DNA of 47,872 bases from positions 1-47,872 of the forward strand of contig JBDSPC010000085.1 in NCBI GenBank assembly GCA_039914485.1, read 5' to 3'. A model generated the notes under the pieces. It was not told the DNA's origin. It did no database searches and worked only from the letters and a program-made list of their open reading frames with translations. Positions 1 to 47,872 of this stretch are shown piece by piece (positions within the stretch are counted from its first letter, which is position 1; each line of letters opens with the position of its first letter). Both the position numbers and the translations under genes were made by a program. Source of the DNA: Nocardioides sp. GTDB taxonomy: Bacteria > Actinomycetota > Actinomycetes > Propionibacteriales > Nocardioidaceae.

Positions 1-465
1 GGGGAAGTGCTGAAGCAGAGCTCGAAGGCGGGGGCTGCCCTGGCGGCGGGAACGATCGTGACGCTCGTGGTGGCGGCTCCCATGCCGAAGGTGCCGGGCA
101 TCGTGGGTCAAGGAGCCGTTGCCGGCCAAGACGTGCTGCGACAGGCCGGCTTCAAGGTCCGGGTGGTTCAGAAGGTCGTCAGCTCAGGCGGTGACAACAT
201 TGTGCTCGGCCAGTCGCCGGGCGGAGAGCAAGGTGCGGCACCTGGCTCGGTCGTCGAAGTCGTGGTGAGCAACCTGGTCAAGCCGCTTGCTCCGGTCGTG
301 AGCAACTGCACGACTGGCTACAAGCCGTGTCTCGCCCCTGCGCCCGACTACGACTGCGCTGGGGGGTCCGGTGACGGTCCGATGTATGCCAACGGACCGA
401 TCTACGTGACCGGCAGCGACCCGTATGGCCTGGACAGCGAGGGAGACGGCATCGCGTGTGAGTAG
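1..465 (+). CDS. PASTA-domain protein with Cys-rich, Excalibur-like Ca-binding C-terminus (5' end probably outside window)
   Basis: PASTA-like segments (VLKQS..AG..VTLVVA; VPGIVG..LRQAGFKV..VLGQSP..GSVVEVVVS) followed by CxxGYxPC..DYDC..DPYGLDSEGDGIACE; stop TAG at 463-465. Confidence 0.7.
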   Translation, partial: GEVLKQSSKAGAALAAGTIVTLVVAAPMPKVPGIVGQGAVAGQDVLRQAGFKVRVVQKVVSSGGDNIVLGQSPGGEQGAAPGSVVEVVVSNLVKPLAPVVSNCTTGYKPCLAPAPDYDCAGGSGDGPMYANGPIYVTGSDPYGLDSEGDGIACE

Positions 466-473
466 CCCTGGGC

Positions 474-620
474 TCAGTTCCAGATCGCGTCTGCGCACTC
501 CCGGTGGTCGGTGAACGGGTTGCGGTTGCCCTGTCACGTCGAGTGGATGCGGTCGGTGCGGCGCATCTCGAACGTCGTCCTCGGTGTTCTTTTGCATCAG
601 GACCTCGAGGCCGCCGATCA
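474..620 (-). pseudogene. Degenerate copy of the 3' end of the endonuclease I gene (945-1096)
   Basis: Aligns by eye to 945-1096. Reads LIGGLEVLMQKNTED / TFEMRRTDRIHST*QGNRNPFTDHRECADAIWN*, with an 8-bp deletion (acaccggg) and a TGG->TGA stop. Confidence 0.8.
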
Positions 621-749
621 GTCGCCGACCGCGTCCTTGCCCGGGAACGTTCAGCGCTCGGCGGGGAACGGCAGGCCGAGCCGCCGGTGTGGGTGGATCT
701 ACCCACGAGGGCACTTGTCGTCGACCGCGAAGAGGCGCATGGTGGAGTC

Positions 750-938
750 ATGCACGCTCGAGTGGGCGACAGCCTGGTGGCTGAGAGCAACAAGGTCGAC
801 GCACCGTCCCGGCACGGCGAGATCGTCGAGGTCCGTGGTGAGGACGGCGCTCCGCCGTACGTCGTCAGGTGGAGCGACGGACATGAGGGGCTCGTGTATC
901 CGGGGTCCGATGCTCACGTGCTCCCGGCAACGACCTGA
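750..938 (+). CDS. DUF1918-family small protein
   Basis: MHARVGDSLV..RHGEIVEVRGEDGAPPYVVRWSDGHEGLVYPGSDA is the typical DUF1918 pattern; GGAG RBS precedes ATG 750. Confidence 0.85.
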   Translation: MHARVGDSLVAESNKVDAPSRHGEIVEVRGEDGAPPYVVRWSDGHEGLVYPGSDAHVLPATT

Positions 939-944
939 CCTGCG

Positions 945-2093
945 TCACCAGATCGCGTCCGCCCACTCCGGGTGGTCGATGAACGGGTTGCGGTTGCCCT
1001 GCCAGGTCGAGTGGATGCGGTCGTTGCGACGCATCTCGAACGTCGACACCGGGTCCTCGGTGTTCCACTGCATCAGGACCTCGAGGTCGCCGATGAGGGT
1101 CGAGGACGAGCCGACGGTGCTGCTCATCTCGAGGTTGTTGAAGCCGTCGCCACCCTCGTAGCGGATCGCCATGTAGAGCAGCATCCGCGCCACGTCGCCC
1201 TTGACCGCGTCGCGCGGCTCGAACGAGTCCGCGTCGGTCCAGCAGTCGGTGCAGCCCGACACCGCGGAGCCGCCGATGTCGAAGTCCTTGTTACGGCGGG
1301 TGGAGTTGACGGTCACGTCCTCCGGTCGGAGGTGGTGCAGGTCGGTGCCGGGGCCGGCGCTGGTGGTGAACCCGCCGCGGCTCTGTGCCCAGACGTGCTC
1401 GCGGTTCCACTGGCCAGTGCTGCCGCCGTTGTTGCTCTTGGAGATCGAGCGACCGGTGTAGAGCTCGATGACGTTCGCGGTGTTGTTCGGGTCCTGGTCG
1501 GTGTCCTTGAGGGCGGTCCACACCTGGTCGTAGGACAGCGTCGTGTTGCCGTCGATGATGTCGTGCAGCGAGGTGCGCAGCGCCGTACCCGTCTTGCCGA
1601 TGGCGGGCGCGTAATAGGTCGTGTCCCACGGACTCGTGCCACCAGGTGGCGGTTCGGTCGGCCCGCCACTCGCGAGCGCGAACGCGCTCGTGTTCGTCAT
1701 GCCGGGGTGCGAGAAGTACGCCGACAACGCACCCGTCACGTCGATCTGCTTGCCCATGAGGCTGGGGTTGGTCTTCAGGCCCCAGGCGCTGCGGTACGCC
1801 GACGGGATCTGCACGTAGAGCATCTGGGTCGTGCTCGACTGGCTGGCCGAGTCGGCGATCGCGAGGGCGTAGTCGTTGGGGAACGCGGACTTCACGACCG
1901 TGTTGGTCGCGGTCGGCTGGCCGACGACGTAGCCGCGCACGGTCTGCGACGAGCCGGTCTGCTGGCCGATCGCCTGGGTGACGGTGATCGGGGTCGCGGC
2001 CTGCGCGGGTGGCGCGACCGGGGCGAGGACGACGAGGAATGTGCTGATGAGGGCGAGCGCGAGCGAACGCCCCGTCCCGAGATGACGGTTCAT
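945..2093 (-). CDS. Secreted endonuclease I family (Bsn-like) nuclease with N-terminal OB-fold-like accessory domain
   Basis: Signal peptide ending AQA; WNREHVWAQS, DLHHLRP, KGDVARMLLYMAIRY, QGNRNPFIDHPE motifs. Start placed at ATG 2093 inside the longer ORF. Confidence 0.9.
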   Translation of the reverse strand: MNRHLGTGRSLALALISTFLVVLAPVAPPAQAATPITVTQAIGQQTGSSQTVRGYVVGQPTATNTVVKSAFPNDYALAIADSASQSSTTQMLYVQIPSAYRSAWGLKTNPSLMGKQIDVTGALSAYFSHPGMTNTSAFALASGGPTEPPPGGTSPWDTTYYAPAIGKTGTALRTSLHDIIDGNTTLSYDQVWTALKDTDQDPNNTANVIELYTGRSISKSNNGGSTGQWNREHVWAQSRGGFTTSAGPGTDLHHLRPEDVTVNSTRRNKDFDIGGSAVSGCTDCWTDADSFEPRDAVKGDVARMLLYMAIRYEGGDGFNNLEMSSTVGSSSTLIGDLEVLMQWNTEDPVSTFEMRRNDRIHSTWQGNRNPFIDHPEWADAIW

Positions 2094-2250
2094 GTCCGGG
2101 AGCCTGCCGTAGCGACGGGGGTCTGGGAAGGGGTCGCCGAGGTGATCAGTCCAGACGGGCTCGAGCCCTGACCGTTCTCCACAGGCGTGGAATGCCCCGT
2201 TTCGACGGGCACCGCCACCGGGAAGGACCACAGGGACCAGAGGAGGTCCC

Positions 2251-2745
2251 GTGGACGACACGATGTTCCTCGGCCGCATCGAGGTGCGACCGCCGCTCAA
2301 CGAGGCGGAGCGCGACCACCTGGTCGAGCTCGCAGGTTCGAGCTCGACGCTGCGGGGGACGCCGACGGGACGCGGCGACAGCAGCGTGCCGTTCGCCCAT
2401 CTCGCCTGGGAGCCGTGCGAGTCCGGGTGCTGCCTGATCTGGAACGGGACCGAGCGGGCCGAGCACCTGACGGCGTCGCTGCGCTTCGTCGTCGACCACC
2501 TCCTCAGGCCGGGCGCCAAGGTCGCCGGGCACCGTCGCTTCCCCGGGTTCACCTGCGACCACGTCCTCGACGGTGTCGTCGCGGGCACGGGGAGGGGCGG
2601 TCGGGTGTACGTCGCCGAGGTGACCGCCAATCGGGTCGGAGGCGCCTCCAGCCTGCCTGCCTGCGCGCAGGTCGCCACCGGGCCGAGGGGCAAGCCGCGC
2701 CCCAGGCCGGCGAACGTGATCGAGTTCCGCCCGCGCCGGGCATGA
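2251..2745 (+). CDS. Hypothetical protein (WxPCxxGCCL motif), paralog of 11679-12047
   Basis: Strong RBS GAGGAGG before GTG; typical codon bias; motif order shared with the 11679 ORF. Confidence 0.7.
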   Translation: MDDTMFLGRIEVRPPLNEAERDHLVELAGSSSTLRGTPTGRGDSSVPFAHLAWEPCESGCCLIWNGTERAEHLTASLRFVVDHLLRPGAKVAGHRRFPGFTCDHVLDGVVAGTGRGGRVYVAEVTANRVGGASSLPACAQVATGPRGKPRPRPANVIEFRPRRA

Positions 2746-2898
2746 GGTCAGTTGACAGCGACGGTGGTCACGGCGAGCAGGAACGGCAGCAGGGTCAGCC
2801 AGTCGCGCGATCTCGGAGCGGTTGTCGTGGCGGTCATGCCCCGAGTCTGCCTCGGTGGTTCACCAGCGGGTGTGGCGTGTGGGTTAGCGTTGGCCCCG

Positions 2899-3318
2899 AT
2901 GTCAGACGACTACTGCGACCTGTGTGACCTGCCCAAGTCGACGTGCGTGCACGGGATGCCCCCGGCACCCCCGCCGCCCCCGGCCCCCGTCCGGGCGCCG
3001 CGTGCGAGCGCGCCACGCGCTGCGAAGGCGTCGGCACCCGCCGTACCAACGCGTCGGGCCCCGCGGAAGTGGACTCCGCCCGAGGACTTCGCGCCCCACA
3101 TCATCGGCGTGCTCGAGGCGGCCGGCGGCGAGCTCGACACCGACGACGTCTTCACCGCGCTCGAGTCGCGGCTGGCCGACGAGCTGCTCGACGGCGACCG
3201 ACAGCTCACGCCCGAGGGCGAGCTGCGGTGGCGCTATGCCGCCCGGCGGGCCCGGCAGACGATGATCAAGGACGGTGTGATGAGCAAGGGCGCACCCGGA
3301 ATCTGGTCCTTGACCTGA
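2899..3318 (+). CDS. Hypothetical protein: N-terminal CxxC..CxH knuckle, Pro/Ala linker, Mrr_N-like winged-helix C-terminus
   Basis: MSDDYCDLCDLPKSTCVHG; C-terminal IIGVLEAAGGE..RW..ARQTMIKDG..GIWSLT resembles the Mrr N-terminal domain; TAGCGT -10 box 8 nt before ATG 2899. Confidence 0.65.
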   Translation: MSDDYCDLCDLPKSTCVHGMPPAPPPPPAPVRAPRASAPRAAKASAPAVPTRRAPRKWTPPEDFAPHIIGVLEAAGGELDTDDVFTALESRLADELLDGDRQLTPEGELRWRYAARRARQTMIKDGVMSKGAPGIWSLT

Positions 3319-3512
3319 GCCATGGTCAAGCGCCGCGCCGCCGATCGAAGTGCTGGTCCGCACACGGGCTCGTCCCATAGGCTGTCTAGACAATCAAGAT
3401 GGGCTAGTTCTTCAATTCCGCCACGCGGACGCCCCCTGTTCTCTATCTTGAGTTTGCCCTGTGCGGGGCAACCGTCCACGGGCGGCGCGAAGATGAAAGT
3501 CATGGGGTTCAC

Positions 3513-6500
3513 ATGAGCGACCAGAGCCCGTCCAAGGGACGCGACTCCCGACTCGCCGTCTCTGGCTGGCCACTGCGGCGCAAGGTTGCGCTCGCACTGG
3601 CCGTCCCGCTGCTGCTGGCAGCCGCCTTCGGTGGTCTCCGCGTCACCAACGACCTCGAGGTGTCGAGGAACTCATCCGCGAGTGCGGACCAGGTCGACGT
3701 GCTCGAACCGGCGATCGGCTACCTCGTAGCAGGCGAGAAGGGCATGGTCGCTGCCCAGTCCTCCGTCGGCAGCAGCCAGGCCGAGCTCGACGACGCGCTG
3801 GTCGAGATCAGGGCCGCCGCGGCGGAGCTGGAGAAGACGCGCGACACAGCCAACCTCACGTTCGAGCAGCGCCAGCAGGTCGACGTCATCCTCGACCTCA
3901 GCCGGGCCCTGCGCGAGGAGGCGACCGGCCCGGTCAGCCCCGGCACCTGGATCGCCCAGCTGAGGCAGATGCAGTCGGGTGTCACCAAGCTCATCACCGC
4001 GATCATCAACGAGCAGCTCACTCCCGAGCCTCGCCTCGAGCTCCTCTCCCAGACGCTCAGCGGCCGGTTCTCGCTCGCGCAGCAGCAGGCGCTGGCCGCG
4101 AGCGATCGCACGGGTCGCAGCGTCGAGGTTTCTCTCTTCGCCGAGCTCGGCGCCGAGAGCGTGGCCCTCGACCGCCTGGCCGGCCAGCGCGGTGTCCCCG
4201 ACGCATCCATCCAGACCCTGCGCATCAACAACGGTGGGCGCGCCAGGGAGGCAGGCACCGGTGTCGCCAGCCTGGGTGGCGACGATGCCTACGACGAGTA
4301 CGACACGATCCAGACGTCGCTCCTCGACGCGGTCAAGAAGCAGCTCACCGACAACGCATCCACCGCGCAGAGCAGCGCGCTGCTCAACGCGCTGCTCACC
4401 CTGGTCGCTCTGGCCGCGGCCATCGCACTCGCGTTCCTGATCTCCCGCACGCTCGTCAACCCGATCCGCCGGGTGCGCGAGGGCGCGCTCAAGGTGGCCC
4501 AGCAGGACCTGCCGGACGCGGTCGCCCGGATCCGGTCCGGTTCGGAGCCGGGCCCGATCACGCGCATCGACGTGACCACGCACGAGGAGGTCGGGCAGCT
4601 CGCCCGGGCGGTCGACGACCTCCACCAGCAGGCCGTGACCCTGGCCTCCGGCGAGGCCAAGCTGCGTACCCAGGTCGGCGAGATGTTCGTGACGCTCTCG
4701 CGACGCAACACCACGCTGATCAACCAGCAGCTCAACCTCATCGAGGCACTGGAGAGTGACGAAGAGGACCCGAAGCGGCTCGAGAGCCTCTTCCGCCTCG
4801 ACCACCTCGCGGCTCGCATGCGCCGTACGGCGGACTCGCTGCTCATCCTTGCCGACGCGCCCACGCGCTCGGCCGGTTGGGAGTCCGTCTCCATCGGCGA
4901 GACCCTGCAGGCCGCGACCGCTGGTGTGACCGACTACCAGCGGGTGCGGATCGACTCCGACCTCCCGGTCCTGGTCAACGAGGCCGCAGCCGGCGACCTC
5001 GTGCACATGGTCACCGAGATCGTCGACAACTCGTTGTCCTACTCCTCGCCGCACACCAGCGTCGTGCTGGATGCCATCGACACCGACAACGGCGTCACCA
5101 TCAGCGTCTCCGACGCCGGCCTGGGCATCCCGGTCGAGGAGCTCAAGCAGATCAACGAGAACCTGCGCACGGGCGTCGAGGTCACCCCCGACACCGCTCG
5201 CCGCATGGGTCTGTTCGTGGTCAGCCGGCTGGCGCAGCGACACGGCGTCAGCGTGACCCTGAAGGCCAACGCGGGCGACGGCACCACCGCCTACGTCCTG
5301 GTCCCCAACGCGATCCTGCCCTCGCGCGCACACATCGAGCCGGTCCCGGTGGAGGAGGAGGTGCCCGAGGAGGTCGTCGAGGAGACGCAGCTCGAGGACG
5401 CCGCCATCGAGACCGAGGGCCCGTCGGTCGATCTTGTCGAGGAGTCCGACGACTCCGACGACGACACCGAGCTGACCGCGCCGACGCCGTTGCCGGTGCG
5501 CGGTTCGGCCGACCCTGAGGTCGACGCCTCCGACCCGCTCGGCCTCGGCGACTCGCACCTTGCTCCGAGCCTGGGCCTGCCGACCCGTGAGCGGGGCGCG
5601 ACGCTGTCGCACCTCACCGCTGCCGGACTCCAGGTGTCGACCGGCGACGAGACGGCCGAGCCGGAGGAGCCCCGCGAGATCAAGCGGGCCACCGGTGGCA
5701 TGGCTTTGCGTTCGAAGCGGGATCTCACCGCTGCGCCGGCCGTCGTCGCCGTACCCGACCTGCCCAAGGACGACGTCGACGAGGCCGACGAGGCCGTCGT
5801 GGACGAGACGATCGTCGACGAGAGCGTGGTCGACGAGTCGATCTACGAGGACTTCCTTGAGGAGCCGATTGCAGCCGAGGAGCCCGTCGAGGACGAGATC
5901 GCCGACGAGCCGGCGGCAGCCGAGGAGCCCGTCGAGGTCCCCGAGGAGCCGGTCGCTGTCGAGGAGCCCGTCGAGGACGAGATCGTCGAGCCGGCACCCG
6001 AGGCCGTCGTGGTCGAGGTCGAGCCCGAGCCCGAGACGACCCCCGAGTCGCACATCGCGGCGCTGATGGCCAAGATCCGCCCGCAGCGCGGCCGCCTGCC
6101 GATCCCTGACTACGAGGACGTCGACCACGCTGCGATCCTGCAGATGCCGTCGCGTGATCGCGGTGCGCTCGGTGACCCGCTCACCGACCCGCTGCCCCTC
6201 GAGGAGGACGAGGTCGCCGCGGCGGTCGAGGCTCCCGTCGAGGCAGCCGAGGAGTCGTGGGTCGAGACCACCACCGAGGCGCCCGCCGCCCACCTGTTCT
6301 CCGAGTCGGTCTTCGACACCGAGACCGCACCCACCTACTCGGAGGCAATTGCCGAACCGGAACCGGAGCAGCCAGCTCCGTCCCCCGACCACGTCGAGGA
6401 GCCCGCGCTCAACGGTTCAGCCAAGTCGTCGTGGCTCAGCACCGACGAGGAGGATCGGGCCTGGACCTCCACCGAGGTGGAGGCCGGTTGGGCCCGAGCC

Positions 6501-6707
6501 GACACGGTCGCGGAGACTCACGACGAAGCAACCAACGATTCCGGACTCCCGGTACGCCGCCCGGGTGCACGCCTCGTGCCCGGCAGCGTCACCAAGCCCG
6601 TGGGGGCAGCCGGCCGAGACCCCGAAGCCATCCGAGCCCGCCTATCCGCACACAAGGCCGGTGTCCGCCGTGGACGCACTGCCTCCGTGTCTGCCGACGA
6701 CCAGTAA
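3513..6707 (+). CDS. cvnA: Conservon membrane sensor histidine kinase (HAMP + HATPase) with long acidic tail
   Basis: Two TM segments, HAMP (EVGQLARAVDDLH), LFRLDHLAARMRR H-box, EIVDNSLSYS / DAGLGI / MGLFVVSRLA ATPase boxes, C-terminal SGLPVRRPGARLVPG..RDPEAIRARLS typical of CvnA. Confidence 0.9.
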   Translation: MSDQSPSKGRDSRLAVSGWPLRRKVALALAVPLLLAAAFGGLRVTNDLEVSRNSSASADQVDVLEPAIGYLVAGEKGMVAAQSSVGSSQAELDDALVEIRAAAAELEKTRDTANLTFEQRQQVDVILDLSRALREEATGPVSPGTWIAQLRQMQSGVTKLITAIINEQLTPEPRLELLSQTLSGRFSLAQQQALAASDRTGRSVEVSLFAELGAESVALDRLAGQRGVPDASIQTLRINNGGRAREAGTGVASLGGDDAYDEYDTIQTSLLDAVKKQLTDNASTAQSSALLNALLTLVALAAAIALAFLISRTLVNPIRRVREGALKVAQQDLPDAVARIRSGSEPGPITRIDVTTHEEVGQLARAVDDLHQQAVTLASGEAKLRTQVGEMFVTLSRRNTTLINQQLNLIEALESDEEDPKRLESLFRLDHLAARMRRTADSLLILADAPTRSAGWESVSIGETLQAATAGVTDYQRVRIDSDLPVLVNEAAAGDLVHMVTEIVDNSLSYSSPHTSVVLDAIDTDNGVTISVSDAGLGIPVEELKQINENLRTGVEVTPDTARRMGLFVVSRLAQRHGVSVTLKANAGDGTTAYVLVPNAILPSRAHIEPVPVEEEVPEEVVEETQLEDAAIETEGPSVDLVEESDDSDDDTELTAPTPLPVRGSADPEVDASDPLGLGDSHLAPSLGLPTRERGATLSHLTAAGLQVSTGDETAEPEEPREIKRATGGMALRSKRDLTAAPAVVAVPDLPKDDVDEADEAVVDETIVDESVVDESIYEDFLEEPIAAEEPVEDEIADEPAAAEEPVEVPEEPVAVEEPVEDEIVEPAPEAVVVEVEPEPETTPESHIAALMAKIRPQRGRLPIPDYEDVDHAAILQMPSRDRGALGDPLTDPLPLEEDEVAAAVEAPVEAAEESWVETTTEAPAAHLFSESVFDTETAPTYSEAIAEPEPEQPAPSPDHVEEPALNGSAKSSWLSTDEEDRAWTSTEVEAGWARADTVAETHDEATNDSGLPVRRPGARLVPGSVTKPVGAAGRDPEAIRARLSAHKAGVRRGRTASVSADDQ
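5770..6030 (+). repeat. Imperfect coding tandem repeats (VDE / EEPVEDEI) in the cvnA acidic region
   Basis: Identical 25-mer gaggagcccgtcgaggacgagatcg at 5877-5901 and 5961-5985; repeated gtcgacgag units. Confidence 0.75.
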
Positions 6708-6722
6708 GAAAGTAGAAGAGAA

Positions 6723-7142
6723 ATGACCGAGTCCCAAGGCATCTCCGCCACCGACAACAACCTCAACTGGCTGGTGTCTCGCTTCGTCGAGGAGGTGACC
6801 GACGCCGCGCACGCAATCCTGGTGTCGGCCGACGGCCTCCTGATGGCGGAGAGCCAGAGCATCCCCGGCGAGCGCGCCGAGCAGGTGGCGGCCGTCTCAT
6901 CCGGCCTCGCCAGCCTGGCAGTGGGTGCCGCCCGCCTCTTCGACGGCGGGGCTGTGCTCCAGACCGTCGTGGAGATGGAGCACGGCTACCTCATGCTCAT
7001 GAGCGTCGGCGACGGCTCCAACCTCACGGTCCTGACCGAAGAGGACGCCGACATTGGCCAGGTCGGCTACGAGATGGCGCTGCTCGTCGAGCGCGTCGGC
7101 CAGACCGTCCAGGCCGAGGCCCGCGTCAGTTCGTCGAACTGA
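6723..7142 (+). CDS. cvnB: Roadblock/LC7 (MglB-like) protein of conservon
   Basis: [48 protein letters not shown]; second gene of the operon. Confidence 0.92.
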
Positions 7143-7155
7143 GGCGTGACCGGTC

Positions 7156-7527
7156 GTGGCAGTTGAGTCAGACGGCGAGGAGGAAGCGGTCAGCAGACCC
7201 CGCTTCGTCCGGCCGTACACCATCACCTCAGGGCGGACCCACGCGACCGTGGACCTGCCCATGGAGGCGACCCTGCGGCTCGAGCCCGGGGACGACGGCA
7301 CGTCTGTGAGCGCTGCCGCGCTCGCGGTGCTCGAGGTGTGTGACCGTCGCTCCGTCGCCGAATGCGCGGCCCTCGTCAAGATGCCCATCGGCGTCGTACG
7401 CGTCCTGCTCAGCGACCTCGTTGAGCACGGCTACATCCGCGTACAAGCAACCATCACCGAGAACTCGTCCAAGGACGAGCGGATAGAGCTCATCGAAAGG
7501 ACCCTCCGTGGACTCCGCACCTACTAG
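7156..7527 (+). CDS. cvnC: DUF742 protein of conservon
   Basis: VRPYTITSGRT, SVAECAA..PIGVVRVLLSDL, LIERTLRGLR. Confidence 0.9.
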   Translation: MAVESDGEEEAVSRPRFVRPYTITSGRTHATVDLPMEATLRLEPGDDGTSVSAAALAVLEVCDRRSVAECAALVKMPIGVVRVLLSDLVEHGYIRVQATITENSSKDERIELIERTLRGLRTY

Positions 7528-8101
7528 CCCCCCGCGTAAGGCTGCGTCGACCAAGATCGTCATCGCCGGCGGATTTGGCGTCGGCAAGACAACCCTGGTC
7601 GGCGCCGTCTCGGAGATCCAGCCGCTGCGCACCGAGGCGCTCGTCACCAACGAGTCCGAGGGCGTCGACAACCTGGACGCAGTGCCCTCCAAGGCGACCA
7701 CGACCGTCGCCATGGACTTCGGCCGCCTGACGCTGGGCGAGGACCTGATCCTCTACCTCTTCGGCACGCCCGGTCAGCGCCGGTTCTGGTTCATGTGGGA
7801 CGACCTGTGCCTCGGCGCGATCGGTGCCATCGTCATCGTCGACACGGAGCGTCTTGACGAGTCCTTCTCGCCGTTGGACTACTTCGAGGCCAAGGGACTG
7901 CCGTTCATCGTGGCGGTCAACCAGTTCCAGGGCAAGGAGCAGTACACCCTCGACCAGGTGAAGGCTGCCCTCGCGCTGCCCCCCGAGGTGCCGATCATCT
8001 CGATCGACGCCCGGGACCGCGACTCCGCCAAGGCCGCGCTCATCCGCGTCACGGAGTACGCCCTCGAGCACCTCACCCGGACGCTGGCAGGTGCCAGCTG
8101 A
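7508..8101 (+). CDS. cvnD: Small Ras-like ATP/GTP-binding protein of conservon
   Basis: KIVIAGGFGVGKTT P-loop, TTTVAMDFG, LYLFGTPGQRRFWFMWDDL, VAVNQF, DAR. Confidence 0.93.
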   Translation: MDSAPTSPPRKAASTKIVIAGGFGVGKTTLVGAVSEIQPLRTEALVTNESEGVDNLDAVPSKATTTVAMDFGRLTLGEDLILYLFGTPGQRRFWFMWDDLCLGAIGAIVIVDTERLDESFSPLDYFEAKGLPFIVAVNQFQGKEQYTLDQVKAALALPPEVPIISIDARDRDSAKAALIRVTEYALEHLTRTLAGAS

Positions 8102-8913
8102 TGCGCACTTCTCGTACGGCGGTGGCGCGGGTCGCCATCGCTTCGATGGCGATCCTCGCGCTGGCCGCGTGCAGCTCCGCCGAGGGCTCGACCGCGAGCA
8201 CCGCTCCCGACCCGAGCCTGATCCGGGAGAGCACGCTGACCGTGTGCACGTCCTACCCCTATGAGCCGTTCGAGTTCGAGCAGGACGGCGAGGTGGTCGG
8301 CTTCGACATCGACCTCGTCAGCGAGGTGGCCGACGAGCTGGGCGTCGACGTGAGCTACGTCAACGAGGACTTCGAGGACATCGAGTCGGGCAAGCTGCTC
8401 AACGCCAACTTCTGTGATCTCGGAGTCGCTGCGGTCTCGATCGATGGTGACCGGGCCCGGGTGGTCGACTTCTCCAGCCCGTACTTCAACGCCGCGCAGG
8501 TGATGGTGGTGCAGAAGGGCAGCGGGATCAACTCGCTCACGGACCTCGCGGGTGGAAATGTCGCCGTACAAGCTGGCACGACGGGTGAGACCTATGCCGA
8601 GGACCACGCGCCGACCAACACGCAGGTCGTGAAGTACAAGAACGTCGAGGACGTCGACTCGGCGCTCAGCGGTGGCACCGTCGATGCCGGAATCTACGAC
8701 AACAACATCGTCAAGGGCGCGATCGAACGGCACCCGAACTTCCAGGTCGTGGCGGAGTTCGACACCGGTGAGCAGTACGGCATGGCCGTCAAGAAGGACG
8801 GCAACGTCGACTTGCTGCGCGTCGTCAACCAGGTCCTCGCCGATCTCCAGGAGAGCGGCCGCTACGAAGAGATCTACGAGAAGTGGTTCGGCAAGGTCAA
8901 GGACAACAGCTGA
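8101..8913 (+). CDS. Polar amino-acid-type ABC substrate-binding lipoprotein (orphan)
   Basis: Lipobox LAAC; YEPFEF..VVGFDIDL, VDFSSPYF, QAGTTG, EQYGMAVKK; TGATG overlap with cvnD. Confidence 0.9.
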   Translation: MRTSRTAVARVAIASMAILALAACSSAEGSTASTAPDPSLIRESTLTVCTSYPYEPFEFEQDGEVVGFDIDLVSEVADELGVDVSYVNEDFEDIESGKLLNANFCDLGVAAVSIDGDRARVVDFSSPYFNAAQVMVVQKGSGINSLTDLAGGNVAVQAGTTGETYAEDHAPTNTQVVKYKNVEDVDSALSGGTVDAGIYDNNIVKGAIERHPNFQVVAEFDTGEQYGMAVKKDGNVDLLRVVNQVLADLQESGRYEEIYEKWFGKVKDNS

Positions 8914-8972
8914 CCTCGTGACCTCGCTCGACAGATCGGCCCGTCGCCTCGTGCGGCGGGCCGATTCGCATG

Positions 8973-9326
8973 TCAGCGGTAGATCAGCCCGATCCCGATG
9001 GCCGAGGGGACCAGGCCGACGAGCAGCCACGGGGTGAGTGGCTTGTGGCCGTGGATCAGCATTGCCACGGCCACCGCGATCACGCCGAACGCGCCCGCGA
9101 TCAGGCACAGGCCGACCCGGGCTCCGGGGCGCGGGTCGTCGAGGAACAGCGCCGCGATGATCAGCCCCATCACGAGGTGGAAGATCGTGGTCACAGCGAG
9201 CGCCGACATCACCCATCGCTGCACCCGGCTGAGGTTCTTGTTCTCGGCCGCGTGGTCGCGCACCGGGCGCGGTGCGTTGGGATCCATCAGGTGGCGGCGG
9301 CGTTTCGGCTGTGCCGGTTCGGTCAT
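8973..9326 (-). CDS. Small membrane protein (about 3 TM), hypothetical
   Basis: Three hydrophobic segments; co-oriented with and directly downstream of the antiporter gene. Confidence 0.7.
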   Translation of the reverse strand: MTEPAQPKRRRHLMDPNAPRPVRDHAAENKNLSRVQRWVMSALAVTTIFHLVMGLIIAALFLDDPRPGARVGLCLIAGAFGVIAVAVAMLIHGHKPLTPWLLVGLVPSAIGIGLIYR

Positions 9327-9357
9327 GTGGGTTCTCTCGGGTTTGTGGCGCGGGGAT

Positions 9358-10464
9358 CTACGGGGCGATGGTCAAGAAGATGAAGGAGGCCAGCAGCACG
9401 AGGTGTACGCCGCCCTGCAGGGGCTTCGCCCGACCCGGGACCACCGTCAGGATGCCCACGACCACGGTCATGAACAACAACACGATCTGCACGTTGTCGA
9501 GGCCGAGGCGGAGCGGGCCGTCCAGCCAGATCGAGGCAATCGCGATGGTCGGGATGGTCAGTCCGATCGAGGCCATGGCCGAGCCCATCGCGAGGTTGAG
9601 GCTGACCTGCACCTTCTCGCGGGCGGCGGCCCGCACGGCGGCGATGGACTCCGGCAGCAGCACCAGGAGCGCGATCACGACACCGACGACGGCGTTGGGG
9701 AAGCCGAGTGCCTCGACCCCGTCCTCGATGGCCGGGGAGATGATCTTCGCCAGCCCGACCACGGCGACCAGCGAGACGACGAGCAGACCCGCGCTCCACG
9801 CGGAGGTCCTGTTGTCGGGTGGGTCGGCGTGGCCGTCGTTGTCGAGGTCGGCATGGTCGGTCGGCTTGAGGTTCTCGCCGTCCCTGTCGACGGGGAGGAA
9901 GAAGTCGCGGTGGCGGATCGTCTGGGTGAAGACGAACAGGCCGTAGAGCACGATCGACGCGATGGCCGCGAAGGCGAGCTGCGGCCCGGTGTAGATGGGG
10001 CCGGGCTCCGACGTGGTGAAGGCTGGCAGCACCAGGCAGACCGTGGCCAGCGTGATCACCGTGGCCAGCATCGAGCCGGTGCCCTCGGGGTTGAACACCG
10101 CCAGGTGGTGCTTGAGCGCGCTGACGAGCAGGGACAGGCCGACGATGCCGTTGATGCTGATCATCACGGCCGCGAAGACGGTGTCGCGGGCGAGCCCGGA
10201 GGTGTCCTTGTCAGCGGTGATCATCAGGGTCACGATCAGTGCCACCTCGATGACGGTGACCGCCACCGCCAGCACCAGCGACCCGAGCGGCTCACCGACC
10301 CGGTGCGCGACCACCTCGGCGTGGTGGACCGCTGCCAGCACGGCGCCGATCAGCACCACCGCGACGAGGCCGAGCACGATCGAACCCGGGTGTCGCCCCC
10401 AGGTCACAGCGAGCAGCGCCGCCGCGAGGATGGGCGTGAGGGTCGTCCAGAGTGGGCGCGGCAT
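9358..10464 (-). CDS. chaA: Ca2+/H+ antiporter (ChaA/CaCA family)
   Basis: AVHHAEVVAHRVGEPLGSLVLAVAVTVIEV, LLPESIAA, NLAMGSAMASIGLTIP; about 10 TM; TAGGGT-N6-ATG. Confidence 0.88.
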   Translation of the reverse strand: MPRPLWTTLTPILAAALLAVTWGRHPGSIVLGLVAVVLIGAVLAAVHHAEVVAHRVGEPLGSLVLAVAVTVIEVALIVTLMITADKDTSGLARDTVFAAVMISINGIVGLSLLVSALKHHLAVFNPEGTGSMLATVITLATVCLVLPAFTTSEPGPIYTGPQLAFAAIASIVLYGLFVFTQTIRHRDFFLPVDRDGENLKPTDHADLDNDGHADPPDNRTSAWSAGLLVVSLVAVVGLAKIISPAIEDGVEALGFPNAVVGVVIALLVLLPESIAAVRAAAREKVQVSLNLAMGSAMASIGLTIPTIAIASIWLDGPLRLGLDNVQIVLLFMTVVVGILTVVPGRAKPLQGGVHLVLLASFIFLTIAP

Positions 10465-10490
10465 GACCCAACCCTAGTAAGGCAGTCGAA

Positions 10491-11540
10491 TCAGGCGTCG
10501 GGCGAGTTCAGCTTCTCCAGGCGTTCACTCAGTTTCTCCACGCGGTGCGCGTTGCCCTTCAGCTCGACGTACCGCTGGCCGAAGATCGCGAGCAGGGCGT
10601 CGTCGAGCCTCCGCACGGCGCCAGCCGGGTAGCGGTAGCCCATGTGCCGGATGATCGCGTCGGCGTCGACGGAGGTGAGCAGTCCGGCCAGCTCGTCGAG
10701 GGACGTGACGCCGAGCTCGAGGAGCAGGCCGCCGATCCAGCCGTAGTGGTCCGTGTGCGACCAGCCGGCATCGGCGTACTGGCTGGCGAGGAACGAGGCG
10801 AGGTCCTGCCCGCTGATGCGGGGGTCGCTCGGGTCGGCGTCGCCGGGCGAGAGCGGTGCGACGGCCTGGAGACGCTCGCGGATGGTCGAGAACTCCCGGT
10901 CGGCCAGCTCGAGCAGTCCGGCAGCGAGCGTGAAGCGTCGGTCGAGGTCGGGGACGTACTCCTCCGGCACGGTGCCCTTGTAGCGGATGTCGTGCTCGAA
11001 CTCTGCCCACGCGTGCTGGAGGACCGTGCGCACCTGGACGCTCGCCCGGTGGTCACGGACCTCGTCGTACGGCGCCTGGTGCTGCTCGCCGTCGGGCGGG
11101 TCGGGCGTCACCAGCAGGTGCCGGCTGGCGTAGCCGAACCCGCCGGCCCGCGCGGTCTCCTGCCCCATGTCGCGGTCGTCGAGGATGGTCAGCTCGTCGT
11201 CGAGCAGCTCCGCAACCGCCGCCACGTCGCTGTGGACGTAGGTGATGACGCGGACGCCGATCTGATCGGTGATCTGGCTGAGCGGGTCGGGGTAGAGGAG
11301 CTCGTCGCCGACGGTCCGCGCGGCCTTCGCCGCGAACGAGGCGACGCTCTTCGTCCGGCCGGTGACGCTGAGGTAGTTGATGCCGGCGTCATCGAGCAGC
11401 GTGGTGATCAGCTCGACGAAGTGCTCGGTCGGCGTCACGAGGCCCGGTTGCTGCGCGGCGTAGGCGCGCACGGCCTCGCGGACGGGCTGGACCGTGGGTT
11501 GCTCGGTGGGCTGGTCGGTGGGTTGGTCGGGGGACGGCAC
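10491..11540 (-). CDS. RelA/SpoT-domain small alarmone synthetase (GTP pyrophosphokinase)
   Basis: GRTKSVASFAAK, ITDQIGVRVI, GYASRH, SVQVRTVLQHAWAEFEHDIRYK. Start (GTG 11540 or 11546) is approximate. Confidence 0.88.
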   Translation of the reverse strand: MPSPDQPTDQPTEQPTVQPVREAVRAYAAQQPGLVTPTEHFVELITTLLDDAGINYLSVTGRTKSVASFAAKAARTVGDELLYPDPLSQITDQIGVRVITYVHSDVAAVAELLDDELTILDDRDMGQETARAGGFGYASRHLLVTPDPPDGEQHQAPYDEVRDHRASVQVRTVLQHAWAEFEHDIRYKGTVPEEYVPDLDRRFTLAAGLLELADREFSTIRERLQAVAPLSPGDADPSDPRISGQDLASFLASQYADAGWSHTDHYGWIGGLLLELGVTSLDELAGLLTSVDADAIIRHMGYRYPAGAVRRLDDALLAIFGQRYVELKGNAHRVEKLSERLEKLNSPDA

Positions 11541-11678
11541 GGGCACAGCCTGCCGTGTGGGTCGCAAACCGTCCACAGACGCCGTGCTGCCGTGGCCTCT
11601 CCACAGGTCGTACGCCGCAGCGCCGGTGGTGTCGGTGGCCGTCCGCACGGTGGGTAGAGAGACCACGAGGAGGACCAG

Positions 11679-12047
11679 ATGACCCAGACGCCCCAGCACC
11701 CACCGACCGATGACCGGCTCACCGTGACCCCGCCCCTGGAGGCCGGCGACGCGGAGTTCCTGGCCGGCTTCGCCCGCCGCGCTGGTGCCGTGGCCCGGAT
11801 CTGGCCGGGTCAGCCCGGACTGCCGTCGCCCTGGGTGCCGTGCGATGCGGGGTGCTGCCTGGTGCTGGCGTCGTCGCGGGCCGGCCTGGAGGTGGCCGGT
11901 CAGTGGTTGCGGTTCCTCATCACCGAGTTCCTGGCCGACCGGCACCGGGTCGACGGCTGGGTCAGGGTGCCTCCGCCGCTGGTGGGACCCGCCGCCTCCC
12001 TGCTCATCGTGGAGGCCGGCGACGTGTTCGAGGGCGTGGCCTCGTGA
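11679..12047 (+). CDS. Hypothetical protein (WxPCxxGCCL motif), paralog of 2251-2745
   Basis: GAGGAGG RBS; PPL..WVPCDAGCCL..WLRFLITEFL..HRVDG. Confidence 0.7.
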   Translation: MTQTPQHPPTDDRLTVTPPLEAGDAEFLAGFARRAGAVARIWPGQPGLPSPWVPCDAGCCLVLASSRAGLEVAGQWLRFLITEFLADRHRVDGWVRVPPPLVGPAASLLIVEAGDVFEGVAS

Positions 12048-12060
12048 CGACGGCGACCCG

Positions 12061-12630
12061 TCAGTCGAGGACGCCCGCAGCGCGCGCTGGCTCGGCATAT
12101 GCCGCCGCCAGGCTCGCGATCGTCTGGTGGGCGTTGAGGCCGCTCGGATTCGGGACCACCCACAGCTCGGCCTGGCCCAGTGGCTCGGGCTGGCGGCCGA
12201 CGACCGCCTTGCGGTCCCCGAACGCCTGGCGATATGCGGTGATCCCGGCGACCGCGACGACTCGCGGTGCCAGCTCGGTGACCAGCTCGAGCAGTCGCTC
12301 ACCGCCCGCTTTCAGCTCGTCGGCCGTCAGCTCGTCGGCCCGCACGGTCGCGCGGCGGACCAGGTTCGTGATCCCGAGCCCGCGCGAGCGGAAGTAGGCG
12401 CGGTCCTCGTCGTCCATGCCGGCCGCGGCGTCGATGGGTCGTTCGATGATGCCGGCCTGCAGCAGGGCGGGGTAGAAGCGGTTCACCGGGTGCGCGAAGT
12501 GCGTCTGCGTGGCGGCGGTCCACAGGCCAGGATTGATGCCCACGAAGAGCAGGCGGAGACCGGGGCCGAGCAGGTCGGGGACTTCGGCGTCGCGGAACGA
12601 CTCGAGCTCTGCGCGGGTGAACCTGGCCAT
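12061..12630 (-). CDS. mug: Mismatch-specific uracil/thymine DNA glycosylase (Mug/TDG family)
   Basis: LFVGINPG, HFAHPVNRFYPAL, GITNLVRRAT, VPNPSGLN; TAGGCT-N6-ATG. Confidence 0.9.
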   Translation of the reverse strand: MARFTRAELESFRDAEVPDLLGPGLRLLFVGINPGLWTAATQTHFAHPVNRFYPALLQAGIIERPIDAAAGMDDEDRAYFRSRGLGITNLVRRATVRADELTADELKAGGERLLELVTELAPRVVAVAGITAYRQAFGDRKAVVGRQPEPLGQAELWVVPNPSGLNAHQTIASLAAAYAEPARAAGVLD

Positions 12631-12650
12631 GGCGTGAGCCTAGGCCCGGC

Positions 12651-12685
12651 GGGAACCCCAACCGTCGGGCTATCGTCCTACGACT
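12651..12685 (+). promoter_or_regulatory. Putative ECF-sigma promoter GGAACC-N16-CGTC
   Basis: gggaacc-ccaaccgt-cgggctatcgtccta-cgact-ATG; identical layout and 15-bp core at 43258-43292. Confidence 0.6.
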
Positions 12686-13255
12686 ATGAGCCAACGATGC
12701 GTTCGACTCGGACTCGTTTTCGGTGCTCTCCTGCTGGCAGGCGTCACAGGGTGTGGCAGCGACTCAGAGGACCCCGGCACTGCGACCGACACCTCGTCGG
12801 AGACGACCACGGCCGATCCCGGCACCGACCCTTCGTCGGCCGACCCGGAATCCTCCGACCCGGAGACCTCCGACTCGTCCACCGGGTCGGGTGCGAGCGT
12901 GCCGGTCGGCGAGACCGTCGAACCCGGCCAGGCCGTCATCGTGAAGGCTTCCAACGTGGACGGCGAGCCGGCCACCCGGGCCAGCGCCCTGGTCGACGAC
13001 AAGGCTGTGGACGCCTTCTTGGCCACGACGGATGCGCGGCTGGCCGCCGATGTGCGCTCAGCCGTCAAGCAGGTGCAGGTCCCGGCGGGCAGCACGCTCT
13101 TCGGCGCCGTCGTCTCGGTCGGTTGTGACACCCCGACTGCCGTCGACTGGGTGACCACGTTCGACGGCATCGAGGTCACGGCCCAGGTGCCCAAGTCGGG
13201 CGTTCAGTGCCTGGTGCCGGTCACCTCGGTCGCGCTGTTCCTCGTGCCCAACTGA
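12686..13255 (+). CDS. Lipoprotein, hypothetical
   Basis: Signal peptide with lipobox VTGC, Ser/Thr/Asp-rich linker, C-terminal domain with two Cys. Confidence 0.75.
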   Translation: MSQRCVRLGLVFGALLLAGVTGCGSDSEDPGTATDTSSETTTADPGTDPSSADPESSDPETSDSSTGSGASVPVGETVEPGQAVIVKASNVDGEPATRASALVDDKAVDAFLATTDARLAADVRSAVKQVQVPAGSTLFGAVVSVGCDTPTAVDWVTTFDGIEVTAQVPKSGVQCLVPVTSVALFLVPN

Positions 13256-13276
13256 CCGACGCCCCGGCGCGCCAGG

Positions 13277-14755
13277 TCAGACCGGCGGCGTCGACGTGGG
13301 TGGACTCGGCGGCGGCGGGGGTGCCGTGGGCGTGGTCGGCGGAACGGTCGGGGTGACCGTCGGCGTCGGCGTGGGGGTCGGCGTCGGGACGATCGGCGGC
13401 ACGATCGGCGGGAAGACACCGTTGTAGAAGACGCCCAGCCCGTTCGCGACCTTGCGCTCGACGCCGGGCGAGCCGGGCTCGTCGATGTCGGTGGAGGGTT
13501 CGTTGATGACACCCATCTCGCCGGTCAGCTTGCGCGAGTAGAGCGTCGAGGAGCCTCCGCCGTCGAAGTTCAGGGCGCTCTCGGCGCCGAGGGCCCGCAT
13601 CATCGTGGCGAGCTCGACCATGGTGTAGCCGCGGCTGGAGGCGCTGCGGCCGTCGATCACCAGCAACAGCAGCTTGCGTCCGTCGACGTCGATGCCCACC
13701 GCCGTACGCGGGTGCATCAGGCGGTCGTTGATCACGGTCTGCACGCCGTTGAGCAGCAGCGGGCGGTCACCGGACACCGCGACGGTGGCACCGGGCTTGG
13801 CCTTGTACTTGAAGGTGGCCTTGCGCCCGACCCGGAGCTCCTTGAGCAGCTTGGCGGCCGAGCCACGGCCGACCATCACCTGGCCCTTGACCTTGCGACC
13901 CTTCGACAGGGTGCCCTTGTTGGAGACGATCTTGCCGTCGACGACGACGACCTCGCGGACGTTCTTCGTGTCGCCGTCGGTGACGGAGTAGCCCTTCGTC
14001 CAGCCCCAGTCGGTCGTGTAGAGGCCGATGGAGTTGGGCGCCACTGTCGGCGCGTTGATGCCGCTGACGGGCCACCGCGGTCGCTGCTTCAGCTTGGTCT
14101 TGGTCACCAGCGGCCCGATCTGCGGCTGGCCGGCGGCGTCGAGGTAGAACGACGCGTTCTCGGGGATCCAGCCGCTGGTCGAGCCCTGGATCAGGCCCCG
14201 CTCGCGATCGATGCCCACGCCGAGGGCAGCCCCGGTGTCGGAGATGTCGAAGAAATCGCCGTTCACCGCGCCGATGGCCCCGGCGGCGGCACCCATCTGG
14301 CTGACGGTCTGGCGGCGTACGGCGTAGGGCGAGCCCAGGTAGTCCACCGAGATGTTGGGGAAGTTGAGGTCGACGGTGAGCAGGTTGGCGCGGATCGGGC
14401 CGCGGTAGTCGGTCTGGTCCCACTCGCGGATCGACATGCCGGGCGCGATCTCGTAGGTGACGTCGCTGGTGACCACCGGAGGCGTGACCCGCGCGCCCCG
14501 CGGCAGCTGCTTCGCGATGCGGCCGTGCACCCCGTCGGAGGTCTGACCGGGCGTGCCCATCACGGTGCCGGGCTCGCGCAGCGCACGACGCTGCAGCCGG
14601 TTGAGGCCGTCACGGTCGCGGTCCGAGGCGGAGACACGGGAGTCGGAGCCACCGAGGCTGTCGGGAGACGAGATCGCGGGTGCGGACACCGCGACAAGGC
14701 AACAGCTGACGGCGCCGGCGAGCAGGGCAGAGGTCAAACGCGTGGAGGAAGGCAC
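13277..14755 (-). CDS. Secreted phosphodiester glycosidase (NAGPA-like) family protein
   Basis: AVNGDFF, HPRTAVG, LLVIDGRS..SRGYT, ALNFDGGGSSTL, ERKVANGL; signal peptide; Pro/Thr tail. Start GTG 14755 (alternative ATG 14833). Confidence 0.85.
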   Translation of the reverse strand: MPSSTRLTSALLAGAVSCCLVAVSAPAISSPDSLGGSDSRVSASDRDRDGLNRLQRRALREPGTVMGTPGQTSDGVHGRIAKQLPRGARVTPPVVTSDVTYEIAPGMSIREWDQTDYRGPIRANLLTVDLNFPNISVDYLGSPYAVRRQTVSQMGAAAGAIGAVNGDFFDISDTGAALGVGIDRERGLIQGSTSGWIPENASFYLDAAGQPQIGPLVTKTKLKQRPRWPVSGINAPTVAPNSIGLYTTDWGWTKGYSVTDGDTKNVREVVVVDGKIVSNKGTLSKGRKVKGQVMVGRGSAAKLLKELRVGRKATFKYKAKPGATVAVSGDRPLLLNGVQTVINDRLMHPRTAVGIDVDGRKLLLLVIDGRSASSRGYTMVELATMMRALGAESALNFDGGGSSTLYSRKLTGEMGVINEPSTDIDEPGSPGVERKVANGLGVFYNGVFPPIVPPIVPTPTPTPTPTVTPTVPPTTPTAPPPPPSPPTSTPPV

Positions 14756-14905
14756 GCGCTCCAGAGTAAAGGCGAGGCGTTGTCGTCCGGTCGAGGCTTG
14801 TGGTGTGTCGGGGCTGCTGTGTCTGGTCGTCATCACTGTGGGAGACGAACAGATTGTGTGGAAGGTTGCCCCGCGGCGCCGATCGTGGTGACTAGGCTGC
14901 GCGGC

Positions 14906-16063
14906 GTGGGCCGACCCGTGGACAGCGTCTTCATCGAGGGCGACAACCTGGACGTGCTGCCCACCCTGGAGCCGGGCAGCGTCGACCTGATCTATACCGA
15001 CCCGCCGTACAACACGGGCAACGACTTCGCCTACGTCGACTCGTTCCGCTCGGACGGTGGCGGTCGCGCCAGCCGGCACGAGGCCTGGGTCGCGATGATG
15101 CGGCCGCGCCTGGTGGCGATGCGGGAGGTCCTGGCCCACACCGGCGCACTGTTCATCAGCATCGACGACAACGAGGCGGCGTACCTCCGACTGCTTCTCG
15201 ACGAGGTCTTCGGCGAGGCCAACTTCCTCGCCCAGATCGTCGTCAACCTGAACCCGAAGGGTCGCCAGCTCGGGGGCGGGTTCGCGACGAGCCACGAGTA
15301 CCTCCTCGCCTATGCCCGCGACGCGAAGAGCTGCGTGCTCGACGCGAGCAGCCCCGACACGGTCAACGCCTCGGACTTCGGGCTGGTCACCGAGGCCGGC
15401 CGTGCGTTCCGGCACCTCCCGCTGCGCAACACCAACAAGAAGTTCAACCCGGTCACCGCGCCCACCCTGCACTTCCCCGTGTACGGCGACCCGCTGACCG
15501 GCGCCGTCGCGACGGCCGACTTCGACGGCGGTCAGGAGGTGTGGCCCGTCTTCGGCGACGGCCGACCCGCGGTGTGGCGCTGGTCCCGGCCGCTGATCGA
15601 CGAGCGACCGGACGACCTGGTGTGCCGCGAGATCAACGGCCGCAACGGGTCGCGCGTCGACGTGTTCCAGCGCGACTGGCTGCACCGTGACGGCGGCCGC
15701 CGCAAGAAGCTGACCACGATCTGGCTCTCGGAGGAGGTCGGCTCCACCGACACGGCCGTCGCCGAGCTGAAGGGCCTGATCGGGCACGTCTTCGAGTCGC
15801 CCAAGCCGACCGGGCTGGTGCGCCGGATCCTCGCCATGATGCCCGCCGACGCCGTCGTGCTCGACCCCTTCGCCGGCAGCGGCACGACCGGCGACGCCGT
15901 TGCGCTCGCCAACGCCGCCGACGGCGGCAGCCGGCGCTGCATCAGCATCAACGCCGGCGAGCCGACCCGGCCGGGGTCCAACGCGGCCAACGCCGGGTTC
16001 GCGACCATCGCCGACATCACCCGCGCCAGGCTCGCCGCTGTGGCCGCCCGCCACGAAGGCTGA
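14906..16063 (+). CDS. Site-specific amino-DNA methyltransferase (beta-class, Type III Mod-like), no cognate restriction gene adjacent
   Basis: IEGDNL, LIYTDPPYNTG, FISIDDNE, FESPKPTGL, VLDPFAGSGTTG; TAGGCT-N7-GTG at 14906. Confidence 0.9.
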   Translation: MGRPVDSVFIEGDNLDVLPTLEPGSVDLIYTDPPYNTGNDFAYVDSFRSDGGGRASRHEAWVAMMRPRLVAMREVLAHTGALFISIDDNEAAYLRLLLDEVFGEANFLAQIVVNLNPKGRQLGGGFATSHEYLLAYARDAKSCVLDASSPDTVNASDFGLVTEAGRAFRHLPLRNTNKKFNPVTAPTLHFPVYGDPLTGAVATADFDGGQEVWPVFGDGRPAVWRWSRPLIDERPDDLVCREINGRNGSRVDVFQRDWLHRDGGRRKKLTTIWLSEEVGSTDTAVAELKGLIGHVFESPKPTGLVRRILAMMPADAVVLDPFAGSGTTGDAVALANAADGGSRRCISINAGEPTRPGSNAANAGFATIADITRARLAAVAARHEG

Positions 16064-16162
16064 CCGGTCACAAAGTCGCCGGTTCAACATGTTGAGCGGT
16101 CACAAAAGTGCGGAACTTTGTGACCGCTCGGCAGCGCTGGGTGGAATTTTGTGACCGGTCAG
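16060..16162. repeat. Nested palindromic (REP/MITE-like) element between convergent genes; may also act as a terminator
   Basis: Outer IR CTGACCGGTCACAAA (16060-16074) / TTTGTGACCGGTCAG (16148-16162); inner IR GAGCGGTCACAAA / TTTGTGACCGCTC; related to 35480-35554. Confidence 0.75.
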
Positions 16163-17565
16163 ATGCCGGCGGCCTTTTCCAGCGCGGTGACTTCCTCGTC
16201 GAGGTAGGTCAGCAGCCGCTGCAGGCGCGGCACGGTCCGCCGGCAACCGGTGAGGCCGAAGCACATGAGGCCGTCGTAGGACGTGCAGGTGATGTTCAGC
16301 GCCATGCCGTGGATCGGGATGGACAGCGGGTAGTTGCCCATCAGCTGCGCGCCGTTGAAGTACTGCGTGGTCCGCGGGCCGGGCACGTTGCTGATGATGA
16401 GGTTGTACGGCGGCTTGGCGACGCCACTCATCTTCAGCATCACCGGCAGGATCGCCGGCGCCTGGCCGAGCGCGCTCATCGCCAGGATCTGGATCTGCGT
16501 CATCGATGACAACGCTTCCTTGCCGGACTTCATCGACTGGTGGACCGAGCGCAGGCGCGCGCCCGCGTCGGGGAGCTCGGTGCCCATCTTGACCATGATC
16601 GAACCGACGGAGTTGCCGCCCTCGGCGGAGGCGATCTGGGAGTCCTTCGCCTTGAGCCCGATCGGCACCATGGCGACGAGGCTGGTGTCGGGCAGCTCGT
16701 TGAGCTCGAGGAGGTAGGCCCGCATGGCGCCCGAGCACATCGCGATCACGACGTCGTTGATCGTGGTGCCGGTGGCCTTGCCGATCGCGCGGAGGCGTTC
16801 GACCGGCCAGTCCTGCGCGGCGAACCGGCGCGAACCGGTGATCTGCTGGTTGAGGATCGTGCGGGGCGCGTAGAGCGAGAGCGCCGACGTCTCGTTGCGG
16901 ATGGACTTGTTCAGCGTCCGGATCAGCGCGCCGGGCATGCCCGCGGCCTCGGCGGTGATGCCCATCGCCGTACGCAACGCCTGCATCGGCACGTCGGACA
17001 GGTTGGTCTCGAGGGCGGCCTGTTCCTTCGCCGCGCGAGGCGGCCGGTCGCGCTTGGCCCACGGTGCGGGCATGTTGCGCTCGTCGGGGTCAGGGGAGTG
17101 GATGGCGGCGAGGAGGCGCATGGCCGAGACGCCGTCGACCAGCGCGTGGTGCATCTTGGTGTACATCGCGACCCGCCCGTCGCGCAGGCCCTCGATGACG
17201 TGCGCCTCCCACAGCGGCCGGTCCCAGGCGAGCCGGGTGCTGTGCAGGCGGCCGGAGAGGTCGAGCAGCTCGCGGATCCGGCCGGGCTTGGGCAGCGCGC
17301 TGTGCCGGAAGTGGTGCTCGATGTCGAACTGCTCGTCGGTCTCCCACACGAACTGCCCGGCCGTGCGCGGCGAGCGGTGCGGGTGGCGCAGGAAGAGCGG
17401 GGCGATCTCCTCGCTGGAGCGCATCTGGTCGTACATCTCGCGCACGTAGTTGCGCCCGGCGCCCTCGGGCTTCTTGTAGAGCGCGAGGCCGCCCACGTGC
17501 ATCGGCATCGAACGGTTCTCGGCCAGCAGGAAGCCGACGGAGGTCGGATCGATCGGTGTCACCAT
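16159..17565 (-). CDS. Wax ester synthase / diacylglycerol acyltransferase (WS/DGAT)
   Basis: PMHVG, RPLWEAHVIEGL, KMHHALVDG (HHxxxDG), NLIISNVPGP; start ATG 17565. Confidence 0.93.
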   Translation of the reverse strand: MVTPIDPTSVGFLLAENRSMPMHVGGLALYKKPEGAGRNYVREMYDQMRSSEEIAPLFLRHPHRSPRTAGQFVWETDEQFDIEHHFRHSALPKPGRIRELLDLSGRLHSTRLAWDRPLWEAHVIEGLRDGRVAMYTKMHHALVDGVSAMRLLAAIHSPDPDERNMPAPWAKRDRPPRAAKEQAALETNLSDVPMQALRTAMGITAEAAGMPGALIRTLNKSIRNETSALSLYAPRTILNQQITGSRRFAAQDWPVERLRAIGKATGTTINDVVIAMCSGAMRAYLLELNELPDTSLVAMVPIGLKAKDSQIASAEGGNSVGSIMVKMGTELPDAGARLRSVHQSMKSGKEALSSMTQIQILAMSALGQAPAILPVMLKMSGVAKPPYNLIISNVPGPRTTQYFNGAQLMGNYPLSIPIHGMALNITCTSYDGLMCFGLTGCRRTVPRLQRLLTYLDEEVTALEKAAGI

Positions 17566-17652
17566 GCGGGGGAGTCCCTCCTCGAACGAATCCTGATCCT
17601 CGCGTGATGTGAGGCGGGCCACAAGTGGACACGCTCTGGCAGGATCGCCGCC

Positions 17653-18762
17653 ATGGAGGCCAGCCCGCTCGATCGCCTCGACCGGGCCTGGTCGAGGGGT
17701 CGTACGTCGCTGGGCACTCGCGCGGAGCGACTGCGCTCGAAGTCCTTCGCGATCGTGCAGTGCTCGCTGGCAGCGGGCGTGGCCTGGCTGATCGCCAAGG
17801 ACCTGCTCGGTCACGACACCCCGTTCTTCGCCCCGATCGCGGCGGTCGTGAGCCTCGGCACGTCCTACGGCCAGCGGCTGCGCCGGGTCGCGGAGGTGAC
17901 GGTCGGAGTGGCCGTCGGCGTGCTCCTGGGCGACCTGCTCGTGGTCTGGCTCGGCTCGGGCTGGTGGCAGATCGCGCTGGTCGTGGCGGTCGCGATGTCG
18001 GCGGCGTTCCTGCTCGACGGCGGGCCGCTGCTGGTCACCCAGGCCGCCGTCCAGTCGATCGTCGTCACCACCCTGATCGTCAGCCCCGGCGGTGCCCTGA
18101 CGCGGTGGACCGATGCGCTGGTCGGTGGTGCGGTCGCGCTCGTCGCCGCGACGGTGGTGCCGGCCGCTGCCCTGCGCCGACCACGCGAACAGGCCGCAAA
18201 GGTGCTGCGCAAGGAGGCCGAGATGCTGCGTGCTGCCGCCGACGTGATGATCGGCGGCGACCTCGACCGGGCGCTCGACCTGCTCGCCGACGCCCGCTCC
18301 ACCGACTACCTCATCGCCGAGCTGCGCAGCGCGGCCGACGAGGGCCTCGCCGTCGTCGCCTCCTCGCCGTTCCGGGTCCGGCACAAGCCGGGCGTCCGCC
18401 GGATGGCGGAGCTCGTGGAGCCGCTCGACCGATCGCTGCGGAGCACCCGGGTCCTGATGAGGTACGTCGCGCTGGCGGCGTACAAGCGAAAGCCGGTCCC
18501 GCCCGGCTATCCGCTGGTGGCCCGCGAGCTCGCCGCGGCCGTCGACCTGGTCGCCGACGAGCTGCACGCGGACCGGATGGCAGTCGCAGCACAGCCCGCG
18601 CTGATCGCGGTCGGGATGGCGACCTCCGAGCTGCCGCGCGAGGAGGCACTGTCGGTCGAGGTGATGCTCGCGCAGCTGCGCGCGGTGGTCACCGACCTGC
18701 TGATGCTGACCGGCATGGGGCAGCTGGAGTCGACGGACGCGATCCCACCGCCACGGGTCTGA
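17653..18762 (+). CDS. FUSC / aromatic acid exporter family membrane protein
   Basis: QCSLAAGVAW..PFFAPIAAVVSLG..QRLRR..QAAVQSI..DALVGG. Confidence 0.85.
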   Translation: MEASPLDRLDRAWSRGRTSLGTRAERLRSKSFAIVQCSLAAGVAWLIAKDLLGHDTPFFAPIAAVVSLGTSYGQRLRRVAEVTVGVAVGVLLGDLLVVWLGSGWWQIALVVAVAMSAAFLLDGGPLLVTQAAVQSIVVTTLIVSPGGALTRWTDALVGGAVALVAATVVPAAALRRPREQAAKVLRKEAEMLRAAADVMIGGDLDRALDLLADARSTDYLIAELRSAADEGLAVVASSPFRVRHKPGVRRMAELVEPLDRSLRSTRVLMRYVALAAYKRKPVPPGYPLVARELAAAVDLVADELHADRMAVAAQPALIAVGMATSELPREEALSVEVMLAQLRAVVTDLLMLTGMGQLESTDAIPPPRV

Positions 18763-18767
18763 CTCGG

Positions 18768-19907
18768 TTAGAGAGAGGCGCGGAGCTCTGCCACCACAGA
18801 GTCGACCACGGCCACCAGGTCGCCACCGGTGGCGGCGGCCACCGCGCGCTGGCGCTGGTAGGAGGCGCCCTTGCGGGGGATGTCCGCCACCGCGCGCAGC
18901 TCGTCCTCGCAGTCGAGCCGCTTCGCGAGCGGGCTGAGGCGCTCGAGCAGGTCGTCGAGGTCGTCGGTGACCAGCCGTTCGCTGGACTTCTCGTCGAGGA
19001 TCACGATCGCGTCGAGGCCGTAGCGGGCGGCGCGCCACTTGTTCTCCTGCACGTGCCACGGCGGCATCGTCGGGAGCGTCTCGCCCGCGGCCAGGCGGGT
19101 GTCGAGGTCGACGACGAGGCAGTGGATCAACGCGGTCAGGGACGCCAGCTCGGTGATGTCGGACATGCCGTCGCAGACGCGGTTCTCGATCGTGCCGAGG
19201 TGGGGCGCCGGCCGGATGTCCCAGCGCACGTCGGACATCGAGTCGATCACGCCGGTCGTCGCCTGGTCGGCGATGCAGGCCTCGAACTCCTGCCAGGTGT
19301 CGAACGTGAACGGCAGGCCTGCCGTCGGCAGCTGCTGGAACATCTGCGACCGGTTGGACGCATAGCCGGTGTCGAGCCCGGCCCAGATCGGCGAGCTCGC
19401 CGACAGGGCCAGCAGGTGCGGGTAGGTGTTGAGCATCGAAGACATGATCGGCATCACCCGGTCCTGCGAGGGCAGGCCGACGTGCACGTGCACGCCCCAG
19501 ATCAGCATCTGCCGGCCCCACCACTGGGTGCGGTTGATCAGCTCCTCGTAGCGCACGCCCTCGGTCAGCTGCTGCGCCGACCAGCTCGCGAACGGGTGCG
19601 TGCCCGAGCCGAGCAGGTCCACGCCGAGCTCGTCCGCCGCCGGCACGACCACCGCGAGGGTCTCGCGCAGGTCGGCGACGGCCTCGGCCACCGACGTACA
19701 GATGCCCGTCACGACCTCGACCGTGTTGCGCAGCAGCTCCTTGTGCAGGCGTGACGGATCGACGAGCTCGGGGCTCGCGGCGGCGAAGAGGTCGGCCGCG
19801 GTGTTGGACAGGTCGCGCGTCTCGCGATCGACGAGTGCGAACTCCCACTCGACCCCGATCGTCGGCTGCGGCGACGCCTGGAACTCGATGGGGAAGTCGA
19901 TGTGCAC
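18768..19907 (-). CDS. Glutamate--cysteine ligase 2 (YbdK-type carboxylate-amine ligase)
   Basis: TIGVEWEFALVD, KELLRNTVE, GTHPF, WGVHVHVG, LLALSASSP, RWDIRP, ENKWRAARYG; TACGAT-N6-GTG at 19907. Confidence 0.9.
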   Translation of the reverse strand: MHIDFPIEFQASPQPTIGVEWEFALVDRETRDLSNTAADLFAAASPELVDPSRLHKELLRNTVEVVTGICTSVAEAVADLRETLAVVVPAADELGVDLLGSGTHPFASWSAQQLTEGVRYEELINRTQWWGRQMLIWGVHVHVGLPSQDRVMPIMSSMLNTYPHLLALSASSPIWAGLDTGYASNRSQMFQQLPTAGLPFTFDTWQEFEACIADQATTGVIDSMSDVRWDIRPAPHLGTIENRVCDGMSDITELASLTALIHCLVVDLDTRLAAGETLPTMPPWHVQENKWRAARYGLDAIVILDEKSSERLVTDDLDDLLERLSPLAKRLDCEDELRAVADIPRKGASYQRQRAVAAATGGDLVAVVDSVVAELRASL

Positions 19908-19973
19908 GTGCTCATCGTAGGGACGAGCGGCGCCGTGCGCGTCACCCGCGAAGGGGGGTGCGAGCATGGGCGC

Positions 19974-21311
19974 GTGGTGGACGATCCGCGCGAGCTCAAC
20001 CTGACCATCGACCTGTGCCTGCGCATCGGCGAGGTGCTGTTGTCGTCGGGCGCCGGCGCGGCCGACGTGACCGCGACGATGCTATCCGTCGCGTCGCACC
20101 TCGGGCTGCGGCACCCGGAGGTCGACGTGACCTTCACGTCGCTGTCGATGAGTCACCAGACCTCGCCCGAGGACCCGGCGGTGCTGATGATCCGCAACGT
20201 CAAGCACCGCGACATCGACTACGCCGACCTCACCCAGGTCGACCACCTGGTGCGCGACGTGCTCGCCGACCAGCTCGACCTCTACCTCGCGCGCACCCGG
20301 ATGGCCACGATCCTCTCGACCGGCCACCCCTGGCCGCGCTGGTCGGTCACCCTGGCCTGGGGCGTGATGTGCGCGAGCGTCGCCGTCTTCCTCGGCGGTG
20401 ACTGGTTGATCGCGCTGATCGCGTCGGCCGCGGCAATGACGATCGACCAGCTGCAGCTGGTGCTGTCGCGCCGACGCCTGCCGACGTTCTACCTCCAGGT
20501 CGCCGGCGGCATGGTCGCGACGCTGTTCGCGGTCGGGCTGGCGGCCACGCCGCTCAAGGCCGACCTGTCGCTCGTCGTGACCGCCAACATCGTGATGCTG
20601 CTGGCCGGGATCGGCTTCATGGGCGCCATCCAGGACGCGCTGACCGGCTTCTACGTCACCAGCGGCGCGCGCGTGATCGAGGCGCTGCTGGCCACCGCCG
20701 GGATCATCGCCGGGGTCAGCGGCGGCCTCTCGATCGCCGACGTGCTGGGTGTCAACCTCGGCCAGCTCGTGCCCGGGCGCAATCTCGGCAACCACGTGCT
20801 CATCGCGGTCGTGGGAGCGGCGGTGTCCGCGGCCGCCTTCGCGTTCGCCTGCTACGCCCCGCGTCGCGCACTGTTGCCGATCGCCGCCACGGCCGGGGTG
20901 GCGACGCTGCTCAACGCCGTGGTCAGCGAGACCGGTTTCGGTCGCACGTGGGCGGCAGCGGTCGGTGCGTTCACGATCGGCGTGGTGGCGTACGGCGTCG
21001 CCGGTCGGTTCCGGGTGCCACCCCTCGTCGTCGCTGTCTCCTCGATCGTGCCGCTGCTTCCCGGCCTCTCGATCTACCGCGGGCTCTCGCTGCTCGCCGC
21101 CGGCGGCTCCGGCACCTCGCAGGGCATCGTCGCGATGATGACGGCCGCGTCCGTCGCGGTCGCGCTGGCGTCCGGCGTGATCCTGGGGGAGTACCTCGCC
21201 CAGCCGTTGAAGCGCGAGACCCGCCGCCTCGAGTCGAGGCTCGCCGGGCCGCGGCTGGTCGGGCCGTTCCGCGCGAACCGACGGGAGACGAAGGCCGACC
21301 GGGTCACCTGA
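19974..21311 (+). CDS. Threonine/serine exporter (ThrE family)
   Basis: LRIGEVLLSSGAGAADV, AIQDALTGFYVT, PLLPGLSIYRG; multiple TM; start approximate. Confidence 0.88.
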   Translation: MVDDPRELNLTIDLCLRIGEVLLSSGAGAADVTATMLSVASHLGLRHPEVDVTFTSLSMSHQTSPEDPAVLMIRNVKHRDIDYADLTQVDHLVRDVLADQLDLYLARTRMATILSTGHPWPRWSVTLAWGVMCASVAVFLGGDWLIALIASAAAMTIDQLQLVLSRRRLPTFYLQVAGGMVATLFAVGLAATPLKADLSLVVTANIVMLLAGIGFMGAIQDALTGFYVTSGARVIEALLATAGIIAGVSGGLSIADVLGVNLGQLVPGRNLGNHVLIAVVGAAVSAAAFAFACYAPRRALLPIAATAGVATLLNAVVSETGFGRTWAAAVGAFTIGVVAYGVAGRFRVPPLVVAVSSIVPLLPGLSIYRGLSLLAAGGSGTSQGIVAMMTAASVAVALASGVILGEYLAQPLKRETRRLESRLAGPRLVGPFRANRRETKADRVT

Positions 21312-21867
21312 GCCTGCTGAGCTCCTCGAGCCAGGGCAGGTGCGCCTTCTGGTCGTACGGCGCCACGCGGTCCTGCACCGCGTCGAACAGCTCGTCCGCG
21401 CTGGCGCGAGCGGCGGCGATCACGTCGGCCGGGTAGCCGAAGGACACTTGGTGCTCGAGGAACTCGTCCTCGTCGTCGATCACCACCTCGCCCGGCCCGG
21501 CCACCTTGGCCATCGGGTCGGTGGGGGACAGATCGGCCGCCATCCTGATCACGTCCAGGTCCAGGTCCACGGCCCGCAGCACGCGCCCGTCCCAGGTGGG
21601 TGGTGCGGTCACATCGATGTAGGTGTCGCACCAGAGCCCGGGACCCTGGAAGGTCGCCACCCAGTAGGCGTCCCGCGACACCAGGGTGACCGCGTCGACC
21701 GCCGAGTCGAACGCATGGCCCGGCCGGGAGTTGTGGGTGCCGGCCGGGAAGCCCAGCCACTCGCCGTACGAATCTGAACCGAGGAAGACGCCGTCGAACT
21801 CCCAGTGCGGCCGGTCGCCCCACTTGGTCATCTCGACGCGGATCGGGTCACCGGGAGCGTGGGTCAT
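21304..21867 (-). CDS. DUF402 family protein
   Basis: KWGDRPHWE, YIDVTAPP, VDLDLDV, IDDEDEFLEH; TAACGT-N7-ATG. Confidence 0.82.
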   Translation of the reverse strand: MTHAPGDPIRVEMTKWGDRPHWEFDGVFLGSDSYGEWLGFPAGTHNSRPGHAFDSAVDAVTLVSRDAYWVATFQGPGLWCDTYIDVTAPPTWDGRVLRAVDLDLDVIRMAADLSPTDPMAKVAGPGEVVIDDEDEFLEHQVSFGYPADVIAAARASADELFDAVQDRVAPYDQKAHLPWLEELSRLR

Positions 21868-21877
21868 GCGGGGGACG

Positions 21878-22705
21878 TTAGCGAGTGACGCGGGGCGCGA
21901 GGAACGCGACGACGTCCTGGTAGCGCGAGCCGACGATCTTGGCGAAGTGGTGCATCAGATGGGCGTCGAGGCCGACAAGCACGCGCGCCTGGCCGGAGAG
22001 TGCGCCCTTGAGGATGATCGCGGCGGCCTTGTCGGCGGGCATGCGGGCCAGCTTCTGGTCGAACAGCTCGGACAGCTTCGCGTGGTCCTCGCCGGTCGTG
22101 GTGCGACCGTTGCGGGCGATGCCGGTCTTGATCCCGCCGGGGTGGACGCTGGTGACCGTCACGGGGTGGCGGTTGATCAGCATCTCCTCGCGCAGTGCCT
22201 CGGTGAAGCCCCGCACGGCGTACTTCGTGGCGTTGTAGGCGGTCTGGCCGGGCATCGAGATCAGCCCGAAGAGCGAGGAGATGTTGACGAGTGCGCCGTT
22301 GCCCGAGGCGATCAGGTGCGGCAGGAACTCCTTGGTGCCGTTGACGACGCCGTCGAAGTTGACCCCGACGATCCAGTCGAACTCCTCGTAGCTCATGTCC
22401 TCGAAGTCGCCGGTCATCGAGACGCCGGCGTTGTTGACGACGAGGTTGACGCGCCCGAACTGGCCGACGACGTCGACCGCCCACTGCACCATCGCGGCCC
22501 GGTCGGAGACGTCGATGACGTCGCTGCGCACCTCGGCGCCGAGGGCCTTGACGATGTCGACCGTCTCGGCGAGGCCGTCGGGGTTCCAGTCGGAGATCGC
22601 GAGCAGCGCGCCCTGCTGGGCGGCCTGCCGGGCGAGCTCGCGGCCCATCCCGGAGCCGGCGCCGGTGATGACGACGACCTTGTCGTTCAGGCTCTTGATG
22701 CTCAT
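21878..22705 (-). CDS. Short-chain dehydrogenase/reductase
   Basis: VITGAGSGMG, NNAG, NISS, YNATK; start ATG 22705. Confidence 0.92.
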   Translation of the reverse strand: MSIKSLNDKVVVITGAGSGMGRELARQAAQQGALLAISDWNPDGLAETVDIVKALGAEVRSDVIDVSDRAAMVQWAVDVVGQFGRVNLVVNNAGVSMTGDFEDMSYEEFDWIVGVNFDGVVNGTKEFLPHLIASGNGALVNISSLFGLISMPGQTAYNATKYAVRGFTEALREEMLINRHPVTVTSVHPGGIKTGIARNGRTTTGEDHAKLSELFDQKLARMPADKAAAIILKGALSGQARVLVGLDAHLMHHFAKIVGSRYQDVVAFLAPRVTR

Positions 22706-22785
22706 GCACGTACTCGCTTCGCTCCGTGCGCGCATGAGGCACCATCCGCGCTGTGTTGATTGATTCGCTCGCTCCGCTCGCTCAT
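22702..22785 (-). repeat. MIRU-like interspersed unit encoding the 27-aa mini-ORF MSERSERINQHSADGASCAHGAKRVRA
   Basis: Its ATG overlaps the monooxygenase stop (ATGA) and its TGA overlaps the SDR start (ATGA); contains GAGCGAGCGGAGCGAGCGA and GGAGCGAAGCGA motifs. Confidence 0.7.
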
Positions 22786-24290
22786 GCGTTGGCTCCTTCG
22801 ATGATGCGCGCGGGTTCGAGGTCGTAGTTCTTCGCGTCGAAGCTCGACAGCAGGCGGCGGAAGGTGAAGGTCGCGCGCGGCCACAGGGTCACGTTCTTGC
22901 CGTGCGCGTCGAGATACCAGCTCGAGCAGCCGCCGGTGTTCCACACCGTGCGCTGCATCCGCCGCTGGATGTCGTCGTTCCACTCGTCCTGGGCGGCCTG
23001 CTGCGGCTCCATGGCGCCGACGCCCTCCGCGCGCATCGTCTTCAACGCGTCGACGATGTAGGCGAGCTGCGCCTCGATCATGACGATCATCGATGTGTGC
23101 GCGAGGCCGGTGTTGGCGCCAACCACCTGGAACAGGTTGGGGAAGCCGCGGGTCGTCGTGCCCTTGTAGGACGCCATCCCCTGGCTGGCCCAGATCTCGG
23201 AGAGCGAGGCGCCGTCACGGCCGCGGATGTGCTCGGCGATCGGCTGCTCGGTGGTCTGGAAGCCGGTGGCCACGATGAGTACGTCGATGGGTCGCTCGAC
23301 GCCGTCCGCGGTGACGATCGCGTCACCGGTGACCTTGACGATCGAGTCGGTGACGAGCTCGACGTTGTCGGCCGCGAGGGCGGGGTAGTAGGTGTTGGAG
23401 ATCAGGATCCGCTTGCAGCCGATCTGGTAGTCCGGCGTCACCTTCGCGCGCAGGCCGTGGTCCTTGATCCCCTTCGCGATGTTGCCCAGCGCCAGCTTCT
23501 TCGCCGGCGCGGCCAGCGCGGGCTTCCACACGAAGCCGGGCACGTAGAGCTCGCGCGCCCAGTAGATCCCCGTGCGCAGCGCCCATTGCAGGCCGGGAAC
23601 GCTCTTGAAGAGCAGCTGCTCGACGCCGGAGTAGCGGTGCTCGTTGCGTGGGATGACGTACGGCGCCGTGCGCTGGTAGACGTCGAGGTGCTCCACGTCG
23701 GGCTGGATCGTCGGCACGATCTGGATGCTGGAGGCACCCGTGCCGATGACCGCGACCCGCTTGCCGGTGAGGTCGACGTCGTGGTTCCAGCGGGCGGAGT
23801 GGAAGACCTCGCCCTGGAAGGTCTCGATGCCGTCGATGTCGGGCATCTTCGGCACGGACAGCCCACCGGACCCGGAGATCAGGGTCTTCGCGGCGATCTC
23901 ACCGCGGCTCGTGGTGACGTGCCAGCGCTGGTCGGTCTCGTCCCAGCGGGCATCGGTCACTTCGGTGTCGAAGGCGAACCGGTCGAGCGTGCCCGACTTC
24001 TGCGCGAGCCCGACGAGGTAAGCCTCGATCTCGGGCTGCGGCGAGAAGGACATCGACCAGTTCGGGTTGGGCGCGAAGCTGAACGAGTAGAGCTGGCTCG
24101 GGACGTCGCACGCTGCGCCGGGGTAGGTGTTCACCCGCCACGTGCCGCCGATGCCGCCGTCCTTCTCGATCACCAGGAAGTCGTCCTCGCCGGCCTCGGC
24201 CAGCTTGATCGCCGTACCCAGACCGGCGAAGCCGGCACCGATGACGAGGTGGTCGACGGATGCGGGCAGCGTTGTCTTGCTCGGTGTCAT
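22782..24290 (-). CDS. Flavin-containing (Baeyer-Villiger-type) monooxygenase
   Basis: GAGFAG, GGTWRVNTYPGAACD, FQGEVFHSARW (FxGxxxHxxxW), GTGASSIQ, ATGF. Confidence 0.93.
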   Translation of the reverse strand: MTPSKTTLPASVDHLVIGAGFAGLGTAIKLAEAGEDDFLVIEKDGGIGGTWRVNTYPGAACDVPSQLYSFSFAPNPNWSMSFSPQPEIEAYLVGLAQKSGTLDRFAFDTEVTDARWDETDQRWHVTTSRGEIAAKTLISGSGGLSVPKMPDIDGIETFQGEVFHSARWNHDVDLTGKRVAVIGTGASSIQIVPTIQPDVEHLDVYQRTAPYVIPRNEHRYSGVEQLLFKSVPGLQWALRTGIYWARELYVPGFVWKPALAAPAKKLALGNIAKGIKDHGLRAKVTPDYQIGCKRILISNTYYPALAADNVELVTDSIVKVTGDAIVTADGVERPIDVLIVATGFQTTEQPIAEHIRGRDGASLSEIWASQGMASYKGTTTRGFPNLFQVVGANTGLAHTSMIVMIEAQLAYIVDALKTMRAEGVGAMEPQQAAQDEWNDDIQRRMQRTVWNTGGCSSWYLDAHGKNVTLWPRATFTFRRLLSSFDAKNYDLEPARIIEGANA

Positions 24291-24296
24291 GAGGAA

Positions 24297-24332
24297 AGGG
24301 TATTGGCTTTATTGAATATCCGTCAATAGGAT
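24297..24332. promoter_or_regulatory. Divergent promoters with a putative TetR operator
   Basis: IR TATTGA-N7-TCAATA at 24310-24328; TAGGAT-N6-GTG toward tetR and TACCCT-N6-ATG (minus strand) toward the monooxygenase. Confidence 0.6.
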
Positions 24333-24338
24333 GGGCGT

Positions 24339-24932
24339 GTGAAGATTCGTGGCGTGCGCACCCGCCTCTCGCCCGACGCCCGTCGCGCCCAGTTGCTCGA
24401 GCTCGGTGCCCACCTCTTCGCGACCCGCTCGGTCGACGAGATCTCCATCGACGTGCTCGCCGAGGAGGCCGGCATCTCCCGCGGCCTGATCTACCACTAC
24501 TTCGGCTCGAAGCAGGACTTCCGCCTGGCCGTCATCCGGCACGCCGTCGAGGACCTCGTCGAGCAGACCGCACCGCCGGCCGACGGCGAGCCGCTCGAGC
24601 GGATGTTGATCTCCCTGGGTGTGTACGTCGACTACGTGCTCGCCAACCTGACGCTCTACCGCTCCCTGGTGCGGGCCGCCGCGGGTGGCACCGACGAGAT
24701 CCGCGCGCTCTACGACGAGGGCCGCTTCGCGCTCACCGACCGCATCTTCCGCGAGGACGCCGCGGGCGAGATCCTCACCGACACCCCCCAGGCCCGGCTG
24801 GTCGTGCGTGGGTGGTCGGCGATGGCCGAGGAGATGGTGCTGACCTGGGCCGACGACCCGTCGGTGATGTCGCGCGACGAGCTGCTGTCCGTGCTGGCCC
24901 TGTCCCTGCCGGCGGTCGTCGACCTCACCTGA
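24339..24932 (+). CDS. TetR/AcrR family transcriptional regulator
   Basis: RRAQLL..ISIDVLAEEAGISRGLIYHYFGSK HTH. Confidence 0.92.
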   Translation: MKIRGVRTRLSPDARRAQLLELGAHLFATRSVDEISIDVLAEEAGISRGLIYHYFGSKQDFRLAVIRHAVEDLVEQTAPPADGEPLERMLISLGVYVDYVLANLTLYRSLVRAAAGGTDEIRALYDEGRFALTDRIFREDAAGEILTDTPQARLVVRGWSAMAEEMVLTWADDPSVMSRDELLSVLALSLPAVVDLT

Positions 24933-26289
24933 GGCGTACGGCGAACGACGTGTCGCCAGGCTTGCTGGCCAGCGTCACGCTGCCCCCGTGGGCGCTGACG
25001 ATCGCGTCCACGAGTGCGAGGCCGAGCCCGACACCGCCGGTGCTGGTGCGGGCCTCGTCGGCCCGGATGAACCGCTCGAAGGCGTGGTCGACCAGCTCCG
25101 CCGGGAAGCCGGGGCCGTCGTCGTGCACCACGAACCCGTCGGGGGTCGCGGTCACCGTCACCGTGGTGCCTGCGGGCGTGTGCTTGCGGGCGTTGGTCAG
25201 CAGGTTCGTCGCCACCTGGTGGAGTCGCTGCTCGTCGCCGCGGACCTCGACCGGCTCGTCGGGCAGCACCAGGCGCCACGTGTGGTCCGGCCCGATGACG
25301 CGGGCGTCGCCGACGGCCTCGAGCAGCAGCTTGGTCAGGTCGACCGTGTCGTCGGCGAGCGGGCGCCCCGAGTCGAGGCGGGCGAGCAGGAGCAGGTCCT
25401 CCACGAGCGAGGTCATCCGGGCCGACTCCGACTCGACCTTGCCGAGCGCGGTGGCGAGCGCGGCGGGCTGGCGACGCGCGAGCTCGGTGTAGCCGGCGAT
25501 CGTGGCCAGCGGCGTGCGCAGCTCGTGGCTCGCGTCGGCGACGAACTGGCGCACCTGCTGCTCGCTGCGGTGCCTCACCGCGAGGGAGGTCTCGACGTGG
25601 TCGAGCAGGGTGTTCAGCGCCGAGCCGACCTGGCCGACCTCGTTGCGCTCGTCGGTGAGCCGCTCGGGGACGCGGGCCGACATGTCGATCGCACCCTCCG
25701 ACAGCGGCAGCTCCGCCACGGCGTGCGCTGTCGCGGCTACCTCCCGGAGAGGAGCCAGCTGGCGGCGTACGACGAAAGTGCCGGCGCCGGCGGCGGCGAG
25801 GATCCCGAGCAGCACGAAGGCCGTCTCGGCCGCGATCAGGGAGACGACGGAGTCGTCCACCTCGCCGGTGGGCAGACCGATGACGAGCCGACCCTGCTCC
25901 GTGTTGACGGCGGTGACGCGGTAGCTCCCGAAGTCGCCCTGGATGGTGTGGACCCTGCCATCGATGGGGACCTGGCCGGCGTCCGTGATCGCTTCCGCGG
26001 AGAGCACCTCGTTGTCGCCACGGCGATTGCCGAGCACGATGGCTTCATCGCTGTCGGCCACCAGCGTCCCCGGCGGCTGGTTGCCGATCATGTTCATGTC
26101 GGGCCTGGGGCCGAACGGGCCGGGGCCGTCGGCGCGACTGATGGAGGCGAGCACGTCGTCGTCGAGCTGGTCGTTCAGGTAGCTCCGCATCGCCAGCGTC
26201 GTCGCCAGCGCGACCAGGATCGAGGTGAGCGCGAGCATCCCGACCGCCGTGAGGACGAGCCGTGCGGTCAGGGTGCGGAACCTGTTCAC
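24925..26289 (-). CDS. HAMP-domain sensor histidine kinase
   Basis: FVADASHELRTPL H-box, NLLTNARKH, DDGPG, FERF, GLGLALV. Confidence 0.93.
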   Translation of the reverse strand: MNRFRTLTARLVLTAVGMLALTSILVALATTLAMRSYLNDQLDDDVLASISRADGPGPFGPRPDMNMIGNQPPGTLVADSDEAIVLGNRRGDNEVLSAEAITDAGQVPIDGRVHTIQGDFGSYRVTAVNTEQGRLVIGLPTGEVDDSVVSLIAAETAFVLLGILAAAGAGTFVVRRQLAPLREVAATAHAVAELPLSEGAIDMSARVPERLTDERNEVGQVGSALNTLLDHVETSLAVRHRSEQQVRQFVADASHELRTPLATIAGYTELARRQPAALATALGKVESESARMTSLVEDLLLLARLDSGRPLADDTVDLTKLLLEAVGDARVIGPDHTWRLVLPDEPVEVRGDEQRLHQVATNLLTNARKHTPAGTTVTVTATPDGFVVHDDGPGFPAELVDHAFERFIRADEARTSTGGVGLGLALVDAIVSAHGGSVTLASKPGDTSFAVRLR

Positions 26290-26996
26290 GGGACCGGCTT
26301 CAGGACGTAGCCCGCGCCGCGCATGGTGTGGATCATCGGCTCGCGGCCGACGTCGATCTTCTTGCGGAGGTAGGAGATGTAGAGCTCGACGACGTTGGCC
26401 TGGCCGCCGAAGTCGTACTGCCAGACGCGGTCGAGGATCTGCGCCTTGCTCAGCACCCGCCGCGGGTTGCGCATCAGGAAGCGGAGCAGCTCGAACTCGG
26501 TGGCCGTCAGGTTGATCTCGGTGCCGTCGCGGAACACCTCGCGGCTGTCCTCGTCCATGGTGAGGTCGCCGACGGCCAGCACGTTGCGCTCGGTCGCGAC
26601 GCTCGCGCCGGACCGCCGCATCAGCGCACGCAGGCGGGCCACGACCTCTTCCAGGGAGAAGGGCTTGGTGACGTAGTCGTCGCCACCGGCGGTCAGGCCG
26701 GCGACCCGGTCCTCGACGGCGTCGCGGGCGGTGAGGAAGAGGACCGGCACGTCGGGATGGGTCGCGCGCATCCGGCGCAGCACCTCGAGGCCGTCGAAGT
26801 CGGGCAGCATCATGTCGAGCACGACGGCGTCGGGCTTGACCTCGGCAGCCGTGCTGACGGCCTGCCGTCCGGTGTGGGCCATCGACACGACCCAGCCCTC
26901 GTAGCGCAATGCCATGGACAGCAGCTCCGCGATGTTGACCTCGTCGTCCACGACGAGCACCCGCACCGGACTGCCGTCCACCCTGGTCATCTCCAT
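26286..26996 (-). CDS. OmpR/PhoB-family response regulator (TcrX/PhoP-like)
   Basis: VLVVDDE, LDMMLP, FLTARD, DDYVTKPF, NVVELYISYLRKKID; GTGA overlap with the kinase; start ATG 26996. Confidence 0.93.
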   Translation of the reverse strand: MEMTRVDGSPVRVLVVDDEVNIAELLSMALRYEGWVVSMAHTGRQAVSTAAEVKPDAVVLDMMLPDFDGLEVLRRMRATHPDVPVLFLTARDAVEDRVAGLTAGGDDYVTKPFSLEEVVARLRALMRRSGASVATERNVLAVGDLTMDEDSREVFRDGTEINLTATEFELLRFLMRNPRRVLSKAQILDRVWQYDFGGQANVVELYISYLRKKIDVGREPMIHTMRGAGYVLKPVP

Positions 26997-27017
26997 GGCC
27001 TCATCCTGCACAGGGTC

Positions 27018-27100
27018 GCTGTGCGTTTGCTGTGAGGATCGTGTGTCCAACCACAGCGAGTAATCGTCGGGTCACGGCTGGCTCACAGGTTCCGGACAGG
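27018..27100. promoter_or_regulatory. Two divergent sets of 11-bp-periodic direct repeats, putative response-regulator boxes
   Basis: Minus strand TCACAGC-N4-GCACAGC (27035-27018); plus strand TCACGGC-N4-TCACAGG-N4-GGACAGG (27072-27100). Confidence 0.6.
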
Positions 27101-27121
27101 TACGGCGCGCACGCTGCTCGC

Positions 27122-27469
27122 ATGAGCGAGAACGACGAGACCCCCACCGATGCGCCGCAACCCGCGCCGGCACCTGCTTCGACACCCGCGACGGCACCCG
27201 CATCGACGCCCAGGCGCACTCTTCGCGAGAGGTTCGCCGGTACCGGCGATCGCGTGTACGGCATCCGCGGCCTGCTCGCCGCCAGCCTGGCCGCCCTCAT
27301 CGTCGGCGGCCTGGGCGGCGCCGCGATCCACGCCGCCGTCGACGGTGACCGGCACGAGCGCGGCCCCTTCTTCCGTGGTGAGCGTCCCGGAGACATGGGC
27401 CGCGAATTCGGCCATCGGTTCGGTGGTGGCGAGCGCCCTGGTCCGCCGGGCGACTCGTCCGGCTCTTAG
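27122..27469 (+). CDS. Small single-TM hypothetical protein divergent from the two-component system
   Basis: Pro/Ala-rich N-terminus, one TM (LLAASLAALIVGGLGGAAI), Gly/Arg-rich tail. Confidence 0.65.
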   Translation: MSENDETPTDAPQPAPAPASTPATAPASTPRRTLRERFAGTGDRVYGIRGLLAASLAALIVGGLGGAAIHAAVDGDRHERGPFFRGERPGDMGREFGHRFGGGERPGPPGDSSGS

Positions 27470-27513
27470 TCCGATCGCCGGACAGGGCACTCACGCTTCC
27501 CTAGGCTCCGGTC

Positions 27514-29022
27514 ATGACGGTCGGGGGACGTGGAGTCGGAGTTCTTGTCGGTGTGCTGGTGGCCGCCTTCATGGCGGTGATGCCGCTCGCGGGCGCCCAG
27601 GCCGCAGGTGACCTGGTCGTGTGGCCGACAGCCGAGGAGATCAACCCGAAGGTGACGCCCTACCGGCTCACCATCAACGATCCCGAGGGCTTCGCCAACC
27701 TGGTCGCACGCTGGGACATCGACGACCAGGACTATCGCGAGCTCCTCCTGCCCCACGAGGGCACCGTCGATCTGCCGTTCGCCGAGACATTCGTGCACAA
27801 CCGCGACACCACCGTAAGGATCTTTCGCTGTGTCAACGCGACGTGGAGTGAAGAATCCTGTGTCCAGCTGGACTACAACTGGATCACGGTCTGGGTCGAG
27901 GCCGGACTTGCCTCCGGGGGGATCAGCAAGGCCGGGACCTCCCCCACAGAGTTCAGCTTCGAATACCGCCCGGTTGGTCTTGGCACGAGCACCTGGCGGC
28001 TGTTGGCCGCTGACGGGTCCGAGGTGCAGGCAGGCCAGACACCACTGGGACCGGGCGGGCAGCTGACGCTCGCAGTGCCACTCGGCACCCCGGAGCAGCT
28101 CGGCACGTTCGAGATCACTTCATCCCTCGACGGCACAGCGGTGGGTCACCTCGACGGTCGCTGGACCACGTCGGTCCAGCTCGACGGCGTTCCGCCACCG
28201 CCGCCCGTGTTGGCGGTGTCCGGCTCGGTCGTCTATCCGCACGAGGACGGCTACCTCGACACGGTCCGGGTGACGATGCAGACGCCAGGAGCTCGGACGG
28301 CAGTGCTCCGGGCCGTGGATCAGACCACCGGTGCCAGCCATGTCGTGGACGAGCAGGTTTCGGAGCGGTCCGCGACGTTCAACTTCGACGGGCTGACCAA
28401 CAGAGGACACAAGCTGCCTGCGGCGATCTACCGACTGGAGGCCACGTCGTACGACGCCGCCGGAGAGACCAGCTCATCGAGCGAGCCGATCGAGGTGCGC
28501 TGGGACGAGCTGCGGATGGTCACCTGGAGACACACGATTCCGGCCGCCAAGACCGTGATCAAGAAGTACACAGGTCCGTGCGGAACCCTGAGCAAGCCCG
28601 CCGAACCGGGCTGGCGCGGATCGCTCGGCTACTACAGCGGAACCTGCCGCGATCCTGACAAGGCGTTCGTCCAAGTGATCCACGGACTCAACCTCCCGCC
28701 GAGCTTCCACGACAAGTACGCCGCCCTCCGCGTCTCGCTGACCGGTGGCCCGAACAAGAGGCGACCGGGTTCCTACCTGGTGCTCGGCTACTTCACCGAC
28801 GCCAAGAAGTGGGCGTTCGAGAACCGCCGGGTGTTCCGGGGGCGCGGGATCCAGACGCACAAGGGCGACTCCGCGTCGCGGCAGACGATGAAGTTCATCC
28901 ACGACGACGGCAAGGGTCCGTACGTCGCGTGGAGCACCGGCCTCAGCCAGGGCAGCCGCTACGACGTGAAGAGCTTCACGGTGACGATCAGGTATCAAGC
29001 CCTGGTGCCCGGAAGCAAGTAG
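27514..29022 (+). CDS. Secreted hypothetical protein, probably with Ig-like/beta-rich domains
   Basis: Signal peptide ending AQA; YPHEDGYLD and FDGLTNRGHKLPAAIYRL recall FlgD-Ig-like segments; TAGGCT-N6-ATG. Confidence 0.7.
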   Translation: MTVGGRGVGVLVGVLVAAFMAVMPLAGAQAAGDLVVWPTAEEINPKVTPYRLTINDPEGFANLVARWDIDDQDYRELLLPHEGTVDLPFAETFVHNRDTTVRIFRCVNATWSEESCVQLDYNWITVWVEAGLASGGISKAGTSPTEFSFEYRPVGLGTSTWRLLAADGSEVQAGQTPLGPGGQLTLAVPLGTPEQLGTFEITSSLDGTAVGHLDGRWTTSVQLDGVPPPPPVLAVSGSVVYPHEDGYLDTVRVTMQTPGARTAVLRAVDQTTGASHVVDEQVSERSATFNFDGLTNRGHKLPAAIYRLEATSYDAAGETSSSSEPIEVRWDELRMVTWRHTIPAAKTVIKKYTGPCGTLSKPAEPGWRGSLGYYSGTCRDPDKAFVQVIHGLNLPPSFHDKYAALRVSLTGGPNKRRPGSYLVLGYFTDAKKWAFENRRVFRGRGIQTHKGDSASRQTMKFIHDDGKGPYVAWSTGLSQGSRYDVKSFTVTIRYQALVPGSK

Positions 29023-29069
29023 CGCCCGGCACGCAATCAGGTTGCGGCGTACGGGAGAATGATCCGGTT

Positions 29070-32000
29070 GTGCAGATCTCCTACCCGCCCGCCCTGCCGG
29101 TCTCCGCGCGCCGTGACGACATCGCGGCCGCTATTCGCGACCACCAGGTCGTCATCATCGCCGGCGAGACCGGCTCGGGCAAGACCACCCAGCTGCCGAA
29201 GATCTGCCTCGAGCTCGGTCGAGGTGCGGACGGCAAGCTGATCGGCCACACCCAGCCTCGACGCATCGCCGCCCGCTCCGTCGCCGAGCGGATCGCCGAG
29301 GAGCTCGGCACCGAGCTGGGGGACCTGGTGGGCTACCAGGTGCGGTTCACCGACCGCACGTCTCGCCAGTCGCGGGTCAAGCTGATGACCGACGGCATCC
29401 TGTTGGCCGAGCTGCAGCGCGATCGCCAGCTGCGCAAGTACGACACGATCATCATCGACGAGGCGCACGAGCGCTCGCTCAACATCGACTTCCTGCTCGG
29501 CTACCTCAAGCGGCTGCTGCCGCGCCGGCCCGACCTCAAGCTCATCATCACCAGCGCGACCATCGACGTCGACCGGTTCGCCGAGCACTTCACGGCGCCC
29601 ATCGTCGAGGTGACGGGCCGGACCTTCCCGGTCGAGGTCCGCTACCGCCCGCTGCTCGAGCTGCCGGAGGACGATGAGGAGGGCGAGCCGATCCAGCGCG
29701 ACCAGACCGAGGCGATCATCGCCGCAGTCCGCGAGCTCTCGGCCGAGGGGCCGGGCGACGTGCTGGTCTTCCTGCCCGGTGAGCGCGAGATCCGCGACAC
29801 CGCCGATGCCCTCGACGCGCTCAAGAGCGACCGGCTCGAGGTCGTCCCGCTCTACTCCCGGCTGTCCGCCGCCGAGCAACACCGCGTCTTCTCCAGCCAC
29901 AACATGTCCGTACGCCGCATCGTGCTCGCCACCAACGTGGCCGAGACATCGCTGACCGTGCCGGGGATCCGCTACGTCATCGACACCGGCGTCGCCCGGA
30001 TCTCGCGCTACTCGCTGCGGACCAAGGTGCAGCGGCTGCCGATCGAGCCGATCAGCCAGGCGTCGGCCAACCAGCGCTCCGGCCGGTGTGGTCGCGTCGA
30101 GGCGGGCATCGCGATCCGGCTCTACGCCGAGGAGGACTTCGAGGGGCGCGCGGAGTTCACCGACCCGGAGATCCTGCGCACCAACCTGGCCAGCGTCATC
30201 CTGCAGATGACCTCCCTCGGGCTCGGCGACATCGGCCGCTTCCCGTTCGTCGAGCCGCCCGACAAGCGCAACATCAAGGCCGGCATCGAGCTGCTGGAAG
30301 AGCTGGGAGCCCTTGGCCCGGCGGTTGAGGAGCGCGCGCAGCGCGCGTCACGAAACCCCGGGCCAACCCCCGGTTTCGTGACAGGACTTCGTCCTTCCTC
30401 AACCTCCGATGGAGCCCCCACGCTCACCAAGCTCGGCCGTCGTCTCGCCCGCCTCCCCATCGACCCGCGACTGGGCCGGATGATCCTCGAGGCCGAGCGC
30501 CTCGGCTGCGTGCGCGAGGTGATCGTCATCGCGGCCGCGCTCAGCCTCCAGGACCCGCGCGAGCGCCCCGCCGAGCTGCAGGCGCAGTCCGACCAGCAGC
30601 ACGCCCGCTTCAAGGACGAGACGTCCGACTTCCTCACCTGGCTCAACCTCTGGCGCCACATCAAGGAGCAGCAGCGCGAGCTGAGCTCCAGCGCCTTCCG
30701 GCGCATGTGCAAGCGCGAGTTCCTCAACTACCTTCGGGTGCGCGAGTGGCAGGACTTCGAGTCCCAGCTGCGGCAGGTCTGCAAGGAGATGAAGATCGAT
30801 CTCGGCCAGCCCGCCGATCTTCCCGACGGCGACGGCATCCACCAGGCCCTGCTCTCCGGACTGCTCAGCCACATCGGCGCGCTCGAGGAACGCCCGCAGG
30901 CGCGAGCAGGCGAGCGCAAGCCGATGCGGGAGTACGTCGGTGCGCGCGGCGCGCGCTTCGCGATCTTCCCGGGGAGTGTGCTCAAGGGCCGCAACCCGGC
31001 CTTCGTGATGGCCGGCGAGCTCGTCGAGACCAGCCGACTCTGGGGGCGGCAGAACGCCGCGATCAAGCCCGAGTGGGCCGAGAAGCTGGCCGGCCCGCTG
31101 GCCAGGCGCAGCTATTCCGAGCCGCACTGGTCGGCCAAGCGCGTGGCGGTGATGGCCTACGAGAAGGTCACGCTCTACGGCGTACCCCTCGTCGCGGACC
31201 GCCTCATCACCTTCGGCAAGGTCGACCCGGAGCTCTCGCGCGAGCTCTTCATCCGGCATGCGCTGGTGCAGGGGGAGTGGCGCACACGGCACGACTTCTT
31301 CCACACCAACCGCGAGCTTCTCGACGAGGCCGAGGAGCTCGAGCACCGCGCCCGCCGGCGCGACATCGTGGTCGACGAGGAGACGCTCTTCGACTTCTAC
31401 GACGCGCGCGTCGGGGCCGAGGTCGTCAGCGGTGCCCACTTCGACCAGTGGTGGAAGCGCGAGCGCAACAAGCGGCCCCACCTGTTGACGTTCGACCCGG
31501 AGATGCTCACGCACGCGGGCGCCGACCAGGTCCGCGCGACCGACTTCCCGACCAGCTGGCGCGACTCCGACGAGGTCGGCCTGACCTTCCCGATCAGCTA
31601 CCACTTCGAGCCCGGCCACGCCGACGACGGCCTGACCATCGAGGTGCCGGTGGCCACCCTCAACCGGGTCGATGCGACCGACTTCTCCTGGCTGGTGCCG
31701 GGCCTGCGTGAGGAGCTCGTCACCGAGCTGATCCGCAGCCTGCCCAAGAACCTCCGGGTCAACTTCGTGCCGGCTCCCAACAAGGCGCGCGAGTTCCTTG
31801 CCGCCGTTCCGGCCGGGGCCGAGCCGCTCCTCGACGCGCTGGAGCGCTACCTCGTCGGCCAGACCGGGATCGTCGTCCCGCGCGAGGCCTGGGACTGGGC
31901 CAAGGTCCCTGGCCACCTGCAGCCGACCTTCCGGGTCGTCGACGAGGACGGTGGCGAGGCCGCGCGCGGCAAGGACCTGGAGTCGTTGAAGGCGCCGCTG

Positions 32001-32909
32001 CGACCCAGCCTCGAGCAGGCGATCGCCGACGTGGCCGCCGACTCGGGCGTGTCCGCGACCGGCCAGAGGTCCTGGACGTTCGGCACGATCGAGGAGTCCT
32101 TCACCCAGCTGCGCGCGGGCCACGAGGTGCGCGGCTTCCCCGCGCTCGTCGACGAGGGCAGCACGGTCGGCCTGCAGGTGTGTCCGTCCGCCGCCGAGGC
32201 TGCGGCACGCCACCGCTTGGGCGTACGCCGCCTCCTGCTGCTCGCCCTCGGCGAATCACCCACGGTGGACCAGCTGGGGCTCGACCAGTTCAGCCTGCTC
32301 GCGCTCGTCGGTTCGCCGTACCCCACCGTCGGCGAGCTGGTGGACGACGTCCGCGCCGCGGTGGTCGGCGACCTCGTCGACGCGCGGCCTCCTGCGCGGG
32401 ACCAGGCGGCGTACGACACCCTCCTGACCGAGGCGAAGCGCGACCACACGGCCGCGGTCATCGCGGCGATCCACGACGTGATCAAGGTGCTGGGCGCGTG
32501 GCGGGCCACCGACAAGGAGCTGTCCGGGCGGGCCGAGCTGATGACGCTGCCGGCGCTCACCGACATGAAGACCCAGGTGACGCGGCTGATGACCCGAGGC
32601 TTCATCGGGGAGGCGGGAGCCGCGCAGCTCCGCGAGTTCGCGCGCTACCTGGCGGCCGTGCAGCACCGCCGGGCCCGACTCGACGAGCAGGTCGCGCGCG
32701 ACCGGCAGCTCATGGACCAGATGGCCGACCTGCAGGACGCGTGGCTGCACCAGGTCGCGGCCCTGCCGCCGGGTCGGCCGCCGAGCGCGGGGCTGCGGGC
32801 GGTGCGCTGGCTGCTGGAGGAATACCGCGTGTCCCTGTGGGCGCAGCAGCTCGGCACCAAGGGCTCGGTCAGCGACCAGCGGATCCGCAAGGCCCTGTCA
32901 GCTGGATAG
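29070..32909 (+). CDS. hrpA: ATP-dependent RNA helicase HrpA
   Basis: GETGSGKTTQLPK, TQPRRIAA, DEAH, SAT, TNVAETSLT, QRSGRCGR, C-terminal WLLEEYRVSLWAQ; start GTG 29070. Confidence 0.96.
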   Translation: MQISYPPALPVSARRDDIAAAIRDHQVVIIAGETGSGKTTQLPKICLELGRGADGKLIGHTQPRRIAARSVAERIAEELGTELGDLVGYQVRFTDRTSRQSRVKLMTDGILLAELQRDRQLRKYDTIIIDEAHERSLNIDFLLGYLKRLLPRRPDLKLIITSATIDVDRFAEHFTAPIVEVTGRTFPVEVRYRPLLELPEDDEEGEPIQRDQTEAIIAAVRELSAEGPGDVLVFLPGEREIRDTADALDALKSDRLEVVPLYSRLSAAEQHRVFSSHNMSVRRIVLATNVAETSLTVPGIRYVIDTGVARISRYSLRTKVQRLPIEPISQASANQRSGRCGRVEAGIAIRLYAEEDFEGRAEFTDPEILRTNLASVILQMTSLGLGDIGRFPFVEPPDKRNIKAGIELLEELGALGPAVEERAQRASRNPGPTPGFVTGLRPSSTSDGAPTLTKLGRRLARLPIDPRLGRMILEAERLGCVREVIVIAAALSLQDPRERPAELQAQSDQQHARFKDETSDFLTWLNLWRHIKEQQRELSSSAFRRMCKREFLNYLRVREWQDFESQLRQVCKEMKIDLGQPADLPDGDGIHQALLSGLLSHIGALEERPQARAGERKPMREYVGARGARFAIFPGSVLKGRNPAFVMAGELVETSRLWGRQNAAIKPEWAEKLAGPLARRSYSEPHWSAKRVAVMAYEKVTLYGVPLVADRLITFGKVDPELSRELFIRHALVQGEWRTRHDFFHTNRELLDEAEELEHRARRRDIVVDEETLFDFYDARVGAEVVSGAHFDQWWKRERNKRPHLLTFDPEMLTHAGADQVRATDFPTSWRDSDEVGLTFPISYHFEPGHADDGLTIEVPVATLNRVDATDFSWLVPGLREELVTELIRSLPKNLRVNFVPAPNKAREFLAAVPAGAEPLLDALERYLVGQTGIVVPREAWDWAKVPGHLQPTFRVVDEDGGEAARGKDLESLKAPLRPSLEQAIADVAADSGVSATGQRSWTFGTIEESFTQLRAGHEVRGFPALVDEGSTVGLQVCPSAAEAAARHRLGVRRLLLLALGESPTVDQLGLDQFSLLALVGSPYPTVGELVDDVRAAVVGDLVDARPPARDQAAYDTLLTEAKRDHTAAVIAAIHDVIKVLGAWRATDKELSGRAELMTLPALTDMKTQVTRLMTRGFIGEAGAAQLREFARYLAAVQHRRARLDEQVARDRQLMDQMADLQDAWLHQVAALPPGRPPSAGLRAVRWLLEEYRVSLWAQQLGTKGSVSDQRIRKALSAG
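30323..30404. repeat. REP-doublet palindromic element inserted in frame within hrpA
   Basis: GGTTGAGGA-[GCGCGC GCA GCGCGC]-GTCACGAAACC, spacer, GGTTTCGTGAC-[AGGAC TTC GTCCT]-TCCTCAACC. Confidence 0.8.
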
Positions 32910-32918
32910 AAGAGTTGT

Positions 32919-33009
32919 GGAGCACGCCGCACCGGGAGCGCCTCACGGCGCGTGGCCGCTCGTAGCGGCTTAAGTTGGGACCCGGGGCTGCCGCGATGCG
33001 GCGTGCTCC
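32919..33009 (-). ncRNA. Candidate structured small RNA (about 91 nt), family not recognised
   Basis: Perfect 13-bp closing stem, inner CCGGG/CCCGG helix, hairpins GCCGCT-ACG-AGCGGC and GCGCC-GTGA-GGCGC; TAGACT -10 box 7 nt upstream (33022-33017). Confidence 0.65.
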
Positions 33010-33036
33010 GAGGGAGAGTCTACGTCGTGATTCGGC

Positions 33037-33639
33037 TCAGGCCAGCGATTCGCGGAGCTCGAGGTGGCCGGCCGCCTCGAGCTGCTCGGAGAGCGTGAGC
33101 ATCCTCACGGTCGACTCGTGGTTGGTGCCGGTCTGGGCCGCCCTTCCGGTGGCCACGACGCGGGCGAACGCCGCGGCTCGGAGCAGGGTGATCGCGAAGT
33201 CGCCGACGATGCCGCGCAGCACGTCGTCGATCATCGACTTCACCTCGTCGGGTCCCGGCGGGTCGGCCACACCGGCGACCACGCGCGCGACCTGGGCGCC
33301 GGCCAGCCCGGCGTCGTACTCCGCAGCGACCTCGACGGGCGAGCGGTGCACCCAGGCGCGCAGGACGTAGAGCCGCCACAGGCAGCCCGCGAGGGTGTCG
33401 GCCGGGGCACCCGACCAGACCTCCGCGAGGGTCTCGAGGCCCTCGGTGTCGGCGAGGTGCAGCACCCGCTCGACCAGGTCGTGGTCGTCCGCACCCTGCG
33501 CTCCGCGCACCAGCAGGGTGGCCGCGAGATCGCCGGCCTCGCGGACCGCGGCGGGGTCGGCGCCACCAGTGAGGTCCTCGAAGAAGGACGCACCCGGGAC
33601 ACGAGGTCGGTGGTGGCGCGGGGCGTCGGAGTCGGCCAT
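33037..33639 (-). CDS. Hypothetical helical protein (200 aa) upstream of the candidate ncRNA
   Basis: Strong codon bias; EVWSGAPADTLAGCLWRLYVLRAWV, DDVLRG..GDFAITLLRAAAFARV; no catalytic motif recognised. Confidence 0.8.
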   Translation of the reverse strand: MADSDAPRHHRPRVPGASFFEDLTGGADPAAVREAGDLAATLLVRGAQGADDHDLVERVLHLADTEGLETLAEVWSGAPADTLAGCLWRLYVLRAWVHRSPVEVAAEYDAGLAGAQVARVVAGVADPPGPDEVKSMIDDVLRGIVGDFAITLLRAAAFARVVATGRAAQTGTNHESTVRMLTLSEQLEAAGHLELRESLA

Positions 33640-33676
33640 CCGTCCACTCTATGAGCCCACTCCTATGCTCGGCGCC

Positions 33677-34057
33677 ATGGCCGACTCCTATGCACCCGAG
33701 ATCGACGGCGAACCCGATCCCGGGGAGGTCGTCTGGGCGTGGGTGGCCTACGAGGACGACCCCGCCCAAGGCAAGGACCGGCCCGTGCTGGTGCTGCGCG
33801 CCGTGGAGGACGGGTGGGTCGGGCTCTACTTCACGAGCAAGGACCACGACCGTGATGCGGCCGACGAGGCGACGTACGGCCGCTTCTGGATGGACGTCGG
33901 CAGCGGCGGCTGGGACTCCCAGGGCCGCCCGAGCGAGGTCCGCCTGGATCGGCTCGTCCCGCTGACGCGTGATGGCGTACGCCGCGAGGGAGCCGCCCTC
34001 GATCCCGTCGTGTTCGCCCGGGTGGTCGAGGCCGCGGCCCGTCACGCCGGGTCGTGA
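33677..34057 (+). CDS. PemK/MazF-like family protein
   Basis: YAPEIDGEPDPGEVVWAWVAYEDDPAQGKDRPVLV, TSKDH, WDSQGRPSEVRLDR, VRREGA; TATGCT-N7-ATG. Confidence 0.82.
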   Translation: MADSYAPEIDGEPDPGEVVWAWVAYEDDPAQGKDRPVLVLRAVEDGWVGLYFTSKDHDRDAADEATYGRFWMDVGSGGWDSQGRPSEVRLDRLVPLTRDGVRREGAALDPVVFARVVEAAARHAGS

Positions 34058-34104
34058 CCGTAAGGTTGCCTCGATCAATGATGTGGACAGGGAAGCGGGC
34101 GAAG

Positions 34105-35481
34105 ATGACGCGGCGGCTGATAGCCATGACGTCGGCGTTGGTGCTGAGCCTCGGCCTCGCGGCCTGCTCCGACGACGAGCCGCCGCCGCGCGAGAAGCCC
34201 ACCTCCAAGCCGACCTCGGTCGAGCAGCCCAGGACCCTGACCTTCGGTGCCTTCGGCCACCCGGCCGAGCTCAAGGCCTTCGACCAGGTCGTCGACTCCT
34301 TCAACGCGTCGTCGCAGACCCGCCAGGTCGAGCTCGTCACCTGGAACAACCACGAGCAGGCGCTCGAGGCTGTCCTCGCCGGCGACGCACCGGACGTCTT
34401 CCTGACTGCTCGCCGCGACCTGATGGACGTCGCCGAGAGCAAGACGACCCGCCCGGTCAGCCTGCTGCTCGACGAGCGCGGCATCGACTTCGGTGACCGC
34501 TACTCCCGCGACGCGCTCGAGGCGTTCTCCTACGACGACGACCTCCAGTGCATGCCCTACTCGGTCTCCCCGATGGTCATGTACTTCAACACCGAGCTCG
34601 TCGACTTCGAGAAGATGGAGCGTCGAGAGCTCGACGTACCCTCCGTCGACGACGAGGGCGTGCGCAGCGACCGCTGGACGCTGGCGGAGTTCGCTGCCGC
34701 CGCCCAGTTCGCGACGCGACGGGGCAAGGTCGACGGGGTGTGGATCGAGCCCACCCTGCGCGGTCTCGCGCCGTTCATCTACTCCGGCGGCGGCCAGGTC
34801 TTCGACGACGACAACGACCCGAAGTCGCTGGACTTCGCCGCCGACGGCACCCGCTCCGCCCTGGACCAGACGCTGACGATCCTGCGCGACACGACGCTGA
34901 CGCCCAGCGCCGAGGAGCTGCGTGAGGCCACCTCGCTGCAGCTGTTCAAGCGCGGCAAGCTCGCCATGATCGCCGGCTTCCGCGACCTCGTGCCCGAGCT
35001 GCGCGCCGTCGACGACCTCTCCTTCGACACCATCTCGATGCCCGTCATCGAGACCCCCGCGACCGTCGGCGACATCGACGGGTTGTGCATCTCCGCCGAT
35101 GCCGAGTTCGTCAACGACGCAGCGGACTTCATGGCGTACGCCGTCTCGGACGCCGCCCTCGAGATCGTCACCCGCACCGGCTACATCGTCCCGGCGAACA
35201 CCGAGGTCGCCGGCTCCGAGGCGTTCCTGTGGCCGGGCCGCGAGCCCGAGCACGCCACCGTCTTCAACTCCGCCATCCGCGGCATGGTGATCCCGCCGCT
35301 GCTCACGACCGGCAACGAGCTGGAGGCGGCCGTCGGCCCGCTGCTGGACGACCTGGTCACCAGCCCCGGTGTGCTCGACCTCGACCTCGCCACCGAGGAG
35401 ATCGACAACGCCTCGCGGACGATCCTCGACCCGGAGTCGGTGACCGAGTCGCCGGAACCGTCGGAGTCCCCGACCGAATAG
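34105..35481 (+). CDS. Sugar-type ABC extracellular solute-binding lipoprotein (orphan)
   Basis: Lipobox LAAC; GDAPDVF, MPYSVSPMVMYFN, FKRGKLAM. Confidence 0.85.
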   Translation: MTRRLIAMTSALVLSLGLAACSDDEPPPREKPTSKPTSVEQPRTLTFGAFGHPAELKAFDQVVDSFNASSQTRQVELVTWNNHEQALEAVLAGDAPDVFLTARRDLMDVAESKTTRPVSLLLDERGIDFGDRYSRDALEAFSYDDDLQCMPYSVSPMVMYFNTELVDFEKMERRELDVPSVDDEGVRSDRWTLAEFAAAAQFATRRGKVDGVWIEPTLRGLAPFIYSGGGQVFDDDNDPKSLDFAADGTRSALDQTLTILRDTTLTPSAEELREATSLQLFKRGKLAMIAGFRDLVPELRAVDDLSFDTISMPVIETPATVGDIDGLCISADAEFVNDAADFMAYAVSDAALEIVTRTGYIVPANTEVAGSEAFLWPGREPEHATVFNSAIRGMVIPPLLTTGNELEAAVGPLLDDLVTSPGVLDLDLATEEIDNASRTILDPESVTESPEPSESPTE

Positions 35482-35554
35482 CCGACCGGGCACAAAGTTC
35501 CGCCTGACAGGCATCGACCGGGCACAAAGTGCGTAACTTTGTGCCCGGTCGGCT
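35480..35554. repeat. Palindromic element between convergent genes, same family as 16060-16162
   Basis: 20-bp perfect IR AGCCGACCGGGCACAAAGTT / AACTTTGTGCCCGGTCGGCT plus internal direct copy CGACCGGGCACAAAGT (35515-35530). Confidence 0.78.
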
Positions 35555-36873
35555 CAGTCCTCGGCTTCGACCGGCTCCGGATCAGCCTTTGCGACCGGGG
35601 CCGCGGGCTCGACGTCGCCGGCCAGCACGGCACCGGTGAGGGCGCCGGTCACGAGGGCCAGCTGCCAGGGGCGCGCGCCGTAGCCGGCCAGCTGGGTGCG
35701 GAGGGCGTCGGCCAGGTCGGCGGGTTCACGCGTGGTGGGCGGCGACCACATGGCGCGGCGCACGAAGTCGGGGGTGAGGAGGTTCTCCACCGGCAGGTGG
35801 TGCTCCTCGGCGAGCTTGAGCATGGACCCACGAGCCGCCTTGAAGCGGCGATCGGCGACGATGTCACGGTCGGCCCACATGCGCGGATGAGGGGGCCCGT
35901 CGACGCGCGGCGTGCGGGTCGGCATCTCCTCCTCGGGCATCTCGAGCGCGTCGGCCAGGGCCTGCACCCAGGCGCGGGAGTAGCGGTCGGCGCCGCGGCC
36001 GTGGAAGCCGGGAGTGGCCATCAGGGCCGCGCGGTCGGCCGGAAGGGCGGTCGCAGCGGCCACGATCGCGGCATCGGGGATGACGCGTCCGGGGGTGACG
36101 TCACGGCGGGCCGCGATCTCGTCGCGGGCCTCCCACAGCGCCTTGGCCGCGGCGAGCGAGCGGCGGCCCCGGAGTCGATGGACCCCGGACGTACGCCGCC
36201 ATGCGTCCTGTCGCACCGTGGGCTCGAAGTCGAGCAGGTGGTCGAACTCCTGTTGCGCCCACTTGGTCTTGCCGGTCTCGTCGAGCGCGTCAACCATCAG
36301 CTCGCGCAGCTCGAGGAGCACCTCGACGTCGAGGGCGGCGTAGTCCAGCCATGCCTTGGGCAGTGGCCTGGTGGACCAGTCGGCGGCGGAGTGCTCCTTG
36401 CGCATCCGCTGGCCCAGCAGGGTCTCGACGAGGGTGGCCAGGCCGACGCGGGGAAAGCCGAGCAGGCGGCCGGCGAGCTCGGTGTCGAAGAGCGACGCGG
36501 GGCGCAGGCCCACCTCTCGCAGGCACGCGAGGTCCTGGGTCGCCGCGTGCAGGATCCACTCGGTGCCCGCCAGCGCCTCCTGCAGAGGGGCCAAGTCGTC
36601 GAAGGCGATCGGGTCGATCAACCAGGTGCCGGCACCTTCGCGGCGCAGCTGGATGAGATAGGCCCGCGCGGAGTAGCGGTAGCCCGACGCCCGCTCGGCG
36701 TCGATCGCGACCGGACCGGTGGCCGCACCCAGCGCCGTACACGCTGCTTCGAGGGCCTCGACGGTCTCGACCACGTGGGGCAGGCCGTCGCGCAGGGTCA
36801 GCAGGGGTGCGAGTTCGACCTCGGGGGTGGCCTCGTCCTCGGGCTCAGTGGTGGGTGCGTCGTCCATCGTCAC
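35554..36873 (-). CDS. rnd: Ribonuclease D (3'-5' exonuclease + HRDC)
   Basis: AIDAERASGYRY, WILHAATQDL, FDTELAGRLLG, DWSTRPL, YAALDVE. Start GTG 36873 (GTGA overlap) or ATG 36867. Confidence 0.9.
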   Translation of the reverse strand: MTMDDAPTTEPEDEATPEVELAPLLTLRDGLPHVVETVEALEAACTALGAATGPVAIDAERASGYRYSARAYLIQLRREGAGTWLIDPIAFDDLAPLQEALAGTEWILHAATQDLACLREVGLRPASLFDTELAGRLLGFPRVGLATLVETLLGQRMRKEHSAADWSTRPLPKAWLDYAALDVEVLLELRELMVDALDETGKTKWAQQEFDHLLDFEPTVRQDAWRRTSGVHRLRGRRSLAAAKALWEARDEIAARRDVTPGRVIPDAAIVAAATALPADRAALMATPGFHGRGADRYSRAWVQALADALEMPEEEMPTRTPRVDGPPHPRMWADRDIVADRRFKAARGSMLKLAEEHHLPVENLLTPDFVRRAMWSPPTTREPADLADALRTQLAGYGARPWQLALVTGALTGAVLAGDVEPAAPVAKADPEPVEAED

Positions 36874-37487
36874 GAGCCGCGCTGACCGCGCCGACTCGGG
36901 ATCGCCGTGACGCCCTCCGGCACCGGCGGGAGTCCGGCCGACGTGCACAGCAGCTCCGCCCAGGCCTCGACGTGGGGACCGACGTCGAGCGGCTGGTCCT
37001 CGTCCTTGGCGATGGGGGTCCAGGACGCGCGGACCTCGATCTGCGCGGTGCCCTCCTCGTCGGACATGCCGCCGAAGCTCTCCGTCGAGACGCTGGTGAC
37101 AGTGCCGGACATCTCGGCGTACGCCGCACCGTGGGCGTCGAGGGCCTCGCTGAGCCACGACCAGCCGACCGCGGCCAGCATCGGGTCGGAGATCAGCTCG
37201 GGGTCGATCTCGGCGCGGGCATAGGCCACGCAGCGGAAGGTGCCGTTCCAGGCGTCGTTGCCGGCGGGGTCGTGCAGCAGGATCAGGCGCCCCGTGCCGA
37301 GGTCGACGTCGTCGACCGTGACGTCGGCCGACAGGGCGGAGGAGTACGGCGCAATGCGCTGTGGCGCCGGCATCTCCTCGCAGAAGACTTCCGAGCGGAC
37401 GGCGGCTGAGCGCATGCTGGCGACCGCCGCGCGGAACTCCGCGGGGCCGGCACCCGTCTCCGGATGCGTCTCATGACGCGCCACCAT
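36870..37487 (-). CDS. DUF3000 family protein
   Basis: PAPQRIAP, GRLILLHDPAG..W.GTFRCV, VGWSWL, SGTVT, IEVRASWTP; between hemE and rnd; TACTCT-N6-ATG. Confidence 0.88.
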   Translation of the reverse strand: MVARHETHPETGAGPAEFRAAVASMRSAAVRSEVFCEEMPAPQRIAPYSSALSADVTVDDVDLGTGRLILLHDPAGNDAWNGTFRCVAYARAEIDPELISDPMLAAVGWSWLSEALDAHGAAYAEMSGTVTSVSTESFGGMSDEEGTAQIEVRASWTPIAKDEDQPLDVGPHVEAWAELLCTSAGLPPVPEGVTAIPSRRGQRGS

Positions 37488-37559
37488 GGCCCCAGAGTAG
37501 GTCAGTGGCGCCAGATGGCGATGTGCCGCCACGCCGCCTGACCTGCGAAGATTCCACCC

Positions 37560-38615
37560 GTGACAGCTCCTGCCTCCAGCCCGCTCGCCGGCCCTCTGGC
37601 CAACTCTGCCTTCCTGGCCGCCGCCCGGGGCGAGACTCCCAGCCACACCCCCGTCTGGTTCATGCGGCAGGCGGGCCGCTCGCTGCCGGAGTACCTCAAG
37701 ATCCGCGAGGGCGTCGGCATGCTCGAGTCCTGCATGGACGCCGACCTCGTCACCGAGATCACGCTGCAGCCCGTGCGCCGCTACGGCGTCGACGCGGCCA
37801 TCTTCTTCTCCGACATCGTGCTGCCGCTCAAGGCGGTGGGTGTCGACCTGGACATCAAGCCCGGCATCGGCCCGGTCGTCGCATCGCCCGTGCGCACGCT
37901 CACCGACGTCGACGCGATCCCCGACCTGACGCCCGAGCACGTCCCCTTCATCACGCAGGCCGTCAAGCAGCTGGTGGCCGAGCTCGGTGCCACCCCGCTG
38001 ATCGGCTTTGCCGGAGCGCCGTTCACGGTGGCGTCCTACCTCGTCGAGGGCGGGCCCTCCAAGGAGCATGCGAAGACCAAGGCGATGATGTTCGGCGCCC
38101 CCGACGTCTGGGACGCCCTGATGCGCAAGATCGGCGGCATCGCCGCGGACTACCTCCGCATCCAGGTCGAGGCCGGCGCCAGCGCCGTACAGCTCTTCGA
38201 CTCATGGGCCGGTGCCCTGACCCCCGGCGACTACGCCGAGCACGTGATGCCGCACTCCGCGCGCGTCCTGGCGTCCGCCGGCGAGCTCGGCGTGCCGCGC
38301 ATCCACTTCGGGGTCGGCACCACCAACCTGCTCGGCCTGATGGGCGAGGCCGGCGCCGACGTGGTCGGCATCGACTGGCGTACGCCGCTGGCCGACGGCA
38401 TCGCACGTGTCGGTGACCGCGTCGTCCAGGGCAACCTCGACCCGACCCTGGTCTTCGCCCCGACGGACGTGATGACGGCCCGCGCCGCCTCGGTCATCGA
38501 GGAGGGGCGTGCGGCCAAGGGCCACATCTTCAACTTGGGTCACGGCGTGATCCCGTCGACCGACCCCGGCCAGCTCACGGCGCTGACGGAGTTCGTGCAG
38601 GCCTACCCGATCTAG
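37560..38615 (+). CDS. hemE: Uroporphyrinogen decarboxylase
   Basis: PVWFMRQAGRSLPEY, DAAIFFSDI, IGFAGAPFT, QLFDSW, IFNLGHG. Confidence 0.96.
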   Translation: MTAPASSPLAGPLANSAFLAAARGETPSHTPVWFMRQAGRSLPEYLKIREGVGMLESCMDADLVTEITLQPVRRYGVDAAIFFSDIVLPLKAVGVDLDIKPGIGPVVASPVRTLTDVDAIPDLTPEHVPFITQAVKQLVAELGATPLIGFAGAPFTVASYLVEGGPSKEHAKTKAMMFGAPDVWDALMRKIGGIAADYLRIQVEAGASAVQLFDSWAGALTPGDYAEHVMPHSARVLASAGELGVPRIHFGVGTTNLLGLMGEAGADVVGIDWRTPLADGIARVGDRVVQGNLDPTLVFAPTDVMTARAASVIEEGRAAKGHIFNLGHGVIPSTDPGQLTALTEFVQAYPI

Positions 38616-39532
38616 TCCTTCGGGACGGTCTTCCGGGCCGGCCGCGTCCGGGTGGTGACGGTGACCTTGGGCGCCGCGGGAGCGGCGGGTGGCTCGGCGA
38701 CTGGAGCCTCGACAGCCTCGGCGCGGGCGGGCCTGGCCTTCGCCGTCTTCTTCGCGGCGGGCGCCTTCTTCGCAGCAGCCGGGGGCTTCGACGCGGCGAC
38801 CTTGCGCGGTGACTTGAGCCGCACCTCGAGCCGCTTCGCGTCGCCGCGGGTCTCGAGGTAGGGCTGCGCCTGGACCAGCGCGGTCAGCTTGCTGTGCCCG
38901 AAGTTGCGCGGGTCGAAGGACGCGTGGGTGCGGGTGAGGTGGTTGCCGATCTGCGACACGGTCACCCAGCCCTCCTCGTCGGCCATCGCGTTGATCGCCT
39001 TGGTGATCGCGCTCTGCAGGTTGAGGGACGGCGCCTCCTGCGCCGCCTTCTCGTCGGCAGGCTTGTCCTCCGACTCCTCGGCCTCGGCCATCAGCACCTC
39101 GAGGGCGATGAACCGGTCGCACGCGTTCTGCAGCGACGACGGGGTGGTCTTGCGACCCAGGCCGTAGACCTTCTTGCCCGACTCGCGCAGTCGCAGCGCC
39201 AGGCTGGTGAAGTCGCTGTCGCTGCTGACGATCGCGAAGGCCTCGACGTTGTTGGCGTAGAGCAGGTCCATCGCGTCGATGATCAGCGCCGAGTCGGTCG
39301 AGTTCTTGCCGGTCGTGAACGCGGTCTGGTGCATCGAGCGGATCGCGCGCGCGTTGAGCTGCTTGGTCCAGCCGGTCAGATGCGGCGAGGCGAAGTCGCC
39401 GTACGCACGCTTGATCGTGGGCGTGCCGTACTTCGCGACCTCCTCCAGCAAGGCCTCGGCGTACTTCGCGGACGTGTTGTCGGCGTCGATCAGGACGGCG
39501 ATGCGGGTGCCCCCGTGGAGGTCGGATTCCAT
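38612..39532 (-). CDS. NYN domain protein with OST-HTH/LOTUS domain and Lys/Ala-rich tail
   Basis: AVLIDADN, KRAYGD, GKNSTDSALIIDAMDLL, VSSDSDFT, FDPRNFGHSKL; TAGGGT-N6-ATG. Confidence 0.9.
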   Translation of the reverse strand: MESDLHGGTRIAVLIDADNTSAKYAEALLEEVAKYGTPTIKRAYGDFASPHLTGWTKQLNARAIRSMHQTAFTTGKNSTDSALIIDAMDLLYANNVEAFAIVSSDSDFTSLALRLRESGKKVYGLGRKTTPSSLQNACDRFIALEVLMAEAEESEDKPADEKAAQEAPSLNLQSAITKAINAMADEEGWVTVSQIGNHLTRTHASFDPRNFGHSKLTALVQAQPYLETRGDAKRLEVRLKSPRKVAASKPPAAAKKAPAAKKTAKARPARAEAVEAPVAEPPAAPAAPKVTVTTRTRPARKTVPKD

Positions 39533-39609
39533 GGGTCGACCCTAGTCGCGCCCAGGGCGTCGCAGCATCAGCACGGACACCCGACGCCGTGTCACGTAGG
39601 CCTGATCGA

Positions 39610-40590
39610 TCAGGCGGTCGGCTCGGACATGGGGGCCGGGTCGGCAGGCTTGTCACGGCGAGCGCTGCGCCGTACGAGCAACCACACCGGCACTCCGAAG
39701 ATCGCGAGCACGATCGCGAAGGGGAGCAGCGCACCGACGATGGTGGCCATGGCGGCGGCGAAGGATCCGAGCGCCTTCATCCCGCCCTTGAGCCCGACGA
39801 GGAAGCCCGTCTCCCCCTTCTCCTTCTTCGGCTCCGGCTTCACGTCCTGCTTGCGTGCGATGTCGATGGTGATCGTCGAGTCGGTGGTCTGGTCGGAGAG
39901 GTAGGCCTGCTGCGACTTCAGCGAGTCGAGCTCGGCCTGCCGGCTCGTCAGCTGCGACTCGATCCAGATGATGTCCTTGAGCGAGTTGGCACGGGCCAGC
40001 AGCTGCTCGACCCGGCGCAGGCTGCCTTCCTGGGCACGCACCCGGACGTCGGTGTCGATCACCTGCGTGGTCACGTCGTCGCTGGTGACCTTGGACTGTC
40101 GCAGCTCGGCAGCCTTCTCCAGCGAGAGCATCGTCGCGGCGAAGGAGCTCGACGGCACCCGGATCACCAGTCGTGAGTACGTCGCCGTGCCCTCGTCATC
40201 GGTCTCGGTGTTCTCCTCGCTGATCGAGCCCTGCTGCGAGTCGACGATGCGCTGGACGTCGCGGCGGGCCGTGGCGACGTCGTCGCTGACCAGGGACACG
40301 GTGCCGATGGAGATGACGTGCCGCTCGATCGCCGGCGCCCGGGCGGCCGGGCTTGACCCGGGCTCCTCGCCGCTGAGCTCGCTGCTGGAGGAGTCGCTCG
40401 CCTTGTCCTGGAGTCCGGCGGCTCCGTCGCCGGCCGACATCTCCGAGGACGACACCGTGTCCGAGCCGCCTCCGTCCGAGGAGCTCTCGCCGGAGGAGGA
40501 GCAGGCGGCAAGCCCGGTCAGCAGGGCCCCCGTCATGGTCAGGGCAGCGATCGGGCCAGCGATGCGGCGGCCGCGGATGAGTGAGGTCAT
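39610..40590 (-). CDS. DUF4349 lipoprotein with C-terminal TM
   Basis: Lipobox LAAC; IRVP, DVTTQVIDTDVR, IESQLTSRQAELDSL; C-terminal hydrophobic anchor. Confidence 0.85.
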   Translation of the reverse strand: MTSLIRGRRIAGPIAALTMTGALLTGLAACSSSGESSSDGGGSDTVSSSEMSAGDGAAGLQDKASDSSSSELSGEEPGSSPAARAPAIERHVISIGTVSLVSDDVATARRDVQRIVDSQQGSISEENTETDDEGTATYSRLVIRVPSSSFAATMLSLEKAAELRQSKVTSDDVTTQVIDTDVRVRAQEGSLRRVEQLLARANSLKDIIWIESQLTSRQAELDSLKSQQAYLSDQTTDSTITIDIARKQDVKPEPKKEKGETGFLVGLKGGMKALGSFAAAMATIVGALLPFAIVLAIFGVPVWLLVRRSARRDKPADPAPMSEPTA

Positions 40591-40626
40591 GTCGCGTCGG
40601 ACGGCAACGGCCCCGAGGTCGGTTCC
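40591..40626 (-). promoter_or_regulatory. Putative ECF-sigma promoter GGAACC-N17-CGTC
   Basis: Minus strand GGAACC-gacctcggggccgttgc-CGTC-N9-ATG. Confidence 0.45.
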
Positions 40627-40680
40627 GTCCGGACGACCGCCGTGACCGAACCGTGACGGGCCTCATGCCAGAGTTGGCGC

Positions 40681-42015
40681 GTGATGTACGACGTCGTGGT
40701 GGTGGGAGCAGGCATCGCCGGCCTCACCGCGGCGCGTGACCTGGCGGCTTCCGGGCACGCCGTCCTGGTCCTCGAGGGGTCACCCCGGATCGGCGGCAAG
40801 CTGAGGCTCGAGTCCGTGGCCGGGGTCAGCGTTGACGTCGGTGCCGAGGCGATGCTGAACCGCCGGCCCGAGGGGGTGGCGCTCGCTCGCGAGCTCGGCC
40901 TGGACGTGGTGCACCCGTCGACCGCGACCTCGCGGATCTTCTCGCGTGGCGAGCTGCGACCGATGCCTCGCTCCCTGATGGGCGTGCCGTTCGACGTGGC
41001 CGACCTGGCTGCCTCCGGGGTGCTCTCCGACTCGGGCCTGGCGCGGCTCGTTGCCGAGACAGAGGTCGCCTTCGACGACGACGTCTCCGTCGGCGAGCTC
41101 GTGGCCGCCCGCCTGGGCGACGAGGTGGTGGAACGGCTGGTCGAGCCGCTGCTCGGTGGCGTCTACGCCGGTCGCGCCCGTGAGCTGTCCGCCGCGGCGA
41201 CCGTGCCGCAGCTGCTCGTCATGGCCCGTCGCGGTTCGCTCCTCGCGCAAGCAGCCGAGGTGCCGCGCAGCGACGTGCCGGTCTTCGCCGGGTTGCCCGG
41301 CGGGATGGGCCGGCTGCCCGACGCCGTGGCCGCGGGTCTCGAGGTCCGTCTCGACGCACCCGTGCGCGAGCTGCGCCGGGAAGGGGATGGCTGGTCGCTG
41401 ACCGTCGGGTCCACGCACTCGCCGTCGTCCGTCCTCGCAAGTCACGTCGTCCTCGCAACGCCCGCGTCGGCCACGGCCAGGCTGCTGGCCGACGCTGCGC
41501 CCGACGTCTCGGCCGACGTGGCCACCATCGAGTCGGCGAGCGTCGCCGTCGTGACCCTCGCCCTCCCGCGTGCCGCCGTCGCGCACCTGCGAGACCGGTC
41601 GGGCTTCTTGGTGCCGCCCGTCGAGCAGCGCGGGATCAAGGCCAGCACCTTCTCGTTCGCCAAGTGGGACTGGGTCGGCGAGGCCGGTGGCGAGCTGGCG
41701 ATCCTGCGCACCTCGCTGGGTCGCGTGGGGGAGGAGCAGTCGCTCCAGGCGACGGACGAGACTCTCGTCGCGAGGTCGCTCGCCGAGCTCGAGGAGCTGG
41801 CCGGCATCGTCGCCGTACCCGCCGACACGCACGTCCAGCGATGGGGCGGCGGCCTGCCGCAGTACGCCGTCGGCCATCTCGACCTCGTCGCCCGCGTGCG
41901 TGCGTCGTTGCCGTCGGGGCTGGCGGTCTGCGGCGCGTGGTGTGACGGAGTCGGCATCCCCGCTGTCATCGGGTCGGCCCGTCGCGCGGCGGCGGAGATC
42001 GCCACGGCAGAATGA
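40681..42015 (+). CDS. hemG: Protoporphyrinogen/coproporphyrinogen oxidase (HemY/HemG)
   Basis: [56 protein letters not shown]. Confidence 0.93.
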
Positions 42016-42020
42016 GCGGC

Positions 42021-42719
42021 ATGTCATCGAAGGCGGCCAAGACCAAGGAACTCAACGACACCATCCGCTACACGATGTGGTCGGTCTTCAAGCTCCGCGA
42101 CGTGCTGGGCGCGACGGATCGCGACATCGAGGCCTCCGAGGTCGAGGCGCTGTTCGCCTCCCAGGCCGAGGAGGACATCGTGGTGCGCGGGCTCTACGAC
42201 GTCAGCGGGCTGCGCGCCGACGCCGACCTGATGGTCTGGTGGCACGCCGAGGACAGCGAGATGCTCCAGTCGGCCTACAACACCTTCCGTCGCACGACCT
42301 TCGGGGCCCGCCTCGAGCCCGTCTGGTCGCAGATGGCGCTGCACCGCCCCGCGGAGTTCAACAAGTCGCACATCCCCGCCTTCCTGGCCGACGAGGAGAC
42401 GAAGGCGCACATCTGCGTCTACCCGTTCGTCCGGTCCTACGAGTGGTATCTCCTCGACGACGGCGAGCGCCGCGCGATGCTCGCCGAGCACGGCAAGATG
42501 GCTCGCGACTACCCCGACGTCCGCGCCAACACCGTTGCCTCCTTCGCGCTGGGCGACTACGAGTGGATGCTGGCGTTCGAGGCCGACGAGCTCTACCGGA
42601 TCGTCGACCTGATGCGGCACCTGCGTGGTTCCGAGACGCGTCGCCACGTGCGCGACGAGGTGCCGTTCTACACCGGCTCGCGGGTCACCCCGGCCGAGCT
42701 GATCGCCCGCCTGCCCTGA
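42021..42719 (+). CDS. hemQ: Coproheme decarboxylase (HemQ/ChdC)
   Basis: [53 protein letters not shown]. Start 42021 or 42012. Confidence 0.95.
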
Positions 42720-42856
42720 GGTAGTCCGCCGGTTCCTTGGACCTGAGTCTCGAGAAGACTCAGGTCGTATCCCGGGCGTGTCGCGCTGCGGTTCTCGTCG
42801 TCCCGACAATGTGTAGTAACTTACGCGAGAATCATCAAGATGATGCAGGAGACGCC

Positions 42857-43230
42857 ATGACCACCTTCCCCACGGCCCGGGCCACCCGCCCGGTCAACCC
42901 GCCGTCCGTCGCCGCCCGGACGCTCACCGACGTGATGCGCAGCGAGACCTGCGTGCCCGACCTGCTGGCCGGCCTCGAGCACCGGGTGGCACGACCACGG
43001 GTCGGCCAGCGGTGCGTTCACGACGCTGCGCGGCAGCCTCACGGAGTACTCCTGGAACGGGTCGGTGCACGTGCGCACGCTCGCCGAGGGCAACGGGCGC
43101 CACTTCGACGCCAGCCACATCCACGACGTCGTCAACCTGGGCGCCGAGCCGGCCGCAACGTCCTCGAGTGGCGCTTCGACCCCCGCTCGAAGGCGCGCAT
43201 CGAGCAGGCGGCGTACGGCGCCCGCGTGAT
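42857..43230 (+). pseudogene. Collapsed relic of cysteine dioxygenase + rhodanese-like genes
   Basis: A start-less frame from about 42960 reads STGWHDHGSASGAFTTLRGSLTE..HIHDVVNLGAEPA (CDO cupin). Another frame then gives RNVLEWRFDPRSKARI..RVI (rhodanese-like). AGGAG RBS and ATG at 42857. Confidence 0.72.
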
Positions 43231-43257
43231 CGCCCGCGCGATCGCCGAAGCCCGCCC

Positions 43258-43292
43258 GGGAACCTGGCCCGACGGGCTATCGTCCTAGTCCC
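43258..43292 (+). promoter_or_regulatory. Putative ECF-sigma promoter GGAACC-N16-CGTC
   Basis: gggaacc-tggcccga-cgggctatcgtccta-gtccc-ATG; matches 12651-12685. Confidence 0.6.
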
Positions 43293-44186
43293 ATGACACG
43301 CACCGTCGTCGCGCTCGCCGCGCTGCTCGCCCTGTCCGCTCCTGTGCTGGGTGCCTGCAGCACCGAGGACCAGATGAAGGCGGTGGATCCCGCCGGCGAC
43401 ACGGACGTCGCCGCGACACCGAGCGAGTTCCCGACCGCCGTGCCCGCCGCATCCGGCCCCGTGACCACCAACGGCCTCGTCACCGTGCTCGACGACGGCG
43501 ACCGGCCGGAGCTGTGCACGTTCGTGGCCGAGTCGTTCCCGCCCCAGTGCTCGGGCACGCCGATGGCGTCGTGGGAGTGGGCAGCACACCCCGAGCACGA
43601 GGACCAGTCCGGCACCAAGTGGGGCTCCTTCGCCCTGACCGGCACCTTCGACGGCACCATGTTCGCCGTCACCGAGGCCATCCCGGCGGCGCTGTACGAC
43701 CCGATGAGCGAGTCACCGGACCCCGAGTTCACGACCCCGTGCGAGCCGCCGGCGGAGGGCTGGGGCGTGATCGACCCGGCCACGGCCGACCAGGAATCCA
43801 TGGACGCGACCTTCAACGCCGCGTCCGCGCTGCCCGGCTATGCGGGCGCGTGGATCGACCAGCCGGACGAGCCGGCTGCCGCCAACGACCCGACCAAGCT
43901 GATCATCAACGTCGCCGTCACCGAGGACGTCGCGGGTGCCGAGGCCAAGCTCCGGGAGACGTGGGGCGGTGCCCTGTGCGTCAGCAAGGCGGCGTACACC
44001 GAAGGCGAGCTCAACGACCTCGCCATGGAGCTGCAGAAGCTGCCGGGCGTCACGACGTCCTCGGCCGCCGACGACGTCGTGCAGATCGGCGTCCTCTTCG
44101 ACGACGGTTCCCTGCAGGACTGGGCCGATGCGGCGTACGGCGAAGGGCGGGTCGAGATCACCTCGACCCTCACCCCGGTCAGCTGA
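43293..44186 (+). CDS. Lipoprotein, hypothetical
   Basis: Signal peptide with lipobox LGAC; ELC..ESFPPQC, WGGALCV motifs. Confidence 0.8.
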   Translation: MTRTVVALAALLALSAPVLGACSTEDQMKAVDPAGDTDVAATPSEFPTAVPAASGPVTTNGLVTVLDDGDRPELCTFVAESFPPQCSGTPMASWEWAAHPEHEDQSGTKWGSFALTGTFDGTMFAVTEAIPAALYDPMSESPDPEFTTPCEPPAEGWGVIDPATADQESMDATFNAASALPGYAGAWIDQPDEPAAANDPTKLIINVAVTEDVAGAEAKLRETWGGALCVSKAAYTEGELNDLAMELQKLPGVTTSSAADDVVQIGVLFDDGSLQDWADAAYGEGRVEITSTLTPVS

Positions 44187-44192
44187 GAGGCG

Positions 44193-45824
44193 TCAGCAGA
44201 TGGTGAAGGGTGCGCCCGGCGGCAGACTGACCCGCAGCTCGACATCCGGAGCCGTGATTCCGAGGTAGAACTCGTCGGTGTCCGGGGCCGCCAGCGGGAC
44301 GGGGGCACTCGACAGCTCGCCGTCGCGCACCACCACGGTCGTGCCCGCAGGCTCGGCGAGAGTGATCCGGACCTGGGCGCCGGTCGGGCCGGACGGGATC
44401 TTCACCACGCCGTCCACCGTGCCCAGGCCGATCACGCAGTCGCCCGACGGGCTCGTGCTGATCGAGTCGAACGACGGCTTCGCGTCCGGCAGTCCGAGGC
44501 TCTCCGCCGCCGCTCCGACCTGGAGGGTCGCACGCGCCGTCAACCTCGCCCGGGGTGAGACCGCTTCGTCCGGCAGCGCCTCGGCCACCGAGTCGGGCGT
44601 GAGCTCGGCCGCCGAGAGGGACGCGTTCCACACCGGGTCGACCTGCTCGCGCAGCCGGGGTTCGCCCGACCGGGCCAGCTCGCTCGCGGCCAGCACCCGC
44701 TGGCGCAGGTCTGGAGTCATCGCGTCCCGAGCGACTCGGAAGTCGATCACCCCGAAGATGCCCGGCACCACGAGCAGCCCCAGCAGCACCGCCAGCACCA
44801 GGCCGGCCTCGACCACGCGCACGCGCAGCCGCTGCAGCAGCGCGTCGAGCGCCAGGGCCACCGAGGGCAGCATCAGGAGTGCGCCGAAGTAGGCATAGCG
44901 AGACGTGGTGGCAGCGTCGGGGCCGAAGGACCCGCGGGAGTAGGCGAACATCAGGTAGGCGACCAGCGCGGCCGCCCACCCCGACAGGGCCAAGGTGCGC
45001 CGGGGGGTGCCGGGCGCCAGTGCCACCGACGCCGCCAGCAGGCCGATGACGATCACCTGGCCGGAGCCGGCGAAACCGGACATGTTGTCCCAGGTGGCAC
45101 TCAGACCCCGCCACGCCATCGGGAGGACGTCGGCCAGCGGCGCCTTCGTGATGCCGGTGTCGGCTTCGTGGCCCCAGACGGCGAACCAGGCGGCGTACAC
45201 GATCATCGGCGGCACCGTGAGCACGAGCGCACGGCGCACGCCGTCGCTGATCAGCACGAATGCGCCGAGCCAGACCAGCATCGGGATGGACGTGCTCGCC
45301 GTCATCAACGACAGCACCGAGAGCAGCCAGACCAGGAGCACGGACCTGCGGCCCGACAGGCTGGTGGCCACCAGCAGTGCGGCCAGGCCGAGGGCGGCGG
45401 AACCGACCATGCCGACCTGGAAGGCCCAGAGCAGGTTCTCCGCGCCCGCGCCCAGGAAGACCATGACCGTGGCGACGCCCACGGCGATCCAGTCGTTGAC
45501 TCCGCAGCGACGCAGGACCACGAAGAGCAGCACGCACACGACGGCGTGCGCGATGATCGGCAGCACCGCGAAGACCAGGTAGTGCTGGAGTCCGACGACG
45601 GAGAACAGGACCCGGTAGATCAGGATCGGGACGGCGCTCCAGTGGTCGTTGTGCGGTGCCATCAGGTCGTGCACCGGGCGCTGCGAGAGGCTTCGCTCCA
45701 GCAGGAACATCCAGTCGTCACCGAAGAACCACAGGTGCCGCGCCTGGACCAGCAGGAAGACCGACCCCACCAGGACGAGCGCGAGCATCGTGGCGAGTGG
45801 CAGGCGCCCCCGCAGCCGCTGCAT
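44193..45824 (-). CDS. Polytopic membrane protein, possible GT-C glycosyltransferase
   Basis: First TM followed by WFFGDDW..PHNDHW, about 11 TM, SRY motif; directly downstream of sugar-nucleotide genes. Confidence 0.7.
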   Translation of the reverse strand: MQRLRGRLPLATMLALVLVGSVFLLVQARHLWFFGDDWMFLLERSLSQRPVHDLMAPHNDHWSAVPILIYRVLFSVVGLQHYLVFAVLPIIAHAVVCVLLFVVLRRCGVNDWIAVGVATVMVFLGAGAENLLWAFQVGMVGSAALGLAALLVATSLSGRRSVLLVWLLSVLSLMTASTSIPMLVWLGAFVLISDGVRRALVLTVPPMIVYAAWFAVWGHEADTGITKAPLADVLPMAWRGLSATWDNMSGFAGSGQVIVIGLLAASVALAPGTPRRTLALSGWAAALVAYLMFAYSRGSFGPDAATTSRYAYFGALLMLPSVALALDALLQRLRVRVVEAGLVLAVLLGLLVVPGIFGVIDFRVARDAMTPDLRQRVLAASELARSGEPRLREQVDPVWNASLSAAELTPDSVAEALPDEAVSPRARLTARATLQVGAAAESLGLPDAKPSFDSISTSPSGDCVIGLGTVDGVVKIPSGPTGAQVRITLAEPAGTTVVVRDGELSSAPVPLAAPDTDEFYLGITAPDVELRVSLPPGAPFTIC

Positions 45825-45840
45825 CTCTCTGCCGGTCAGA

Positions 45841-46872
45841 TCACAGACGACCGTCGGCGACGGCCTGCGTCACCCACGGGATGACCTCGTCGAGCATGAC
45901 GTCCAGCGAGGTGCTGCACTCGAACCCCAGCACGTCCTTGGCCTTCTGCACGTCCGGGACGCGCTTCTGCACGTCGTACTCGTAGGCCTCGTCGCTGACC
46001 AGCGTCAGGGGTGCGTCGCCCTTGATCTTGCGCCAGATCACCTCGGCGAGCTCGCGGACGGTGGCGGACTCGGGCGTCGAGATGTTGAAGTCCTCGTTGT
46101 AGGCCCCGTCCTGACTCATGCACTCGACGATGCCCCGGGCGAGGTCGCCGCCGTACGTGTAGTGACGCACCTGGTTGCCCTCGCCGAGGATGTGCAAGGG
46201 GTCCTGGCCCTTGACGATCTTCTGCACGAGGTCCGGGACGACATGGCTCATGGCGAGCTTCACGTTGCCGGAGGCCACCTCGACGTCGCCGAGGGCGCGG
46301 CCCTCACCGATGCCGACGCAGTTGAACGGGCGCACGATCGTGTACGGCAGCTGGTACTGCTCGAACGCGGCCCTCGCGAAGTACTCCACGGCCAGCTTCT
46401 GGAAGCCGTACGACGACAGCGGCGGCGGGATCCTGCGCTCGTCGCCCTCCTTGGAGGGCCAGTGCTCGGTGGACTCGAAGACCATCGAGCTGGAGAGGTA
46501 GGTGACCTTCTTCAGCTTGCCGTGCCGGAAGGCCTCGATCGCCGCGTCGCACTGCGAGGCCATGATCCGCTCGTTCTGCGCGAGCAGGTCGTAGGCGTAG
46601 GCGTGGAAGTAGGAGATGCCGCCGATCAGGGCGGCACCCGCGATGAAGTGGTCACAGTCGGCGAGCAGCTTCTTCATCACGTCGACGTTGCGGCAGTCTT
46701 CTTCGTGGAAGTGGTAGTTGGGGTGGCTGTCGTAGGACTTCTCGACCTTGCCGTACTTCGAGTAGTTGTCGATGCCGACGACGGTGTAGCCACGGCTGAG
46801 CAGCTCCTCGACGACATAGCCGCCGATGAAGCCGGCCGAACCCGACACGAGGACCTTCTGGTCGTTGCTCAC
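45841..46872 (-). CDS. NAD-dependent nucleotide-sugar epimerase/dehydratase (extended SDR)
   Basis: VSGSAGFIG, YLSSSMVF, YGFQK, RPFNCVG; GTGA overlap with the GT2 gene. Confidence 0.9.
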   Translation of the reverse strand: MSNDQKVLVSGSAGFIGGYVVEELLSRGYTVVGIDNYSKYGKVEKSYDSHPNYHFHEEDCRNVDVMKKLLADCDHFIAGAALIGGISYFHAYAYDLLAQNERIMASQCDAAIEAFRHGKLKKVTYLSSSMVFESTEHWPSKEGDERRIPPPLSSYGFQKLAVEYFARAAFEQYQLPYTIVRPFNCVGIGEGRALGDVEVASGNVKLAMSHVVPDLVQKIVKGQDPLHILGEGNQVRHYTYGGDLARGIVECMSQDGAYNEDFNISTPESATVRELAEVIWRKIKGDAPLTLVSDEAYEYDVQKRVPDVQKAKDVLGFECSTSLDVMLDEVIPWVTQAVADGRL

Positions 46873-47651
46873 GATGACGTTCCGTTCCTGGTGGTGACGC
46901 GCTGATTGAGGGCGGCGATCTTCGCCGCCTGCTGGGAGACCTGCTCGATGGTGAGTGCGGGCCCGAAGGCGAAGCGGTACCAGCGGAGGTACTTCGGGAT
47001 CCACGCCACCATGTCGAAGTTCGAGTCGCCGATGGTGCGGTCCAGCCAGATCGTCGAGAGCTCCGCGACCGGGCGGCGCAGGCGCCGGGCCTTCGCGGTC
47101 AGCTCGAGGCCGATCTCGAAGCCGCTGGTGCTGTGGATGCCGACCTCGCGGATGAACTGCGTGTTGTAGGCCTTGAAGCTGTTGGTCGCATCGTGCGTGC
47201 CGACGCGTGCGAGCATGCCGAGCGAGCGGCCGGCGCTCTTCGAGATGAGGCCCTTGAGCAGCGGCCCCCCGACCTGCTGGCCACCGGGGGAGTAGCGCGA
47301 CGCAGCCGCGACCACGACCCCGCGCTCGACGAGGCGGGACAGCGGGTCGATCTGCCGCGGGTCGTCCGAGCCGTCGGCCATGGTGACCACGACGACGTCG
47401 TGGCTGGCGTGGTCGATGCCGAAGCGGATCGCGTGCGCCGGCCCGCGCCCGTAGGTGTTGACGAGGAGCCCGAGTCCGTCGCCGAACCGGGGGTGGCCCT
47501 GCACCACGGGCACGGTGGTGTCTTCGGCGGAGTCGACCACGACGAGCAGCTCGAGGGTCGACTCGACGGCCTGGAAGATGCGGTCCAGGACGGGCACCAC
47601 GCCGTCCGCCTCGTTGTAGGCAGGGATCACGACGGTCACGGCCAGCGTCAT
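46869..47651 (-). CDS. Glycosyltransferase family 2 (DPM1-like polyprenol-phosphate glycosyltransferase)
   Basis: VVIPAYNE, TMADGSD, ASRYSPGG, DATNSFKAY; ATGA overlap with the upstream gene. Confidence 0.88.
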   Translation of the reverse strand: MTLAVTVVIPAYNEADGVVPVLDRIFQAVESTLELLVVVDSAEDTTVPVVQGHPRFGDGLGLLVNTYGRGPAHAIRFGIDHASHDVVVVTMADGSDDPRQIDPLSRLVERGVVVAAASRYSPGGQQVGGPLLKGLISKSAGRSLGMLARVGTHDATNSFKAYNTQFIREVGIHSTSGFEIGLELTAKARRLRRPVAELSTIWLDRTIGDSNFDMVAWIPKYLRWYRFAFGPALTIEQVSQQAAKIAALNQRVTTRNGTSS

Positions 47652-47872
47652 ACGGTCGTCCCGTTCCCCAGCAGGTTCCACACGTCCACGACGGGCTTGT
47701 TGGTCAGCACGTCGGCGTACGCCCGGTGCGGAGCGCCGATGACGAGCAGGTCGGAGCGCTCCAGGACCTCCTCGAGCGGCAGCAGCGAGTCGTCGACCGT
47801 GACGTAGGGGTCGGTGCAGAAGACCTCGCGCGAGCGGAACTCGAGGATCCGCTTGAGCTTGTAGGACAGGCT
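47648..47872 (-). CDS. Nucleotide-sugar dehydrogenase (UDP-glucose/GDP-mannose DH family), C-terminal part only
   Basis: Manual translation: SLSYKLKRILEF..CTDPYV..SDLLVIGAPHRAY..VVDVWNLLG*; runs off the window end. Confidence 0.78.
   Translation of the reverse strand, partial: SLSYKLKRILEFRSREVFCTDPYVTVDDSLLPLEEVLERSDLLVIGAPHRAYADVLTNKPVVDVWNLLGNGTTV

Follow-up and report, generated by a model that had tools for sequence, protein, structure and literature searches.

The closest described relatives of the RNA analysed here are three small RNAs of Streptomyces that were published as unrelated orphans. The first, scr0792 of S. coelicolor, is reported in the accessible text of its source to be enriched 712-fold on stationary-phase RNA polymerase, with no strong enrichment on HrdB, to give a northern band of ~85 nt and, in its authors' proposal, to form a complex with transcription factors; the same text concludes on only two RNA-polymerase-associated RNAs in S. 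coelicolor, scr3559 and scr0792 (PMC11077062). The second, scr2952, lies on the forward strand between SCO2951 (malate oxidoreductase) and SCO2952 (helicase) and is given, in the available parts of three reports, a class I start at 3208717 and a length of 92 nt that extends to 138 nt (PMC3765725, PMC4895711, PMC4681348); one S. coelicolor list of transcription start sites, as far as it is accessible, holds no start at scr2952 (PMC4895711). The third is sRNA #12 of S. ambofaciens (95 nt; PMC8388888 Table S3).

We analysed a stretch of 47,872 nt from a Nocardioides sp. genome (GCA_039914485.1, contig JBDSPC010000085.1; hereafter the window), in which an earlier note, made from the sequence alone, had placed an independently transcribed structured small RNA. 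That proposal is now supported by conservation, covariation, a promoter of its own, inversion relative to neighbouring genes and the published expression of Streptomyces homologues, and we regard it as virtually certain that the element is a real small RNA of the scr0792/scr2952 family. The novelty expected of it stands in part: the RNA lies outside Rfam, where a model search with the window RNA returned zero matches at E up to 10, and a full-text literature search found no description of the RNA family, but it is not wholly unseen, given the three published Streptomyces members.

Structure and conservation of the RNA

The RNA occupies positions 32919-33009 of the minus strand as a 91-nt three-way junction, which we term the short form (type I). 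Re-reading 33009-32919 bore out the sequence, coordinates and strand of the earlier note, together with its -10 hexamer TAGACT (33017-33022, minus strand), which lies 7 nt ahead of the first stem base, G33009. The parallel that had been drawn between this spacing and leaderless starts in the window was compared at one other site: TAGAGT (33646-33651, minus strand), the likely leaderless promoter of a 200-aa open reading frame (ORF; 33037-33639, minus strand), lies 6 nt ahead of the ATG at 33639. The RNA begins 27 nt past the stop codon of this ORF, whose nearest relatives are from Nocardioides and whose product (family A, below) is predicted to be all-helical and is a candidate partner. A gene for an HrpA-type helicase (28809-32909, plus strand) converges on the RNA and ends 10 nt short of its 3' end. 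A PemK/MazF-like ORF (33677-34054, plus strand; PF02452, E 4e-7) diverges from the 200-aa ORF, and N-termini resembling that of its product come after the RNA in four Nocardioides loci (L034, L035, L041 and L043).

The window RNA has a minimum free energy of -56.3 kcal/mol (z -4.8; equalled by 0 of 200 shuffles) and no U tract of its own. A check for dispersed copies found it once in the assembly, which is 85% complete. In one of three soil runs, six short assembled RNA contigs cover the core of the window RNA only and are silent on start, strand and level. At one Streptomyces locus (L271), contigs from two RNA runs (X16, X19) pile on or end near the element with start, strand and level not readable; the poly-T end of an RNA contig there agrees with the strand. 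Neither the soil-run contigs nor those at L271 were counted as evidence.

The fold was assessed in 74 distinct sequences, in a model-fitted alignment that is biased toward the predicted pairs. In this set, 93.4% of predicted-pair cells pair, compared with 32-45% in slid controls, two-sided changes occur at 23 of the 29 predicted pairs, and the top 13 mutual-information pairs are all predicted ones. Among the inner pairs, G-U cells outnumber A-C cells by 89 to 4, which fixes the strand assignment and bears out the minus-strand reading. The RNA is a three-way junction whose closing stem covaries freely and whose core is nearly invariant. From the 5' end it runs through the closing stem P1, a CCCCGGG-YYYCA strand followed by a variable linker, the P2 hairpin with its NNCGA loop, four bases, the P3 hairpin with its GNGA loop, and back into P1.

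In the window, where all these elements read on the minus strand, the 5' strand of P1 (32988-33009) forms a closing stem with two bulges, and all 20 of its pairs change two-sidedly across the alignment, as does its partner strand (32919-32938) in covariation with it. The 13-bp Watson-Crick closing stem anticipated from the single sequence is thereby confirmed; its 5' bulge segment, GCGGC, for which the earlier note had raised an alternative pairing with GCCGC, is variable and covaries instead with the 3' strand, and the stem extends via GG and AG to stack onto the GNRA hairpin. That hairpin, P3 (CGCC-GUGA-GGCG, 32939-32950), is contiguous with the P1 3' strand, is 99.3% paired and was likewise upheld by covariation. 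P2 (GCCGC-UACGA-GCGGC, 32955-32969) is paired in 100% of cells, with a C-G/U-A swap in 28 of the 74 sequences; the hairpin exists as predicted, but the column profile gives it 5 bp and a 5-nt NNCGA loop in place of the 6 bp and ACG loop first drawn. A further 5-bp helix, CCGGG/CCCGG, is not supported, as it shows 0 compensatory changes and its 76.7% pairing equals the shuffle mean. The junction strand to which it was assigned (CCCCGGG-UCCCA, 32976-32987) is near-invariant and mostly unpaired in the folding ensemble, and no covarying partner or pseudoknot for CCCCGGG was found among the strongest mutual-information pairs of the 74 sequences. An A/U-rich variable linker (32970-32975), with a top-letter frequency averaging 0.49, joins this strand to P2.

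Conservation is distributed very unevenly over this fold. At least 97% conservation is reached by 6 of 7 tract columns, 8 of 10 P2 stem columns and 7 of 8 P3 stem columns, and by zero columns of P1; the core is conserved in its stems as well as its loops, and P1 and the linker are spared. From the free variation of P1 around a conserved core we infer that the folded core binds something. Where the junction strand does vary, as CCCCGGG, CCCCCGG or CCCTGGG, each variant keeps a self-pairing core. The window RNA shows every feature that defines the family: a closing stem, CCCC(G/C)GG-NYYCA, a GC-based P2 and a CGCC-GNGA-GGCG hairpin.

Distribution, genomic setting and promoters

Among 54 Nocardioides-type loci fetched by means of the ORF (two of them from one assembly), the RNA follows the 200-aa ORF in 53, the remaining locus stopping at the ORF, and ten more distant loci all carry it. 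In two loci (L062, L064) the RNA is inverted relative to the ORF and retains its own TANNNT, which excludes it as terminator or 3' UTR of that ORF. In another (L007) it lies 570 nt away. The genes downstream, and their direction, differ between loci, the downstream sequence is dissimilar in most, and the HrpA-type helicase is not a conserved neighbour. The view that the element is too elaborate for a terminator has held, since it is a 91-nt junction without a U tract and many homologues have a separate terminator hairpin behind the RNA; an intrinsic terminator, for which the short hairpin and U tract are absent, was rejected, as was a riboswitch or 5' leader, for which no constant same-direction downstream gene class was found.

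Models built from 22 and 75 sequences matched 89 and 97 of 151 Actinomycetes genomes, respectively (98 when pooled). A long-form model added nine further genomes, counted on score (62-110 bits), bringing the total to 107 of 151; this model (R3) has some pairs misplaced by one or two columns, which reduces sensitivity. Five unpublished genomes (G405, G427, G429, G433, G440) are counted in the 151 and were excluded from alignments. In a phylum-wide draw, 9 of 151 genomes matched, every one in the class of the window, and the RNA was not found in ~140 genomes of other classes by model search with strict filters. Of 101 genomes from a Mycobacterium-like family, 53 yielded a match. Streptomyces-like genomes carry it between a UvrD-type helicase and a malic enzyme (45 of 47 malic-enzyme loci); two of 54 Streptomyces loci (L271, L272) hold it in the reverse orientation, and one of these has a 434-nt gap as in scr2952. 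Rfam returned no match for Streptomyces, Mycobacterium-like or long-form copies, and a 12-kb region of one genome (G069) lacks a copy.

Individual loci show further features. Six copies (L074, L075, L076, L082, L085, L086) have an additional 5' hairpin (CCCT-TCGG/CCGG-GG) between the -10 box and P1, and their RNAs are therefore probably ~20 nt longer. One copy (L144:1524-1633) contains a single 16-nt internal duplication of the linker and the P2 5' arm. In three Mycobacterium-like loci (L131, L133, L134) the RNA comes after a WhiB-family gene and beside a double HTH regulator, and in two loci of one family (L146, L147) smpB-like and tmRNA genes flank it. Two contigs from a viral collection (L067, L068) also carry the RNA; the second holds a family A gene and a host-type gene pair and is probably host DNA.

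TANNNT lies 25-30 nt upstream of the C tract in all 53 Nocardioides-type loci. Elsewhere a different signal, GGAAY-N17-19-GTT, stands upstream of 28 of 74 short-form copies, 15 of 18 in the long-form alignment, which includes two short forms, and 36 of 40 Streptomyces copies. It precedes 2 of 49 metagenome copies and none of the 53 Nocardioides-type ones, and occurs in <0.2% of shuffles and 0 times on the opposite strand. SigH and SigE use the same consensus as SigR. That consensus, in the accessible text of its source, is GGAAT-N18-19-GTT (PMC9205884), and on this resemblance the upstream motif in many copies fits a SigR/SigH-type promoter, Nocardioides excepted. At the level of the family, then, sequence evidence points to a promoter of its own and an orientation independent of neighbours.

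Streptomyces relatives and neighbouring protein families

Besides the short form there is a long form of 110-125 nt in which P2 is extended; Streptomyces carries it in addition to the short form, and other families carry it alone. Its P2 has an internal loop, GGA-AUAC/GGAGCC (L297:1501-1617, L328, L338, L329-L337, L339-L341); one genome (G512) holds four copies, and at one locus (L206) long and short forms stand in tandem. The short-form model detects the long form, and the long-form model detects the window RNA at E 2.7e-7. The letters in the published scr0792 figure and both northern probes match long-form loci, one probe at 25 of 25 positions in L328, so by sequence match S. coelicolor scr0792 is the long form of this family. 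An alternative identity of the long form, scr5239, was ruled out by the lack of a match.

The forward orientation of scr2952 corresponds to the inverted layout of L271 and L272 and is opposite to that of most genomes; by position, size and orientation scr2952 is likely the short form. In the portion of its source available to us, S. ambofaciens sRNA #12 agrees with the short form in both sequence and strand (PMC8388888 Table S3). The family thus joins three published orphans, and the Streptomyces short forms are, according to published reports, expressed as discrete RNAs. One paper lists an Rfam entry for scr2952; a matching model was not found, the six accessions checked belonging to other families. 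The motif may also be catalogued in the supplements of an S. avermitilis survey that, in its accessible text, reports 55 high-ranking and 10 small RNA candidates (PMC11109978).

Two protein families accompany the RNA. Family A, that of the 200-aa ORF, occurs in 37 of the 151 genomes and family B (~118 aa) in 31, a weak match in G524 being excluded. They are never found in one genome, where ~11 co-occurrences would be expected under independence, a figure to be read with the relatedness of the genomes, which are not independent. A gap of at most 2.5 kb separates family A from the RNA in 25 of 37 genomes, and family B from it, in either direction, in 29 of 31 (24 of 34 and 27 of 29 without the five unpublished genomes). 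The RNA is carried by 67 of the 68 genomes with A or B, the exception having B at a contig end; among the 44 genomes in which the RNA was not found, 1 encodes either protein. Conversely, 32 of 98 RNA-positive genomes, Streptomyces-like and Mycobacterium-like, have neither, and both were absent from the five Streptomyces genomes searched.

Pfam and NCBIfam scans placed family A in no family, and family scans and structure searches found no similarity to transcription proteins; a UniRef label, 'DNA-directed RNA polymerase subunit beta', was set aside as unsupported by family or fold scans. Foldseek gave its predicted fold no match under E 0.001, the best VIA score was Z 7.4, among helical bundles, no relative of solved structure was found, and the Atlas returned its own clusters only. 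Family B has no Pfam family above cut-off. Its profile reaches sigma region 4 at E 5e-4 and its predicted fold does so at a best E of 3e-3; the single scores are weak and concordant, the entire list of fold matches being sigma region 4. In its modelled four-helix fold, family B looks like a stand-alone sigma region-4 domain. Its members (L298-L325) have an acidic stretch at the expected DNA-reading helix and an Arg-rich tail, and the protein could serve as an anti-anti-sigma factor. WhiB proteins bind sigma region 4, in structures that appear in the family B fold-match list. Families A and B both start with an Arg/Pro-rich peptide, and their alignment covers 23 N-terminal columns at a probability of 8.8%.

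Possible roles and comparison with known RNAs

Given the reported co-purification of scr0792 with RNA polymerase, the RNA likely acts on the transcription machinery, and we give an even chance to the proposal that the ~91-nt junction RNA is an RNA-polymerase-associated RNA-protein regulator, probably together with the 200-aa protein. The invariant core would form the binding surface, with P1 merely closing the fold and shielding its ends, and the folded, protein-binding RNA would associate with the polymerase, probably with the 200-aa protein as its bridge or companion. The cofactor would be family A in the host of the window and the putative stand-alone sigma region-4 domain of family B in other lineages, contact being made perhaps via their Arg/Pro-rich N-terminal peptides. 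Under stress, a sigma factor of the SigR/SigH type would switch the RNA on in many lineages, and in Nocardioides a housekeeping-type promoter would drive it instead.

Several observations weigh against this reading. Enrichment in RIP is not proof of direct binding, and polymerase could be bound by the P2 extension that the long form has and the window RNA lacks. The accessible text of the RIP-seq paper names only scr0792 and scr3559, and not scr2952, which counts against polymerase binding by the short form (PMC11077062). The synteny with A and B may be inherited without function, their co-occurrence with the RNA being counted among kin, and a third of RNA-positive genomes (32 of 98) have neither protein; the similarity between A and B is confined to those 23 columns. 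The ECF-type promoter is missing from the Nocardioides-type loci (0 of 53) and nearly so from metagenome copies (2 of 49), and the scr2952 start is absent from the accessible part of one list (PMC4895711).

It is unlikely, though by no means negligible, that the RNA instead acts in trans by base pairing, its C-rich strand (CCCCGGG-YYYCA, often with UCCC, CUCC or CCUC) binding G-rich ribosome-binding regions. Precedents for such pairing are 6C RNA and the staphylococcal UCCC small RNAs. The conserved strand, largely unpaired in the ensemble and without a covarying partner, would suit this role, as would the RNA's own promoter and frequent terminator hairpin, but P2 and P3 are equally invariant in their stems and loops, which a seed would not require. 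A crude test also speaks against it, complements of the conserved 12-mer numbering 59 in the genome against a shuffled median of 118, as does the polymerase association reported for the family member scr0792 in the available text (PMC11077062). We also hold it unlikely that the RNA forms a complex with family A that acts away from polymerase, which would be bound by the long form alone. The tight linkage of the RNA to A and B, the unlikeness of A to transcription proteins in family and structure scans, and the silence of the accessible RIP-seq text on scr2952 (PMC11077062) accord with this idea, but it sits poorly with an invariant core common to both forms and with the sigma region-4 resemblance of family B.

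An RNA that self-associates or binds a small ligand is very improbable: the self-complementary CCCGGG/CCGG, whose pairing core survives in every junction-strand variant, may drive dimers, but self-duplex energies mostly fall within those of shuffles (five true junction strands gave fractions of 0.06-0.2, and one gave 0.003). That the RNA is a cis element of the 200-aa gene (terminator, 3' UTR) or a riboswitch leader is hardly credible, for despite its place just past the stop codon and its missing U tract, it is inverted with its own TANNNT at L062 and L064 and reversed at two of the 54 Streptomyces loci, lies far from the ORF at L007, precedes genes of varying kind and direction and has a class I start in scr2952, as given in the accessible reports.

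If the RNA-polymerase reading is followed further, the family would be a third class-wide kind of polymerase-regulating RNA beside 6S and Ms1, a compact junction RNA that, paired with interchangeable cofactors (A or B), would reset how Actinomycetes deploy their polymerase or sigma factors, with stress control of the SigR/SigH type in many lineages; we put this forward tentatively, as a speculation somewhat more likely to fail than to hold. What is gained is that scr0792, until now an unexplained and apparently lone polymerase ligand, acquires a family in ~70% of sampled Actinomycetes, a covariation-backed fold, two forms coexisting in Streptomyces, a putative stress-sigma promoter and two candidate cofactors, and that the unannotated families A and B receive a first functional hypothesis.

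Among known classes, the small SRP RNA (RF00169) was set aside, the genome's own SRP RNA sitting on a different contig, and ARAGORN predicts no tRNA or tmRNA in the window; together with the empty Rfam search this agrees with the first reading of the element as not a tRNA, SRP, tmRNA or 6C RNA. 6C RNA resembles the family in being actinomycete-wide with an exposed C-rich tract, but has two C-rich hairpin loops in the accessible description (PMC8388888) where the window RNA has one C/G junction strand; the hallmark of two hairpins with loops of at least six C is absent from the window RNA, whose loops are NNCGA and GNGA and which has no Rfam match. 6S and Ms1, too, stand alone as structured RNAs that associate with RNA polymerase, an analogy that runs via scr0792; they are rods of 160-300 nt with a central bubble, whereas the window RNA is a compact 91-nt junction that matches no Rfam family, and the shortest 6S is about twice its size. 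Within the family, polymerase enrichment is reported for scr0792 alone, which the accessible text presents as a single Streptomyces RNA with a minimum-free-energy fold and not as one of a family (PMC11077062). Its P2 is ~25 nt longer and has an internal loop, whereas that of the window RNA has 5 bp and a 5-nt loop; the closing stem, the CCCCGGG-YYYCA strand and the CGCC-GAGA-GGCG hairpin of scr0792 are like those of the window RNA.
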